Source of the DNA: an uncultured delta proteobacterium | Lineage (GTDB): Bacteria; Myxococcota_A; UBA9160; SMWR01 | DNA: 64,000 bases | Direction of reading: 5' to 3' | NCBI GenBank assembly: GCA_963832165.1 | Contig: CAWHTE010000007.1 | Coordinates: 704,001 to 768,000, forward strand | In this document: piece by piece, positions 1 to 64,000 of the stretch | Layout of the letters: every line of letters begins with the position of its first letter | Numbering within the stretch: the first letter of the stretch is position 1 | Program-made: the position numbers and the translations under genes | The notes under the pieces: generated by a model | What the model saw: only the letters and a program-made list of their open reading frames with translations | Told to the model about the DNA's origin: nothing | Database searches by the model: none

Positions 1-127
1 CTGCGACCGCGACCTTACGCTTCGAGGCGAAGCAGGGTCAACCGACGCGCGACAGGCTCTCACACCCGGGCGCGAGACGTTCGTTAGGGATTCATTAGCT
101 AGGTGATCTAATCAATCGGCAGGCTGC

Positions 128-508
128 TCAGAGCATTCCGAGCTCGAGCTTCGCGGCTTCGGACATCATCCCGGGGTTCCAGGGGGGATCCCACACCAGG
201 TCGAGCACCACCGACGATACGCCCTCGACGCTGCGCGCTTTCGACTCCACCTCGGGCGGCAGCTCCTCGGCGGCTGGACACATCGGCGAGGTGAGCGTCA
301 TCTGGATCTGGACCGCGCCGCTGTCGTCGAGCTTCACCTTGTAGATCAGGCCGAGCTCGTAGATGTCGACGGGGATCTCGGGATCGAACACGGTCTTGAG
401 CTGCTGCACGATGCGGTCGCCCACCGCGCGCATGGCTGCGGGCGCCTCGACGATCGCGTCGAAGTCCGGGCTCTGGGTCTCTTTCTGCGGGGTCGTTTCG
501 TCACTCAT
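128..508 (-). CDS. sufT: SUF system Fe-S assembly protein SufT (DUF59/PaaD-like)
   Basis: C-terminal part of ORF 128..1021 from the ATG at 508. Contains LKTVFDPEIPVDIYELGLIY, MTLTSPMCP and VWDPPWNPGMMSEAAKLELG. Last gene of the suf operon. Confidence 0.9.
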   Translation of the reverse strand: MSDETTPQKETQSPDFDAIVEAPAAMRAVGDRIVQQLKTVFDPEIPVDIYELGLIYKVKLDDSGAVQIQMTLTSPMCPAAEELPPEVESKARSVEGVSSVVLDLVWDPPWNPGMMSEAAKLELGML

Positions 509-513
509 TGCGA

Positions 514-2187
<1,674 letters not shown>

Positions 2188-2191
<4 letters not shown>

Positions 2192-3516
2192 GCTGCCTCC
2201 TCACGGGCGCGGCGCAGACACGCGACTACCGCATCGTCCAGCCCCTCGGCAAGCGCGCGCGCGGGCAGGCGCTCGAGCACCTCGAGCGCGAACCCGCGCA
2301 GCAGGAGGTCGCGCGCGCGCTGTTCGGGGATTCCGCGCGAGCGCAGGTAGAACAGCGCGTTCTCGTCGAGCCGCCCGATCGTCGAGCCGTGGCTGCATTT
2401 CACGTCGTCGGCGTAGATTTCGAGCTGGGGCTTGGTGTCGATCTCGGCGCGCGCGCCCAGGAGCAGGTTCGGGTTCGACTGCGAGGCGGAGGTCTTCTGC
2501 GCGTCGGGTCGCACGATCACGCGGCCGCGGAACACGCCGCGCGCCGCGCCGCCGAGCGCGCCCTTGTAGAGCTCCCGGCTCGTGCCGTGCGGTACCGCGT
2601 GATCCACTTCGGTGTGGTTGTCGAGCACGCTGTTGCCGCCGCCGACGAACAGACCGTCGAGAGTGCACTGCGCGCCCTCGCCCGCGAGGAGCACACCCGC
2701 GTCGTTGCGCACGAGCCGGCCGCCCAGCGTGATCGTGTGCGCGCTGAAAGTACTGTCGCGTTCCTGGCGCACCGAGAGGTTCGAGACGTGGAAGTGCGCA
2801 TCGCCCTCGCGCTGCAGCAGCACCCAGTGGACGGTCGCGTTCGCTCCCACGTGGATCTCGGTCACTGCATTGGTGAAGCCGGGACCCTCGCCCACGCTCA
2901 CGTGATCCTGGACGATCGTCACGCGGCTGCCCGCCTCCGCCACGACCACGACGCGCGGATGGGCCATGTGCGGCTGCGCGCCGCCGACGCTCGCAAACAC
3001 CAGATGCAGCGGCTGTTCGAAGGCGACGCCGCGCGGCGCGCGCACGACCGCGCCGTCGCTCGCGAACGCCGAGTTGAGCGCGGCGAACGGGTGCAGCTTG
3101 ATGTCGACGTAGTGATCGAGACGCGCCTCGATCGGGCTCGTGCCGTCCGCGAGCAGCGCGGCCAGGCTGTCGCAGCGCGCTCCGCCGGGCAGGCCCGGTG
3201 CCGAGGACAGCGCGGGCAACGCGCGGCCGTTCGAGAACGCGTACAGGCTGCACGCGAACAGCGGCGTCGCGAGCTCCTCGAGATCGGCGCGCTCGATGCG
3301 CGCGGGCTCTGCGAGCGAGAACGGCAGCGCTGCGAGCGGAGCGAGGCTCGTGTAGCGCCACTCTTCCTCGCGCGTGCTCGGTAGCCCGCGCTCTGCGAAC
3401 GCAGCGATCGCGTCGCGTCGGTGCGCCGCGAGCCAGGCCGGCTCTCCGCGGCGCGTTTCCGCGAACGCGCGGTGCTCGGCCACGAAGCGGTCGCGCGCGG
3501 TCTCGAGCGCGCTCAT
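2188..3516 (-). CDS. sufD: Fe-S cluster assembly protein SufD
   Basis: EEWRYT, AQKT, TKPQLEIYADDVKCSHGSTIG and LFYLRSRGI; position in the operon. Confidence 0.95.
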
Positions 3517-4273
3517 CGCGCCGTTCCCTCGACCCAGCCGTAGCCCTTGTCCTCGAGCTCGAGCGCGAGCTCCTTGCCCCCGCTCTTCACGATCCGACCG
3601 CCCGCCAACACGTGCACCGCGTCGGGCACGATGTAGTCGAGCAGGCGCTGGTAGTGCGTGATCACGAGCATCGACCGCTCGGGATGGCGCAGCGCGTTGA
3701 CGCCGTCCGCGACGACCCTCAGCGCGTCGATGTCGAGCCCCGAGTCGGTCTCGTCGAGCACCGCGAACTTCGGCTCCAGGATCGCCATCTGGAGGATCTC
3801 ATTGCGCTTCTTCTCGCCGCCCGAGAACCCTTCGTTGACCGAGCGCTGCATGAGCTTCTCGTCCATCTCGACGAGCTTCATCTTCTCGCGTGCGAGCGCG
3901 AGGAAGTCGATCGCGTCGAGCTCCGGCTCTCCGCGGTGGCTGCGCACCGCGTTGAGCGCGGCCTTGAGGAAGTACATGTTCGCGACGCCCGGAATCTCGA
4001 CGGGGTACTGGAAGGCCAGGAAGATTCCCTCGCGCGCGCGCTCCTCGGCCGACAGCGCGAGCAGGTCGCGGCCCTCGTAGCGCACCGATCCGCGCGTGAC
4101 CTCCACCGAGGGACGACCCGCGAGCACGTTGGCGAGCGTGCTCTTGCCCGATCCGTTCGGGCCCATGATCGCGTGCACCTGGCCGGGCGGAATGACGAGG
4201 TCCACTCCCTTGAGGATCTCGGCACCGCCGGCAGTCGCGTGCACGTCCGAAAGCTCGAGCATCGGCGTCCCCA

Positions 4274-4274
<1 letters not shown>
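3513..4274 (-). CDS. sufC: Fe-S cluster assembly ATPase SufC
   Basis: Starts MGTPMLELSDV. Walker A GPNGSGKST, FLAFQYPVEIPGV, signature FSGGEKKRNE, LDETDSGLDIDAL, ITHYQRLL. Confidence 0.96.
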
Positions 4275-5734
<1,460 letters not shown>

Positions 5735-5747
5735 GGGGGTTCCTTGG

Positions 5748-6224
5748 TTAGGTCAGCGGTCGCGTGTCGAGGCCGGTCGTATCCACGCCGAGGCTCGCGA
5801 GCGGGACGAGCGAGCCGGGTGCGTCGAGCGCGGCGAGATCGGCCAGGCGGATCCGCGAGAGCGCGTCGTGCACCGCCCGATTGATCCGCTGCCATGGCGT
5901 GCGCACGTGGCAGCGCGGCTCCTGTGAGCACGCGCCCTCGTGCAGGTTGCAGTCAGTGAGCGCGATCGGGCCCTCGAGCGCCGCGATCATGTCGGGCACC
6001 GTGATGCTCTCGGCGGGGCGCGCGAGCCGATAGCCGCCCTTCGCGCCGCGCGCCGACGCGAGCAGACCTTCGCGCGCGAGCGCCTTGAGCAGCTTGCTCA
6101 CCGCGGGTAGCGGGAGCTGGGTCTCGGCGGCGATGTCGCGCGCTGCGTGCGGGCCCTCCCCGGCGCTCGCGAGGTGCGCCATCAGCACGATGCCGTAGTC
6201 GGTGAGTCTGCCCAGGCGGATCAT
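5748..6224 (-). CDS. Rrf2-family SUF system transcriptional regulator
   Basis: [28 protein letters not shown] and [10 protein letters not shown]6-C-x5-C (three Fe-S Cys). First gene of the suf operon. Confidence 0.9.
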
Positions 6225-6257
6225 GGCTGTGCTCCGTACGTCCTCTTGCACGATAAG

Positions 6258-6297
6258 GGACCGAACCGGTCCTGTAAATATCGGACCGCTGAGGTCC
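6258..6297. promoter_or_regulatory. Tandem palindromic operator GGACC-N5-GGTCC (two copies) upstream of the suf operon
   Basis: GGACCgaaccGGTCC at 6258-6272 and GGACCgctgaGGTCC at 6283-6297, 25 bp apart, within 75 bp of the Rrf2 start codon. Confidence 0.65.
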
Positions 6298-6351
6298 CCT
6301 ATGGACTCCGAAGTGGCACGTTGATGGAATTACCCTGTGTTTTCAGTGCCT

Positions 6352-7593
6352 TCAGCCGCCGGATGCGATCAGCGACCCCAGCGCGGGAAGGCCATCGCGC
6401 GGCCAGTCGAGCGGGGGGCTCTGGAGCTCTCCCGGGCTGCAGACCCGCGAGGCGCCCAGCGCGCGGAGCCCGGCTTCGACCCCGGGCTGGGCGCGGCCGA
6501 AACCCGCAACCGCGACGCCGGCGAGGTGCGCCGCGAGCGGCCCGAGCGCGTGGCCGAGCTGCTCGGGTGCAGGGAGCGGGTGCACGCGGACGAAGCGGTG
6601 CAGCGGAGCCGGACGCAGCGCCGCTTCGGACTCGCAGACGACCGCCCAGCTCGCGTCGCGCGCAGCGTGCACGGTCACCTGCGAGCCCGCGGCCGCGCGC
6701 AGCTCGGCGCCCGCGAGCTCGTGGGCGAACAGCGCGGCCGCACCCGCGTCGACCGCGCCGCGCGGCAGCGCGCGACCGACTGCGTCGAGCTCGCGCGCGA
6801 GCGCGTCTGCGACGCGCCGACACGAGCTGGTGTCGCCTGCGACGTAGACCGCGATCGGCGATAGACAGCCCAGCTGATCCCAGAGCGCCGTGTCGAGCGC
6901 GATGCCGCGCGCGGCGGCGTCGAGTGCGCCGCCGTCGCAGGACTCCGGGCCGAGCAGCGCGAGCGAGAGCCGGTGCCCGTGGCGCAGCAGCGCCTGGTGC
7001 GGGCGCATCCGCTCAGCGACCGCAGCGATCGTCGCGTCGGAGCCCGTCGCGAGTACGCAGCTCGCGCCCAGGAAGGCCTCCATGCACGCCGCATCCGTAC
7101 CCGCGAATCCGACCACCTCCACGCAGCGGCCAAGCTCGGGATCGATCGCCGCGATCGAGCGCGCGACGAGCGGCGCGGTGATCCGGTCCCGCGCGGCGGT
7201 CTTCACGAGCACGGGTGAGCGCAGCGCGAGCGGCGCGATCACTGAGAGCAGCGCCGGCATCGGAATCGAGCCCGCGAGCAGCACCGAGGTCACGTCGTAC
7301 CCGCGCGCGAGCTCTCCACTGCGCGCGAGCTCGCGCTCGGCGAGCGCGCGCAGCGCGTCGCCGGTCCAGGGTGCGAGCCCACGCGCGAGCCCCTCGAGCA
7401 CGTTCTGCGGCGAGAAGCCGGTCGCTGCGGGCAGCTCGCGTTCGAGCGCGCTCCGCTCGGGCCCTTCGCGATCGCGCCAGCGCTCGAGCACGGCGGCGAG
7501 CGCGTCGATCACTGCGCGCGCGGGCCGCCGCCGCAGCTCTTCGCCAGCCGCGCGCAGCGCCGCGAGGCGCGCGCGCAGCGCGTCGGGTGTCAC
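6352..7593 (-). CDS. LuxC-like acyl-protein/acyl-CoA reductase
   Basis: From the GTG at 7593, which overlaps the upstream stop (GTGA). ALDH-fold LuxC motifs LAGSIP, PVLVKTA, ATGSDATI, HGHRLS and DTALWDQLGCLSP (catalytic Cys). Confidence 0.85.
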   Translation of the reverse strand: MTPDALRARLAALRAAGEELRRRPARAVIDALAAVLERWRDREGPERSALERELPAATGFSPQNVLEGLARGLAPWTGDALRALAERELARSGELARGYDVTSVLLAGSIPMPALLSVIAPLALRSPVLVKTAARDRITAPLVARSIAAIDPELGRCVEVVGFAGTDAACMEAFLGASCVLATGSDATIAAVAERMRPHQALLRHGHRLSLALLGPESCDGGALDAAARGIALDTALWDQLGCLSPIAVYVAGDTSSCRRVADALARELDAVGRALPRGAVDAGAAALFAHELAGAELRAAAGSQVTVHAARDASWAVVCESEAALRPAPLHRFVRVHPLPAPEQLGHALGPLAAHLAGVAVAGFGRAQPGVEAGLRALGASRVCSPGELQSPPLDWPRDGLPALGSLIASGG

Positions 7594-8711
7594 GGCCCCG
7601 CGTCCGCGAGCAGCGCGTCGGCGCCGATCGAGCAGCCGCGCTCCTCGGCGTCGGCGTCGCGGCCGATCACCTCGAAGCCGTCGCCGATCGCGCAGCCGAG
7701 ATCGGCCGTCTCGAGCGCACACACGCTGCCCGTGTTCGCGAGGTCGTGCACCGCGATGCGGCCGCGCGCGCCCGGTGCGACCTCCTCGCCGCTGATCGGA
7801 TCCAGGATCCGCACGCGCGTCCACGGCGGCGCGATTTTGCGGCGCGGCGCAGCCGGCTCGCGCAGCAGCGAGTCGTAGAACTGGCTGCCGAGCTCGGTCA
7901 TCCCGTATTGATTGACGATGCGCGCGGGCGGCACACCGAGGCGGTCCTCGATCCAGCCGTAGAGCTCGGCGCGCGGCAGGCTGCGCGAGCGCCCCTTGAA
8001 CCCGCCCGTCTCCATCACGCGCGCAGCGCGCGGCAACGCGAAGCGGATGGCGCGGCGCTCGAGCTCCTCGAGCAGGTGCACGAACGCGAACGCGGTGCCG
8101 CCGACGAACACGGCTCGATCCGCGCGCGACGCCGCTTCGAGCTCGCGCAGCGCGCGCGGCACGTCGAGCCCGCCGCTCTCGATCCAGTGGCTGCTCTCCG
8201 GGCTTCCGGCCTCCCGCATCGCGATGTCGAACATGTGCGAGAGCGAGGAGTCGCTCGCCTCGCGCGCGCTCGGCGCGAGAACGTGGAACGGAATCCGCTC
8301 GCGCGGCGCGAGGTCGGGCAGCAAGGCGCGCGCGAACGATGCGAACAGCGACGCCTCGTAGACCGCGAGCGTATCGAGCAGCAGCGCGCCGCGCTGCGCG
8401 TGCGCGGTAGTGCCGCTGGTGCGGAACACGAACGCGGCGCGCTCGCGTTCGAAGCTCGTGAGCGAGAGCTCCTTGAATGCGCCGGTCGGGACGGCGGGCA
8501 CGTCCTGCCAGCGGCGCACGACCGCGGGCGTGCGCCCGCGCGCTTCGCAGAAGCGGCGATAGGGTGCGCAGCGCTCGAACTGGAACGCGAACAGCGCGAG
8601 CGCGAGATCCTCGAAGCGCGCGTCGTCGCCGCGCCACGACGTCTCGCGGGTCCACGCGATCACGGCCGCATCGAGCTCTGCGCGCGCGGGGTCGGGTCCG
8701 GCGACGCTCAT
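7590..8711 (-). CDS. LuxE-like acyl-protein synthetase
   Basis: From the ATG at 8711. FAFQFERCAPYRRFC, FRTSGTT, GTAFAF, METGGFKGR, YGMTELGSQFY, DLANTGS and EERGCS (acylated Cys). Confidence 0.88.
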   Translation of the reverse strand: MSVAGPDPARAELDAAVIAWTRETSWRGDDARFEDLALALFAFQFERCAPYRRFCEARGRTPAVVRRWQDVPAVPTGAFKELSLTSFERERAAFVFRTSGTTAHAQRGALLLDTLAVYEASLFASFARALLPDLAPRERIPFHVLAPSAREASDSSLSHMFDIAMREAGSPESSHWIESGGLDVPRALRELEAASRADRAVFVGGTAFAFVHLLEELERRAIRFALPRAARVMETGGFKGRSRSLPRAELYGWIEDRLGVPPARIVNQYGMTELGSQFYDSLLREPAAPRRKIAPPWTRVRILDPISGEEVAPGARGRIAVHDLANTGSVCALETADLGCAIGDGFEVIGRDADAEERGCSIGADALLADAGP

Positions 8712-9981
8712 CGCAGCTCGTCCACGAGCGCGTCGAGCGCGAAATCGAGCGCTTCGCGGCCGATCGAGAGCGGCGGCGAGAGCGCGATCACGCGCGCGTC
8801 GTCGCCGGCCGGCAGCGCGATCACGCCGCGCGCGAGCAGGCCGCCGAGTGCGCTGCGCACCACTTCGGGCCCGCTGCACTCCACGCCCAGCAACAGCCCG
8901 CGGCCGCGCACCTCGGTAACCCTCGCGAGGTCGGCGGTGGCGCCGCGAAGCCGCGAGAGCACCTGCGCCCCGACCTCTGCAGCGCGCTCGACGAGCTTCT
9001 CCTCCTCCAGCACGGCGAGCGACGCGAGCGCAGCTGCGCACGCGGGCGGATGTCCGAGGAAGGTCTGGGTGTGGAGCGCTTCCCCGCGCGAGGGCGGCCA
9101 GGCATCCATCACCTCGGCGCGCCCGATGCACGCGGAGATCGGCATGCCCGAGGAGAGGCCCTTGCCCACGCACAGCAGGTCGGGCCGCACTCCCTCGTGT
9201 TCGCACGCGAACCACGCGCCCGTGCGCCCGAAGCCCGTGTAGACCTCGTCGGCGACGAGCAGCCATCCCTCGGCGTCGCACACGCGGCGCAGCTCCGCGA
9301 GAAAGCCCGCGGGCGGGACGCGCTCTCCCCCGCGGCCCTGGATCGGCTCGACGATCACCGCGCCGACGGCGCGTTCCACACGCGGCCGCCGCGCGGCGCA
9401 CGTCGGCGGCATCCCCAAAGTGCGCAAACGCGGTCGCGTGCGCGAGCCGTGCCGCGAACGGCGCGCGGAACTCGTCGCGGTGCGTTGCATCGAGCGCTCC
9501 GATCGCGAGCCCGTGATAGGCGCCCTCGAACGCGACGACTCCCGTGCGCCCGGTCGCGAGTGCCGCGGTCTTCAGCGCGATCTCGACCGCATCGCTGCCC
9601 GACGATCCGAGCACTGCGCGCGCGGGACCTCCGCCCGGAAAGCGCCGCGCGAGCGCCTCGAGCAACTCCACCTTGACCGGTGACGGATGGACGTCGCCCA
9701 TCGCGTGCATGAGCGTGGCCGCCTGCTCCGCCACGGCGCCCACCACGCGCGGATGCGCGTGGCCGACGTTCGCGACCCCGAACGCCGCGCCGAGGTCGAC
9801 ATAGCGGTTGCCGTCGACGTCCCAGACGTTCGCGCCGAACGCGCGCTGCCAGAAGATCGGCTCGGGGTCGAGGCAGGTGACGTTGCGCGACTCCACGAGC
9901 GCGAGGCGCCTCGCGAGCTCGCGCGAGCGCGGGCCGGGGACGCGCGTGTGAAGCGCGGGCAATATCGGTGTGGGGGGCCAC
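8708..9981 (-). CDS. Class III (GabT/ArgD-like) PLP aminotransferase; +1 insertion at ~9370, start uncertain
   Basis: N-terminal part: WDVDGNRYVD, GHAHP, SGSDAVEIALK, FEGAYHG. C-terminal part: EPIQGRGG, ADEVYTGFGRTG, DLLCVGKGL. Start is either TTG 9962 or GTG 9981 if the 6-base homopolymer carries one extra base. Confidence 0.85.
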
Positions 9982-10010
9982 GCGCGGCAGTGTAGCTGTA
10001 AGATCGCGTC

Positions 10011-10560
10011 GTGACGGCGAATCCCACACCGGCGGCCGAGCGCGCGCGGGCGGGCGAGCACACCGCCTACGTCGCGCTCGGATCCAATCTCGGCGAACGC
10101 GAACACCACCTCGCGGCCGCGCTCGCAGCGCTGCGCGCGCTGCGCGGGGTTCGCGACGTCGCGTCTTCGCGCATCTACGAGACCGATCCGGTCGGGCCGG
10201 GCGAACAGCGGCCCTATCTGAACGCGGTCGCGCGTCTGCACACGCACCTCGCACCGCGCGAGCTGCTCGAGCGGTTGCTCGCGATCGAGCGCAGTGAAGG
10301 TCGCGAGCGCGGCGCCGGTGCGCAACGCACCGCGCACGCTCGACCTCGACCTGCTGCTCTACGACGATTGCGAGCTCAGTGAGTCGGACCTCGTCGTTCC
10401 GCATCCGCGCATGACGCAGCGCCCGTTCGTACTCGAGCCGCTCTGCGAGCTCGCACCCGATCTCGTGATCCCGGGCCTGGGTGCGCGGGTCTCCGCGCTC
10501 GCCGAGGCGGTTCGCGACCCGGACGCGGTGCGCGTGCGCGAGACTCGAGTCGGGAGGTAG
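10011..10560 (+). CDS. folK: 6-hydroxymethyl-7,8-dihydropterin pyrophosphokinase FolK; +1 insertion at ~10316
   Basis: [17 protein letters not shown] and YLNAV in one frame; [11 protein letters not shown] and [15 protein letters not shown] in the next. Confidence 0.92.
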
Positions 10561-10562
10561 TG

Positions 10563-10865
10563 ATGGCGATCGCGGCGGTCAGCATCTCGCCGGTCGGTGT
10601 CGGGACCAGCGTCTCCCGGTACGTGGCGGCTGCGCTCGAGGTCGTGCGCGCACAGGACCGCGTTCGCTACCGGCTCGATCCGATGTTCACCACGCTCGAA
10701 GGTGAGCTCGGCGACATCTACGCGCTCGTCCATGCGATGCAGGAGGCGGTGTTCACCGCGGGCGCCGAGCGCGTGGGTACCGTGATCAAGATCGACGACC
10801 GGCGCGATCGCACAGTGCGCATGGAAGACAAGATTTCCTCCGTCGAGCAGCTGCTCGGAGACTGA
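10563..10865 (+). CDS. MTH1187/YkoF-like thiamine-binding family protein
   Basis: ISPVG-x2-TSVSRYVA, PMFTTLEG, IKIDDRRD and KISSVE; about 100 aa. Confidence 0.85.
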   Translation: MAIAAVSISPVGVGTSVSRYVAAALEVVRAQDRVRYRLDPMFTTLEGELGDIYALVHAMQEAVFTAGAERVGTVIKIDDRRDRTVRMEDKISSVEQLLGD

Positions 10866-10871
10866 GCCCGC

Positions 10872-12527
10872 TTGCGCCTAGCCTCTCCGCTTATGCTGCT
10901 CGCGACTCTGATCGCGACCGGGGCGGTCTATGCGCAGGTCGCGCGCTTCGAGTTCGTGAGCTGGGACGACCCGCTCTACGTGACGTCCAACGCGCAGGTG
11001 CAGGGTGGCCTGTCGGCAGCGGGCGCGGCCTGGGCGCTGACCTCGCGAGCGGACAGCAACTGGCTCCCGCTGACCTGGCTCTCGCACATGCTCGACGTGG
11101 AGCTGTTCGGCATGTGGGCCGGCGGCCACCACATCACCAACCTGTTGCTCCACGCGATCGACACCGCGCTCTTGTTCGCGCTGTTGCTTGCGGCGACGCG
11201 CGAGCGCTTCGCGAGCGCATTCGTGGCGGCGCTGTTCGCGCTCCACCCGCTCCACGTCGAAGTCGTGGCGTGGGTCTCCCAGCGCAAGGAGCTGCTCTCG
11301 ACCGGCTTCGGGTTGCTCTCGGCGCTCGCCTACGTCGCCTGGACCCGGCACGGCGGAGCCGCGCGCTATGCGGGGTGCGTGATCGCGTTCGCCGCGGCGC
11401 TCGCCTCCAAGTCGATGCTCGTGACGCTGCCGTTCGCGCTGCTGCTGTTCGATTACTGGCCACTCCGCCGCACGCGCTTCGGCGCGCGGGACGCGCAGTC
11501 GACCTCGCCCGCGCTGGCACGGCTGCTGCTCGAGAAGCTGCCGCTGTTCGCGCTGTCGTTCGCGGCGAGCGCGTCCGCGTTCGCTGCACAGCACATCGCG
11601 CGCAGTCACGCGCCGGACGTGCCGCTCGCGCTGCGGCTCGCGCACGCGGCGGTCGCACCGTTCCGCTATCTCGGGCTCGCACTGTGGCCCAGCGATCTGT
11701 CGGTGCTCTATCCGCATCCGTACGCGCCCGAGCTCGGCGGAGAGCCGTGGTCGCACGCGACCGTGGCGGCCGCGGTCGTCGCGCTGGTCGCGATCACCGC
11801 GGGCGTGCTCGCCGCGCGGCGGCGTCCCTACCTCGCGGTCGGCTGGCTCTGGTTCCTCGGCACGCTCGTTCCTGTGATCGGCCTGGTGCAGATCGGGCCG
11901 CAGGGGCTCGCCGATCGCTACACCTACGTGCCGCTGATCGGGCCGTTCATCGCGCTCGCGTGGGGCGCGCGCGACCTGATCGCCGCGCTGCGCGCGCGTT
12001 GGCGCTCCGCGCCGCAGATCGCCGCATCGGCGCTCGCGGCGGTCGCGCTCGCCGCGTCCGGCGCTGCGAGTCACGCGCGCGCGCGCGTCTGGCACGACTC
12101 CGAGAGCCTCTACCGCGCCTCGCTGGCCGCGACGCCGAGCAACCCGGTGCTGCTCTACAACCTCGGCGTCGCCCAGGCGCAGCAGGGCCGGGTCGAGGAC
12201 GCCGTTCGCAGCTACGAAGCGGCGCTCGCGATCGACCCGGGGCATCCGGCCGCCAACACCAACCTCGGAAACATCCGGCTGCGCGCGGGGCAACCCGAGC
12301 GGGCGATCGAGCATTACCGCGCGGCACTGCGCCGGGACCCCGACGACGTCGAGACGCTCCAGAACCTCAGCCGCGTGCTCGCGTGGCGTGGGGAGGTCGC
12401 CGAGGCGCTCGCGCAGCTGGAGCGGGCGGTCCAGCTCGCTCCGGAGAATCCCAGCGTGCGCCGCGACCTGGATGCGGTCCGAGCGGCACTCCCAGGAGGA
12501 GCCGGGAACCCCGAGGCCATTCATTAG
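10872..12527 (+). CDS. TMTC-like multi-pass membrane protein (GT-C-type glycosyltransferase candidate) with C-terminal TPRs
   Basis: FVSWDDPLYV loop, LFALHPLHVEVVAWVSQRKELL, ADRYTYVP, then about four TPR repeats (YNLGVA.., NLGNI.., NLSRVL..). Confidence 0.78.
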   Translation: MRLASPLMLLATLIATGAVYAQVARFEFVSWDDPLYVTSNAQVQGGLSAAGAAWALTSRADSNWLPLTWLSHMLDVELFGMWAGGHHITNLLLHAIDTALLFALLLAATRERFASAFVAALFALHPLHVEVVAWVSQRKELLSTGFGLLSALAYVAWTRHGGAARYAGCVIAFAAALASKSMLVTLPFALLLFDYWPLRRTRFGARDAQSTSPALARLLLEKLPLFALSFAASASAFAAQHIARSHAPDVPLALRLAHAAVAPFRYLGLALWPSDLSVLYPHPYAPELGGEPWSHATVAAAVVALVAITAGVLAARRRPYLAVGWLWFLGTLVPVIGLVQIGPQGLADRYTYVPLIGPFIALAWGARDLIAALRARWRSAPQIAASALAAVALAASGAASHARARVWHDSESLYRASLAATPSNPVLLYNLGVAQAQQGRVEDAVRSYEAALAIDPGHPAANTNLGNIRLRAGQPERAIEHYRAALRRDPDDVETLQNLSRVLAWRGEVAEALAQLERAVQLAPENPSVRRDLDAVRAALPGGAGNPEAIH

Positions 12528-12602
12528 CCCTGTATATCAGTCGGGATTTGTTGAAATAGTCTCGAGTTCCGGTACGGTTTCTCCGATCCCAGCTGGGACC
12601 CA

Positions 12603-13364
12603 ATGTCCTCCAATCGCCTCAATCCGCTGTCGAACGAGCTTCTGAGCGTCATCCGCTCGGGCGAGGCTGAGACGTGGAGCCCCCAAGAAATCCTCACTTG
12701 GGGAATCAAGAATTTCCGACCCAGGATCGCGCTGTCCTGCTCGTTCGGTGCGCCCGAGGGTCTCGTCCTGCTCGACATGATGGACCGGATCGATCCGGAG
12801 TCGCGCGTGTTCGTTCTCGACACGGGCCGATTGCCGCAGGCGACGTACGACCTCATCGACCGCGTTCGGGAGCGCTACGACAAGCGCATCGAGGTGGTCG
12901 CGCCGGACGGTGCGGCCGTCTCCGCGATGGTCGGCGAGCACGGCATGAATCTGTTCTACGACTCGGTCGAGAAGCGCCAGCTGTGCTGCGGCGTGCGCAA
13001 GGTCCAGCCGCTGAAGCGCTACCTCGGCGAGCTCGACGCCTGGGTGACCGGGCTGCGCCGCGACCAGAATTTCACGCGCAGCGATACGGCCAAGATCCAG
13101 ATCGACCACACCCATGGCGGCATCGTCAAGCTGAACCCGATTGCCGACTGGACGCGCGCGCAGGTGCTCGACTACGTGCGCGCACACAACGTCCCGACCA
13201 ACCGGCTCCACGGCAAGGGCTATCCGTCGGTGGGCTGCGAGCCGTGCTCGCGGGCGGTGCGCCCGGGCGAAGATGATCGCGCGGGGCGCTGGTGGTGGGA
13301 GAGCGCCGGCAATCGCGAGTGTGGGATCCACTTCGGCGAGGAGGGCCAGGGATCCGGTATCTAG
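12603..13364 (+). CDS. cysH: Adenylyl-sulfate (APS)/PAPS reductase, Fe-S type
   Basis: SCSFG, LDTGRL, CCGVRKVQPL, WVTGLRRDQ, YPSVGCEPCS and ECGIH. The CC..CxxC pattern indicates the 4Fe-4S APS-reductase type. Confidence 0.93.
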   Translation: MSSNRLNPLSNELLSVIRSGEAETWSPQEILTWGIKNFRPRIALSCSFGAPEGLVLLDMMDRIDPESRVFVLDTGRLPQATYDLIDRVRERYDKRIEVVAPDGAAVSAMVGEHGMNLFYDSVEKRQLCCGVRKVQPLKRYLGELDAWVTGLRRDQNFTRSDTAKIQIDHTHGGIVKLNPIADWTRAQVLDYVRAHNVPTNRLHGKGYPSVGCEPCSRAVRPGEDDRAGRWWWESAGNRECGIHFGEEGQGSGI

Positions 13365-13924
13365 CCCGATTCCGCTCGGCTGCGCCTCGCTCAGCGTCGA
13401 CCGACTCCGTCGGCCTCCTTGCGAGACGCGAGTTCCTTGTCGCGTGCGCTGGCGCCGCGCTGTGGCCGGTCCTCGGCGCGAGCCGCGCACGCGCGGCGAA
13501 CGAGCTCCCGACCGCGCTGCTCGAGTCGAGCCCGTTCGTCTACATCTCGCCGCTGCGCGCCGACGGCAGCGAGAGCACCTGCCACGGCGAGGTCTGGTAC
13601 GGCTGGATCGACGGCGCCGTGTTGATCAACACGGCCCCGATCACCTGGAAGAGCCGCGCGCTCGCGAAAGGGCGCGATCGCGCGCGGATCTGGGTGGGCG
13701 ACCACGGCCGCGTGAAGCAGATGATCGGCAAGAACGAAGCGTTCCGCAGCGCGCCGCACTTCGACGCGCGCGTGGATTCGGTCAAGGACGGCGACGCGCT
13801 GCTCGAGCGCCTGCTCGTGCTCTACGCGAAGAAGTATCCCCGCGAGATCGACACCTGGCGCGACAAGATGCGCGACGGCTACAAGAGCGGCGATCGGCTG
13901 CTGCTGCGCTACACGCCCGTCTAA
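13292..13924 (+). CDS. Tat-signal protein with a pyridoxamine-5'-phosphate-oxidase-like (split beta-barrel) domain; true start probably ~13400-13420
   Basis: LARREFLVACAGAALWPVLGASRARA (twin-Arg plus AxA), then YISPLRADGS..EVWYGWIDG..WKSRAL..KKYP..RLLLRYTP, which resembles PPOX-class proteins. No canonical in-frame start is visible downstream of cysH. Confidence 0.6.
   Translation: MVGERRQSRVWDPLRRGGPGIRYLARFRSAAPRSASTDSVGLLARREFLVACAGAALWPVLGASRARAANELPTALLESSPFVYISPLRADGSESTCHGEVWYGWIDGAVLINTAPITWKSRALAKGRDRARIWVGDHGRVKQMIGKNEAFRSAPHFDARVDSVKDGDALLERLLVLYAKKYPREIDTWRDKMRDGYKSGDRLLLRYTPV
13368..13396. repeat. Short REP-like element, copy 1
   Basis: GATTCCGCTCGGCTGCGCCTCGCTCAGCG immediately after the cysH stop; 22/29 identical to 62661-62689, with a compensatory change in the central mini-hairpin. 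Confidence 0.45.
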
Positions 13925-14095
13925 CGGTGTTCGCGCGCTCCGAGTTGCGCGCCCAGCAGAAAGTTCTACGTGATATGTGCGCTCGTGATAGGGTGGCGCG
14001 CGAACCACGTAGGGGCGATTCGTGACGCTCGGATTCTTCACGCGAACCCTGATTGCGACCAGCGCGATCTGGCTCGCGTTCGGCTGCGCGCTCCA

Positions 14096-15157
14096 CTAGC
14101 GCTCCGCGCGCACGTAGTTGACGAGCCGCCCGACGCGTTCGATTTCTATCTCGACCACGTCGCCGTCGCGCAGCCAGCGCGCGGGCTCGCGCGCTGCGCC
14201 CACGCCTCCGGGCGTTCCGGTCAGGATCACGTCGCCGGGCTCGAGCCGCATGAGGCGCGAGGCGAACGCGATGATCTCGGTGACCGGGAAGTGCATGTCC
14301 TTGGTGCGCGCCGATTGCACGATCTCGCCTGACAGGCGCGTGACGAGCCCGAGGTCCTGCGGGTCGGAGATCTCGTCCGCGGTGACCAGCCACGGCCCGA
14401 GCGGGGCGAACGTGTCGCACGATTTGCCGAGGAAGCGCTGGCCGCGCACACCCTGGAAATCGCGCGCCGTCACGTCGTTGGCGACGCAGTAGCCCGCGAT
14501 CTTCGCGGCCGCCTCTTCCGGCGCGATGCGCTGCGCGGGCTGACCGATCACCACAGCGAGCTCGCCTTCGTAGTCCGCCTCGCGCACGGTGCTCGGGACG
14601 ACGATCTCGTCTTCGGGGCCGATCACCGCAGACGAGGCCTTGATGAACAGGACCGGCTCCACGGGAGGTGAGCTGTCACCGCGCTCGCGCGCGTGATCGG
14701 GATAGTTGCGCGCGACGCCGACGATCTTTCCCGGGCGCGGCACGGGTGCGTGCAGGCGGACCGACGCGCGTGGCAACACGATTCCCGCCGCGCGCAGATC
14801 GGGCGCGTCGTAGCGCTCGAGCGCGTCGCGCACGAACTCGAGTGCGCTGCGCGCGGCGGAGAGCGCGCTCGCGCCGCGCGCGAGGAATGCGATCGGGTCC
14901 GAGGGGATCAGCGATTCGGCCTCGGCCTCGGGTGCACCCGCATCGCCCTGCGCGAGCTTCACCGCGAGCGCACGCGTGAGGTCGACGACCGCGCCGGTGT
15001 CCGGACCGGAGGAAATCAGCGCTCCCAGGCGCCGCGCGCCGGGCGCAAACAGCTCGCTCGAGAGTGCGAGCCCCGTGCGCCCGAGCACGTCGAGGCCCGC
15101 GGAAGGCACGGCCCCGCGTGCTCGGCGCGCCGATCGCTCGAAGCTCACGATCCGCAT
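14096..15157 (-). CDS. Fumarylacetoacetate hydrolase (FAH) family protein with N-terminal extension
   Basis: PGKIVGVARNYPDHA, DYEGELAVVIG, ANDVTARD, GKSCDTFAPLGP and GDVILTGTPGGVG; GGGAGG RBS. Confidence 0.92.
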   Translation of the reverse strand: MRIVSFERSARRARGAVPSAGLDVLGRTGLALSSELFAPGARRLGALISSGPDTGAVVDLTRALAVKLAQGDAGAPEAEAESLIPSDPIAFLARGASALSAARSALEFVRDALERYDAPDLRAAGIVLPRASVRLHAPVPRPGKIVGVARNYPDHARERGDSSPPVEPVLFIKASSAVIGPEDEIVVPSTVREADYEGELAVVIGQPAQRIAPEEAAAKIAGYCVANDVTARDFQGVRGQRFLGKSCDTFAPLGPWLVTADEISDPQDLGLVTRLSGEIVQSARTKDMHFPVTEIIAFASRLMRLEPGDVILTGTPGGVGAAREPARWLRDGDVVEIEIERVGRLVNYVRAER

Positions 15158-15233
15158 CGACCCTCCCGGTTTCCCGAAGTTGCGCGTGCGCTGCGCACCG
15201 GTGGGCTGTCCTGATCCCGCGGGCCGCGAAGAT

Positions 15234-15261
15234 TCAAGCCCGCGCGCCCCCCTGCCGAAAA
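15234..15261 (+). promoter_or_regulatory. sigma28/FliA-like promoter candidate
   Basis: TCAAG-N15-GCCGAAAA ending about 35 bp upstream of ORF 15296. Confidence 0.4.
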
Positions 15262-15295
15262 GCGCTTCGGGAGCCGTTCGAGCTTATCACGGGAG

Positions 15296-15634
15296 ATGCC
15301 CATGACTTCTCCGTCTTCGACGTCCTCTGCCGACCTGCTCCGGCGGGTCGGCATCCTGCTCGGGTGGATTTCGCTGTTCGCGACGATCGCTTTGATGTCG
15401 CCCGGCATCGTGGCGACGGCCAACGCCGAGGAGGCGGCTTCGGCTGCTGGACCCGCGTGCCAGGTGAGCGCCGACGCCGACGATCAGACGGCGCACGAGC
15501 TCTCCCAGATGATCGAGCGGCTGCGGGCAGCGACCGCCGAGCAGCCCGACTCCGCAAGCGACGTCGTTTCGCTGAACACGCGCGGCTGGAACTACACGAC
15601 GACGCTCGCCGCACCGCCCGCCGAGCGCCGCTAG
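15296..15634 (+). CDS. Small hypothetical exported protein
   Basis: RR + hydrophobic stretch + ANA signal-peptide-like N-terminus; acidic mature part with one Cys; GGGAG next to the start region. Confidence 0.6.
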   Translation: MPMTSPSSTSSADLLRRVGILLGWISLFATIALMSPGIVATANAEEAASAAGPACQVSADADDQTAHELSQMIERLRAATAEQPDSASDVVSLNTRGWNYTTTLAAPPAERR

Positions 15635-15719
15635 CTCGAACGACTCCCTCTCGGGGAGGGGCGTTTTGACACCGGATGGGGTGGGGTCTTAGCTTCGGGC
15701 CCGGGTGCCTGGATCCCTA

Positions 15720-18266
15720 ATGAACCCGTCGTCCACCCTTCGCGTGCGCCGCGCGATCGCCGGCCTGTTCCTCGCCTGGTCGCTGGTCGCGATCGTGCTC
15801 TCGCTCGCGGCACTGCGCGCCCCGGGCGATCGCCTCTACCACCCGTTCACCCACACGCGTCTCGCGACCACTTCCGTGATCGCCGAGGTCGCGCCCTCGG
15901 CACAGGAAAGCGGAGCCGAGCCCGGCGACGTGATCGTGGCGATGAACGGCCGCCCCTATCACGAGGTGCTGCGCGCGGGCGTGCACGACCTCGACCCCGC
16001 GCGCGCGAACCTGTACCTGCTCGAGAAGAGGGACGGGCGACGCATCGAAGTGTCGCTCGCGCCCGAACCGATTGCGTGGACCCAGACGCCGACTGCGGCC
16101 GCCCTTCACGCGCTCATGGTGCTCGTCGCGGGGTTCTACCTCGTGACGGGCGGGGCCGCGTGGTGGCTCAAGTCGGATCGCTCCGAGGCGTGGGCGCTCA
16201 TGCTCTTCTGCAGCACGATGGCCGCGCAGCTCGCGACCATGCCGCAGACGAACCTGATCCCGCTCGGCTGGCCGCGCATGCTCGTGAACGTTCCGCTGAT
16301 CGGCGCGACCACGTTCCATCTCTTCACCACCTATCCAATCGAGCCGGGTTGGGTGGTCAGGCACCGGCGCGCGCAGCTGCTGCCCTACGCGGCCGCGCTC
16401 TGCCTCGCCGTGTTCTCGCTCACGGAGCGCGAGTTCGGCGCGCCGGTCGGCCTCGGCCTCACGCTCTCCTACGTGTTCACCCAGCTCCTGATGGTGGCGT
16501 CGCTCGCGATCGTGGCGTTCGAGCGCCGCAACCATGGCGAGGGTCCGCTGCGCAACCGCGCCGACCTGATGTTCTGGGCCGCGCTCGTGAGCTTCGGCCC
16601 GATCCTGTTGATCTACTTGGCCGAGTGGCTGCTGCAGACGCCATTCCCGTCACACGTGGCAATGCTCTGGCTGTCGCTGTTCCCGGTGGCCGTCGGCTAC
16701 GGGATCGTGCGCCGTCAGCTCTTCGAAGTGCGCAGCGTCGCGAAGTCCTCCGCGGCGTACGGTGCCGCGACGCTCGCGATCACGGGCGTGTTCGCATTCC
16801 TGATCACATTCGCCGATGCGGCGGTTTCGCGCCTGAACATCAGCTTCCGCTGGTTCCAGGTGACCTTCCTGTTCTTCGCGATCCTCGCGTTCAACCCGCT
16901 GCGCAACCGGCTCCAGAACCTGGTGGACCGCTTCTTCGACCGCGATCGCGAGACCTACCGCGTGGCCGTGCGCGAGATCTCCGAGGCAATGGTGTCGATG
17001 CTCTCGCTGCCCGAGATCGCCGACCGCATCCTGCTCGCGCTCACCGACACCATGGGCGTCGAGCGCGCGATGGTGATGATGGTGGACGACCAGGGGAAGG
17101 TGCTGCGCTCGGCGGCCTCGCGCGGCGAGTGGGACGAGGAGGATCTCTCGCTCGAGATCCGCTCCGATCACCCGATCTGGAAGCACCTGTGGATGCGCCG
17201 CGAGGACCTCTCGCGCGTCGACTTCGACGAGGAACCCGACGTGGAATACCGCGAGGCGTGCCGCGACGTCTTCGACACGCTCGAGGTCGAGCTGCTCGTG
17301 CCCATCCTCTATGGAGTCGATCTGCTCGGGGTGATCGCGGTGGGCCGCAAGATCTCGGGCGACCGCCTCGTAGGCGACGACCGGACGCTCTTGCGCACGC
17401 TCGCGAACCAGAGTTCGATCGCGATCGAGAACGCGAAGGCGTTCGACGAGATCGCGAAGCTCAACGAGACGCTCGAGGCGCGTGTCGAAGAGCGCACGGC
17501 CGAGCTCCAGGACACGCAGGCGCAGCTCGTACAGGCCGAGAAGATGAAGAGTCTCGGCCAGCTCGTGGCGGGCGTCGCGCACGAGCTCAACAACCCGATC
17601 GGCTTCGTGCATGCCAACCTGCAACTGCTCGACGAGTACGTGCGCAAGTTCGTCGACGCACAGCGCACGGGTGGCGATCCGGAGCGCGCGCGCGAGGCGA
17701 TCACGAAGCTGCTCGCGCGCAGCCGCGAGGGAACCGAGCGGGTCAAGAAGATCGTGCAGGACCTGCGCACCTTCTCGCGCATGGACCACGCCGAGCTCCA
17801 GGACGTGGACCTGCACGAGGAGATCGAGCGCACGCTCGCGCTCATGGAGCCGCGCTTCAAGAACGGTATTGCGGTCGAGCGCGACTACGGCGAGATCCCG
17901 CGCGTTCGCTGCTATGCCGGTCAGCTGAACCAGGTATTCCTGAACCTGCTCATGAACGCGTGCGATGCGATGAAGGACCAGGGGAAGATCACGGTCCGCA
18001 CGCGGCGCGCGCCGCTCGGCGTGCGCCTCTCGTTCGCGGACGACGGTCCGGGTATTCCCGAGAACGTGCGCAGTCGGATCTTCGACCCGTTCTTCACGAC
18101 CAAGCCGGTGGGCGAGGGCACCGGGCTCGGCCTGTCTCTCTCTCACGGGATCATCGAGCGTCACGGCGGGAACATCCACGTCGAGTCGGAGCCCGGTCAC
18201 GGCGCGATGTTCGTGATCGATCTGCCGCTGGTTCCGGTCGGCGACGCGGTCGCGGCCGCGCGCTAG
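15720..18266 (+). CDS. Membrane sensor histidine kinase (PDZ-like + multi-TM + GAF + HisKA + HATPase)
   Basis: [19 protein letters not shown] (PDZ-like), many TM segments, GAF ([25 protein letters not shown]), H-box VAHELNNP, N-box [25 protein letters not shown] and GTGLGL. Confidence 0.92.
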
Positions 18267-18613
18267 CGGACCGCTTCGCGGTCGCGCTCGACTTCGACCT
18301 CGAGCTCGCGGCCCATCCCGATCGGCACGACCTCGATGCACAGGTCTTCGTCGCGGAACGCAGCGCGTCCGTCGGCGTCGACCTCGGGCTCCAGCACCAC
18401 GAGCCGCGGCTCGTAGCCGGGCCCCTTCGCGTAGATCTTGTGCGGCTGATCCGTGCGCAGCGCGGCTTCGTTCCCTTCGAGCAGCTCCCCGTCCACGTAG
18501 AGCGTGACCTCGCGCGGCACGCATTCGATGCGCACTATCTGGGTCGTGGCGCAGCCCGCGGCCGCGGCGACGAGCAGCGCGGCGAGACCGGCGAGCGGAC
18601 GGGCTCGAGGCAT
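18263..18613 (-). CDS. Small lipoprotein, PEGA-like
   Basis: Lipobox AAGC; IECVPREVTLYVDG..GYEP resembles a PEGA domain. Confidence 0.6.
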   Translation of the reverse strand: MPRARPLAGLAALLVAAAAGCATTQIVRIECVPREVTLYVDGELLEGNEAALRTDQPHKIYAKGPGYEPRLVVLEPEVDADGRAAFRDEDLCIEVVPIGMGRELEVEVERDREAVR

Positions 18614-18670
18614 TCGCCGCGAGACTAGCTTAGATTCCAGAGCGTGACGGGAATCAGCGGGGGCGACGGC

Positions 18671-19183
18671 ATGACTGCGCTCGATCGCGTGATCGCACGC
18701 GACGAGATCCGTCAGCTCGCCTATCGCTATGCGTGGGCGGTCGACGCGCGCGACATCGACCTGCTCGTGTCGCTATTCGTGCCCGACGTGCGCGTGGGAC
18801 GCGACCGGATCGGGCACGACGCGCTGCGGGAGTTCTGGCGCGAGTCGCTCTCCGCAACGGGTGTGTCGATCCTGTTCGTGGGCAATCACCTGATCGACTT
18901 CCAGGACTCGGATCACGCGACGGGCGGCGTCTATTGTCGCGCGCAGGTCCAGGACGGCGAACGTTGGATCGAGCAGGCGATCCACTACCGCGATACCTAC
19001 GAGCGCCGCGAGGGAGCCTGGCTGTTCGTGCGCCGCATTCACCGCCTCTGGTACGGAGTCGAGGCCGCCGAGCGACCGCTCGACCAGCCGCCCGCGAACT
19101 GGCCCGAGCGCCAGGAGGGCCGCGGAACGCTGCCCGAGGAGTGGGCGACCTGGCACGCGTTCTGGAAGAGCGGCGGCGGCTGA
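18671..19183 (+). CDS. SnoaL-like/NTF2-family protein
   Basis: DEIRQLAYRYAWAVDARD, GNHLIDF and YRDTYERREGAWLFVRR. Alternative GTG start at 18644. Confidence 0.85.
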   Translation: MTALDRVIARDEIRQLAYRYAWAVDARDIDLLVSLFVPDVRVGRDRIGHDALREFWRESLSATGVSILFVGNHLIDFQDSDHATGGVYCRAQVQDGERWIEQAIHYRDTYERREGAWLFVRRIHRLWYGVEAAERPLDQPPANWPERQEGRGTLPEEWATWHAFWKSGGG

Positions 19184-20470
19184 GTGTCGGACGATCGCGC
19201 CGAGATCCTGATCGTCGGAGGCGGCATCATCGGCACGAGCCTCGCGTGGGCGCTCGCGGTGCGCGGCGCGCGCGGCGTGGCCGTGGTCGACCTCGACCTC
19301 GCGGGTCTGTACGCCTCGTCGGAGCTGAACGCGGGCGGAGCACGCGCCACCTGGTGGCAGCCCGTCAACATCGATGCGTGTCGCGCCACGCTCGACTTCT
19401 TCGGCGAGCACGCCGAGGAGTTCGGCTTCCGCCGCCGCGGCTATCTGTGGCTCTACGACGATCCGGATCTTCACGCCCAGGCGCTCGAGAAGCGGTCGCT
19501 CCAGAACGCGCGCGGGCTCGGCGTCGAGGCGCTCGGAGTCGCCGACGTCGCGGAGCGCTTCCCGCTGCTCGACCGCGCACTCGACGAGCTGGTCGGAGCG
19601 ACCTACTCGCCGCGCGACGGCCTCGTCAACCCGAATGCCGTGCGCGCGTGGTTCCGCCGCGAAGCCGAGTCGCTCGGCGTGCGCTTCCTGAACCGACACT
19701 ACGTCACCGGAGTCGAGACGCGGCGCGTGGCAGGTGCGGGCGGCAGCCTGCGGCGGGTCTCCGCGCTGGACGTCGTCGAGGTCGAGCGCCGCGGCGTGCT
19801 CGAAGACGAGGAGCGCGTGCGCGAGATCCTCGTGAGCCACCGCGTGAAGGCGGCCGATCAGCGCGGCGAGGTGCGCATCGCGTGCGACGTGGTCGTGAAC
19901 TGTCTCGGTGCATGGTCTCCGATCTTCTCGGCCAAGGTGGGCGTCACGGACGTCACCGAGCCGGTGCGCCGCCAGATCTGTCTCGTCGACGTGCACGCGA
20001 GCGATCTCGCGCCGGGCGTCGATCTCGATGCGCTCGGCATGATCGTCGACGCGAGCGACCTCTACTTTCATCCCGAAGGCGCTCACGTGCTCGCGGGTTA
20101 TTCGATTCCCGACGAGGGCAGCGGCTTCGACTTCGACTACGACGGCGAGCCGTTCTTCGAAACCTACATCTGGCCGCGTCTGGCGCACCGCGCGAGCAGC
20201 TTCGAGCGCTGCGGCCACGTGCGCGGTTGGTCCGGACTCTACGAGGTGACTCCCGACCGCAGCGGGATCGCCGGCGCCGTTCCCGGCTTCGCCAATTTCT
20301 TCGAAGCCCACGCGTTCACGGGCCGCGGCGTGATGCAGTCCTACGCGGTCGGACAGGCGATGGCCGAGCGGATCGACACGGGGCGCTTCGGTGCGATCGA
20401 TCTCGCGCCGCTCGACCGCGGGCGCTTCACTGACCCCAAGCGCTGGGTGACCGAGGCGCTGCACATCTAG
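19184..20470 (+). CDS. FAD-dependent oxidoreductase (DAO/sarcosine-oxidase-beta/FOXRED1-like)
   Basis: IVGGGIIG, NAGGAR, GYLWL, VVNCLGAWS, GWSGLYEVTPD and FTGRGVMQS. Confidence 0.88.
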   Translation: MSDDRAEILIVGGGIIGTSLAWALAVRGARGVAVVDLDLAGLYASSELNAGGARATWWQPVNIDACRATLDFFGEHAEEFGFRRRGYLWLYDDPDLHAQALEKRSLQNARGLGVEALGVADVAERFPLLDRALDELVGATYSPRDGLVNPNAVRAWFRREAESLGVRFLNRHYVTGVETRRVAGAGGSLRRVSALDVVEVERRGVLEDEERVREILVSHRVKAADQRGEVRIACDVVVNCLGAWSPIFSAKVGVTDVTEPVRRQICLVDVHASDLAPGVDLDALGMIVDASDLYFHPEGAHVLAGYSIPDEGSGFDFDYDGEPFFETYIWPRLAHRASSFERCGHVRGWSGLYEVTPDRSGIAGAVPGFANFFEAHAFTGRGVMQSYAVGQAMAERIDTGRFGAIDLAPLDRGRFTDPKRWVTEALHI

Positions 20471-20486
20471 TGCGAAGCGCGAGGGG

Positions 20487-20930
20487 CTACGATTCGCACC
20501 AGCGCTGCAGCTGCGCCAGGGTCTGATCGACGCGCTCCGCGGAGAGCCGCCGCACATCGAAGCGGTCGAGCTCGCCCCCGATCATCGGCAGCGTGTTGTT
20601 CGCGACCAGCCGCAGCGATAGGCGGGTGGCATCCGGGACCTGATCCAGGAGCGTGTAGGTCTCTTCGAACTCGAACGACGCGAGCCGCACCGCGGAGCGC
20701 AGGCGCTCCGCGGGGACCACCTCGAGCGGATCCTCGCAGTGCGACACCGTCACGGAGCCGAGCAGGCAGCGCCAGCGGGCGGGCCGGCCCAGCGTGGGGT
20801 AATCGGGGATCGGCGCCTCGAGCGAGATCCTGCGCTCGTCCCAGCGGATCAGCTCGTCGGGTGACACCAAAGCGCGCCAGACCCGAGCCCGCGGGCTTCG
20901 AATCACCTTCGACATCGCGATGGTGATCAA
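20487..20930 (-). CDS. SRPBCC/START-fold (polyketide cyclase-like) protein
   Basis: IRSPRARVWRALVSPDELIRW..LAQLQRWCES. TTG start with GGGGAG RBS; alternative ATG at 20915. Confidence 0.7.
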   Translation of the reverse strand: MITIAMSKVIRSPRARVWRALVSPDELIRWDERRISLEAPIPDYPTLGRPARWRCLLGSVTVSHCEDPLEVVPAERLRSAVRLASFEFEETYTLLDQVPDATRLSLRLVANNTLPMIGGELDRFDVRRLSAERVDQTLAQLQRWCES

Positions 20931-21034
20931 GCGCTCCCCACCCCCATGGGGCCGCAGGATGCACGCCGCACTGGCTCCCCGCAAGCGGCAGAATGCCCCG
21001 CCTAGCCTCGATCGCCGCTCTGTGTCGAGCGTCC

Positions 21035-23990
21035 TTAACGCGCGGTGAGCAGCCGGCGCTCCGAAGCACGCACGCGAGCCGTCATGATCCGGAGCAGCTC
21101 CAGCCCGATCTCGGGCATCTGGAGCAGGAGGGCCTTCAGGTTCGCGCCATCCACTGCGAGCAGCCGCGTCGGCTCGCAGGCGACCACGGTGGCGCTGCGC
21201 GGTGCGTCGTCGAGGATCGCCATTTCCCCGAAATAGCCGCCCGCCGTCATCGTCGAGAGCTGGCGCGCGTCGGAGCCGCCATAGTCGAGCCAGGCCTCGG
21301 CGCTGCCCTCGAGCAGCAGATAGAGCTCTCCGCCCGGGTCTCCTTCGCGCACGATCACTTCTCCGGCCAGGAACGTGGCGTCGCGCGCGAGGCGCAGCAC
21401 GGCATCGAGCTGATCGAGGTTCAGGTTCTCGAACAGCGGCACACGCTTGAGGGCGAGCAGGCGCTCCATGACGTCGGCCCCGGGAGGCGGAGTTTCGCCC
21501 ACGTGCGGCTCGCGCGCCGCCAGGGCCATCTGAACCCAGCGGTCCTCGGATAGGCGCGCATCGGCGAGGAAGGCCTCGCGGCTCGCGGGCAGCTCCACGG
21601 ACGCGCCGATCGCGGTGATCCGCTCCTCGATCAGACCCGGCTCGTGCATGAGCACGAGCAATCGCGCAGCGGCGCGATCGCCGAGGTTCGAGAGCACTTC
21701 GAGTGCGTCGCCGCGCGAGCGCGACCCGCCGAAGCGCAGCGCACGCTCCACCCGTCGCACCACGCGCGGGCTCTCGATCAGCTCGAGCGCGCGAAACGCA
21801 ATCCGGCGCTGGAGCACGAACTCGTCCGCGACGGCGACGTGCAGGAAGCGCGCATCGATCTCGCCCTCGTTCGGGAGCAGCTCCAGGGCCGCGAGCGCCT
21901 GCCAGGCGAGCTCGGCGCGCCGGCGCAGCTCCGCGAACAGGAGGCGTCTGCGGTGCGGGTGATCGCCTGCGGCGACCGCTTCGAGTGCAGCGCCCGCGGT
22001 CGCCTCGCTCGCGTCGCGGAGGTAGGGCAGTGCGGCCTCGACACCCGCGGCGCCGGCCGCGGAGAGCGCCTCTGCGGCGCAGACGCGCACCGCGGCCACG
22101 GGATCGCTCAGCGCGCGCGCGATGCGCTCGCTCTCTACGCTCCCGAGGCCGCGCACGCCGCGCAGCGCCGCGCTCCGCACGCGCGCATCGTCGGATTCGA
22201 GCGCGCGCGCGATCGCGTCGGCCGGCACGCGGTCGGATGACACTGCAGCGAGTCGCTCGAGGGCGCGCGATCTGCGCGTCTGGATCCGGGCTCGCGAGCA
22301 TCGGCACGAGCAGCTCCGACGCCGACGGCCAGCGTGCGGCGGCCGCCGCGCGCACGCGCGGGTCGGGATCGCGAAGCAGCGGCTCGAAATCGGCGAGCGC
22401 GGTGCCCGGCAGCGCCTCGATCACCGCGAGCCGCACTCCTGCGTCGGGATCGGCGAGCGCGGCGCGCAGCGCGGCGTCCGTTCCGCTGGATCCTGCGATG
22501 GCGCGCGCGCAGGCTGCGCGCACGCTCGCGACCGGATGCGCGAGCCCGCGTACGAGCGGATCGGTGACACCGCGCTGGCCGAGGCTCGCGATCAGCTGGA
22601 GCAGCGAACGCGACGGGCGCGCGGACTCCGCGCGCAAGAGCTCGTCGCACAGATCGGAGAGCCGTTCGGCCTCCCAGGCGCCGATCTCGTCGTCGAGATC
22701 GCCGAGGTCGAGGCGGCCGGTGCGAATGCCCTCGATCAGCGTATCGAGGTAGGCGCGGCCCGCACCGAGATTGGCCACGAAATAGGCGAGCGCGGCTCCA
22801 CCGCCGAGCAGCGCGAGCATTCTCAAGTCCGGCGTTTCGAGCGCGAGCAGCAGAAATCCCGCGCCACTCATCCCGCCGAAGATGACGACGCCTTCCAGAA
22901 ACGCGCGAATCCGGCCCCGGAAGCGCGTCGGCAACGCGTTGAAGATCAGCGTGCGCGCGGGCTGCGCTACGGCGTTCTCGACCATCTCGCGATTGGCGCG
23001 CGCCGCGATCGCGGTGTCGAGCCGGGCCGACGCGAACAGCGCGCCAAAGCTCGCGACCGTGAGCGCGGGGTGCACCACGTGCGAGCCCGCGACACCGAAG
23101 CGGCGGATCAGCCACGGCGTGACCCAGAGCTCGAGCGCGAGCTCGACGAGGTTCGAGAGCGCGAGGAAGGTGCCAATGAACACCGCGAGTGACGTCGGGT
23201 CCGGATGGCTGCGCACGAATATGTCCAGATAGATGTACTGCGCCACGAACTGCGCGAACACCATCCCGAAGGCCGACACCACGAGCCAACGCCCGAGCCG
23301 CGAGCTGCGCACGTAGCGCACCGCTGCGGCGATGCTGGCGACGCTGGTCTCGTCGGCTTCTTCACCGCCGAGCGGGCCCCAGCGGCGCAACGGCCGCCGG
23401 GCGAGCACCAGCAGCGCGGCCGATGCGCACAAGAGCACCCCCCACACGGTGATCGTCGCGAGCGGTCCCAGCGCGCCCGCGGTGAACGCGCCGATCAGAC
23501 CGCCGAGCAGCCCGCCCACGCTCGACCCGATCGTGAATACGGGCACGAGCCGCTTGCTCGTCAGCGTGTCGAAGTAGTCGCCTGCGAAGGTCCAGAAGTG
23601 GTTCACGAGCACGGAGTTAGTCAGGTAGTAGGCCGCGATCAGCGCGAACAGCACGCTCGAGCCCGGCACGGGCACGACGATCGGCAGCGCGATCAGCACC
23701 ACCCCCGCGCCCACCAACATCTGCGAGAACAGCGAGTCGTTGCGCAGCTGGCCGACCACCGCCGCGTAGATCCCCGAGCCGATCATCGCGGCGATCGCCG
23801 CGATCACGAACGCGAGCGGCAGGAGCGGGGCTCCGAGCTCGGTGAGGAAGAGCGCTTCGGAGCCGGCGAGGCCGATCGTCTGCGCGGCGGTCACGAGGGT
23901 GAGCACTCCCGTGAAGAACACCGCGCGCGCGCGCTCGGTGCGGCGGACGGCCGGCAGAATGCGCCAGAAGTGCTCGAACGCGCGCAGCAT
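21035..23990 (-). CDS. NTT/MFS-like transporter domain + HEAT repeats + cyclic-nucleotide-binding domain (~984 aa); +1 insertion at ~22266
   Basis: About 12 TM N-terminus (FWTFAGDYFDTLTSKRLVPVFTIGSSVGG; RGRIRAFLEG), HEAT repeats (LADPDAGVRLA, LRDPDPRVRAAA, LSDPVAAVR) and cNMP domain (LKRVPLF..REGDPG..YFGEMAILDDAPRSATV). Confidence 0.82.
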
Positions 23991-24036
23991 TGGCGGCACA
24001 GGATAGGGTGCCGGAACGAGCGGGCACGCGCGGTGC

Positions 24037-24064
24037 TCAGGCGGGGGCGGCGCCGCGTCGATGT
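24037..24064 (+). promoter_or_regulatory. sigma28/FliA-like promoter candidate upstream of the pilin gene
   Basis: TCAGG-N15-GTCGATGT, with the same spacing as the site at 15234. Confidence 0.3.
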
Positions 24065-24105
24065 TCGGAAGGAGGCGCCGGTCCGACGGCGCCGGGGAGT
24101 CCGGT

Positions 24106-24678
24106 TTGTCCACCGTCGCTCGCCGCCGCAACGGCTTCACGATGATCGAGCTCATGATCGTCGTGGGCATCATCGGCGTGCTGGCAGCCGTCGCGATCCC
24201 CACCTTCCTCCGCTACCAGCTGCGCACGCGCGCCACCGAGACGCTCACCCACCTCAAGGGGATCGCGACCACCGAGGACGCCTACTACGCCGAGCACGGG
24301 ACCTATGTGAGCGTGCCGAACCCCGTGCCGGCGGTGCTGCCGGGCACGTCGCGCGTGCCGTGGCCCACCAACACGCAGTTCAACGTGATCGGCTGGGCGC
24401 CCGAGGGCGGTGTCGTCTTCCAGTACCGCGTCGGCGCGGACGATCCGATGGGCACCGGCGCGCTCACGCGCTTCACGGCCGAGACGACCGCGGATCTCGA
24501 CGTCGACGGCGTGCAGAGCTTCTACGCGCTGATCCGACCGATGGCGGGCGTCGGCGGTCTCCCGGGCGCGCTGCCCGGCACCACCTGCGTCGCATCGGGA
24601 GTCTTTGGCGCGGGTGGGCAGAACGTGCTCGACGTGCCGGGACCCTGCGACTCCGCATCGGGGCGCAGCAAATTCTAG
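24106..24678 (+). CDS. Type IVa pilin (PilA-like)
   Basis: Class III signal RRRNG|FTMIELMIVVGIIGVLAAVAIP and a C-terminal Cys pair. TTG start at 24106 with GGGGAG RBS; alternative ATG at 24061. Confidence 0.88.
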   Translation: MSTVARRRNGFTMIELMIVVGIIGVLAAVAIPTFLRYQLRTRATETLTHLKGIATTEDAYYAEHGTYVSVPNPVPAVLPGTSRVPWPTNTQFNVIGWAPEGGVVFQYRVGADDPMGTGALTRFTAETTADLDVDGVQSFYALIRPMAGVGGLPGALPGTTCVASGVFGAGGQNVLDVPGPCDSASGRSKF

Positions 24679-24681
24679 GCG

Positions 24682-25687
24682 CTAGCGCCCCAGCTCGCGC
24701 GCGACCTCCGCCCACGGCTCGGGATCGCGCGACCAGTGCGCGAGCAGGCTCACGCGATCCGCGAGATCGCCGCAGCGCTCGCGCACGCGCGCGGCCACGC
24801 GATCCATCGGCGCGCAGATCGCCACCGCTTCGAGCAGCTCGTCGCTGATCAGGCCCGTCATCTCGGCCCACTGGCCGCGCTTCGAGAGCGCGTTCAGCTC
24901 GGGCTGGAGATCGCCCAGGCCGTGGGCATCGAGCACGACGCGATAGGCGGGCGTCGAGGCGTAGAACGCGATCTGACCCTTGGTGAGGTTGCGGGTGCGC
25001 TCGGTCTCTTCGTCGTTCGCGCCGCTCGCCACCATGATCTGGAACGAGAGCTTCACGTCCTTGCGCGCGCGACCCGCGGCGGCGATGCCGCGCTCGATCG
25101 CGGGTAGCGTCACCTCGGCCACCGACTTCGCGGTGTTGAACGGGTGCACGAAGAAGCCGTCGGCGACCTCGCCCGCCACCTCGGTCATGCGCGGTCCGAC
25201 GCCCGCGATGAAGATCGGCGGGTTTCCGTACGGGTTCGCGCCCGGGTTGAACGCCGGGATCATCAGCGTGTGCTGATAGAACTCGCCGCGGAAATCGAGC
25301 CGGCCGCCCTCGGCCCAGCAGCGCCAGATCTCGCGGATCGCGAGCACCATCTCGCGCATGCGCGCGGCCGGGGCGCGACCACGGCATCGAGAAGCGCTTC
25401 TCGATGTGCGGGCGGATCTGCGTGCCGAGCCCGAGCAGGAAGCGGCCCTTCGAAAGCGCCTGCAGATCCCAGCCGATGTTCGCGAGCAGCATCGGGTTGC
25501 GCGCGAACGCGATCGCGATCGCGGTGTAGAGCTCGATGCGCTCGGTAGTCTGGGAGGCGAGCACGAGCGGGAAGAAGGGATCGTGCGGGCCTTCGAAGGT
25601 GAAGCCGCCGTCGTAGCCGAGCTGCTCGAGGCGACGCGCGGCCTCGCCGGGCGCGCTCGCATCCATGATCGCGGCATCGACCTTCAT
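24682..25687 (-). CDS. LLM-class oxidoreductase, probably F420-dependent (TIGR03617-like); +1 insertion at ~25370
   Basis: EGPHDPF, AIAFARNP, LGLGTQIRPHIEKRFSMPWSRP | AARMRE, FYQHTLM, ADGFFVHPF and IAFYASTPAY. Confidence 0.85.
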
Positions 25688-25740
25688 GATTCCTCCGAGT
25701 TGGAACACTATAGACTTCCCGGATCGAACAAGGAGAAGCC

Positions 25741-26553
25741 ATGCCCGAGACTCCCGCCGTCCGCGTCGAGCGCGACGGACCCGTGACCACCGTGATCCTC
25801 TGCCGCCCGGACGTGCGCAACGCCGTCGACGGACCAACCGCGGCCGCGCTCGCCGACGCGTTCCTCGCGTTCGAGCGCGATCCCGATGCGCACGTGGCGG
25901 TGTTCTTCGGCGATCACGGCACGTTCTGCGCGGGCGCGGATCTCAAGGCGATCAGCCAGATGCGCGGCAATCGCGTCGACGAGCCCGTCACGGGAAAGGA
26001 CTGGAATCCGCTCGGTGTCGACGGTCCGATGGGCCCTTCGCGCATGCTGCTCTCGAAGCCCGTGATCGCGGCGGTGGCGGGCTATGCGGTGGCGGGCGGG
26101 CTCGAGCTCTCGCTCTGGTGCGATCTGCGCGTCGTCGAGGAGGACGCGGTATTCGGCGTGTTCTGCCGCCGTTGGGGCGTACCGCTCATGGACGGCGGTA
26201 CCGTGCGTCTGCCGCGCATCGTCGGACACGGCCGCGCGCTCGACCTGATCCTCACGGGCCGCCCGGTGCGCGCCGACGAGGCGCTCGCAATCGGCCTCGC
26301 GAACCGCGTCGTTCCGCGCGGTGCCGCGCGCCGCGAAGCGGAGGCGCTCGCGCGCGAGCTGTGCCGGTTCCCGCAGGTCTGCATGCGCGCCGACCGCCGC
26401 TCCGCCTACGAGCAGTGGGACCAGTCGCTCGACGCCGCGCTGCACACCGAATGGAGGATCGGCATGGAGGCGGTCCGCGCCGGCGAGACGTTCAAGGGTG
26501 CGTCGCGCTTCGCGTCGGGACACGGCCGCAGCGGCAGCTTCGACGATCTCTGA
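25741..26553 (+). CDS. Enoyl-CoA hydratase/crotonase family protein
   Basis: FCAGADL, GPMGPSR, AVAGGLELSLWCDLR and CRRWGVPLMDGGT; AAGGAG RBS. Confidence 0.92.
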   Translation: MPETPAVRVERDGPVTTVILCRPDVRNAVDGPTAAALADAFLAFERDPDAHVAVFFGDHGTFCAGADLKAISQMRGNRVDEPVTGKDWNPLGVDGPMGPSRMLLSKPVIAAVAGYAVAGGLELSLWCDLRVVEEDAVFGVFCRRWGVPLMDGGTVRLPRIVGHGRALDLILTGRPVRADEALAIGLANRVVPRGAARREAEALARELCRFPQVCMRADRRSAYEQWDQSLDAALHTEWRIGMEAVRAGETFKGASRFASGHGRSGSFDDL

Positions 26554-26567
26554 GACTTGCGCCTGCG

Positions 26568-27221
26568 ATGATCCGCGCACTCGTCTTCGATCTCGACGGC
26601 TTGATCCTCGACACCGAGTCGGTGGTCTACGCGTCGTGGCAGAGCGCCTACCAGGTGCACGGCGTTCCGCTGCCGCTCGACCTGTGGCTGCGCGCGATCG
26701 GCAGCGACGCAACCCACTTCGAGCCGCTCTCCTATCTGCTCGAACGCCGGCCCGGCCTCGACGTCGAGGAGCTGCACGCTCAGCGCCGCGTCGTGCGCGA
26801 TCGCCTGCTCGCCGACCTCGCGCCGTGCGCGGGGGTTCCGGAGCGGATCGCCGAGGCGCGTGCGCGCGGCCTCCGGCTCGCGGTGGCGTCGAGCTCGGAG
26901 CGCGCATGGGTCGAGGGACACCTCACGCGCCTCGGGCTGCGCGAGCACTTCTCCGCGATCCGCTGCCGCGAGGACGTGTCGCGCGTAAAGCCGGACCCGA
27001 CGCTCTACCGCTCGGCACTCGCTGCGATCGGCGTCCCGCCCGAACACGCGGTGGCGTTCGAGGACTCGCCGAACGGTGTGGCCGCCGCCGTCGCAGCGGG
27101 CATGCGCTGCGTGGCGATCCCGGGTCCGATGACGCGCAGCCTGCGCTTCGACGCTGCGCACCTCGAGCTCTCGTCGCTCGCCGAGCTCCCGCTCGACGAG
27201 ATCCTCGCGCGCGTCGCCTAA
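26568..27221 (+). CDS. HAD-family hydrolase (beta-PGM/CbbY-like)
   Basis: FDLDGLILDTE, VASSS, KPDP and FEDSPNG. Confidence 0.92.
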   Translation: MIRALVFDLDGLILDTESVVYASWQSAYQVHGVPLPLDLWLRAIGSDATHFEPLSYLLERRPGLDVEELHAQRRVVRDRLLADLAPCAGVPERIAEARARGLRLAVASSSERAWVEGHLTRLGLREHFSAIRCREDVSRVKPDPTLYRSALAAIGVPPEHAVAFEDSPNGVAAAVAAGMRCVAIPGPMTRSLRFDAAHLELSSLAELPLDEILARVA

Positions 27222-28114
27222 TTCTCTTCCGTTTGGCGGTCCAAAAACTTCTTGAGCTGGCGATCGCGGTGGCTCGCTGCGCTGAAGTACTTGATGTAGG
27301 GCTCCCAGCGCGGAGGGCGCGCCGCTTCCGGCCGATCGCCCATCACCGTCACGCGCTGAATCACGCGCTCGCCCTCGAAATCGTTCAGCACGTGGTGCTG
27401 CGTGCAGCGGTTGTCCCACATCGCGATCGTGCCGGGAGTCCAGTGATATCGGACCGTGAAGCGCGGGCTCTGGATCCAGCGCACGAGGAAGGAGAGCAGC
27501 GCCTCGCTCTCCTGATGCGACAGCTCGACGATCCGGCGCGTGAAGTGCTCGTTCACGAACAGCGACTTCTTCTTCGTCACCGGATGCACGCGAACGACCG
27601 GGTGGATCGCCATCTGCTCGACGTTGCCGTGCGGGTGCGCGTCGTGCAGCGCCGAGAGCCCCTCGCAGAAGTCCTTCATCGCGGGCGACAGCTCGTCGTA
27701 GGCCTTGTAAGCGTTCGCCCACATCGTGTCGCCGCCCACGGTCGGGCACTTCACCATGTGCAGGATCGAGAGCAGCGAAGGCTCGGCCTGGCAGGTGAGG
27801 TCGCTGTGCCACTCGTCGGCGATCGCGCCGGCTCCCGAGTTGGCGCGCAGCTCGAAGAACTCCGGGCGCTCGCCGCCCAGCGCGAGGTTCGGGTGCGGCT
27901 CGAGCTTGCCGAACAGGCGTCCGAAGGCGATGTGCTCGTCGGGTGATAGGCGCTGATTCGGGAAGAACAGCACCTGGTGATCCATCAGGAGCGATCGGAT
28001 CACGTCGGCGTCGGCCGGGCCGGCTTTCGCGAGCGCGATGCCGTGGATCTCGGCTCCGAGCGAGCCCGAGAGGCGGGTGACGTCGAGCTGCGGTGCGGGG
28101 CTGGCGAGGGCCAT
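27218..28114 (-). CDS. TauD/TfdA Fe(II)/alpha-ketoglutarate dioxygenase
   Basis: WHSDLT, GGDTMW, HPVVRVHP and WDNRCTQH..R; GAGGAGG RBS. Confidence 0.92.
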   Translation of the reverse strand: MALASPAPQLDVTRLSGSLGAEIHGIALAKAGPADADVIRSLLMDHQVLFFPNQRLSPDEHIAFGRLFGKLEPHPNLALGGERPEFFELRANSGAGAIADEWHSDLTCQAEPSLLSILHMVKCPTVGGDTMWANAYKAYDELSPAMKDFCEGLSALHDAHPHGNVEQMAIHPVVRVHPVTKKKSLFVNEHFTRRIVELSHQESEALLSFLVRWIQSPRFTVRYHWTPGTIAMWDNRCTQHHVLNDFEGERVIQRVTVMGDRPEAARPPRWEPYIKYFSAASHRDRQLKKFLDRQTEEN

Positions 28115-28146
28115 CACGTCCTCCTCACGCGGTTACGCGCAGCATA

Positions 28147-29076
28147 TCAGGCTGCCCGCACCCGAGGGCAGAGGAAGCGCAGCGCAGGGCCGGTGCGGAT
28201 CGCGAGCCGGCGTGCCGGGGGGAAGAGCTCCGCGTCGATGCTCCACGCGAGCGGCGCGGCGAGGCGCAGCTCGGCCTGGCGGCACGGGAAATGCGCGAGC
28301 GATCCGCCGCGCGACCCCGCGCGCAGCGCGGGCAGCTCGAGCGCCAGACGCGCCGCGCTCGCCCCCGTGGTCGCGAAATGGATCCGCTCGGGATCGCTGC
28401 CCGCGCTGTAGAACGGAGCGAAGCCGAGCCCGATGTGGCGCACCGCGGCGGCGGCGATCACCGTGAAGTGTCGCTGCTCGATCCGCTTCCCGTCCACCTC
28501 GAGATCGGCCTCGAACGGCGCGAACGTGCGGTGCGCGAGCGGACCGCGCAGCAGCGCCGAGGTGCACAGCCGCCCGACCACGGAGAGCGCACCGGCGGGG
28601 CCCATCGCCCCGCCGTAGTAGAGCTCGAGAAAGCGCACGCCCACACCGTTGACGAACAGGAATCCGAGCACGGGCGCATCGCTGTCGGCGGTGACGCTCA
28701 CCACCGCGCGGCGGTGCTCGCAGAGATCGCCGCGGAGCAGCTGCGCGAGCGTGTGGTCGGGTGCGCCGCGCGCGCCCAGCGAGCTCGCAATCGTGTTCAC
28801 GGTGCCGCCGCGCGTCGGGACGATCGCGGGCAGCGCGGCCGGATCGCGGCGGTGCAAGAGGTGCGTGAGCGTGTGCGGAAGCGTTCCATCGCCACCCACG
28901 AGCACGAGCGCGTCGATGTCCTGTTCGAGCAGCGACGCGAGCGCGGGCTCGATCTCGTCGACGTGGGCCGTGAGCGCGGTGCGCTCGCGCGATGCGAGGT
29001 CCTGTAGACGCTCCACGAGGCCCGGATCGCGCCGCACGCTGCGTGCGTTCGCGTTGATCAGCACCCCCGCGCGCAT
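28147..29076 (-). CDS. Diacylglycerol/lipid kinase family protein
   Basis: LINANA, GGDGT, GGTVNTIA and IDAE(L). Confidence 0.8.
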   Translation of the reverse strand: MRAGVLINANARSVRRDPGLVERLQDLASRERTALTAHVDEIEPALASLLEQDIDALVLVGGDGTLPHTLTHLLHRRDPAALPAIVPTRGGTVNTIASSLGARGAPDHTLAQLLRGDLCEHRRAVVSVTADSDAPVLGFLFVNGVGVRFLELYYGGAMGPAGALSVVGRLCTSALLRGPLAHRTFAPFEADLEVDGKRIEQRHFTVIAAAAVRHIGLGFAPFYSAGSDPERIHFATTGASAARLALELPALRAGSRGGSLAHFPCRQAELRLAAPLAWSIDAELFPPARRLAIRTGPALRFLCPRVRAA

Positions 29077-29113
29077 CGTCACGAAGGCTGACTCTATGGC
29101 TACTCTGGGCGCA

Positions 29114-29899
29114 ATGCCGCCCCAACCCAGCTCGGTCGCGACCTACCGGCGACGGATCGGTGCGTCGCTCGATCGCGTCTGGGAGAACGTGCGCGACTGG
29201 GAGCACCTGCCCTGGCTGCACCGCGAGAGCTTCGCATCGGTCGCGCTCGAGCAAGCGGACGCAACGGGCTGGCGCGCGCGGATCGGGCTGCGGGCGCCCG
29301 GCGGCGCGGCGATCCGGCTCGAGCTCGTCGCGAGCGACGACCGCCGCTATGTGTCGCGCACGCTCACGGGGCCCGGTGCGGGCAGCGAGATCTGGACCCG
29401 GCTCGATCCGATCGACGCGCATCACACCGACATCGAGGTGGAGTTCCTGGTGCCCGGCGTCCCTGCGGACCGCCGCGATGCGCTGGGCGCCTCCTACATC
29501 GCGCTCTACACGCTCTTGTGGGATCAGGACGAGGCGATGATGCAGCGCCGCAGCTGGCTGCTCGATACACCGCGCGCCGTGCGCGCCGCGCGCGAGCCGG
29601 TCGACCTCGGCCCCGCCGCGGAGCTCGACGCGCGCCTGCCGCTGCGCGCCGTGTTCGGCGGGCGGTCCGTCGTGGTCGCGCGCTGCGGCGACGAGCTGCT
29701 CGCCTACGACGCGCTGTGTCCGCACGCACTCGGCCCGATCGACGAGGCTCCGCTCGTGGACGGACGCGTCGAGTGCCCGTGGCACGGCAAGACGTTCGAC
29801 GTGCGCACGGGCCGGGGCTGCGGCGCCGACCATCGCCTGCGGCTGGCCCCGGCGCCGCGCGTCGAGGTCGTGGGCGGACGGGTGCGGCTGGTCGGCTAG
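29114..29899 (+). CDS. Rieske non-heme iron oxygenase-like protein with catalytic domain first and Rieske domain last
   Basis: N-terminal WENVRDWEHLPWLH and LWDQDEAMM; C-terminal CPH-x16-CPWHG. Alternative ATG at 29096. Confidence 0.8.
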   Translation: MPPQPSSVATYRRRIGASLDRVWENVRDWEHLPWLHRESFASVALEQADATGWRARIGLRAPGGAAIRLELVASDDRRYVSRTLTGPGAGSEIWTRLDPIDAHHTDIEVEFLVPGVPADRRDALGASYIALYTLLWDQDEAMMQRRSWLLDTPRAVRAAREPVDLGPAAELDARLPLRAVFGGRSVVVARCGDELLAYDALCPHALGPIDEAPLVDGRVECPWHGKTFDVRTGRGCGADHRLRLAPAPRVEVVGGRVRLVG

Positions 29900-31185
29900 C
29901 GCTTCGCAAGAGCGAGCTCCGCGCGCGCGTCCGGGTGGGCGATCGCGATCAGGGCTTCGCGGCGCGCGTCGTTGGTGAGCCCGGCCAGCTCCGCGGCGCC
30001 GTACTCGGTGATCACGACGTCCACCTGATGGCGAGGCGTGGTCACGCAGACTCCGGGTCCGAACGCGGGCACGATGCGCGAGACCGGTCCCGCGCTTCCC
30101 TTCGCCTGCGACGGCAGGCAGATCAGCGACCGGCCTCCTTCCGAGAACGCGGCGCCCGCGACGAACTCCTCGTGACCGCCAATGCCCGAATACTGTCGGC
30201 CCCCGATCTGGTCGGCGACCACCTGCCCCACCAGATCGACCGACAGCGCGCTGTTGATCGACACGAGCGAGCGATTGCGCGCGATGATCGCGGGGTCGTT
30301 CACGGCGTCGACGGGCAAGAAGCGCACGAGCTCGCGGCCCTCGCCGTCGAGCCAGTCGTAGAGCTCGCGCGTGCCCATCGCGAACGTGCACACCGACACG
30401 CCGTCGTGCAGTCCCTTGCGCCGGTTCGTCACCTTGCCGGCGCGGTGCAGCTTCATGAGACCCGTGGTGAACATCTCGGAATGAACGCCGTAGTCGCCGC
30501 CGCTGCGCTCGGCGAGGACCTGCGCGACCGCGCTGGCGATGCCTCCGATCCCCGTCTGCAGCGTTGCGCCGTCGGCGATGAACGCGGCGGCGTGCTCGGC
30601 GATCGCGCGCTCGACGTCGGAGGGAGCCGGGTCGGGCAGCGCGAGCGGCTCGCGTTCGGAATGGATCAACGCGTCGATGTCGCGCACGTGGATCGCGTGG
30701 GGGTGATCGGGCGGCAGGCCCTGGGTGCGCGGCAGGCGCGGATTGACCTCGACGATCAACACGCGATTCGGATCGCGCCCGCAGCGCAAAAGCTCGTCGA
30801 CCGTCGCACCCGCGTGTAGCGCGAGCGAGCAGAAGCCGTCGCGGTCGGGCGGGGTGGCGCAGGTCGCCATCACGCGCGGCGCCATCCGCTTTGCGATGCG
30901 CGCGAAGCGCCGGAAGTCGGCCGGCACGAAGCGCACCGCGTGGCCCGCGTCGCGCAGCGCGCGCTCGACCGGTCCGTAGAAGCCCGACCGGAGCTCGACA
31001 CCGGGGCGTGTGAACAGCGCGAACGCGTCGACGAGCAGGGCCGCAAACACCTCGAGCCGCTCGAAGCGCTCGCGCGCGCCGAGCGCGTGCATGAGCTCCA
31101 CGGGCTGCCCGGGTCCGAGCGGAACCACGAGCGTGTCGCGGTCCCGGATCAGCCGGCTGGCCGCCTCCGGTGTCAGTTCATTCAT
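29896..31185 (-). CDS. Acetyl-CoA hydrolase/4-hydroxybutyrate CoA-transferase family protein
   Basis: GATLQTGIG, GVHSEMF, SINSALSVDLVGQV, SGIGGHEEF and ITEYGAA..IAHP. Confidence 0.9.
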   Translation of the reverse strand: MNELTPEAASRLIRDRDTLVVPLGPGQPVELMHALGARERFERLEVFAALLVDAFALFTRPGVELRSGFYGPVERALRDAGHAVRFVPADFRRFARIAKRMAPRVMATCATPPDRDGFCSLALHAGATVDELLRCGRDPNRVLIVEVNPRLPRTQGLPPDHPHAIHVRDIDALIHSEREPLALPDPAPSDVERAIAEHAAAFIADGATLQTGIGGIASAVAQVLAERSGGDYGVHSEMFTTGLMKLHRAGKVTNRRKGLHDGVSVCTFAMGTRELYDWLDGEGRELVRFLPVDAVNDPAIIARNRSLVSINSALSVDLVGQVVADQIGGRQYSGIGGHEEFVAGAAFSEGGRSLICLPSQAKGSAGPVSRIVPAFGPGVCVTTPRHQVDVVITEYGAAELAGLTNDARREALIAIAHPDARAELALAKR

Positions 31186-31215
31186 GGGTTCCTCCGCGGC
31201 CGGGAGCGTAAGCCC

Positions 31216-31265
31216 TTGACAGCGCTGGGTCCGCTGGGATATCTAGAACCAGAATTATGGTTCTA
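31216..31265 (+). promoter_or_regulatory. Promoter (-35 TTGACA) and TetR operator TAGAACCA-N6-TGGTTCTA
   Basis: TTGACA at 31216-31221; perfect 8-bp inverted repeat at 31244-31265 overlapping the ATG at 31257. Confidence 0.7.
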
Positions 31266-31931
31266 ATTTCGGATTCGGATCGGGTCCCCGAGCTGCGCTG
31301 GGTGCGTCCGCCCCAGCAGGCGCGCAGCCAACAGACGCTCGATCGCCTGCTCGACGCCGCCGAAGCGCTCGTGTCGGAGAAGGGCTTCGACGACGCGCCG
31401 GTCGCCGAGATCGCGCGGCGCGCCGGATCCTCGGTGGGCGCGTTCTACAGCCGGTTCCCCGACAAGGACTCGCTGCTCGGCGCACTCAACGAGCGCTTTC
31501 TCGTGCAGGCGGTCGCCACCGCCGATGCCGCGCTCGATCCGGCGCTCTGGCAGCGCGCGAGCATCGGGGAGATCAGCACTGCGTTCGTGCGCTTCCTGGT
31601 CGAGATCCACCGCGAGCAGCGCGGACTCCTGCGCGCCTTCTCGCTGCGCATGCGCGTCGACCCCGTGTTCCAGGCGCGGCGCGAGCGGCTCGCGCATCAC
31701 GTCGGCGGGAGACTCTCGGAGCTCCTGCTCGCGCACCGCGCCGAGATCCAGCACGCCGACCCGCACCGCGCCGCGGCGTTCGCGCTCACGATGGTGTTCG
31801 GCGTGCTCGAGCACACGATCGTGTTTGGCGAGATGCGCTCCGGCGCCTTCACCTGGACCGACGAGGATCTGTCCGCCGAGCTCTCTCGCGCGTTCCTCGC
31901 CTATCTGGTCGTCCCGACGCGCCCTGCCTAG
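31257..31931 (+). CDS. TetR/AcrR family regulator
   Basis: QQARSQQTLDRLLDAA..VAEIARRAGSSVGAFYSRFPDKD. Confidence 0.93.
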   Translation: MVLISDSDRVPELRWVRPPQQARSQQTLDRLLDAAEALVSEKGFDDAPVAEIARRAGSSVGAFYSRFPDKDSLLGALNERFLVQAVATADAALDPALWQRASIGEISTAFVRFLVEIHREQRGLLRAFSLRMRVDPVFQARRERLAHHVGGRLSELLLAHRAEIQHADPHRAAAFALTMVFGVLEHTIVFGEMRSGAFTWTDEDLSAELSRAFLAYLVVPTRPA

Positions 31932-31940
31932 GAGAACCCG

Positions 31941-32996
31941 ATGCAAGCGATGACCCAGTTCCATCCGAGCGACCGCCGCGCCGTCGAGCGCATCGACGTT
32001 CCGCAGAGCCTCACCTACAACTGGGAGTACGCGAGCCCGCGCCAGCGCCTCGAGCGCTTGTACGAGAATGCCAAGCGCGACCAGTGGAACGCGACCGACC
32101 GGCTCGACTGGTCGATCGACGTCGATCCGGAGAAGGGCCTCCTGCCCGACGCCGGGATCGGGATCTACGGCACCGAGATCTGGGCGTCGCTCGACGCGAA
32201 GCAGATCGAGCGGCTTCGCCACGAGGCGATCAGCTGGCAGCTCTGCCAGTTCCTGCACGGGGAGCAGGGCGCGCTGCTGGCGACGGCGCAGATCGTCGAC
32301 GCGGTGCCGTGGTACGAGGCGAAGATGTACGGCGCGACGCAGGTGATGGACGAGGCGCGCCACGTCGAGGTGTATCGGCGCTTCATCCAGCAGAAGCTCG
32401 GTGTCGAGTACGACGTCAACCCCGAGCTCAAGAAGCTGCTCGACCAGATCCTGCTCGACTCGCGCTGGGACATGAAGTTTCTCGGCATGCAGATCATCGT
32501 CGAAGGCCTCGCGCTGGCCGCGTTCGGCACGATCCGCGATACCGCGACCAACCCGCTGCTGCGCGACCTGACCGCGGCGGTGATGGAGGACGAGTCGCGT
32601 CACGTCGCGTTCGGCGTCCTGTCGCTGCGCGAGTACTGTCGCGATCTCTCGGAGCGCGATCTCAACGAACGCGAGGAGTTCGTCTACGAGGCGTGTGTGC
32701 TGATGCGCGACCGCATCAAGAGCCGCGAGGTGTGGGAGCGGATGGGGCTCGACGCCGACGAGTGCATCGCGCACGCCGAGCGCTCCGGCCTCGCCGCCCA
32801 GTTCCGCCACCGCCTGTTCTCGAAGATCGTCCCGAACGTGAAGAGTCTCGGACTGCTCTCGAGCCGACAGCGCGAGCGCTTCCACGCGCTCGACATCCTC
32901 CAGTACGAGCACGAGACGACCTCGGACGTCGATCACGACGCGGAGTTCGAGCGGCGCGTGCGCGCGGGCGAGGTCGAGCTGGCTCACGCGTCGTAG
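31941..32996 (+). CDS. Ferritin-like diiron protein (AurF-like oxygenase family)
   Basis: FLHGEQGAL, DEARH, VEGLAL and DESRH: two E..ExxH units of a diiron four-helix bundle. Confidence 0.82.
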   Translation: MQAMTQFHPSDRRAVERIDVPQSLTYNWEYASPRQRLERLYENAKRDQWNATDRLDWSIDVDPEKGLLPDAGIGIYGTEIWASLDAKQIERLRHEAISWQLCQFLHGEQGALLATAQIVDAVPWYEAKMYGATQVMDEARHVEVYRRFIQQKLGVEYDVNPELKKLLDQILLDSRWDMKFLGMQIIVEGLALAAFGTIRDTATNPLLRDLTAAVMEDESRHVAFGVLSLREYCRDLSERDLNEREEFVYEACVLMRDRIKSREVWERMGLDADECIAHAERSGLAAQFRHRLFSKIVPNVKSLGLLSSRQRERFHALDILQYEHETTSDVDHDAEFERRVRAGEVELAHAS

Positions 32997-33041
32997 CCCC
33001 GAGCGATCGGCGCGCGTATCATCGGGACGGGAGGAATCCCG

Positions 33042-34262
33042 ATGTCCGAGCGCCCCGGTGGGCTCGATCGGCGCGAGTTCCTGCGCCGCAGCGCAGTCAC
33101 TGGGGTCTCGCTCTCGGTCTTCCCGCTGATCGACGCGCGTGCGGCCGAGCCGCCGAGCGTGCGCCGCCGCGTGACGCTCGGACGCACCGGCCTGCGCATC
33201 GGTGACATCGGCTTCGGATCGAGCAGCCTCGACGGCGACGAGGCGCTCGTGCGCCACGCGCTCGATCGCGGCATCGACTACTTCGACACGGCCGAGGGCT
33301 ATACCAACGGAGCGTCGGAAGAGACACTCGGCCGCGCGCTGCGCGGCGTGCGCGAGAAGATCACGCTCGCGAGCAAGGTCGCCTGTGGCGCGCGCGACAG
33401 CGTGGCGGACCTGTTCCGCGCTCTCGAAGGCAGCCTGCGCCGGCTCCAGACCGACCGCATCGACCTCTACTTCAACCACGCGGTGAACGATGTCGAGCGG
33501 CTCAAGAACTCCGCGTGGGGCGAGTTCACCGATCGCGCGGTCGAGCAGGGGAAGATCCGATTCAAGGGCATGTCGGGGCATGGCGGGCGCCTCGCGGAGT
33601 GCCTCGACTACGCGTTCGATCACGACCTCGTCGACGCGGTGCTCGTCGCGCACAACTTCGGCCAGGACCCCGCGTTCCATCAGCGCCTCACCGCGTCGCT
33701 CGACTTCGTCGCCGTGCAGCCCGAGCTGCCCCGCCTGCTGGCGAAGGCGAAGGAGAAACGGGTCGGCGTGATCGCGATGAAGACGCTGCGCGGCGCGCGC
33801 CTGAACGACCTGCGCTCGTACGAGCGCGGCGGCAATACCTTCGCCCAGGCCGCGTTCCGCTGGGTGCTGTCGGGGCCCCACGTCGACGCGCTCGTGGTCA
33901 CGATGAGATCGCCCGATCAGGTCGACGAGTACCTCGGGGCCTCTGGCGCCACGGGCGTGAGTCGCGCCGACTTCGACCTGCTCGCTCGCTACGAGACCCG
34001 CAACGGCACCACGCAATGCCGCTACGGCTGTGGCGCCTGTCTCGCGGCGTGCCCGGAGGGCGTGTCGATCGACGAGGTGCTGCGCACGCGCATGTACGCC
34101 CACGATTACGGCGACGTCGGGCTCGCCAAGCGCGAATACTCGAGCCTGGCCGGCAACGCGCAGGCGTGTGTGTCGTGCGCTCACCAGGCGTGCACGGGCG
34201 CCTGTCCGTTCGGAATCGACATCGCGGGTCTCACCGCGCCGACGCATCAGCGGCTCGCATGA
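33042..34262 (+). CDS. Tat-exported aldo/keto reductase with C-terminal Fe-S (ferredoxin-like) motif
   Basis: LDRREFLRRS signal; YFDTAEGY, SLRRLQTDRID and AMKTL; Cys clusters CRYGCGACLAACP and CVSCAHQACTGACP. Confidence 0.88.
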   Translation: MSERPGGLDRREFLRRSAVTGVSLSVFPLIDARAAEPPSVRRRVTLGRTGLRIGDIGFGSSSLDGDEALVRHALDRGIDYFDTAEGYTNGASEETLGRALRGVREKITLASKVACGARDSVADLFRALEGSLRRLQTDRIDLYFNHAVNDVERLKNSAWGEFTDRAVEQGKIRFKGMSGHGGRLAECLDYAFDHDLVDAVLVAHNFGQDPAFHQRLTASLDFVAVQPELPRLLAKAKEKRVGVIAMKTLRGARLNDLRSYERGGNTFAQAAFRWVLSGPHVDALVVTMRSPDQVDEYLGASGATGVSRADFDLLARYETRNGTTQCRYGCGACLAACPEGVSIDEVLRTRMYAHDYGDVGLAKREYSSLAGNAQACVSCAHQACTGACPFGIDIAGLTAPTHQRLA

Positions 34263-35803
34263 ACGGCGCCGAAGCGCTGATCCGCACCGCGGCCTCCTCC
34301 GGAGTCGACCTCTGCCTCGCGAATCCGGGTACCACCGAGATGCAGCTCGTCGCCGCGCTCGACGCGGTGCCTGGCATCCGCTCCGTGCTCGGGTTGTTCG
34401 AGGGCGTGTGCACGGGCGCAGCCGATGGCTACGCGCGCATGACCGGCCGTCCCGCGCTCACGCTGCTCCACCTCGGGCCCGGATTCGCGAACGGGATCGC
34501 GAACCTCCACAACGCGCGCCGCGCGCATTCGCCCGTCGTGAATCTGATCGGCGATCACGCGACGTGGCATCTGGCCGCGGATGCGCCGCTCACTTCGGAC
34601 ATCGCTTCGCTCGCGAGCCCCGTTTCGGGATGGGTGCGCAAGTCCGCGACGGCGGCCTCTCTACCTCACGACGGCGCCGACGCGATCGCGGCGGCGCTCG
34701 ATCCGCCCGGTCAGGTCGCCACGCTGATCGTCCCACAGGATTGCGCCTGGGATCGCGTCGCGGGGCCGGCCGCGCCGGTGAAGCCGCGCGCGCGCAGCAG
34801 TGTTTCCGATTCGAGCGTGGAGGCGGCGGCCGCGGCGCTCGCGGGCGCGGGGCCGAACGCGCTGTTCCTCGGCGGCAGCGCGCTGCGCGCCCCCGCACTC
34901 CGCGCGGCGGCTCGGATCGCGGCGGCGACCGGCTGCGCGCTGATCCACGAGACGTTCGCGGCGCGCCTCGAGCGCGGTGCGGGTCTGCCCGTGATCGAGC
35001 GGCTGCCGTACTTCCCCGAGCAGGGCCTCGAGCGCCTGCGCTCGCTCGCGCACCTGGTGCTCGTGGGCGCGCGCGAGCCCGTGGCGTTCTTCGGCTACCC
35101 GGACTACCCGAGCCGATTGGCCTCGAGCACCACGCGCGTAGCGGTGCTCGCAGACGAGGCGCAGGACGCAACGGGTGCGCTCGAGGCGCTCGCGCAACGC
35201 GTGCGCGCGCCCGCGCGCGCTCCGCTCGCGACACCCGCGCGTGTCGGAGTCCCGTCTGGACCGCTCACGGCGGGTGCGCTCGGGAATGCGCTCGCGGCGC
35301 TCCAGCCCGAGCACGCGATCGTCGTCGACGAAGGTGCGACGAGCGGGCTCGCCTACTTCGCTCTGGCCGCCGGCGCACCCCCGCACGACTATCTCGCCCT
35401 CACGGGTGGCGCGATCGGGCAGGGACTGCCGCTCGCGGTCGGCGCGGCACTCGCGTGTCCCGACCGCAAAGTGATCGGGTTCCAGGCCGACGGCAGCGGC
35501 ATGTACACGCTCCAGGCGCTGTGGACCATGGCTCGCGAATCTCTCGACGTGGTGGTGGTGGTCGCCGCCAACCGCGCCTATCGCATCCTTCAGGTCGAGC
35601 TCGCGCGCGCGGGCATCGCCGAGCCCGGCCCGCAAGCGCGCGCGCTCACCGACCTCTCCCATCCCGTGATCGACTGGGTCTCGCTCGCGCGCGGCATGGG
35701 CGTTCCGGGCTCGCGCGTCGATACCGCCGAGGATTTCGCCGAGTCGTTTCGCCGCGCGCTCTCCAACGCGGGGCCGTATCTGATCGAGGCGGTGCTCGCC
35801 TAG
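34259..35803 (+). CDS. TPP-dependent enzyme (acetolactate synthase large subunit/benzoylformate decarboxylase-like)
   Basis: MNGAEAL, NPGTTEM, LFEGVCTGAADGYARM, LHLGPG, TGGAIGQG and ADGSGMYTLQALWT..ANRAY. ATG overlaps the AKR stop. Confidence 0.9.
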   Translation: MNGAEALIRTAASSGVDLCLANPGTTEMQLVAALDAVPGIRSVLGLFEGVCTGAADGYARMTGRPALTLLHLGPGFANGIANLHNARRAHSPVVNLIGDHATWHLAADAPLTSDIASLASPVSGWVRKSATAASLPHDGADAIAAALDPPGQVATLIVPQDCAWDRVAGPAAPVKPRARSSVSDSSVEAAAAALAGAGPNALFLGGSALRAPALRAAARIAAATGCALIHETFAARLERGAGLPVIERLPYFPEQGLERLRSLAHLVLVGAREPVAFFGYPDYPSRLASSTTRVAVLADEAQDATGALEALAQRVRAPARAPLATPARVGVPSGPLTAGALGNALAALQPEHAIVVDEGATSGLAYFALAAGAPPHDYLALTGGAIGQGLPLAVGAALACPDRKVIGFQADGSGMYTLQALWTMARESLDVVVVVAANRAYRILQVELARAGIAEPGPQARALTDLSHPVIDWVSLARGMGVPGSRVDTAEDFAESFRRALSNAGPYLIEAVLA

Positions 35804-36189
35804 CGCGCGCCGGGATCCGGCCGCGTGTGCCACCACGCCCAGGCCCCGAACACGAACTGGAGCGGCAGGCGCACCCAGCGGAGGATCCCGGAGGACTGCG
35901 GCGGATCGCCGACCGGCACGTCGGCGATCGCCATGTGGACGTTCGCGGGATAGACGGCGATGAGCAGCGCAATCGCGCCCCACGCCGCGAGCACGCGCGT
36001 GCGCGGAACGAGCAGACCCACGCCGATCATCAGCTCTGCGACGCCCGAGAGGAAGACGAGCTCGGAATGCCACGGCAGGTAGGGCGGCATGATCGGCAGA
36101 TAGAACTCCGGCGCGCGGAAGTGATTCAGGCCCGCGAACGCGTAGAACGCCGCCATCAGCCAGAGCGAAATCGTCTTGACGCGGCTCAT
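35800..36189 (-). CDS. DoxX-like membrane protein
   Basis: AGLNHF..IMPPYLP..SGVAE..LLIAVYPANV..RLPLQ. Confidence 0.85.
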   Translation of the reverse strand: MSRVKTISLWLMAAFYAFAGLNHFRAPEFYLPIMPPYLPWHSELVFLSGVAELMIGVGLLVPRTRVLAAWGAIALLIAVYPANVHMAIADVPVGDPPQSSGILRWVRLPLQFVFGAWAWWHTRPDPGAR

Positions 36190-37226
36190 CCGCCTCCCTT
36201 CGAAAGTACGAGATCGACGTCGCGTGCGATCTCGTCGAGTGCTCGCCCTGCCGCGGGCGCGACACCCGCAAAGCTGGTGAAGCCATGCGGCAGCGACTCG
36301 TAGCAGCGGTACACCACCGGCACGCCGGCTGCGGCGAGGCGCTGCGCGTAGTCCTCGGCCTCGTCGCACAGGATGTCGAAGCCCGAGGTGTACACGAGCG
36401 CGGGCGCGAGTCCGCCCAGGTCGCTCGCGAGCGCGGGCGACATCCGCACGTCGTCGCGCTCGCGTTCGTCGTTCAGGTAGTGGGAGAGGAACCATGGGAT
36501 GTCCTCGCGCACGAGCGGCGGACACGCGCCGAAATCGCGATAGGCGGCGTTGTCGGCGCACGCGAGCAGCCACGGATAGATCAAGAGCTGAACGCACGGC
36601 GCGCGCTCTCTCTCCGCGCGCGCGCGCTGCGCGATCATCGCGGCGAGACCGCCGCCGGCCGAGTCGCCGCCCACGCCGATCCGCGTTGCATCTCCGCCGA
36701 AGCGCTCGGCGTGCTCGAGCGCAAAGCGGTAGACGGCCCACGCGTCCTCCTGCGCGGCGGGGAAGCGGTGCTCGGGGCCCATGCGATAGTCGATCGAGAG
36801 CACCGGGCAGCGCGCGCGCGTCGCGAGCACGCTGCAGAACGGCGCGCACCAGTCGAGATCGCCGACCACGAAGCCGCCCTGGTGGAAATAGAGCAGGAGC
36901 GGACGTGGGCCATCGAGATCGGGCGGGGCATGGAGCCGCGCGATCAGCGCGCCCTGCGCACCCGGCACGCGGTGCTCTTCGAGGCGTTCGAGCGGGCGCA
37001 TCGGCGCGGCCGCGGGTGCGAGCGAATCGCTCGTGACCGCGCGCGCCTCGGCCGGCGTGAGCGTGTGCAGCGCGGGCACGCGCGAAGCGCGCGTGATCAG
37101 TGCGAAATGCGAGTCGAGCGTGCGCCCGCGGATCACCGTCGGCGCGCCCGCGAGCGGCGTCACCCAGCGCTCGGGGAGCGCGCGCAGCGCGCGTGCGCCC
37201 AGACGCTGTGCGAACGCCGCGATCAC
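36186..37226 (-). CDS. Alpha/beta hydrolase, HSL/Aes-type esterase
   Basis: YFHQGGFVVG, IDYRMGPEHRFP, GDSAGG, FDILCDE and HGF; GTG start at 37226. Confidence 0.9.
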   Translation of the reverse strand: MIAAFAQRLGARALRALPERWVTPLAGAPTVIRGRTLDSHFALITRASRVPALHTLTPAEARAVTSDSLAPAAAPMRPLERLEEHRVPGAQGALIARLHAPPDLDGPRPLLLYFHQGGFVVGDLDWCAPFCSVLATRARCPVLSIDYRMGPEHRFPAAQEDAWAVYRFALEHAERFGGDATRIGVGGDSAGGGLAAMIAQRARAERERAPCVQLLIYPWLLACADNAAYRDFGACPPLVREDIPWFLSHYLNDERERDDVRMSPALASDLGGLAPALVYTSGFDILCDEAEDYAQRLAAAGVPVVYRCYESLPHGFTSFAGVAPAAGRALDEIARDVDLVLSKGGG

Positions 37227-38026
37227 TAACGGTCCTGGAACTTCGCTTCGCGTTTCTCGAGAAACGCCGCAATGCCCTCGCGGAAATCGCTCGAGGTCGA
37301 GGCGAGGATCTGATTGCGATCCTCCATCGCGATCGCCGCCGCGAGGCCGCCCGCATCGACGTTTACGCCGAGGCACTCCTTGGTGAGCCGCAGTGCGAGC
37401 GGCGAGTTGCGCAGCATGCGGCCTGCCATCTCGCGCGCCGCGCTCTCGAGCTCGGTGTCGGGCACCACGCGCGACACGAGGCCGGTGGCGAGCGCGCGGT
37501 CGGCATGGATGAAGTCGCCCGTGAGCAGGAGCTCCGACGCAACCGACGCGCCCACGATGCGCGGCAGGAAGTAGCTCACGCCGATGTCGCAGGCCGACAG
37601 ACCGAGCCGGATGAACGCCGCGTTCATTCGCGCCGATTCTCCGGCGATGCGCACGTCTGCCGCGAGCGCGATCGCGAAGCCGCCGCCCGCGGCCGCGCCG
37701 TGCACGGCCGCGATGATCGGCTGCGGTGCGCGCCGCATGAGCAGCGGGATCTCCGCGATGTGGCGCTGCCCGCGCAACCCGTTCGAAACGCCGCGCAGGT
37801 TCGAGCCGGAGCGGTCTTCCTTGAGGTCGAGCCCGGCGCAGAATGCCCGGCCCTTCCCGCGCACCACCAGGACGCGCGTCTCGGTGTCTTCGGTCAGCCC
37901 TGCGAAGAAATCGCGCAGCTCGTCGACGAGCTTCATCGAGAGCGCGTTCAGCGCGTCGGGCCGGTCGAGCGTGAGCCAGGTCAGGTGACCCTCGCGCGTG
38001 ATTTCGAGCGTTTCGTACTTGGACAC
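37226..38026 (-). CDS. Enoyl-CoA hydratase/isomerase family protein
   Basis: AFCAGLDL, GAAAGGGF, FIRLGLSACDIG and FLEKR. Confidence 0.92.
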   Translation of the reverse strand: MSKYETLEITREGHLTWLTLDRPDALNALSMKLVDELRDFFAGLTEDTETRVLVVRGKGRAFCAGLDLKEDRSGSNLRGVSNGLRGQRHIAEIPLLMRRAPQPIIAAVHGAAAGGGFAIALAADVRIAGESARMNAAFIRLGLSACDIGVSYFLPRIVGASVASELLLTGDFIHADRALATGLVSRVVPDTELESAAREMAGRMLRNSPLALRLTKECLGVNVDAGGLAAAIAMEDRNQILASTSSDFREGIAAFLEKREAKFQDR

Positions 38027-38035
38027 AGCACTCCT

Positions 38036-38821
38036 TCAGGCGGGTCGCAGCCGCTCCGCAAAGAATCCCAGCACGCGGTCGAGCGCGGCGCGCGTCGGGT
38101 GTCCGGACTCGTCGACGAGATCGTTCGTCACCACCGAGTGCGCGGTGCGCGCGATGCCGTGCGGATTGCCGCGGCTCGAGTCGATTTCGATCCCCTCGAA
38201 GCCCGACCCGAGCTCGCGGCGCAGGCGCTCGAAGCGATCCGACGGAACCATCGGATCGGCGGTGAAGCGCATGCCGAGCACGCCGCAGCCCGCGCGCGCG
38301 CGCTTCTTCACGGTCTCGAGGTCCTCGGCCGAGAGGTGCAGACCTTCGCGATGGCGCTTCGTGACGGGGAAGGGGAGCGAGGGTTGAGAGAGAACGGGTG
38401 CCATCACGCTCTCGTCCACCATGAGCGAGAGCGCGAAATTGCCTGTGAGGCACATGCCGATCGCGCCCACGCCGGGGCCGCCACATTCCGCGTGCGCGTG
38501 GCGGCACAGCGCGCGCAGCCAATCGGTCACGGGGCTCGAGCCGCCCGCGGCGAGCACGTGGAACTCGCGACTCACGCACGCGCGCACCATCTGCTCGAGC
38601 GCATAACCCACCGAGAGCGGCTTGCCCGGCGTGCCGAAGAGATGGGGAAGGTAGGCGGTGAAGCCCGCGTCGACGACGAAGTTCGCGAAGCGCTCGACGG
38701 GCGGCGTGATGCCGGGGATCTCGTGGATGATCACCACGCCGGGACCCTTGCCGCGCCGGTAGACGGTCTTCGATTCGCCGTCGTGGGTGAAGCGGAAGCT
38801 CGTGTAGCCCTCGAGCACCAT
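38036..38821 (-). CDS. Dienelactone hydrolase family protein
   Basis: HEIPG, GAIGMCLTG (Cys nucleophile), RFTAD and AHSV. Confidence 0.85.
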   Translation of the reverse strand: MVLEGYTSFRFTHDGESKTVYRRGKGPGVVIIHEIPGITPPVERFANFVVDAGFTAYLPHLFGTPGKPLSVGYALEQMVRACVSREFHVLAAGGSSPVTDWLRALCRHAHAECGGPGVGAIGMCLTGNFALSLMVDESVMAPVLSQPSLPFPVTKRHREGLHLSAEDLETVKKRARAGCGVLGMRFTADPMVPSDRFERLRRELGSGFEGIEIDSSRGNPHGIARTAHSVVTNDLVDESGHPTRAALDRVLGFFAERLRPA

Positions 38822-38833
38822 GGGATCTCCGAT

Positions 38834-39640
38834 CTAGAAGAACGCGAGCGTCCGGACTTCGATGCTCTCGCGAGCGCCCGCGTCGGCCGGTGAGCTGGGA
38901 TCGTCGATCGCGGTGTGCGCGGTGAAGCAGGCGAGCCGCGGATCGGAGTCGTAGCACTTGAGCAGCAGCGCCTCGTCGTCCGCCATCCCGGGGTAGTAGA
39001 ACCAGCGGTGCTCCGGGCGGTACGTGAGCGAGTAGACCTCGCCGACGCGATCGCGATAGCGCAGGTCGGTGGGAACGAAGTCGTCCTGTGCGAGCGAGCT
39101 CGCGTCGCAGAACGCGAGCGGCGCCTGTCGCACGGGCCCGCGCAGCGGACGCCAGACGTTGATCACGGCGAACCGGCGTTGCAACAGCTCCTCGGCTTCG
39201 TCCCCGCCGACGAGATCGCGCACGCGCTGCGGGCCCGAGAGCAAGGTGTAGTCGTTGTGCACGTAGTGCACGGGCGCCTGGGACAGGGTGCCTGCCTGCC
39301 CGGTGCGCTCGGTGTTGCGCACGTTGTGGTCGAACACGAGCACGCGGCGGGCACCGGTGGCGCGCCGAACCACCGCCTCGACTTCGGGGTGGTAGTCGCG
39401 CACGACCGCTTCCGGATCGTACGCGTCGCGGAGCGTCGAGACGAGCTTCACGAGCGTGAAGCCTTCGACGTCGAGCGACGCATGCACGAGCTCGCGCGCG
39501 TCGTGCACCACCACGCGCCGCCGGTCGCCGTGGGTATTGCGCCCGGGTACGCCCGGAGGCGGCGCATACGTGTAGTAGTAGGGCCGCTCCGCCATCGGGG
39601 CGAGGTAGTTCAGCGTCGTCTCCACCATGCCCGACGCCAC
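38834..39640 (-). CDS. CmcJ/NvfI/AsaB-like non-heme iron oxidoreductase
   Basis: FDHNVR, VHNDYT, INVWRPL, PLAFCDA, TAHTAIDDP and RESIEVR. Alternative ATG at 39628. Confidence 0.82.
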   Translation of the reverse strand: MASGMVETTLNYLAPMAERPYYYTYAPPPGVPGRNTHGDRRRVVVHDARELVHASLDVEGFTLVKLVSTLRDAYDPEAVVRDYHPEVEAVVRRATGARRVLVFDHNVRNTERTGQAGTLSQAPVHYVHNDYTLLSGPQRVRDLVGGDEAEELLQRRFAVINVWRPLRGPVRQAPLAFCDASSLAQDDFVPTDLRYRDRVGEVYSLTYRPEHRWFYYPGMADDEALLLKCYDSDPRLACFTAHTAIDDPSSPADAGARESIEVRTLAFF

Positions 39641-40123
39641 CTAACCTCGCCCGAGTCCCGTCGACGGACCTGCGCCGCCCTCGCCGAGCCGTCCGCCCTG
39701 GCCCAGGTGACCCTTGCCCGGCACGTAGTTCACTTCCACGCGAATCCCGTCGGGGTCTTCGAACAGCAGCGAGTAGTAGCCGGGCGCAAACTGCTTCCCC
39801 TCTTCGGGCGGGTGGATGATCTTCGCGCCGAGCTCGCCGCGCACGAACTCGTAGATGGTGTCGATCTGCTCGCGCTCCCGCGCGCGGAAGCACAGGTGAT
39901 GCAGCCCGGAGCGATCCTGGTCGAACGGGCGGTCGCGTTTGTCGGGCGGCGCGCCGCGCACGAGGATGCCCGTGCGGCTGCCGATGCAATAGACGATTCC
40001 CTCGCCCTTGATCAGCGTCTTCATCTCGAAGAAGTGGCAGAGCTTCTCCCAGAACGCGCAGCAGCGTTCCGGGTCGTTCACGGTGAGCTGGATGTGGGCG
40101 ATCCCGTTGAGCTCGACGGTCAT
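39641..40123 (-). CDS. VOC/glyoxalase family protein
   Basis: GIAHIQLTV, GLHHLCFRA and YYSLLFEDPDGIRVE. Confidence 0.9.
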   Translation of the reverse strand: MTVELNGIAHIQLTVNDPERCCAFWEKLCHFFEMKTLIKGEGIVYCIGSRTGILVRGAPPDKRDRPFDQDRSGLHHLCFRAREREQIDTIYEFVRGELGAKIIHPPEEGKQFAPGYYSLLFEDPDGIRVEVNYVPGKGHLGQGGRLGEGGAGPSTGLGRG

Positions 40124-40244
40124 CGTGGTCCTCGCGCGGAACGTGGGCGCGCCGCGATTCTAGCCGTACTCACCCCTGCGTCACGCAGATGAAGTGCGTG
40201 GAGTTCCAGATGATTAAATCCTTTTATTTTCAATCAATTATGAG

Positions 40245-40285
40245 ATTAATAGACTATTGTCTATTAATAGAATACTGTTCTTTAG
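40245..40285 (+). promoter_or_regulatory. TetR operator ATTAATAGAC-N4-GTCTATTAAT overlapping a probable leaderless sigma70-type promoter
   Basis: Perfect 10-bp inverted repeat at 40245-40268. TAGACT(40250)-N17-TACTGT(40273) places +1 at about the ATG at 40286; no SD sequence. Confidence 0.7.
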
Positions 40286-40927
40286 ATGTCCTCCGGGTCC
40301 ATCGCGGCGCCCCGATCGGTTCAGCGCACCTCGCGGCGCAGGCGCAAGAAGGATCGGACGCGAACCGAGATCTTCCGCGCGGCGATGGATCTGTTCAGCG
40401 CGCGCGGATTCGACGCGGTCACGGTCGAGTCGATCTGCACGGCCGCAGATGTCGCGAAGGGCACCTTCTTCCTGCACTTCGCGTCCAAGGCCGCTCTGCT
40501 CGGCGAATGGAATCGCGAGCTCGCGGCCGAGCTCGCGGATCGGCTGGGCGATCCCGGCGACACGGCTCTCTCGCAATATCGCCGGCTCGCAGACCAGCTC
40601 GGTGAGCACTGGAGGCGCCGGCCCGATTTCACGCGCGCGCTCTTGCACCAGCTCCTCTCGCAGCGCGCACCGGCCGAATCGGGCCAGCCCGACCTGCGCG
40701 CGCTCGTCGAGGCGGTCGTGCGCCGCGGCCAGGAGCGCGGCGAGTTCCGCCGCAACGTGTCGGCGAGCCTCGCGGCCGCTGCATTCCTGGCCACGTGCGC
40801 CGCGGTCTTTTCCGCAGCCGCCGAGCGCAGCGACGCGCCCGAAGTGCTGCGCAACGAGCTCCTGCACGCGCTCCTGCACGGCCTCTCCGAGCCCAGGCCG
40901 CGGCTCAAGTGGGCGCCCACGCCGTGA
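40286..40927 (+). CDS. TetR/AcrR family regulator
   Basis: RTRTEIFRAAMDLFSARGFDAVTVESICTAADVAKGTFFLHFASK. Confidence 0.93.
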   Translation: MSSGSIAAPRSVQRTSRRRRKKDRTRTEIFRAAMDLFSARGFDAVTVESICTAADVAKGTFFLHFASKAALLGEWNRELAAELADRLGDPGDTALSQYRRLADQLGEHWRRRPDFTRALLHQLLSQRAPAESGQPDLRALVEAVVRRGQERGEFRRNVSASLAAAAFLATCAAVFSAAAERSDAPEVLRNELLHALLHGLSEPRPRLKWAPTP

Positions 40928-40965
40928 TAGCATGGCGGCAGAGCCCCCGCGCAGGAGAGCCCCCC

Positions 40966-41838
40966 ATGGCGATGCCCAAAGGGATCGGCGTCATCGAGAC
41001 GATGATCGGGATCCCGAGCCCGAACCAGCCGCGCAGCTACGACTTCATGCGCCCGCTGTTCCGCGACAAGGAGTCGATCGATCAGTTCGATTTCCCCGTC
41101 GAGTACATGTTCAAGGACGTGCCCAAGACCGGCACGCACGACGACTACATCAAGTACACGCTCGAGCAGATGGACCGCTTCGGGATCGAGAAGGCGGTGA
41201 TCGGCGTGTCGCTCGACAACGAGATCTCCGTGCGCGCGGTGAAGCAGCACCGCGACCGCTTCATCCCGCAGGGCCAGGCCAACCCGAACCAGGCGATGGA
41301 CGGCGTGCGCCGGATCGTGCGCGAGTACGAGGAGCTCGGCATCTCGTCGGTGGGCGCGTTCCCGTGCGGGCTCGTGCCGCAGGTGCCGATCAACGACAAG
41401 CAGTTCTACCCGATCTACGCGAAATGCGTAGAGCTCGACATCGCGATCTTCTGCTGCGCGGGCGTGCCCGGTCCGCGCATCCCGATGTATCCGCAGCTCG
41501 TCCAGCACGTCGACGAGGTGTGCTGGTACTTCCCCGAGCTCAAGTTCGTGTTCCGCCACGGCTGCGAGCCCTGGGAAGATCTCGCGGTGAAGCTCATGCT
41601 CAAGTGGCCCAACCTCTACTACTCGACGAGCGCGTTCGCGCCCAGGCACTACCCGAAGGCGATCGTCGACTACGCCAACACGCGCGGCGCGAACAAGGTG
41701 ATCTACGCCGGCTACTGGCCGATGGGCCTCTCGCTGGAGCGGATCTTCGGAGAGCTGCCGTCGGTTCCGTTCAAGGACGAGGTGTGGCCGAAGTTCCTGC
41801 GCGAGAACGCGCTGCGCGTGCTCGGCGAGAAGAGTTAG
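40966..41838 (+). CDS. Amidohydrolase family protein (Amidohydro_2 type)
   Basis: EQMDRFGI, FYPIYAKC, GVPGPR, FPELKFVFRHG, TSAFAP and KFLRENA; AGGAG RBS. Confidence 0.85.
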   Translation: MAMPKGIGVIETMIGIPSPNQPRSYDFMRPLFRDKESIDQFDFPVEYMFKDVPKTGTHDDYIKYTLEQMDRFGIEKAVIGVSLDNEISVRAVKQHRDRFIPQGQANPNQAMDGVRRIVREYEELGISSVGAFPCGLVPQVPINDKQFYPIYAKCVELDIAIFCCAGVPGPRIPMYPQLVQHVDEVCWYFPELKFVFRHGCEPWEDLAVKLMLKWPNLYYSTSAFAPRHYPKAIVDYANTRGANKVIYAGYWPMGLSLERIFGELPSVPFKDEVWPKFLRENALRVLGEKS

Positions 41839-41841
41839 GCG

Positions 41842-42810
41842 ATGCGTCTGTCGTGCGGAATCGTCCCGGGCCCGAACGCCCCCGAGATCGCCGCGTTCGC
41901 GGAAGAGCTCGGCTACCACCGCGCCTGGTTCTACGATTCGCCCGCGCTCTACGGCGATGTGTGGATCGCGATCGCGCGCGCGCTCGACCGCACCGAGCGG
42001 ATCGGGGTCGGCACCGCCGTGCTCGTGCCGAGCCTGCGCCACGTGATGACGACGGCGGCCGCGATCGGATCGATCGAAGCGCAGGCGCCCGGCCGGCTCG
42101 CCGTGGCGATCGGCAGCGGCTTTACGGGCCGCGCGATGTTCGGCAAGCCCGCGATCCCCCTGAAGTCGCTGCGCGAATACGTCGTGGCGCTGCGCGCATT
42201 GTTGCGCGGCGAGGAGGCCGTGGTCGACGGCGCAGTCTGCAAGTTGATGAGCCCGCACGGCGTGATCGCGAAGCGCCCGCTCGAGGTGCCGTTGATCATC
42301 GCGGTGGGCGGACCGCGCGCGCTCGCGAACGCGAGCGACATCGCCGACGGCATCATGTGCGCGGGCGTGATCACGCCGGGCGTGCGCGACGCCTATCTAC
42401 TCTCGTTCGGCACCGTGCTGCGCGAGGGCGAGAACTACGAATCCCCGCGCGTGCTCGACGCGATCGGTCCCGCGATCGCCGTGATCTATCACGGCAGCTA
42501 TCAGGCCGGCGGTGCCGTGGCCGTCGATCAGCTGCCGGGTGGCGCCGCCTGGCGCGCGGAGATCGAGCGCTTCCCCGAGTCGGTGCGCCATCTCTACGTG
42601 CACGAGGGCCACATCTACGAGCTCACCGAGCGCGACCGGCGCCACATCCACCCCGCGCTCGGCGCGACCACTTTCACGGGCACGCCCGCGCAGCTGCGCG
42701 AGCGCGCCGCGGCGTACGAGGCGCAGGGGATCGCGGAAATCGTGTACGCGCCGATGGGCCCCGACGTGCCGGGCGAGCTGCGCGCGATGCGCGAGGCCCT
42801 GTCGGACTGA
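41842..42810 (+). CDS. LLM-class flavin/F420-dependent oxidoreductase (Mer-like)
   Basis: AEELGYHRAWFYDSPALYGD, IGVGTAVLVPSLRH, GRLAVAIGSGFTG and GPRAL..ADG. Confidence 0.85.
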   Translation: MRLSCGIVPGPNAPEIAAFAEELGYHRAWFYDSPALYGDVWIAIARALDRTERIGVGTAVLVPSLRHVMTTAAAIGSIEAQAPGRLAVAIGSGFTGRAMFGKPAIPLKSLREYVVALRALLRGEEAVVDGAVCKLMSPHGVIAKRPLEVPLIIAVGGPRALANASDIADGIMCAGVITPGVRDAYLLSFGTVLREGENYESPRVLDAIGPAIAVIYHGSYQAGGAVAVDQLPGGAAWRAEIERFPESVRHLYVHEGHIYELTERDRRHIHPALGATTFTGTPAQLRERAAAYEAQGIAEIVYAPMGPDVPGELRAMREALSD

Positions 42811-42844
42811 CCGGGTATATTGGACAGAAATCGAGGAGAAGATC

Positions 42845-44299
42845 GTGGCGATTGCGGAGCACAGTGAGTTGTTCATCGGGGGAAAGTGGGTTCCCTCGGA
42901 CGCCAGCGGCCGGATCGACGTGCGTTCGGCTTCGACCGAGGAAGTGATCGGGCGCGTGCCCGACGCGACGAAGGCCGACATCGACCGCGCCGTCGCGGCC
43001 GCGCGCGAGGCGTTCGATAGCGGTCCGTTCCCGCGCATGGCGCCCGAGGAGCGCGCCGACGCGATCCGCCGCCTGTCGGAGGCGCTCAAGAAGCGCGGCC
43101 CCGCGATCGCAGAAGTGATCAGCAAGCAGAACGGCTGTCCGGCGCGCGAGTCGATCGGCACCCAGGTGTTCGCGGCGACGATGGTGCTCGACATCACCGC
43201 CGACATGGCGAAGAACTTCAACTGGGTCGAGGAACGCCCCGGTGCATTCGGCAGCCCCGTGCGCGTGGCACGGCTTCCCGTCGGCGTGTGCGCGGGCATC
43301 ATCCCGTGGAACGTGCCGTTGTTCATCATGGCGATGAAGCTCGGCCCCGCTCTCGCGGCCGGCTGCACCGTCGTGCTGAAGCCGTCGCCCGAGACGCCGC
43401 TCGATCCCTATCTGCTAGGCGAGGCGATCCTCGAGGCGGAGCTTCCGCCGGGCGTGATCAACATCGTCGCGGCCGGGCGCGAGACCAGCGAGTACCTCGT
43501 CTCGCATCCCGGGATCGACAAGGTGAGCTTCACGGGCAGCACGACCACGGGCCGGCGCGTCGCGGCGCTCGCGGGCGAAGGCCTGAAGCGCTGCACGCTC
43601 GAGCTCGGTGGCAAGTCCGCCGCGATCCTGCTCGACGACTTCGACCTCGAGGCGCACGCGGTGCCGCTGCTCGCGTCGGGTCTGCTCAACAACGGACAGG
43701 CGTGCGCCGCGCAGACGCGCATCCTCGCGCCGCGCGCGCGCTACAAGGAGATCGTCGATGCGCTCGGTGCCGTGATGGCCGCGAAGAAGGTCGGCGACGC
43801 GCTCGATCCCGCGACCGAGATCGGGCCGCTCGTCGCCGAGCGCCAGCGCGATCGCGTGCTGGGCTATCTCGAGGAAGGCAAGAAGGCGGGCGCGCGCGCG
43901 GTATGCGGCGGCGGCCGCCCGAAGGCGTTGCCGAAGGGCTGGTTCATCGAGCCGACGCTGTTCGCCGACGTCGACAACTCGATGGTGATCGCCCGTGAAG
44001 AGATCTTCGGCCCCGTGCTGTGCGTGATCCCGTACGACGGCGAAGAACAGGCGGTCGCGATCGCGAACGACTCGCCGTACGGGCTCTCGGGTTCGGTCTG
44101 GACCCGCGATCCCGAGCGCGGCGCCGCGGTCGCCGCGCAGCTGCGCACCGGCACCGTTCCGATCAATTCACCGATGCTGCTCGACTTCCGCTCGCCGTTC
44201 GGCGGGTTCAAGCAGTCCGGGATCGGGCGCGAGCTCGGGCCCGAGGGCATCGCACCGTACACCGAATACCGCTCGATCATTTTGCCGCCGCGCGCCTAG
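42845..44299 (+). CDS. Aldehyde dehydrogenase
   Basis: IIPWNVP, FTGST, LELGGKS, GQACAA, EEIFGP and FGGFKQSG; GAGGAG RBS and GTG start. Confidence 0.94.
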   Translation: MAIAEHSELFIGGKWVPSDASGRIDVRSASTEEVIGRVPDATKADIDRAVAAAREAFDSGPFPRMAPEERADAIRRLSEALKKRGPAIAEVISKQNGCPARESIGTQVFAATMVLDITADMAKNFNWVEERPGAFGSPVRVARLPVGVCAGIIPWNVPLFIMAMKLGPALAAGCTVVLKPSPETPLDPYLLGEAILEAELPPGVINIVAAGRETSEYLVSHPGIDKVSFTGSTTTGRRVAALAGEGLKRCTLELGGKSAAILLDDFDLEAHAVPLLASGLLNNGQACAAQTRILAPRARYKEIVDALGAVMAAKKVGDALDPATEIGPLVAERQRDRVLGYLEEGKKAGARAVCGGGRPKALPKGWFIEPTLFADVDNSMVIAREEIFGPVLCVIPYDGEEQAVAIANDSPYGLSGSVWTRDPERGAAVAAQLRTGTVPINSPMLLDFRSPFGGFKQSGIGRELGPEGIAPYTEYRSIILPPRA

Positions 44300-44323
44300 C
44301 GCACGGACGGCGGAGGACCCCCC

Positions 44324-45754
44324 ATGAAAGACCACCTCCAGTTCTACATCGACGGCCGCTGGGTCGACCCCTCCGGTGAGGCTCGACCGTTCGCAGTGAT
44401 CAACCCCGCTACCGAGGAGCCGATCGCGCGGATCGCCCTCGGTAGCGCGAAGGACGTCGACCTTGCGGTCGCTGCTGCGCGCCGCGCGTTCGAGACCTAC
44501 TCGCAGACCACGCGCGAGCAGCGCCTCGATCTGCTCAAGGCGATCTCCGCCGCCTATCAGGCGCGCTACCAGGAGATCGCCGAGACGATCTCGCTCGAGA
44601 TGGGCGCGCCGCTCTGGCTCTCGAAGGCGGCCCAGGCCGCGACGGGCCTCGGCCACTTCGCGCAGATGATCGCCGTCCTCGAGAAGTACCCATTCGAGGA
44701 GCAGCGCGGCACGACGCGGATCCGGCGCGAGCCGATCGGCGTGTGCGGCCTGATCACGCCCTGGAACTGGCCGATCAACCAGATCGCGTGCAAGGTGGCT
44801 CCCGCGCTCGCAGCGGGATGCACGATGGTGCTCAAGCCGACCGAGATCGCGCCGCTCAACGCGATCCTGTTCGCCGAGATCATGCACGCGGCCGGTGTCC
44901 CGGCGGGTGTGTTCAACCTCGTGAACGGCGACGGTCCGACCGTCGGACAGGCGATCGCCGAGCACCCGGGTATCGACATGGTGTCGTTCACGGGCTCCAC
45001 GCGTGCGGGCGTCGAGGTCGCGCGCGCGGCGGCACCCACCGTGAAGCGCGTCGCGCAGGAGCTCGGCGGCAAGTCCGCCAACATCATCCTCGACGACGCG
45101 GACTTCGCGGCGGCCGTCGGCGGCGGCACGATGGGCTGCGCAATGAACAGCGGCCAGTCGTGCAACGCGCCCACGCGCATGCTCGTGCCGCGCTCGCGCC
45201 ACGACGAGGCAGTGGCGATCGCGAAGGCGACCGCGGAGCAGATCACGGTGGGTGATCCGGCCGGGGCCAACACGCGGATCGGTCCCGTGGTGAGCGAGAC
45301 GCAATGGAACAAGATCCAGGGCCTGATCAAGAAGGGCATCGACGAGGGTGCGACGCTCGTGACCGGCGGCCCGGGCCGTCCCGACGGTCTCACGCGCGGC
45401 TACTACGTGCGACCGACGGTGTTCGCGAACGTGCGCAACGACATGTCGATCGCGCGCGAGGAGATCTTCGGGCCCGTGCTCTCGATCCTGCCCTACGAGG
45501 ACGAAGAGGACGCGATCCGGATCGCGAACGACACCCCGTACGGCCTCGCGGGCTACGTGTCGTCGAGCAACCTCGAGCGCGCGCGACGCGTCGCGTCGCG
45601 GCTGCGCGCCGGCCAGATCAGCATGAACGGCGCACCGCCCGACTTCAGCGCGCCGTTCGGCGGCTACAAGCAGTCGGGCAACGGCCGCGAGTGGGGCGAC
45701 TTCGGATTCGAGGAGTTCCTCGAGACGAAGGCCATGATCGGCTGGGGCGAGTAG
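44324..45754 (+). CDS. Aldehyde dehydrogenase (second paralogue)
   Basis: [32 protein letters not shown] and [12 protein letters not shown]. Confidence 0.94.
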
Positions 45755-45800
45755 TCCGCAGGTTCGTCGTTCGGTTCGAACGTCTATCATCGGCGGCGTC

Positions 45801-46469
45801 ATGCTGACGCCGTTCACGGAAGACGTGTGGACCGACACGAGGCGCCAGAAGTTCTTCGGCGTCGAGACGGGCACGCGCATGACGATCGTGCGCCTCTCGG
45901 ACGGCGGGCTCTTCGTGCATTCACCCGTGGCGCTCGAGGGCGACACGCGCGCCCGCATCGACGCGCTGGGCGAGGTGCGCGCCGTCGTCGCGCCGAGCGT
46001 CTTCCATCACCTGCAGGTCGGCCCCTGGATGGCCGCCTATCCGAAGGCGCTGTACTTCGCGTGCCCGGGGCTCGAGTGGAAGCGCCCCGACCTCGCGTTC
46101 ACGGGCGTGCTGGGCGATCAGCCGCATCCGTGGTGGTCGCGCGACATCGAGCAGGTCTACTTCTCGGCGCGCCGCGAGAACGAGGTCGTGTTCTGCTTCG
46201 CGCGGCGCAAGCTCCTGATCTGCGCGGACGCGCTCCTGAACCTGTCGACGCACGACCTGCGCGCCACGCGGTTCGTGGCGCGGTTGATGGGAAACAGTGC
46301 GCCCGGGGTGGGCTACCTCGAGCGCGTGATGATCCGCAACCGGCGGCTCGCGCGGCGGCAGGTCGATCGGATCCTCGCGTGGGATTTCGACAAGGCCATC
46401 GTGGCGCACGGCGATCCGGTCGAGCGCGACGCAAAAGCCGCCATGCGCGACGCATACGCGTGGCTCTGA
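45801..46469 (+). CDS. DUF4336-like (metallo-beta-lactamase-fold) protein
   Basis: TRMTIVRL..LFVHSPV, VAPSVFHHL, EVVF..LLICAD and WDFD..AHG. Confidence 0.8.
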   Translation: MLTPFTEDVWTDTRRQKFFGVETGTRMTIVRLSDGGLFVHSPVALEGDTRARIDALGEVRAVVAPSVFHHLQVGPWMAAYPKALYFACPGLEWKRPDLAFTGVLGDQPHPWWSRDIEQVYFSARRENEVVFCFARRKLLICADALLNLSTHDLRATRFVARLMGNSAPGVGYLERVMIRNRRLARRQVDRILAWDFDKAIVAHGDPVERDAKAAMRDAYAWL

Positions 46470-46470
46470 C

Positions 46471-47238
46471 TCAGGTCGAGGAGCGCCCGCGCGGAGGCGG
46501 CGCGAGTCTCCGGATCACGGACTCCGGTACGCGCGCCATGAACTCCTTGAGCACGTTCATCTGCCACGGGAACGTGTAGGTGCGCTTTCGTTCCTCGATT
46601 GCGCGCACCATGTACCGGACCGAGGTGGGCACGTCGATCAGGAACATCATGCCCTTCTGGCCCTCCGTGAGTGCCGTCTCGACGAAGCCGGGGCACAGCG
46701 TCATCGCGTGCACGCCGGTGCCGTGCAGGTCCATGCGCAAGCTGGACATGAAGCTCGTAACGCACGCCTTCGAGGCCGAGTAGGCGGCGCGGCCCGGCAG
46801 CGGGCGGTGTCCGGCCGACGAGCTGACCGCACACAGCACGCCGGATCCCTGCTTCACCATCGCCGGGATGAACGGGACGACCGTATTCGTCACGCCGATC
46901 ACGTTCACGCCCATGAGCCAGGCGATCTCGCGCGCTTCGCCTTCGAGCACGCGGTTGGCGATACCGACGCCCGCGTTCGCGAACACGAGGTCGACGCCGC
47001 CCGCGGCCGCGAGGAACGCCTCGGCGCTGCGCGCCATGAAGTCGGTGTCGGCGACGTCGCCCGCGTACACCTCGACGCGCGCGCCGCGCGCCGTCCACTC
47101 CTTCTCGCGCTCGCGCAGAATCGACTCGCGCCGCGCGACGAGCCCCAGATGCGCACCCGCGCGCGCGTAGTGATCCGCGAGCCCCTGTCCGAGTCCCGTT
47201 CCCGCGCCCGTGACGAACAGCCGCCGGATCTCACTCAT
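46471..47238 (-). CDS. Short-chain dehydrogenase/reductase
   Basis: TGAGTGLG, ANAG, SS and YSASK; GGGAGG RBS. Confidence 0.92.
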   Translation of the reverse strand: MSEIRRLFVTGAGTGLGQGLADHYARAGAHLGLVARRESILREREKEWTARGARVEVYAGDVADTDFMARSAEAFLAAAGGVDLVFANAGVGIANRVLEGEAREIAWLMGVNVIGVTNTVVPFIPAMVKQGSGVLCAVSSSAGHRPLPGRAAYSASKACVTSFMSSLRMDLHGTGVHAMTLCPGFVETALTEGQKGMMFLIDVPTSVRYMVRAIEERKRTYTFPWQMNVLKEFMARVPESVIRRLAPPPRGRSST

Positions 47239-47437
47239 CGAAACCTCCCGGCGCGCGTGCAGCGCGTCCGCGGATCGTACTAGCCTCGATCGCTTCGATC
47301 CTTCAGGTGGCCGGTCCATCCGAAGTTGCCCCGAGCCGTGCAACGGCCCGTGGCCGGCTCCGCTCTACTTCTCGGCAGCAAGCCAACCGCCCCGGATCGG
47401 CGATTGTGCTGATAAATCGATGGTTTGTGAGCTCGAT

Positions 47438-47511
47438 TTGAGAATGAGCGAGGAGGTGCTATAACAGTGATCAAGTAATTTACCGATGTTAATACTTCTG
47501 AACGTTGTTCT
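47438..47511 (+). promoter_or_regulatory. Promoter plus three degenerate AAC-N3-GTT operators at 19-bp periodicity
   Basis: TTGAGA..TGcTATAAC promoter. ATAACagtGATCA (47461), TTACCgatGTTAA (47480) and TGAACgttGTTCT (47499) lie directly before the TetR ATG. Confidence 0.6.
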
Positions 47512-48165
47512 ATGAGCCTTCACATCGCCACGACCTCCAGCATCGAGAGCCGCCGCGCGCGCCAGCGCGAGGAGGCGCGCCGCACGATCCTCGACGCAAC
47601 CGAGTTGCTGTTGATCGAGTCGGGCGGCTTCGACTTCTCGATGCGAAGTCTCTCCAAGCGCTCGGGCTACTCCGCGCCCACCGTCTACCACTACTTCGGT
47701 GACAAGGACGGACTGATCGATGCGCTGCTCGAAGAGCGCATCGCGAGGCTCGCGGATGAGATCGAGCGCGTACCCGTGACGGGAGAGGCGCTCGTCGATC
47801 TGCGCGCCGTGCTGCGCGTGTTCGTCGGCTTCGGCGCCAAGCATCCCACGTTCGATCGCCTGATGTGGACCGTGTCGAGCAAGGGCGAGAGCCGCACGCC
47901 TCCCGCGATGGAGCGCCTCTCCGCGCGCGTGCGGCCGCCGCTCGAGACGCTCGCGGGATCGGGTCGGCTCGGCGACGTCGACGTCGACACGGCGGGCCAG
48001 ATGATCTGGGCGCTGCTGCACGGTCTCTCCGCGCTGCGCGTGAACGAGCCCGACCACCCCTGGTCACCGAATCTGGGCGAGCGCGCTCTCGACACGCTGC
48101 TCTCGGGCCTGACGCTCCCGCAATCCCAGGATACGCGCCCCAATTCCCACGAGGCACGGCGATGA
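47512..48165 (+). CDS. TetR family regulator (WHG-like C-terminus) of the RND operon
   Basis: FSMRSLSKRSGYSAPTVYHYFGDKDGL and IWALLHGL. Confidence 0.92.
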   Translation: MSLHIATTSSIESRRARQREEARRTILDATELLLIESGGFDFSMRSLSKRSGYSAPTVYHYFGDKDGLIDALLEERIARLADEIERVPVTGEALVDLRAVLRVFVGFGAKHPTFDRLMWTVSSKGESRTPPAMERLSARVRPPLETLAGSGRLGDVDVDTAGQMIWALLHGLSALRVNEPDHPWSPNLGERALDTLLSGLTLPQSQDTRPNSHEARR

Positions 48166-49277
48166 GTCGGATTCTGTTCGCGTTGGCGTTCGCGCTGCTG
48201 GCCGCGGGCTGTGGTGAAGATGTCGCGAAGGAGGCGGGTCATCTGCCGTCCGTGTCAGTGGCCGTGGTCGAGTCGGTCGATCTGCAGGAGGAGATCCGCG
48301 CGAGCGGTGATCTCCACGCGCGTCTGCACACGACGATCGCGGCCGAGATCGAGGGACGCATCACGGAGATCTCCGTCGACGAGGGCGGCAGCGTGAAGGC
48401 CGGTGCAGTGGTGATCGAGATCGATCCCGAGCGGCGACGGCTCGAGCTCGCCGCGAGCCGCGCGCAGCACTCGCAGGCGAAGGCCAACTACGAGAACGCG
48501 AGCCGCCAGACCGAACGGATCCGCAAGCTGCGCACCCAGAACGTGTTGTCGGACCAGAAGCTCGAGGACGCCGAGACGGCATTGACGCTCGCGCGCTCGC
48601 AGATGGACGCGCAGCGCGCGGCGCTCGGGGTGATCGAGCGCGCGCTCGCCGACGCGAGTGTCAGCGCGCCGTTCGAGGGGATGATCGCGCGGCGCGCGGT
48701 GCAGCTCGGCGAGTTCGTGCAGCCGGGCAAGCCGCTCGTGGAGCTCGTGGCGCTCGACCCGCTCGAGGTCGTGTTCGCGCTCACCGAGCTCGACTCCGAG
48801 CGCGTGCGCCCGGGCCAGAAGATCGAGGTGTCGGTCGGCGCATTCCCGGACCGCGTGTTCCACGGCGTGGTGACGTTCATCTCTCCCACCGTCGATCCGG
48901 CCACGCGCACGCTCCGGATCAAGGCCGAGATCGACAACGACGAGGGTCACCTGCGACCGGGTCTGTTCGCGCGCGTGAGCCTCGGCGTCTCCCCGCGCAG
49001 CGGCGTGGCGATGGTGCCCGAGGAAGCGCTGATCCAGCGCAGCGAGGGCGCGATGCTGTTCAGGATCGGCGCCGACAACCGCGTCAAGCGCGTCATGGTC
49101 ACTACGGGCGCTCACGACACCGGACGTGTCGAAGTGCGCGGCGACATCGCACCGGGTGACCGCGTGGTGCGGCGTGGCCACGGCGGGCTCGCCGACGGCG
49201 CCGAAGTGGCCGTGCGCGAAGCCGAGCCTCACGCAGTGGCGGCTCAGGCGGACGAGGACGAAGGCGCCGAGCTGTGA
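48162..49277 (+). CDS. RND efflux periplasmic adaptor (MFP), lipoprotein
   Basis: Lipobox LAAGC; EIEGRI..VDEG, SAPFEG, VDPATRT and LRPGLF. Confidence 0.93.
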   Translation: MSRILFALAFALLAAGCGEDVAKEAGHLPSVSVAVVESVDLQEEIRASGDLHARLHTTIAAEIEGRITEISVDEGGSVKAGAVVIEIDPERRRLELAASRAQHSQAKANYENASRQTERIRKLRTQNVLSDQKLEDAETALTLARSQMDAQRAALGVIERALADASVSAPFEGMIARRAVQLGEFVQPGKPLVELVALDPLEVVFALTELDSERVRPGQKIEVSVGAFPDRVFHGVVTFISPTVDPATRTLRIKAEIDNDEGHLRPGLFARVSLGVSPRSGVAMVPEEALIQRSEGAMLFRIGADNRVKRVMVTTGAHDTGRVEVRGDIAPGDRVVRRGHGGLADGAEVAVREAEPHAVAAQADEDEGAEL

Positions 49278-52200
49278 GTCTCTCGGACCTCTCGATCAAG
49301 CGCCCTGTCCTCACCTGGATGATGGCGCTCGCGCTCGCCACGTTCGGCGTGCTCGGCTTCGTGCGCCTCGGTGTCGACCGCTATCCCGACATGGAGTTCC
49401 CGTTCGTGGGCGTCCGGGTCGAGCTCGAGGGCGGGTCGCCTACCGCGATCGAGGACGAGATCATCGATCCGCTCGAGGAGGCCTTCGCGACGATCGAAGG
49501 CGTGCGCCACATCCATTCCCAGGCGGGCCAGGGGGAGGGGCGTGTAACGCTCGAGTTCGAGCTCGAGCACGACCTCGACACGGCTGCGCAGGACGTGCGC
49601 GACAAGCTCAACGTCACGATGCGACGTCTGCCGCGTGACATCGAGGCTCCCTCGCTGGGCAAGGCCGACTACTCGCAGTTCCCGATCATCATCGCGCCGA
49701 TCGCGTCGGACCTGTCCGCCATCGAGACCACCGAGTACGTCGAGGAGCACATCAAGCCCGCGCTCGAGAGCATCCCGGGCGCCGCGGGTGTGCAGGTGTG
49801 GGGTGGTCGCGATCGCAACCTCCGGATCTGGATCGACCCCGCCGCGCTGCGCGCACGCGGCCTCGCGGTGAGCGACGTGCTCGGCGCGCTGCGGCGCGAG
49901 CACGTCGACCGGCCGGGTGGCTTCATCGAGGGGCAGACCGTCGAATGGGCGGTCAAGACCGACGCCGAGTTCCGCTCGGTGGCCGAGCTCGAGAACATGA
50001 TCGTGTCGTGGGACGGCGAGGCGCCGATCCGGATGCGCGACGTGGCGCGGATCGAGGACGGCTCGGAGGATGTCCGCGACGCGAGCTACATGAACGGCAA
50101 GCGCGGTATCGCGCTCGGCCTCTCCAAGCAGTCGAAGGGCAACACCGTCGCGATCGTCGACGAGCTCTTCCGGCGCATGGACCCGATCCGCGAGGCCGCT
50201 CCCGATGGCATCCAGATCGCCAAGTCCGAGGGCTTCCTCGACAACTCGCAGGTGATCCGCGAGTCGTTCGAGGAGACGATGATTGCGCTGCTGTTCGGCG
50301 GCGTGCTGGCCGTCGCGGTGGTGTTCGTCTTCATCCAGCGCTTCCGGCCCACCATGATCGTCGCGGCCTCGATTCCGCTCTCGATCATGGCCACGTTCGG
50401 TTTCATCTGGGTGTTCGACTTCACGTTGAACACGATGACGCTCCTGGGTCTCACGCTCGCGATCGGCGTGGTGATCGACGACGCGATCATCGTGCTCGAG
50501 AACATCGAGCGGCACCGCGAAGGCGGAAAGAACGCGCTCGAGGCAGCGCGCTCGGGCACGCGCGAGATCACGCTCGCCGCGTGCGCGGCGACCTTCTCGG
50601 TGGCGGCCGTATTCGTGCCGGTCGCGTTCGCCCAGGGTCGCATGGGCGCGTTCCTGCGCGAGTTCGGCATCACGGTGGCGGTATCGGTGATGATCTCGCT
50701 GTTCGTGGCCCTCACGCTCACGCCCATGCTCGCTGCGCGCATGTCGCCTCCGAAGGAGCGCGCCCACGGCGGCATCTACCACCGCCTCGAGCAGTGGTTC
50801 AACGGACTCGAGACGGGATACCGCAAGCTGCTCGACTGGACGCTCGCGCACCGCGGCAAGACCGCCGCAATCGCCGTGGGGTCGATCGTGCTCGCGATCG
50901 CAGCCGGCAGGCAGCTTCCCGGCGAGTTCTTCCCGGTCTCCGATTCGGGGTTCATCCTGATCAGCTTCCGCGCACCGCCGGGCACCTCGCTGGAGGCGAC
51001 CGAGGCGATCCTCGCGCGGAACCAGCAATGGGCGCTCGAACAGCCCGAGACCGCCGCGGTGTTCGGGCGCGTCGGGCCGGATGCATGGCGCATGAGCGGC
51101 CCCAACGAGGGCATGATCAACGTGCGGCTCGTCCCGCTGGAGGAGCGCAGCCGCAGCGCCCAGGAGATCATGCGCGCGGCACGCGACGCGCTGTCGGAGA
51201 TCCCGGGTCAGGAAGTCTCGGTCGTCAACCCGATGGGCGCGAGCAACCGCGACTTCGAGGTCGAGATCGCGGGCAATGCGAGCCTCGAGGAGTTCGACCA
51301 GTACGCGACCGACCTGATCGATCGCCTGCGCGCGGGCGGCGGCATGGTCGACCTCGACAAGAGCCTGCGGCTCGGGCTGCCCGAGGTGCGCGTGGTGCCC
51401 GACCGCGAGAAGGCGGCCGCGCTGGGCATCGACGCCGCGACGGTGGCCGAGATCGTGCAGTCGATGATCGGCGGGCTCGACGTCGCCACGTTCCGCGACG
51501 GCGAGCAGCGGCACGACATCCGGCTGCGCATGGAGCGCCAGAACCGCGACTCGCTCGACGCGATCGGCGATCTCTGGGTGCGCGCGCGCAACGGAGAGCT
51601 CATCGACCTGCGCAACGTCGTGCAGATCGAGAAGGGTGCCACGGCTGCCTCGATCACGCGCACCGACCGCCAGCGCAGCGTGAAGGTGATGGCGAACCTC
51701 GACGGCATCAGCCTCGACGAGGCGATCTCGCGCGCGCAGGCGATCGCAGACGAGATCCTGCCGCCGCACCTCTCGCTGCGCCTGACCGGCGACGCCGAGT
51801 CCATGAAGGAGGCAAGCAGCCAGTTCGCGCTGATGCTCGTGCTCGCGGTGCTCGTGATCTACATGGTGCTCGCAGCCCAGTTCGAGAGCTTCGTGCAGCC
51901 GCTGATCGTGATGATTGCGCTGCCGTTCTCGATGGTCGGCGCGCTGGGCGGCCTCTGGCTCGGAGGCATGACACTCAATCTCTTCAGCATGATCGGAATC
52001 GTGCTCTTGATCGGGCTCGTCACGAAGAACTCGATCTTGCTGATCGACTACGCCAATCAGCTGCGCGCGGAAGGGCAATCGGCCGTCGATGCGATCCGTC
52101 ACGCCGCGCCGATCCGGATGCGGCCCGTGGTGATGACCGCGCTCGCGATGATCTTCGGCGTGCTGCCGGCCGCGTTCGGCATCGGGCCCGGTGCCGAGAC

Positions 52201-52411
52201 ACGTGCGCCGATGGCCGTGGCCACCGCGGCGGGCATGTTCAGCTCTACGCTGCTGACGCTTCTCGTGGTGCCGGTGTTCTACCTCGCGGTCGAGCGCGCC
52301 AAGGAGCTCCTGGCCTCGCCGCGCGAGGCGCTCGCACAGGCGCGCAACGCCGCTCGCGGCCTCCGCCCGCTCGCCGACCGCGCGCTCTCGGCTCTCGCTT
52401 CCCGGCGCTGA
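49274..52411 (+). CDS. RND efflux permease (AcrB/MdtB family)
   Basis: SIKRPV, AIGVVIDDAIIVLEN, LTLTPML, LIGLVTKNSIL and RMRPVVMT; 1045 aa. Confidence 0.95.
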   Translation: MSLSDLSIKRPVLTWMMALALATFGVLGFVRLGVDRYPDMEFPFVGVRVELEGGSPTAIEDEIIDPLEEAFATIEGVRHIHSQAGQGEGRVTLEFELEHDLDTAAQDVRDKLNVTMRRLPRDIEAPSLGKADYSQFPIIIAPIASDLSAIETTEYVEEHIKPALESIPGAAGVQVWGGRDRNLRIWIDPAALRARGLAVSDVLGALRREHVDRPGGFIEGQTVEWAVKTDAEFRSVAELENMIVSWDGEAPIRMRDVARIEDGSEDVRDASYMNGKRGIALGLSKQSKGNTVAIVDELFRRMDPIREAAPDGIQIAKSEGFLDNSQVIRESFEETMIALLFGGVLAVAVVFVFIQRFRPTMIVAASIPLSIMATFGFIWVFDFTLNTMTLLGLTLAIGVVIDDAIIVLENIERHREGGKNALEAARSGTREITLAACAATFSVAAVFVPVAFAQGRMGAFLREFGITVAVSVMISLFVALTLTPMLAARMSPPKERAHGGIYHRLEQWFNGLETGYRKLLDWTLAHRGKTAAIAVGSIVLAIAAGRQLPGEFFPVSDSGFILISFRAPPGTSLEATEAILARNQQWALEQPETAAVFGRVGPDAWRMSGPNEGMINVRLVPLEERSRSAQEIMRAARDALSEIPGQEVSVVNPMGASNRDFEVEIAGNASLEEFDQYATDLIDRLRAGGGMVDLDKSLRLGLPEVRVVPDREKAAALGIDAATVAEIVQSMIGGLDVATFRDGEQRHDIRLRMERQNRDSLDAIGDLWVRARNGELIDLRNVVQIEKGATAASITRTDRQRSVKVMANLDGISLDEAISRAQAIADEILPPHLSLRLTGDAESMKEASSQFALMLVLAVLVIYMVLAAQFESFVQPLIVMIALPFSMVGALGGLWLGGMTLNLFSMIGIVLLIGLVTKNSILLIDYANQLRAEGQSAVDAIRHAAPIRMRPVVMTALAMIFGVLPAAFGIGPGAETRAPMAVATAAGMFSSTLLTLLVVPVFYLAVERAKELLASPREALAQARNAARGLRPLADRALSALASRR

Positions 52412-52429
52412 AAGCGGTACTCCTCATGC

Positions 52430-54295
52430 GTGCTCGACGCGTCGATGGGGGTCGCCGCGCGCGAGATCCTCGAGGGCGTGTTCGGCCACGAGGATTTTCG
52501 CCCGGGTCAGGCGGAAGCAGTGTGCACCGCGCTCGCGGGGCGCGACGTCGTAGTGCTGCAGCCCACGGGCTCGGGCAAGTCGCTCTGCTACCAGGTTCCC
52601 GCGCTGGTGGCGGGCCGGCGCGGGCAGGGCACGACGATCGTCGTCTCTCCGCTGATCGCGCTCATGCGCGATCAGGTGGGTGCGCTCGCGGCGCGCGGGG
52701 CGCGCGTCGCAGCGCTGCACAGCCAGCAGGACGCGGACGCGCAGCGCGACGCCGTCGCGCGCTTCCTGCGCGGCGAGCTCGAGCTCTTCTACGTCTCGCC
52801 CGAGCGCGCGGCGCTCGCGAGCTTCCGACGCATGCTCGCGCGTACGCGCGTGGCCCTGTTCGCAGTGGACGAGGCGCACTGCGTGAGCCAGTGGGGCCAC
52901 GACTTCCGGCCCGAGTACATGCGCCTCGCCGAGCTGCGCGAGATCGCGAGCGCACCGATGATCGCGCTCACCGCGACGGCCACCGCCGCCGTGCTCGCGG
53001 AGATCGAGAGCGGGCTCGGATTGCGCAGCCCGCTGATCGTGCGCGCGGGCCTCGACCGCCCGAACCTCGCGTTCGCGGTGTGCGCGCTGCGCACGCACGA
53101 AGCGCGCCTCGCGGCGCTCGTGGCCGAGCTCGACGCGGCGGGCCTGCGCAAACGGGGCGCCGGACGCGCGATCGTCTACTGCAGCACGCGCAAGGTCACC
53201 GAGCGCGTCGCTTCCGAGCTGCGCTCGGCCGGGATCGGTGCGGGCCACTACCACGCGGGCCGCACCGGGCTCGCGCGCGAGCGCGCACAGCTCGCGTTCG
53301 AAGCCGGCCGCACGCGCGTGCTCGTCGCCACCAACGCGTTCGGGATGGGGATCGACCTGCCCGACATCCGCCTGATCGCGCACTTCCAGACGCCCGGCAG
53401 CGTCGAGGCCTACTACCAGGAGGCCGGTCGGGCCGGACGCGACGGCGAGCCCGCGCGCTGCCTGCTGTTCTTCGGCGCGTCCGACCTGATGACCCAGCGG
53501 CGCCTCGCCTCCGTGAGCGGCGGCGGTGCATCGATCGCGCGGCGCCGCGCGGAAGCGATTGCGGCGATCGAGCGCTACGCGACGCAGCTGCGCTGCCGGC
53601 AGCAGGCGCTCGTCGCTCATTTCACGGGAGAGGCGACCGGCGAGCCGTGTGGGCGCTGCGACGTCTGCACGGGCGCGGCTGGCGTTTCGGACGCGGGCCG
53701 TGCGGCCACGCCCGTGCGCAGCGAGATCGCGCAGCTGTCCGACGATGCGCTCGCGGTCGTGGTGCGTGCGGTCGGGCAGATCACGCGTCCCGTCGGCAAG
53801 ACCAACCTCGCGCGCGCGCTGCGCGGCAGCCGCGCCCGGGCGCTCGCGCGCGGTGGCCTGCTCGCGATGCCGGAGCACGGCGCGCTCGCGGAGTACAGCG
53901 AGGGCTCGATCGCCGCAGCGATCGACGCACTCGTGGGCGAGGGGCGGCTGCGCCGAACGGGCCGGAAGTATCCCACGCTGTGGCTTCCGGGCCGCCCGGT
54001 GCGGGAAGCGCGCGCGAGCGGCAAGAACGGCGCAGCGACCAGCGCGCCGCGCGCGCGCTCGCAGCGCTGGGGCGGGCCGGTCGCTCGCGCGCTCGACAAC
54101 TACCGCCGGCGCAAGGCGCGCGATCTGCGCTGGAAGACCTACATGGTGTTCCAGCACAACGTGTTGCTCGCGATCGACCGCGAGCTGCCGGACACGCGCG
54201 CTGCGCTCGCAAAGATCCCCGGCCTCGGTCCGGCGAAGCTCGAGCGCTTCGGCGACGACATCCTGGAGCTCGTGCGCCAGCACCGAACGGACTAG
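52430..54295 (+). CDS. recQ: RecQ-family DNA helicase with Zn/RQC and HRDC domains
   Basis: PTGSGKSLCYQ, DEAHCVSQWGHDFRPEY, YYQEAGRAGRDG, CR..CGRCDVC and GLGPAKLERFG. Confidence 0.93.
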   Translation: MLDASMGVAAREILEGVFGHEDFRPGQAEAVCTALAGRDVVVLQPTGSGKSLCYQVPALVAGRRGQGTTIVVSPLIALMRDQVGALAARGARVAALHSQQDADAQRDAVARFLRGELELFYVSPERAALASFRRMLARTRVALFAVDEAHCVSQWGHDFRPEYMRLAELREIASAPMIALTATATAAVLAEIESGLGLRSPLIVRAGLDRPNLAFAVCALRTHEARLAALVAELDAAGLRKRGAGRAIVYCSTRKVTERVASELRSAGIGAGHYHAGRTGLARERAQLAFEAGRTRVLVATNAFGMGIDLPDIRLIAHFQTPGSVEAYYQEAGRAGRDGEPARCLLFFGASDLMTQRRLASVSGGGASIARRRAEAIAAIERYATQLRCRQQALVAHFTGEATGEPCGRCDVCTGAAGVSDAGRAATPVRSEIAQLSDDALAVVVRAVGQITRPVGKTNLARALRGSRARALARGGLLAMPEHGALAEYSEGSIAAAIDALVGEGRLRRTGRKYPTLWLPGRPVREARASGKNGAATSAPRARSQRWGGPVARALDNYRRRKARDLRWKTYMVFQHNVLLAIDRELPDTRAALAKIPGLGPAKLERFGDDILELVRQHRTD

Positions 54296-54322
54296 CCGCG
54301 TACAATCCGGTCGGAGGCCCCC

Positions 54323-55469
54323 ATGGCGAGCGATCTGTTCTCTACCCCCGAGCACGCGCTGTTCCGCGAGACGGTGCGCAAGTTCGTCGACGAGGAGCTG
54401 CGCCCGCGCGCGCGCGAGTTCGACGCGATGGGCCGCTTCGACAAGGGCCTGTACAAGAAGATGGGCGACCTCGGGATGCTCGGGCTCCGCTACGACCCGA
54501 AGTGGGGCGGGTCGGGGCTCGACTACTCGTACATGGCGATCCTGTTCGAGGAGATCGGCCGCTGCGACAACGCGGGCGTCGCGATGGGGATCAGCGTCCA
54601 CACCGACATGGCCACGCCCTCGCTGCACCAGTTCGGCAGCGACGAGCTGAAGCAGCAGTTCCTCGTGCCCGCGATCGCGGGCGAGATGGTGTCGGCGATC
54701 GCGGTCACCGAGCCGGGCGCGGGCTCCGACGTCGCCGCGATCCAGACGCGCGCCGTGCGCGACGGCGACGAGTGGGTGATCAACGGCAGCAAGATCTACA
54801 TCACCAACGCCGCGACGGCCGACTGGCTGTGCCTGCTCGCGGTGACCGATCCCGAAGGCCGGCTACGGCGGCTTCTCGCAGATCATCGTGCCCACCGACA
54901 CGCCGGGCTTCCGCTACGACCTGCTCGACAAGATCGGCAACTGGGGCTCGGACACCGGCCAGCTCTTCTTCGAGAACGTGCGCGTGCCGATCGCCTACAC
55001 GATCGGCGAGATCGGCCGCGGCTTCCAGCAGCAGATGATGCAGTTCCAGGACGAGCGCCTGGTCGGCTGCATCAGCAGCATCGCAGCCGCGCAGGACAAC
55101 TGGGAGAACACGCGCGCGTGGGCCGAGCAGCGCGTGCTGTTCGGCAAGCCGCTCTCGAAGATGCAGGTCACGCAGTTCAAGTTCGTCGAGATGCTCACGC
55201 AGCTCACCGCGGCGCGCGAGCTCACCTACGCGTGCATCCGCGAGTGCAACCGCGGCGTCGACGCGACGCAGCTGATCACGATGGCGAAGATCTTCTGCGC
55301 GCGCGTCGCGCGCTTCGTCGCCGACGAATGCATCCAGCTCTCGGGCGGCTACGGCTACATGAAGGAGAGCGCCGCGGGCCGCGCGTTCGTCGACAGCCGC
55401 CTGATCAGCATCGGCGGCGGCTCCGACGAGACGATGCTCCATTACCTCGCGAAGCAGCTCGGTTTCTAG
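54323..55469 (+). CDS. Acyl-CoA dehydrogenase, AtuD (citronellyl-CoA dehydrogenase)-like; +1 insertion at ~54857
   Basis: GLDYSY, TDMATP, TEPGAGSD and NGSKIYITN, then QFQDERL, GGYGYM and IGGGSDE. Confidence 0.88.
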
Positions 55470-55490
55470 AAGAAGCTTTTAGGAGAAGAC

Positions 55491-56261
55491 ATGGCAGATG
55501 ACGTGACGCGCTACGAGCGGCGCGGGCCGGCCGGATGGATCACGCTCGCGTCGCCCGACACGCGCAACGCGCTCTCGACGGCGCTCGTGGCCGGCCTCGG
55601 GGCGCATCTGCGCGAGGCGATCGAAGATCCCGCGGTGCGCGCGATCGTGCTCACGGGCGAAGGCCCCGCGTTCTGCGCGGGCGCCGATCTCAAGAACCGC
55701 GGTGCGATGGGCCAGTCCGAGAAGGGCAACCCGTTCGTCGGAGTTCTCCAGCAGATGCGACACGGGCCGAAGCCCGTGATCTCCGCGGTGAACGGCCACG
55801 CGTTCGGCGGCGGCGTGGGCCTGGTCGCCGCGGCCGACATCGCGATCGCGGTCGATTCCGCGGTGTTCAGCTTCAGCGAGGTCCGGATCGGCGCGATTCC
55901 CGCGATGATCTCGGTCGTGGTGCTGCCGAAGCTCGGCGAGCACCAGACGATGCGCCTGTTCCTGACAGGCGAGCGCTTCACGGCCGAGCGCGCGCTCGGC
56001 TACGGCCTGCTCCACCGCGTGGTCGCGCCCGGTGCGCTCGAGGCCGCGGTGCAGGAGGAGATCGACGCGATCGCGAAGGGCGGTCCGAATGCGATTCGCG
56101 AGGCGAAGCAGCTCGTGCGAACGGTCGCGCGGCTGCCCGAAGACGAGGCGTTTCGCTTCGCGGAGAAGAAGATCGCCGCAATCTTCGCCTCGGAGGAGGC
56201 AGCCGAGGGGATGGCCGCGTTCGCGCAGAAACGGCCGCCCCGATGGGTGGTTCCGGGCTAG
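55491..56261 (+). CDS. Enoyl-CoA hydratase, methylglutaconyl-CoA hydratase (LiuC/AtuE)-like
   Basis: AFCAGADL, GGGVGLVAAAD, FSEVRIG and FAQKRPPRW; AGGAG RBS. Confidence 0.9.
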   Translation: MADDVTRYERRGPAGWITLASPDTRNALSTALVAGLGAHLREAIEDPAVRAIVLTGEGPAFCAGADLKNRGAMGQSEKGNPFVGVLQQMRHGPKPVISAVNGHAFGGGVGLVAAADIAIAVDSAVFSFSEVRIGAIPAMISVVVLPKLGEHQTMRLFLTGERFTAERALGYGLLHRVVAPGALEAAVQEEIDAIAKGGPNAIREAKQLVRTVARLPEDEAFRFAEKKIAAIFASEEAAEGMAAFAQKRPPRWVVPG

Positions 56262-56342
56262 CGCCCGGACAGCCACTGGAAGTGGGAGAAATCCCACCCC
56301 GGGGGTTGCCGAGCGCTCCGCTCCCCGGAAACCTACCGGCCC

Positions 56343-57909
56343 ATGCCGACCCCCTCTCTCTCCATGCCGAGCGTGTGCAACCGCTGGCGCACTGCTCGCA
56401 TGCGCGCTCGCGGGCGCAGCGCTCGCGCTCACCGCCGCCGAGCGCGCCGCCGCGTTCAGCCTCGACGACGTCGCCAAGCGCGCCAAGCGGCTCGCGGCCC
56501 AGCCCTACCGCGAGCCCGAGCGCAATCAGCCCGCATGGCTGCGCGACATCACCTACGACCAGTGGCGCGACATCCGCTTCCGGCCCAGCCGCGCGCTCTG
56601 GCTCGACCGCAACCTGCCGTTCACGGTCCAGTTCTTCCATGCCGGCTTCTTCTACGACCGGTCCGTGAAGGTCAACGTGGTGACGAACGCGGGCGTGTCC
56701 TCGGTGCCGTTCTCGCCTGACATGTTCGACTACGGCAAGAACGAGTTCGGCAGCCGCATACCCCAGGATCTGGGATTCGCGGGCATGCGCGTCCACTACC
56801 CGATCAAGAACCCGAACTACCGCGACGAGATCATCGTGTTCCTGGGCGCGAGCTATTTCCGCGCCGTCGGACGCGATCAGGCCTACGGAATCTCTGCGCG
56901 CGGGCTCGCGATCGACACCGCGCAGCCCTCGGGCGAGGAGTTCCCGTGGTTTCGCGAGTACTGGCTCGTGCGGCCCGGGGCGGGCGCGCAGGAGCTCACG
57001 ATGTTCGCGCTGCTCGACAGCCCGAGCGGAACCGGCGCCTATCGCTTCGTCGTAGCCCCGGGGCCCGAGACGCGCGTCGATGTCGAAATGCGCATCTACC
57101 CGCGCAAGGAGATCAAGAAGCTGGGCGTCTCCGCGCTCACGAGCATGTTCCTGCGCGGTGAGAACGGAGACGGGCCGATCGACGACTATCGGCCCGAAGT
57201 GCACGACTCCGACGGCCTCTTGATCGCGGCGCGCAGCGGGGAATGGCTGTGGCGACCGCTCGAGAACCCGCATTCGCTCGTGGTCTCCGCGTTCTCGACC
57301 GTGAGCCCGCGCGGCTTCGGGCTGCTCCAGCGCGATCGCAACCTCGATCACTACCAGGATTTCGAGGCGCGCCAGGACCTGCGGCCGAGCGTCTGGATCG
57401 AGCCGAAGGGCGACTGGGGCCCGGGGCGCGTCGAGCTCGTGGAGATCCCGACCGACAAGGACATCAACGACAACATCGTGTCCTACTGGGTGCCGGAAGC
57501 GCCCGTGACGCCGAAAAACCCCGTCAGTCTGGCATACTCGATGTTCTGGTACGGCGAGGAGCGCACCCGGCCGCCCGGCGGCTGGTCCTCCTCGACGCGC
57601 AAGGACCGGGGCACGATGGATGGCGCGCGCCGCCTCGTCGTGGATTTCGAAGGCAAGGCGCTCAGCAAGATCCCGCCCGAGAGCGTGGTGGAGGGTGTCG
57701 TGACGGCAGCTGCGCACGGGAGCGACGGAGCTGCGCGCGGCCCGGCCGAGCTGCTCGAGCAGCAGGTGATCCACAACCCGATCAACAACGGGTGGCGTCT
57801 GGTATTCCAGGTGAAGCCACCCGACGACCATCCGATCGAGCTGCGCGCGTTCCTGCGCCACGGCGGCGACGTCATCACCGAGACCTGGTCCTACCAATTG
57901 CATCCGTGA
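56343..57909 (+). CDS. opgG: Periplasmic glucan biosynthesis protein OpgG/MdoG; the ATG at 56343 needs one base removed from the C-run at ~56350
   Basis: YDQWRDIRF, FLGASYFRA, YGISARGLAIDT, EEFPWF, RPEVHDSDGL, DNIV and ETWSYQ; signal peptide ending AAA-FSLDDV. Confidence 0.93.
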
Positions 57910-57919
57910 GGGACCGTCC

Positions 57920-60514
57920 GTGAGTCAGCGGCCATTTCCCGATCTTCCGCGCGTCGCTTCCGACGCGCCGGAGGACGAAGCGAGGCCCGCGCCTTCGCTG
58001 GAGACGATCCTCCAGGATTGGCCGGGTGCCCTCGCGCGCGCGACCGCCTATCTGGGCGCGATCGGGTTCGCGCTCTCGGACGTGCAGCGCATCGCCAAGC
58101 GCGCGCTCGAGCGCGCGCTCGGCCGTGAGCAGCACGCGGGCGCGGTAGCCGACGCGATCGACGAGACCGAGCGCCTGCTCCTGGAAACGCAGCCGCTCGT
58201 GAGCGGCACGCGCGGAGAGGGCAGGCTTGCCGCGTTCGCACGCTGGAGGTTCGCGGCCTGGCAGGCCGGCAGCGTACACGGCGACAAGCCGCTCGAGCTG
58301 CGGCAATTCGCGGCCACACCGCCGATCTCGCGCGGCCCGATGGTCCCGGCCTTGTACCGCGGTCGCAAGCTCGGCGAACGGCGCCACCGGCGCCGCCAGG
58401 CCGGCGAGCACGATCCCGAGCGACCGGGGCGCCGCGAGCGGCGCGGCGCGCGCGAGCCCTGGGACGCGCGCGGCCGAGGCCGGCGCGCGCTGCTCATGCT
58501 GCTCGTGCTCGCGCCGAGCGTGGCCGCGGGTGCGCTGTTCCTGGGCACGCTGCCCGCGACCGTCTGGTACCCGATCGAGCTCGCGATGGCGATCGCGTTC
58601 GGAGCGCTGTTCGGCTGGATCTCGGTTGGCTTCTGGACGGCGGTGTTCGGCTTCGGGGTGCTGCTGCGCGGCGGCGACCGCTTCTCCATCACGCGTACCG
58701 AGGCCGAGCCGCGCGCGCCGATCGATCCCTCGGTGCGCAGCGCGGTGGTGATGCCGGTCAAGGACGAGTCGGTGGAGCGCGTATTCGCGGGCCTGCGCGC
58801 AGTGCGCGCGTCGCTCGAGCGCGCGGGCGCGCTCGATGCGTTCGACCTGTTCATCCTGAGCGACAGCGCCGACCCCGACCTCTGGGTCGACGAAGAGGAA
58901 GCCTGGGCGCGCTGGAATCGCGAGAATGATTTCCGAGGGGGAATCTACTACCGCCACCGCCGCGTGCGCCGCAAGCGCAAGAGCGGAAACGTCGCTGACT
59001 TCTGTCGGCGCTGGGGCCGTCACTACCGCTACATGGTCGTGCTCGACGCCGACAGCGTGATGAGCGGCGAGTGCATCGTGCGCCTGGTCGGCTTGATGGA
59101 GCGCAACCCGCACGTCGGCATCATCCAGAGCACGCCCGCAGTCGTACGCGCGCGTTCGCTGTTCGCGCGCATCCAGCAGTTCGCGGCGCGGCTCTATGGG
59201 CCGATGTTCGCCGCGGGCATGCACTACTGGCAGCTCGGCGACAGCCCGTATTGGGGCCACAACGCGATCATTCGCGTCGAGCCGTTCATGCAGTACTGCG
59301 GGTTGCCGCGGTTGTCCGGAAAGCCGCCGTTCGGCGGCGACATCATGAGCCACGATTTCGTCGAGGCGGCTCTGCTAGGCCGCGCGCGATGGTCGATCTG
59401 GCTCGCGTTCGACCTGCCCGGAACCTGGGAGGAGACCCCCGGCTCGCTGCTCGAGGAGATGCAGCGCGACCGCCGTTGGTGTCAGGGGAATCTCCAGCAC
59501 CTGCGGCTGCTCTTCACCGAGGGGATCGTGCGCGTGCACCGCGGACTGTTCCTGAACGGGATCTTCTCGTACGTCTCCGCGGTGCTCTGGCTCGGGTTCC
59601 TGATCGTCTCCACGGTGGAAGCCGCGGCCTGGTCGTACTGGGGCCCGGACTACTTCCCGGTCGAGCGCAGCTTGTTCCCGACCTGGCCGGTGTGGCGACC
59701 CGAGCGCGTGGAGGCGCTGTTGGGTTCGGTGTTCTTCGTGCTCTTCCTGCCGAAGGTGCTCGGCTTCCTGCTCGCGCTGATCAAGCGCCGCACCAGGAGC
59801 TTCGGCGGTGTGTTCGCACTGATCGGCAGCGTGTTGTGCGAGGCGATCGCTTCGGCGCTGTTTGCGCCGATCCGCATGCTCTTCTACTGCCGCTTCGTGA
59901 TCAAGAACCTGGTCGGGCGCGCCGTCACCTGGCGCGCTGGGCAGGACGATCTCGACGAGACCGGCTGGTGGACGGCGCTGCGGCGCCACGGGCCCGACAC
60001 GCTGATCGCACTCGCGTGGGGCTGGGGCGTGCGCGAGCTGCACCCGGATGCGTTCTTCTGGCTCGTACCCGTGGCGGGTGCGCTCGTGCTCTCGATTCCG
60101 CTCTCGGTGCTCGCGAGCCGCACGCGTCTGGGCACGGCGGCGCGGCGCTGGGGACTGTTCGTGACGCCCGAGGAGGCCGAGCCCCCGACTGAGATCCGCG
60201 ATCTCGAGCGCGAGCTCTCGTCTGCGTTCGCTGCGAGCGCGTCGCGGACGCCCGGCTTTGCGCGTGCGGTGGCGGATCCGGGCACGAACGCGGCGCACAC
60301 GTGGCTCCTGCGCGGTCCGCGCAAGCTCAAGCCGGAGCTGCGCGAGCAGCGCGACGCGCTCGCACTGCGCGCGCGCGACGCGGGCCCCGACGCGCTCACG
60401 CCCGAGGAGAAGCGACTGTTGCTCTCCGACGCGCCGTGCATGCAGGGCCTGCACGAGGCGGTGTGGCGTCTGGGTGATCCCGCCGCGGCCGCGCGCTGGG
60501 GCGTGGGGCGCTAG
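57920..60514 (+). CDS. opgH: Glucans biosynthesis glucosyltransferase OpgH/MdoH
   Basis: FILSDS, RKSGNVADFCRRWG, LDADS, YWGHNAIIR, SHDFVEA and RDRRWCQGNLQH. Confidence 0.95.
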   Translation: MSQRPFPDLPRVASDAPEDEARPAPSLETILQDWPGALARATAYLGAIGFALSDVQRIAKRALERALGREQHAGAVADAIDETERLLLETQPLVSGTRGEGRLAAFARWRFAAWQAGSVHGDKPLELRQFAATPPISRGPMVPALYRGRKLGERRHRRRQAGEHDPERPGRRERRGAREPWDARGRGRRALLMLLVLAPSVAAGALFLGTLPATVWYPIELAMAIAFGALFGWISVGFWTAVFGFGVLLRGGDRFSITRTEAEPRAPIDPSVRSAVVMPVKDESVERVFAGLRAVRASLERAGALDAFDLFILSDSADPDLWVDEEEAWARWNRENDFRGGIYYRHRRVRRKRKSGNVADFCRRWGRHYRYMVVLDADSVMSGECIVRLVGLMERNPHVGIIQSTPAVVRARSLFARIQQFAARLYGPMFAAGMHYWQLGDSPYWGHNAIIRVEPFMQYCGLPRLSGKPPFGGDIMSHDFVEAALLGRARWSIWLAFDLPGTWEETPGSLLEEMQRDRRWCQGNLQHLRLLFTEGIVRVHRGLFLNGIFSYVSAVLWLGFLIVSTVEAAAWSYWGPDYFPVERSLFPTWPVWRPERVEALLGSVFFVLFLPKVLGFLLALIKRRTRSFGGVFALIGSVLCEAIASALFAPIRMLFYCRFVIKNLVGRAVTWRAGQDDLDETGWWTALRRHGPDTLIALAWGWGVRELHPDAFFWLVPVAGALVLSIPLSVLASRTRLGTAARRWGLFVTPEEAEPPTEIRDLERELSSAFAASASRTPGFARAVADPGTNAAHTWLLRGPRKLKPELREQRDALALRARDAGPDALTPEEKRLLLSDAPCMQGLHEAVWRLGDPAAAARWGVGR

Positions 60515-61398
60515 ATCTTCTCCACCTCGGTGCTCGCGGCGCGTTCGAGCGTCTCGAGCGTGGCGAAGAAGACCTGCTCGGCGCGTCCCTCTTCCACGGC
60601 CCGCCGGTAGGTATGCCCGGCGGCTTCCGAGAGCGGAAGCTCGGCAGCGAGGTTCCGCGCGCTCTCGAGCGCGAGCGCGACGTCTTTCTCGGCGATGCCG
60701 AGCTTGAACAGCGGCATCTCGAAGTTGCGGCCGAAGAACATCGGCGCCATCCCCGCGTAGAGCTTGGCCGAGCTCGCGTTCACGATCGGCAGGAGCTCGC
60801 GCGCACCCAGGCCCGCCTTGGCCGCGAGCACGAAGCCCTCCTGCACCACCAGCGCCCCTGCGAGGAAGATCAGGTTGTTGACGAGCTTTGCCATCGTTCC
60901 GCGACCGGACGGGCCGAGGTAGAAGACGTTCGACGCGAACGCGTCGAACAGCGGCCGCACCGCGTCGTAGGCGGAGCGCTCCCCGCTCGCCATCACCGCG
61001 AGCGTTCCGTGCGCGGCTCCGTGCGCGCCGCCCGACACCGGCGCGTCGATCAGCGCCGCGCCCGCAGCGGACTCGACAGCGCACAGCGACTGCACTGCAT
61101 CGTACGAGCTCGTGGAGAGATCGACGTGCACGAGGCCCGGGCGCTGCGCGGCGAGCAGGCCGTCGGTGCCCTCCACCACGGCGCGCACCTGCGCGGGCCC
61201 GGGTAGCGAGCTGAACACCACCGCGCACTGCTGCGCCACCTCGCGCGGCGACTCGGCGCGGCGCGCACCGAGCCCCTCGAGGTTCGCCGTCGCTTGGCGC
61301 GACACGTCCGACACCACGAGCTCGTGACCCGCGGCGAGCAGCCGCGCCGCAATCGGATTGCCGATCGTCCCGGTGCCGATGAAGCCGAGCTTCGCCAC
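60511..61398 (-). CDS. NAD(P)-dependent beta-hydroxyacid dehydrogenase (3-hydroxyisobutyrate dehydrogenase family)
   Basis: GFIGTGTIG, DAPVSGG, KLVNN and KD; GAGGAG RBS and GTG start. Confidence 0.92.
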   Translation of the reverse strand: MAKLGFIGTGTIGNPIAARLLAAGHELVVSDVSRQATANLEGLGARRAESPREVAQQCAVVFSSLPGPAQVRAVVEGTDGLLAAQRPGLVHVDLSTSSYDAVQSLCAVESAAGAALIDAPVSGGAHGAAHGTLAVMASGERSAYDAVRPLFDAFASNVFYLGPSGRGTMAKLVNNLIFLAGALVVQEGFVLAAKAGLGARELLPIVNASSAKLYAGMAPMFFGRNFEMPLFKLGIAEKDVALALESARNLAAELPLSEAAGHTYRRAVEEGRAEQVFFATLETLERAASTEVEKI

Positions 61399-61433
61399 GC
61401 TCTGCTCCTCCCGTGCGGCCGAGTGATCCGCCG

Positions 61434-62609
61434 TCAGTTGCCCACGATCGACACGAACGAGACGCAGCGCCCCGGCTGGCCGCCGAGATTGTGCGTGAGT
61501 CCGAGCTTGGGCTTCTCGATCTGGCGCGCGCCCGCCTCGCCGCGCAGCTGCAGCCACATCTCGTACATCATGCGCAGACCGGAGGCGCCGATCGGGTGCC
61601 CGAAGCTCTTGAGACCGCCGTCGGGATTCACGGGCTGAGTACCGTCGAGGTCGAAGCGGCCCGCGAGCACGTCCTGCCAGCCCTTGCCGCGCTCGGAGAA
61701 GCCCATGTCCTCCATGAGCACGAGCTCGGTGGCCGTGAAGCAGTCGTGCACCTCGGCCATCGAGATCTCTTCGCGCGGATTCGTGACGCCGGCCTGCGTG
61801 TACGCGTCCCGCGAGCTCTCCACCACCTCCTGGAACGTGGTGAAGTCGTAGCTCTGGTTGAAGTAGCCCTCGGCGGGCCCGGCCACGAACGAGAGCGCCT
61901 TGATGAAGATCGGATGGTCCGTGTACTTGTGCGCGTCCTCGGCGCGGCACAGGATCGCCGCGGCCGAGCCGTCGGAGACGCCTGAGCAGTCGAACACGCC
62001 GAACATGCCCGCGACGCGCGGGCTGTTCATGATCGCCTCCATCGGCACTTCCTTCTGGAACTGCGCCTTCGGGTTCTTCGCGCCGTTCACGTGATTCTTC
62101 CACGCGATCCGCGCGATCACCTCCTTGAGCTCGCCCTCGCTGACGCCGTACTTCTTGCAGTAGGCGGGCGCGAGCAGGGAGAACATCGCGGGCGCCGACA
62201 TGTTCTGGCCGGTGCCGTCGTCGGGCGGCCGGCTGCCCACGAGCCCCGAGTAGCCCGAATCCTTGAGCTTCTCGACGCCGATCGCCATCACGAGGTCGTA
62301 GGCGCCAGAGGCCACGGCGTAGGCGGCGTTGCGCATCGCCTCGCTGCCCGTGGCACACATGTTCTCGAGCCGGGTCACGGGCTTGTAGTCGAGCTTGAGC
62401 GCTTCGGAGAGCACGAGGCCCGACGTGCCGCTGCCCATCGTGCCGAGCCAGTAGGCGTCGAGCTGCGCCGGATCGACGCCGGCCGAGCGGTAGGCTTCGC
62501 CCGCCGCGTCGACGAGCAGGTCGTCGGTGCCCTGGTCCCAGTGCTCGCCGAACTTCGTGCAGCCCATGCCCACGATCGCGACGCGGTCCTTGATGCCTTT
62601 GCTAGCCAT
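61434..62609 (-). CDS. Thiolase (archaeal/SCP2-type acetyl-CoA acetyltransferase)
   Basis: ENMCATGS (active Cys), GVEK, SDGSAA, EVHDCF, GGLKSFGHPIGASG and HNLGG. Confidence 0.92.
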   Translation of the reverse strand: MASKGIKDRVAIVGMGCTKFGEHWDQGTDDLLVDAAGEAYRSAGVDPAQLDAYWLGTMGSGTSGLVLSEALKLDYKPVTRLENMCATGSEAMRNAAYAVASGAYDLVMAIGVEKLKDSGYSGLVGSRPPDDGTGQNMSAPAMFSLLAPAYCKKYGVSEGELKEVIARIAWKNHVNGAKNPKAQFQKEVPMEAIMNSPRVAGMFGVFDCSGVSDGSAAAILCRAEDAHKYTDHPIFIKALSFVAGPAEGYFNQSYDFTTFQEVVESSRDAYTQAGVTNPREEISMAEVHDCFTATELVLMEDMGFSERGKGWQDVLAGRFDLDGTQPVNPDGGLKSFGHPIGASGLRMMYEMWLQLRGEAGARQIEKPKLGLTHNLGGQPGRCVSFVSIVGN

Positions 62610-62660
62610 CTCGTTCTCCTTCGTTGCCTTTGGCTCACTGCGCGCGCGGCCAGCCCGATG

Positions 62661-62689
62661 GACTTCGCTCGCCTTCGGCTCGCTGCGCG
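62661..62689. repeat. Short REP-like element, copy 2
   Basis: GACTTCGCTCGCCTTCGGCTCGCTGCGCG in the intergenic gap; similar to 13368-13396. Confidence 0.45.
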
Positions 62690-62711
62690 AAACTTGCGGC
62701 GCGCTTGCCTC

Positions 62712-64000
62712 CTAGCGGCGCGGCCGCGCCTTCCAGAAGTAGTTGTGAACGCCCTGCCCGGTGTAGAGCCGTCGGAACGTCATCTCGAGCTCGTCGCCGA
62801 TAGCGACCTTCGCGGGCTCGACGTCGGTGAGCTCGCCCGCGAGCCGGCCGCCGCCCTCGAAGTCGAGCACCGCCGCCACGGTGGGCGGCTGCATCGAATA
62901 GGCGAGGTGGTCGAGCGTGTAGGTGGCGATCCGGCACAGCCGATTCGAAAACGCCTCCTCAGCCATCTGGTCGATCGCTCCGCACGCGCTGCACACGCGC
63001 TGCGGCGGGAGTTGACCCGCTCCGCACGCAGTGCAGCGCGCGCCGATGAAGCCGAGCTTCCAGTGCTCGCTGCGGTGCATCGGCGGTGCCGCGGGGCGCA
63101 CGGGCTCGGGGCGGCGCGGCGGCTCGAAGGGCAGAATCCCGCGCCACTTGAGATAGGTGTTGTAGGCGAGGTCGTTGCGCTTCGACGCGATCCACGTGTC
63201 GACGGAGTGCTTGGGCCGACCCTGTGCGATGCGGCTCGTGACCTCGAACACCGCGGCGTCGCAGCCGTCGGCGAGCGACGCGACCAGGATGCGATCGCCC
63301 GGCTGTGCGCGGTCGAGCGCGCGCGCGAGCAGGAGCCCCGCGTGCGCGGCACCCGCGCGCCCGACCGACGCCGCGAGCGGGTCGGCGAGCTGTTCGGGCT
63401 TGAGCTGGAGCGCGCGCGGCAGGCCCGCGGTGGCGCGCGGCAGCGTCGCGTCGAGGATCACGGTGGCGAGCTCTGAGGGGTTCGTGCCCGCGTCCTTGAG
63501 CGCGCGGATCACCACCTCGGCGAGCACGGGCGCGAGCACTTCGGCGCCGAAGCGCTCCTCCCATTGGCTCGCGAACGCGTCCTCGGGCAGCCGCCACACG
63601 TCGAGCACTTCGGTGGTGGCGGTTGCGCGTCCGCGCAGCACGGCGATCGCCTCGTCATCGGGTCCGCACACGAAGCTCGCGGCGGCGTCCCCGCTCGAGC
63701 TCTCGCGGGTACCGCCGGGCGCGCCGATCACGACATCGGAGGCGGTCACGAGCGTGCGCCGGCCCGCGGCCGCGAGGTCGAGGCCGAGCAGCAGCGCAGA
63801 GAGCCCCGCGCGCGAGGTCGCTCCGACCTCGATGGTCGACACCGTCTCGGGCAGGGACAGCGCGGAGTGCAGCGTGGCCGCGTTCGATTTCTCCGCGTAG
63901 GGCGGGCTCGTGGTGGCGAACACGAGCGCGTCGAGCGAGCTGTCGGCGTCGAGTGCGTCGCGGCTCGCCTCGACGGCCATCGACACCGAGTCCTCGTCGT
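62712..64000 (-). CDS. HMG-CoA-synthase-like domain fused to DUF35 (Zn-ribbon + OB-fold); 5' end lies outside the window
   Basis: DEDSVSMAVEA, FATTSPPYAEKSNA and GDAAA; C-terminal CTACG..PPQRVCSACG, TYTLDHL and TFRRL..NYFWKARP. Confidence 0.88.
   Translation of the reverse strand, partial: DEDSVSMAVEASRDALDADSSLDALVFATTSPPYAEKSNAATLHSALSLPETVSTIEVGATSRAGLSALLLGLDLAAAGRRTLVTASDVVIGAPGGTRESSSGDAAASFVCGPDDEAIAVLRGRATATTEVLDVWRLPEDAFASQWEERFGAEVLAPVLAEVVIRALKDAGTNPSELATVILDATLPRATAGLPRALQLKPEQLADPLAASVGRAGAAHAGLLLARALDRAQPGDRILVASLADGCDAAVFEVTSRIAQGRPKHSVDTWIASKRNDLAYNTYLKWRGILPFEPPRRPEPVRPAAPPMHRSEHWKLGFIGARCTACGAGQLPPQRVCSACGAIDQMAEEAFSNRLCRIATYTLDHLAYSMQPPTVAAVLDFEGGGRLAGELTDVEPAKVAIGDELEMTFRRLYTGQGVHNYFWKARPRR

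Follow-up and report, generated by a model that had tools for sequence, protein, structure and literature searches.

LuxE and LuxC are a textbook pair. What would such a pair do in a locus that has no luciferase and is coupled to an aminotransferase? Three minus-strand genes raise this question in the window, a stretch of 64,000 nucleotides from the genome of an uncultured delta proteobacterium (G000).

A three-gene locus without luciferase

The first gene encodes a class III PLP aminotransferase (9981-8708; PF00202), which carries two frame breaks in the assembly. It is followed by genes for a LuxE-like acyl-protein synthetase of 373 residues (8711-7590; PF04443, E 4e-15) and a LuxC-like thioester reductase of 413 residues (7593-6352; PF05893, E 4e-45). 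Consecutive stop and start codons overlap, as read in the sequence, in an ATGA (8711-8708) and a GTGA (7593-7590). The genes and both 4-nt overlaps lie where the initial annotation had placed them, and the two cysteines that it had singled out, in an RGCS loop and a DQLGCLSP motif, are present in the translated genes. The absence of luxAB and luxD that it had noted also holds: Pfam searches of 46 coding-like frames picked by a codon filter, and of a few others, revealed neither luciferase genes in tandem nor a LuxD match. Lone luciferase-like monooxygenase genes are found at 24691-25708 and 41860-42807, 15 and 32 kb from the trio. The immediate neighbours are folK and a SUF operon.

The trio is a genuine gene set. 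One frameshift in the aminotransferase gene, near 9377, is present in the assembly, and the initial annotation had worried that it might be genuine; both halves are in a single frame in 29/29 relatives. A second break near 9963, six codons past the conserved GTG start, had been overlooked and is read through in all five same-genus relatives compared. The four sequencing runs checked gave only short, mixed soil contigs; no listed run contained half of the words of the stretch, none of those listed was an RNA run, and no indel was listed at either break.

The aminotransferase, LuxE-like and LuxC-like genes occur in the same order in 29 of 30 order-level loci, bearing out the expectation that the aminotransferase is conserved beside luxE and luxC. 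In other phyla, the aminotransferase is retained with luxE-luxC, but in a different gene order, and an aminotransferase-LuxE-like fusion protein exists (P0236). Among eight carriers without an adjacent aminotransferase, seven encode one with the signature motifs described below elsewhere in the genome. None of luxAB, luxD or a carrier protein is among the conserved neighbours (64 + 80 loci). The LuxE/LuxC subfamily is large, with 2,046 clusters (50% identity) matching at E <=1e-30, paralogue clades counted in. We discarded folK, Thiamine_BP, cysH-like and SUF neighbours as functional clues within the order, because this neighbourhood is gone outside the order and is thus general synteny. The same applies to a B12 radical SAM gene that follows luxC in 6/21 order loci.

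Predicted chemistry and candidate substrates

The LuxE-like protein matches 7xc6_E in PDB profile searches (E 2.7e-39); on the NCBIfam LuxE equivalog model it scores 54.7 bits against a cut-off of 550. Its K239, R351 and C360 are invariant in 32/32 alignment rows and align with LuxE K238, R355 and C364; Cys360, in the RGCS loop (codon 7632..7634), is the predicted thioester carrier. The LuxC-like protein scores 64.9 bits against a LuxC equivalog cut-off of 750. Its top Foldseek match is 7xc6_A (TM 0.79), and its profile spans residues 51-447 of the 477 in that chain. Cys243 in DQLGCLSP (codon 6865..6867), the equivalent of LuxC Cys296, is likewise invariant in 32/32 rows. For the LuxE-like protein, comparison of the structural model gave a further match to a phenazine biosynthesis protein (Z 20.8), an entry that we take to be EhpF. 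We rejected a fold match to aryl-acid ligases of the PaaK/AjiA1/NatL2 type as substrate evidence: LuxE itself resembles PaaK1, so the match does not establish an aromatic substrate.

The aminotransferase belongs to a distinct subfamily of class III, with the signature YHG[L/M], EPxxGRGG and DE[V/I][Y/F/W/L]TG. Leu or Met follows YHG in 69 of 74 aminotransferases, and Arg takes the place of Glu (EPxxGEGG) in 68 of 74. As expected for class III enzymes, the Lys of CVGK (codon 9161..9163) is presumably the PLP-binding lysine. The protein is below every NCBIfam equivalog cut-off, and the aminotransferase of an intact relative reaches at most 314 bits. In GABA and acetylornithine transaminases, an Arg after YHG/FHG binds the substrate carboxylate; this Arg was seen in 0/71 matched aminotransferases. 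The trio enzyme therefore shows none of the marks looked for in ArgD, LysJ or GabT (an equivalog score, Arg after YHG/FHG, Glu in EPxxGEGG).

Taken together, the conserved catalytic residues, the retention of the aminotransferase, in a different gene order, in other phyla and the aminotransferase-LuxE-like fusion support a chemistry in which a carboxylate would be adenylated, relayed as a Cys thioester, reduced to an aldehyde and converted to a primary amine. The acid-to-amine cascade and the gene coupling proposed in the initial annotation stand on this evidence; the substrates that it offered do not.

The first of these was a fatty acid, which would pass through a fatty aldehyde to a long-chain alkylamine for lipids or metabolites. 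LuxE and LuxC are the only close solved relatives of the trio proteins, and tambjamine pathways do yield fatty amines by a reductase and a transaminase (10.1101/2025.08.11.669332). However, the LuxC-like protein (P0002) stops at about residue 445 of the LuxC chain, 12 residues past a motif at chain Gly433, and the profile alignment shows that it is missing the C-terminal P460-P488 segment, which serves in oligomerisation and completes the long hydrophobic cleft of LuxC. With this segment absent, with neither LuxD nor a carrier protein among the conserved neighbours, and with no reason offered for the exclusion of QueC and QueF described below, a long-chain substrate is a slim prospect.

The second proposal, reduction of an amino-diacid (2-aminoadipate to lysine, or glutamate to ornithine) in place of Lys2/LysW or ArgBC chemistry, finds an echo in a separate paralogue clade of six loci, where luxE-luxC lies behind homocitrate-synthase-like and aconitase-subunit genes. 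That clade has no adjacent aminotransferase, however, and G062 carries such a pair as an additional copy alongside an ordinary trio. The genome studied here has lysA and argC over curated cut-offs, as well as a separate aminotransferase with the usual FHGRT/EPVQGEGG motifs, and the trio aminotransferase is without the Arg after YHG/FHG. We regard amino-diacid reduction as scarcely credible.

Distribution of queuosine genes and a proposed route to preQ1

The distribution of the LuxE-like gene points to the conversion of 7-carboxy-7-deazaguanine (CDG) to preQ1 in place of these substrates. Among genomes of three phyla in which the LuxE-like match is strong, QueC exceeds the cut-off in 1/167 (own phylum), 0/11 and 0/32. 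By contrast, QueC is found in 29/34 own-phylum genomes without a strong match, and in 73/88 and 17/34 genomes with no match at all in the other two. Strong QueF matches in the own phylum number 0/167 in carriers vs 26/34 in the others. In G217, the sole QueC-positive carrier, two queC genes accompany queE, folE2 and a DndB-family gene in what looks like a DNA-modification island, and no QueF match was obtained. A weak QueF-family match occurs in six carriers of one family, and the three that were read are without the CPxTGQPD Cys seen in G165. Where LuxE matches are only weak and at paralogue level, QueC is present in 5/15 Vulcanimicrobiota and 2/2 Gemmatimonadota genomes. These counts come from genomes that are related to each other, and the carriers in Vulcanimicrobiota could all belong to a single clade.

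QueE completes this picture. In two phyla, it is present in 11/11 and 32/32 carriers (43/43), in 68/75 and 20/22 QueC genomes, and in just 1/15 and 1/27 genomes with neither route (2/42). In the own phylum, QueE was found in at least 140 of 167 carriers; this figure is a lower bound, because it comes from one divergent query that also missed 14/30 QueC genomes. QueA is present in 197/201 own-phylum genomes, so preQ1 is needed there. The trio thus occurs in genomes that have QueE and QueA and in which QueC and QueF are not found. Seven changes in the QueC state are needed on a tree built from QueA in 60 genomes; at least two are forced by well-supported branches, and a single change is allowed in 0/200 bootstrap trees. 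Within one family (f13), the LuxE-like gene occurs in four of five genomes, and adjacent queC-queF take its place in the fifth. The trio proteins have no homology to TIGR00364 (QueC) or PF14489 (QueF), which lowers the chance that they are QueC or QueF, not that they work in their place.

On this basis, the trio probably replaces QueC plus QueF, taking CDG to preQ1 via acid, aldehyde and amine. The chemistry of LuxE and LuxC and the standard queuosine pathway are established. FolE, QueD and QueE would make CDG, which the LuxE-like enzyme would adenylate and hold as a thioester on Cys360. The acyl group would pass to Cys243 of the LuxC-like enzyme and be reduced with NAD(P)H to 7-formyl-7-deazaguanine, from which the aminotransferase would form preQ1. 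Tgt, QueA and QueG would then carry preQ1 to queuosine, with the nitrile preQ0 bypassed. The genes, their coupling, the catalytic residues and the distribution are observed here; from them we infer the identity of substrate and product and each catalytic step that would act on CDG. In the pathway as described in PMC13740343, the step to be filled is exactly carboxyl to aminomethyl.

Next to folE, this genome itself encodes a pair of queD-like genes. It also has a queE-like gene, a tgt and queG, and no frame resembling QueC or QueF was found in it. Neither the QueE-like nor the QueD-like proteins reach the NCBIfam equivalog cut-offs. The tgt product keeps the equivalents of Asp156, Cys158, Val233 and Glu235 and is only 49-52% identical to the queA-linked tgt of relatives. 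We did not find queA in this assembly (89% complete), in which the entire queA-tgt block of the relatives has no counterpart. A precursor transporter of the YhhQ/QPTR family is encoded here and in 0/4 related carriers checked; the strain may therefore be shifting towards salvage.

That transporter also suits a rival reading, in which the trio makes some other small aromatic or unknown amine, the exclusion of QueC and QueF reflects lineage history, and carriers obtain preQ1 through salvage or through some unknown, unrelated enzyme. The genomes compared are indeed kin rather than independent, and que-gene linkage is rare (1/80 named loci and 1/64 own-phylum loci). In favour of the CDG route, queE lies directly upstream of luxE-luxC in locus L193, and in L111 a distance of 4.3 kb separates it from the trio; among further loci, 2/6 show que linkage at 13-16 kb. 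No preQ1 riboswitch was detected in the window or in 19 loci, and an Rfam scan of the window gave no match. QueE may also have a second role, as reportedly in E. coli. However, the exclusion recurs in three phyla, with several changes within one of them, and QueE in 2/42 genomes without either route is unexpected under salvage or a second QueE role. The absence of YhhQ from the four carriers also goes against this rival reading, which we consider improbable.

A further candidate is a thiamine-related salvage, in which an oxidised pyrimidine or thiazole acid would pass through an aldehyde to an amine such as aminomethylpyrimidine. The nearest LuxE-like sister clade (nine loci; support 92, not starred, in a FastTree LuxE tree with a long-branch warning for L212/L223) sits in thiamine operons, next to thiD, thiE, NMT1 transporters and an SDR, with TPP riboswitches in 7/9 loci. 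This indicates that the LuxE-like family changes substrate. At the locus studied here, a Thiamine_BP gene lies about 580 bp from the aminotransferase start, but it is part of the general order-level synteny. Moreover, the sister clade has an SDR and is without the signature aminotransferase, a search for TPP riboswitches in the window and nine other loci gave none, and both the exclusion of QueC/QueF and the retention of QueE would be left unexplained. Thiamine salvage by the trio is therefore very unlikely.

Significance and comparison with known systems

Replacement of QueC and QueF by the trio may have a wider reach. We think it fairly likely that a nitrile-free CDG-to-preQ1 trio is the main queuosine route in most Myxococcota-group bacteria and in parts of Gemmatimonadota, Vulcanimicrobiota and other phyla, that it was swapped with QueC/QueF several times, and that the sister LuxE/LuxC pair has been repurposed, alongside an OarX-like reductase, to salvage thiamine acids. 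Such reuse would account for the failure of OarX alone to show salvage. PMC11130926 and PMC13740343 describe de novo queuosine synthesis with QueC and QueF as required steps. In the mostly open-access literature searched, we found no description of the trio or of a QueC/QueF-free route, and no paper with both 'queuosine' and 'LuxE'. Surveys that score genomes by QueC/QueF would class the carriers as salvagers, when they may in fact produce and supply the precursor. If the route is true, a large unnamed LuxE/LuxC subfamily would gain a function, and a heteroaromatic acid would be turned into a primary amine by three enzymes in a carrier-free cascade.

The EhpF/EhpG pair reduces a heteroaromatic acid. 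As in the trio, this type of phenazine-modifying pair has an adenylating enzyme beside an aldehyde-dehydrogenase-family gene (as listed in the gene table of PMC11278526), but identity to the trio is about 13% and EhpF/EhpG have no aminotransferase partner. The tambjamine pathways (TamA/TamH; TabQ/TabE/TabA; 10.1101/2025.08.11.669332) likewise lead from an acid or thioester through an aldehyde to an amine by a reductase and an omega-transaminase. They belong to secondary metabolism and work on C12 chains with acyl carrier proteins, whereas the trio has no carrier, occurs in single copy and is near-core in many lineages. With QueC and QueF (PMC13740343, PMC11130926), the trio would share its input (CDG), its output (preQ1) and its cofactors (ATP and NAD(P)H). 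The proteins are unrelated, however, and the trio would proceed through a thioester and an aldehyde rather than an amide and the nitrile preQ0, would draw its nitrogen from an amino donor via PLP and would yield no preQ0. The closest system is the LuxC-LuxE fatty acid reductase of Photobacterium phosphoreum (7XC6; PMC9157457), which consists of the same two families and provides their only close PDB relatives. The trio proteins are about 20-25% identical to it and far below the NCBIfam LuxE/LuxC cut-offs; they are without luxAB, luxD and the C-terminal cleft segment, and are coupled to an aminotransferase. The trio nevertheless keeps the equivalents of K238, R355, C364 and C296 and can thus be expected to pass the acyl group from Cys to Cys in the same way.

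Gene organisation and predicted chemistry

The aminotransferase (AT), LuxE-like and LuxC-like genes lie on the minus strand at 6352..9981 with both 4-nt overlaps, as the initial annotation placed them. They belong to the Pfam families Aminotran_3, LuxE and LuxC, score far under the cut-offs that NCBIfam sets for genuine LuxE and LuxC equivalogs and for every named transaminase, and have Myxococcota MAG proteins as named close homologues. Two breaks interrupt the AT reading frame, one near 9377 and the other near 9963. A genuine frameshift at about 9370, which would have counted against the initial annotation, looks less likely in view of the relatives: the break near 9377 is missing in 29 of 29, and that near 9963 in all five compared. 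Furthermore, sufS (two breaks) and folK (one; 10011-10461) are split compared with a same-genus relative; the frames of a luciferase-like monooxygenase (24691-25708) and an acyl-CoA dehydrogenase (54314-55466) are broken too. Since the relatives are unbroken and other window genes are split too, sequencing indels would be the simplest explanation of the AT breaks; the broken folK, monooxygenase and dehydrogenase frames indicate a noisy assembly. A SUF operon (Rrf2 regulator, sufB, sufC, sufD, sufS, sufU-like and sufT-like genes) is found just downstream of the trio at 128-6251. Genes for a TetR regulator, an AurF-like N-oxygenase and an aldo/keto reductase follow one another at 31284-34166.

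We found a LuxE-like gene in 38 of 41 genomes of the order. In the 30 best order-level loci, an upstream AT gene is always present and a downstream LuxC-like gene in all but one, where the contig stops (29 of 30), so the proposed coupling of the three genes as one conserved unit holds. Six of 21 loci in the order, L034:11390-12949 and L039:5806-7377 among them, have a B12-binding radical SAM (DUF4070) gene directly 3′ of the LuxC-like gene. In our sample of the phylum, 169 of 201 genomes have a LuxE-like gene, mostly single-copy, and an AT is present in 45 of 64 loci selected across it. Across all GTDB genomes, 80 named loci were compared: a high-scoring AT lies close by in 29, of which five have the order LuxE-LuxC-AT (Vulcanimicrobiota, Verrucomicrobiota and Acidobacteriota), and three other AT-bearing loci have a different AT type. 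Loci L221, L222 and L225, two of them from Binataceae, show the LuxE-LuxC-AT order with an AT lacking the signature of the trio-type subfamily (YHG[L/M], EPxxGRGG), and may represent another system. One AT-LuxE fusion and several LuxE-LuxC fusions also exist. Of eight carriers (genomes with a strong LuxE-like match) without an adjacent AT, seven have a signature AT elsewhere and one an intermediate form. In two proteins (P0219 and P0237) a LuxE-like domain is joined to a Zn-dependent alcohol dehydrogenase, which suggests an acid-to-alcohol variant. Two additional, distant LuxE/LuxC-like gene pairs exist in the window's own genome, G000 (G000:C4:260915-264111, L054; G000:C11:726060-730344).

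According to passages of PMC9157457 and PMC12041015, LuxE adenylates an acid, holds it on Cys364 and passes it to LuxC Cys296 for NADPH reduction, with K238 and R355 required. Two 32-row alignments show no variation at the counterparts K239, R351, C360 and C243, the LuxE-like and LuxC-like models are both confident (pLDDT 92.7 and 95.4), and LuxC ranks first among the fold matches of the reductase model. The predicted acid-to-aldehyde-to-amine chemistry is therefore well founded on residues and modelled fold, while the substrates first proposed, amino-diacids and fatty acids, both fit poorly. As for the amino-diacids, a lysine or ornithine alternative is at odds with lysA and argC, present in G000 above cut-offs. 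The residue after YHG in 74 linked ATs is Leu/Met in 69, Asp in two, unmatched in three and never Arg, and the Glu of EPxxGEGG is replaced by Arg in 68. GABA transaminases and the ordinary class III enzyme of G000 retain this Arg and Glu, which we take to handle the carboxylates of omega-amino acids. Long-chain alkylamines are disfavoured by the LuxC-like reductase, which stops at about LuxC chain residue 445, short of the segment P460-P488 (paper numbering; chain 449-477) that, according to PMC9157457, closes a long hydrophobic cleft. The missing segment could instead affect oligomerisation alone.

QueC and QueF in genomes carrying the trio

The standard pathway relies on QueC and QueF to convert the carboxyl of 7-carboxy-7-deazaguanine (CDG) to the aminomethyl of preQ1, the queuosine precursor (PMC13740343 and PMC11130926). 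The trio would stand in for both enzymes, turning CDG into preQ1. With two weak LuxE matches (G177 and G213, E above 1e-10) set aside from the carriers of the 201-genome sample, QueC is above cut-off in 1 of 167 carriers versus 29 of 34 other genomes, and strong QueF in 0 of 167 versus 26 of 34. The single QueC-bearing carrier, G217, has two queC genes clustered with a Cx14CxxC-type queE, folE2 and a DndB-family gene (L143, G217:C41:80000-92000), probably a 7-deazaguanine DNA-modification island, and no QueF match was found in this genome. Weak QueF-family matches occur in six carriers, all of one family, and the three proteins inspected (L144, L145 and L146) lack the motif Cys. This carrier family is mostly without QueC. 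QueA is found in 197 of the 201 genomes, and a QueE-like gene in at least 140 of the 167 carriers and in 34 of 34 genomes of the order, including G000.

The same holds in 101 Gemmatimonadota and 81 Vulcanimicrobiota genomes. In the former, QueC is found in 0 of 11 strong carriers, both weak LuxE matches and 73 of 88 non-carriers (0/10 carriers and 72/87 non-carriers without carrier G325 and QueC genome G285, marked unpublished), and QueE in 11 of 11 carriers (two weakly), 68 of 75 genomes with QueC and 1 of 15 lacking both QueC and a LuxE-like gene. In the latter, QueC is found in 0/32 strong carriers, 5/15 weak matches and 17/34 non-carriers, and QueE in 32/32 strong carriers, 20/22 genomes with QueC and 1/27 lacking both. 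Thus, QueE is found almost only alongside QueC or a LuxE-like gene, as expected where an enzyme fills a gap in a pathway.

The surveyed genomes are kin (INDEPENDENCE), and because they are non-independent, counts are given without a P value. Sixty of the 201 genomes, all with coordinates listed and picked for family coverage, went into a QueA tree; on it, the QueC state needs seven changes, at least two forced by well-supported branches; a single change is allowed by none of 200 bootstrap trees, although the bootstrap is incompletely settled. Outside this tree, G165, the sole member of family f13 without a LuxE-like gene, has adjacent queC-queF. The phylum and the two other phyla provide several separate contrasts. 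In L193 queE immediately precedes luxE-luxC, and in L111 it lies at a distance of 4.3 kb from the trio; elsewhere, linkage to que genes is rare.

Queuosine genes in the window's own genome

In G000, a queD-like pair sits immediately 5′ of folE, and a queE-like gene, tgt and queG are present as well. The queD-like and queE-like proteins score under equivalog cut-offs, QueE models being the best matches of the latter. A local search found no QueC- or QueF-like frame. No queA was found in the assembly (89% complete); queA adjoins tgt in five of five same-genus genomes, and since this entire conserved block is absent, an assembly gap is suggested. The sole tgt of the assembly (G000:C7:347984-349069, L140) is a different, second-type copy, 49-52% identical to the relatives' queA-linked tgt (L151-L155). 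It keeps equivalents of Cys158 and Val233, preQ1-type residues according to a portion of PMC3660597, while the queA-linked tgt has GGLGLGE, with Leu at the Val233 position. A YhhQ/QPTR-family queuosine-precursor transporter (G000:C2:252863-253372, L261) is present in G000 and in none of four relatives checked. The G000 strain may thus be losing the CDG-to-preQ1 route, and the queuosine claim rests on the trio family, not on the G000 copy.

Related clades and known systems

A FastTree phylogeny of LuxE-like proteins (144 rows) contains two side clades, each with support of 99. One of them, which groups closest to the window's clade (support 92), consists of nine loci in thiamine operons of Bacillota and Pseudomonadota (L172, L173, L175, L177, L179, L182, L183, L189 and L192), with an SDR in place of the AT, thiD, thiE and NMT1 transporters as neighbours, and a TPP riboswitch in seven. 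No signature AT was found in the single genome of this clade checked. Sections of PMC11223231 propose OarX, an SDR in thiamine operons, as a helper in the salvage of oxidised thiamine acids, and describe it as without such a role in C. glutamicum. We infer that the SDR of this clade is OarX; its LuxE/LuxC pair is a candidate for the missing partner of OarX in this salvage. This hints that close relatives of the window's LuxE-like protein handle small heteroaromatic acids. The other side clade comprises six loci (L091, L092, L104, L187, L203 and L206) behind genes for a homocitrate-synthase-like protein, both aconitase subunits (large and small) and an FAD oxidoreductase, with no AT. Both clades indicate a LuxE-like family flexible in substrate, a caution for the CDG-to-preQ1 claim.

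The trio is a real, widely conserved unit of predicted acid-to-amine chemistry and, with strong probability, provides a previously undescribed route by which CDG becomes preQ1. Such a route would be a new version of a known pathway, and is directly testable. Among the papers listed by our literature search, which covered the main texts of mostly open-access articles, none describes the trio or a route free of QueC and QueF; a recent review on 7-deazaguanine biosynthesis that lies beyond this scope could affect the novelty. By their membership criteria, the trio falls outside both the luminescence system and the QueC/QueF families. It resembles LuxCE with an omega-transaminase, as described for tambjamine tail synthesis in part of 10.1101/2025.08.11.669332.
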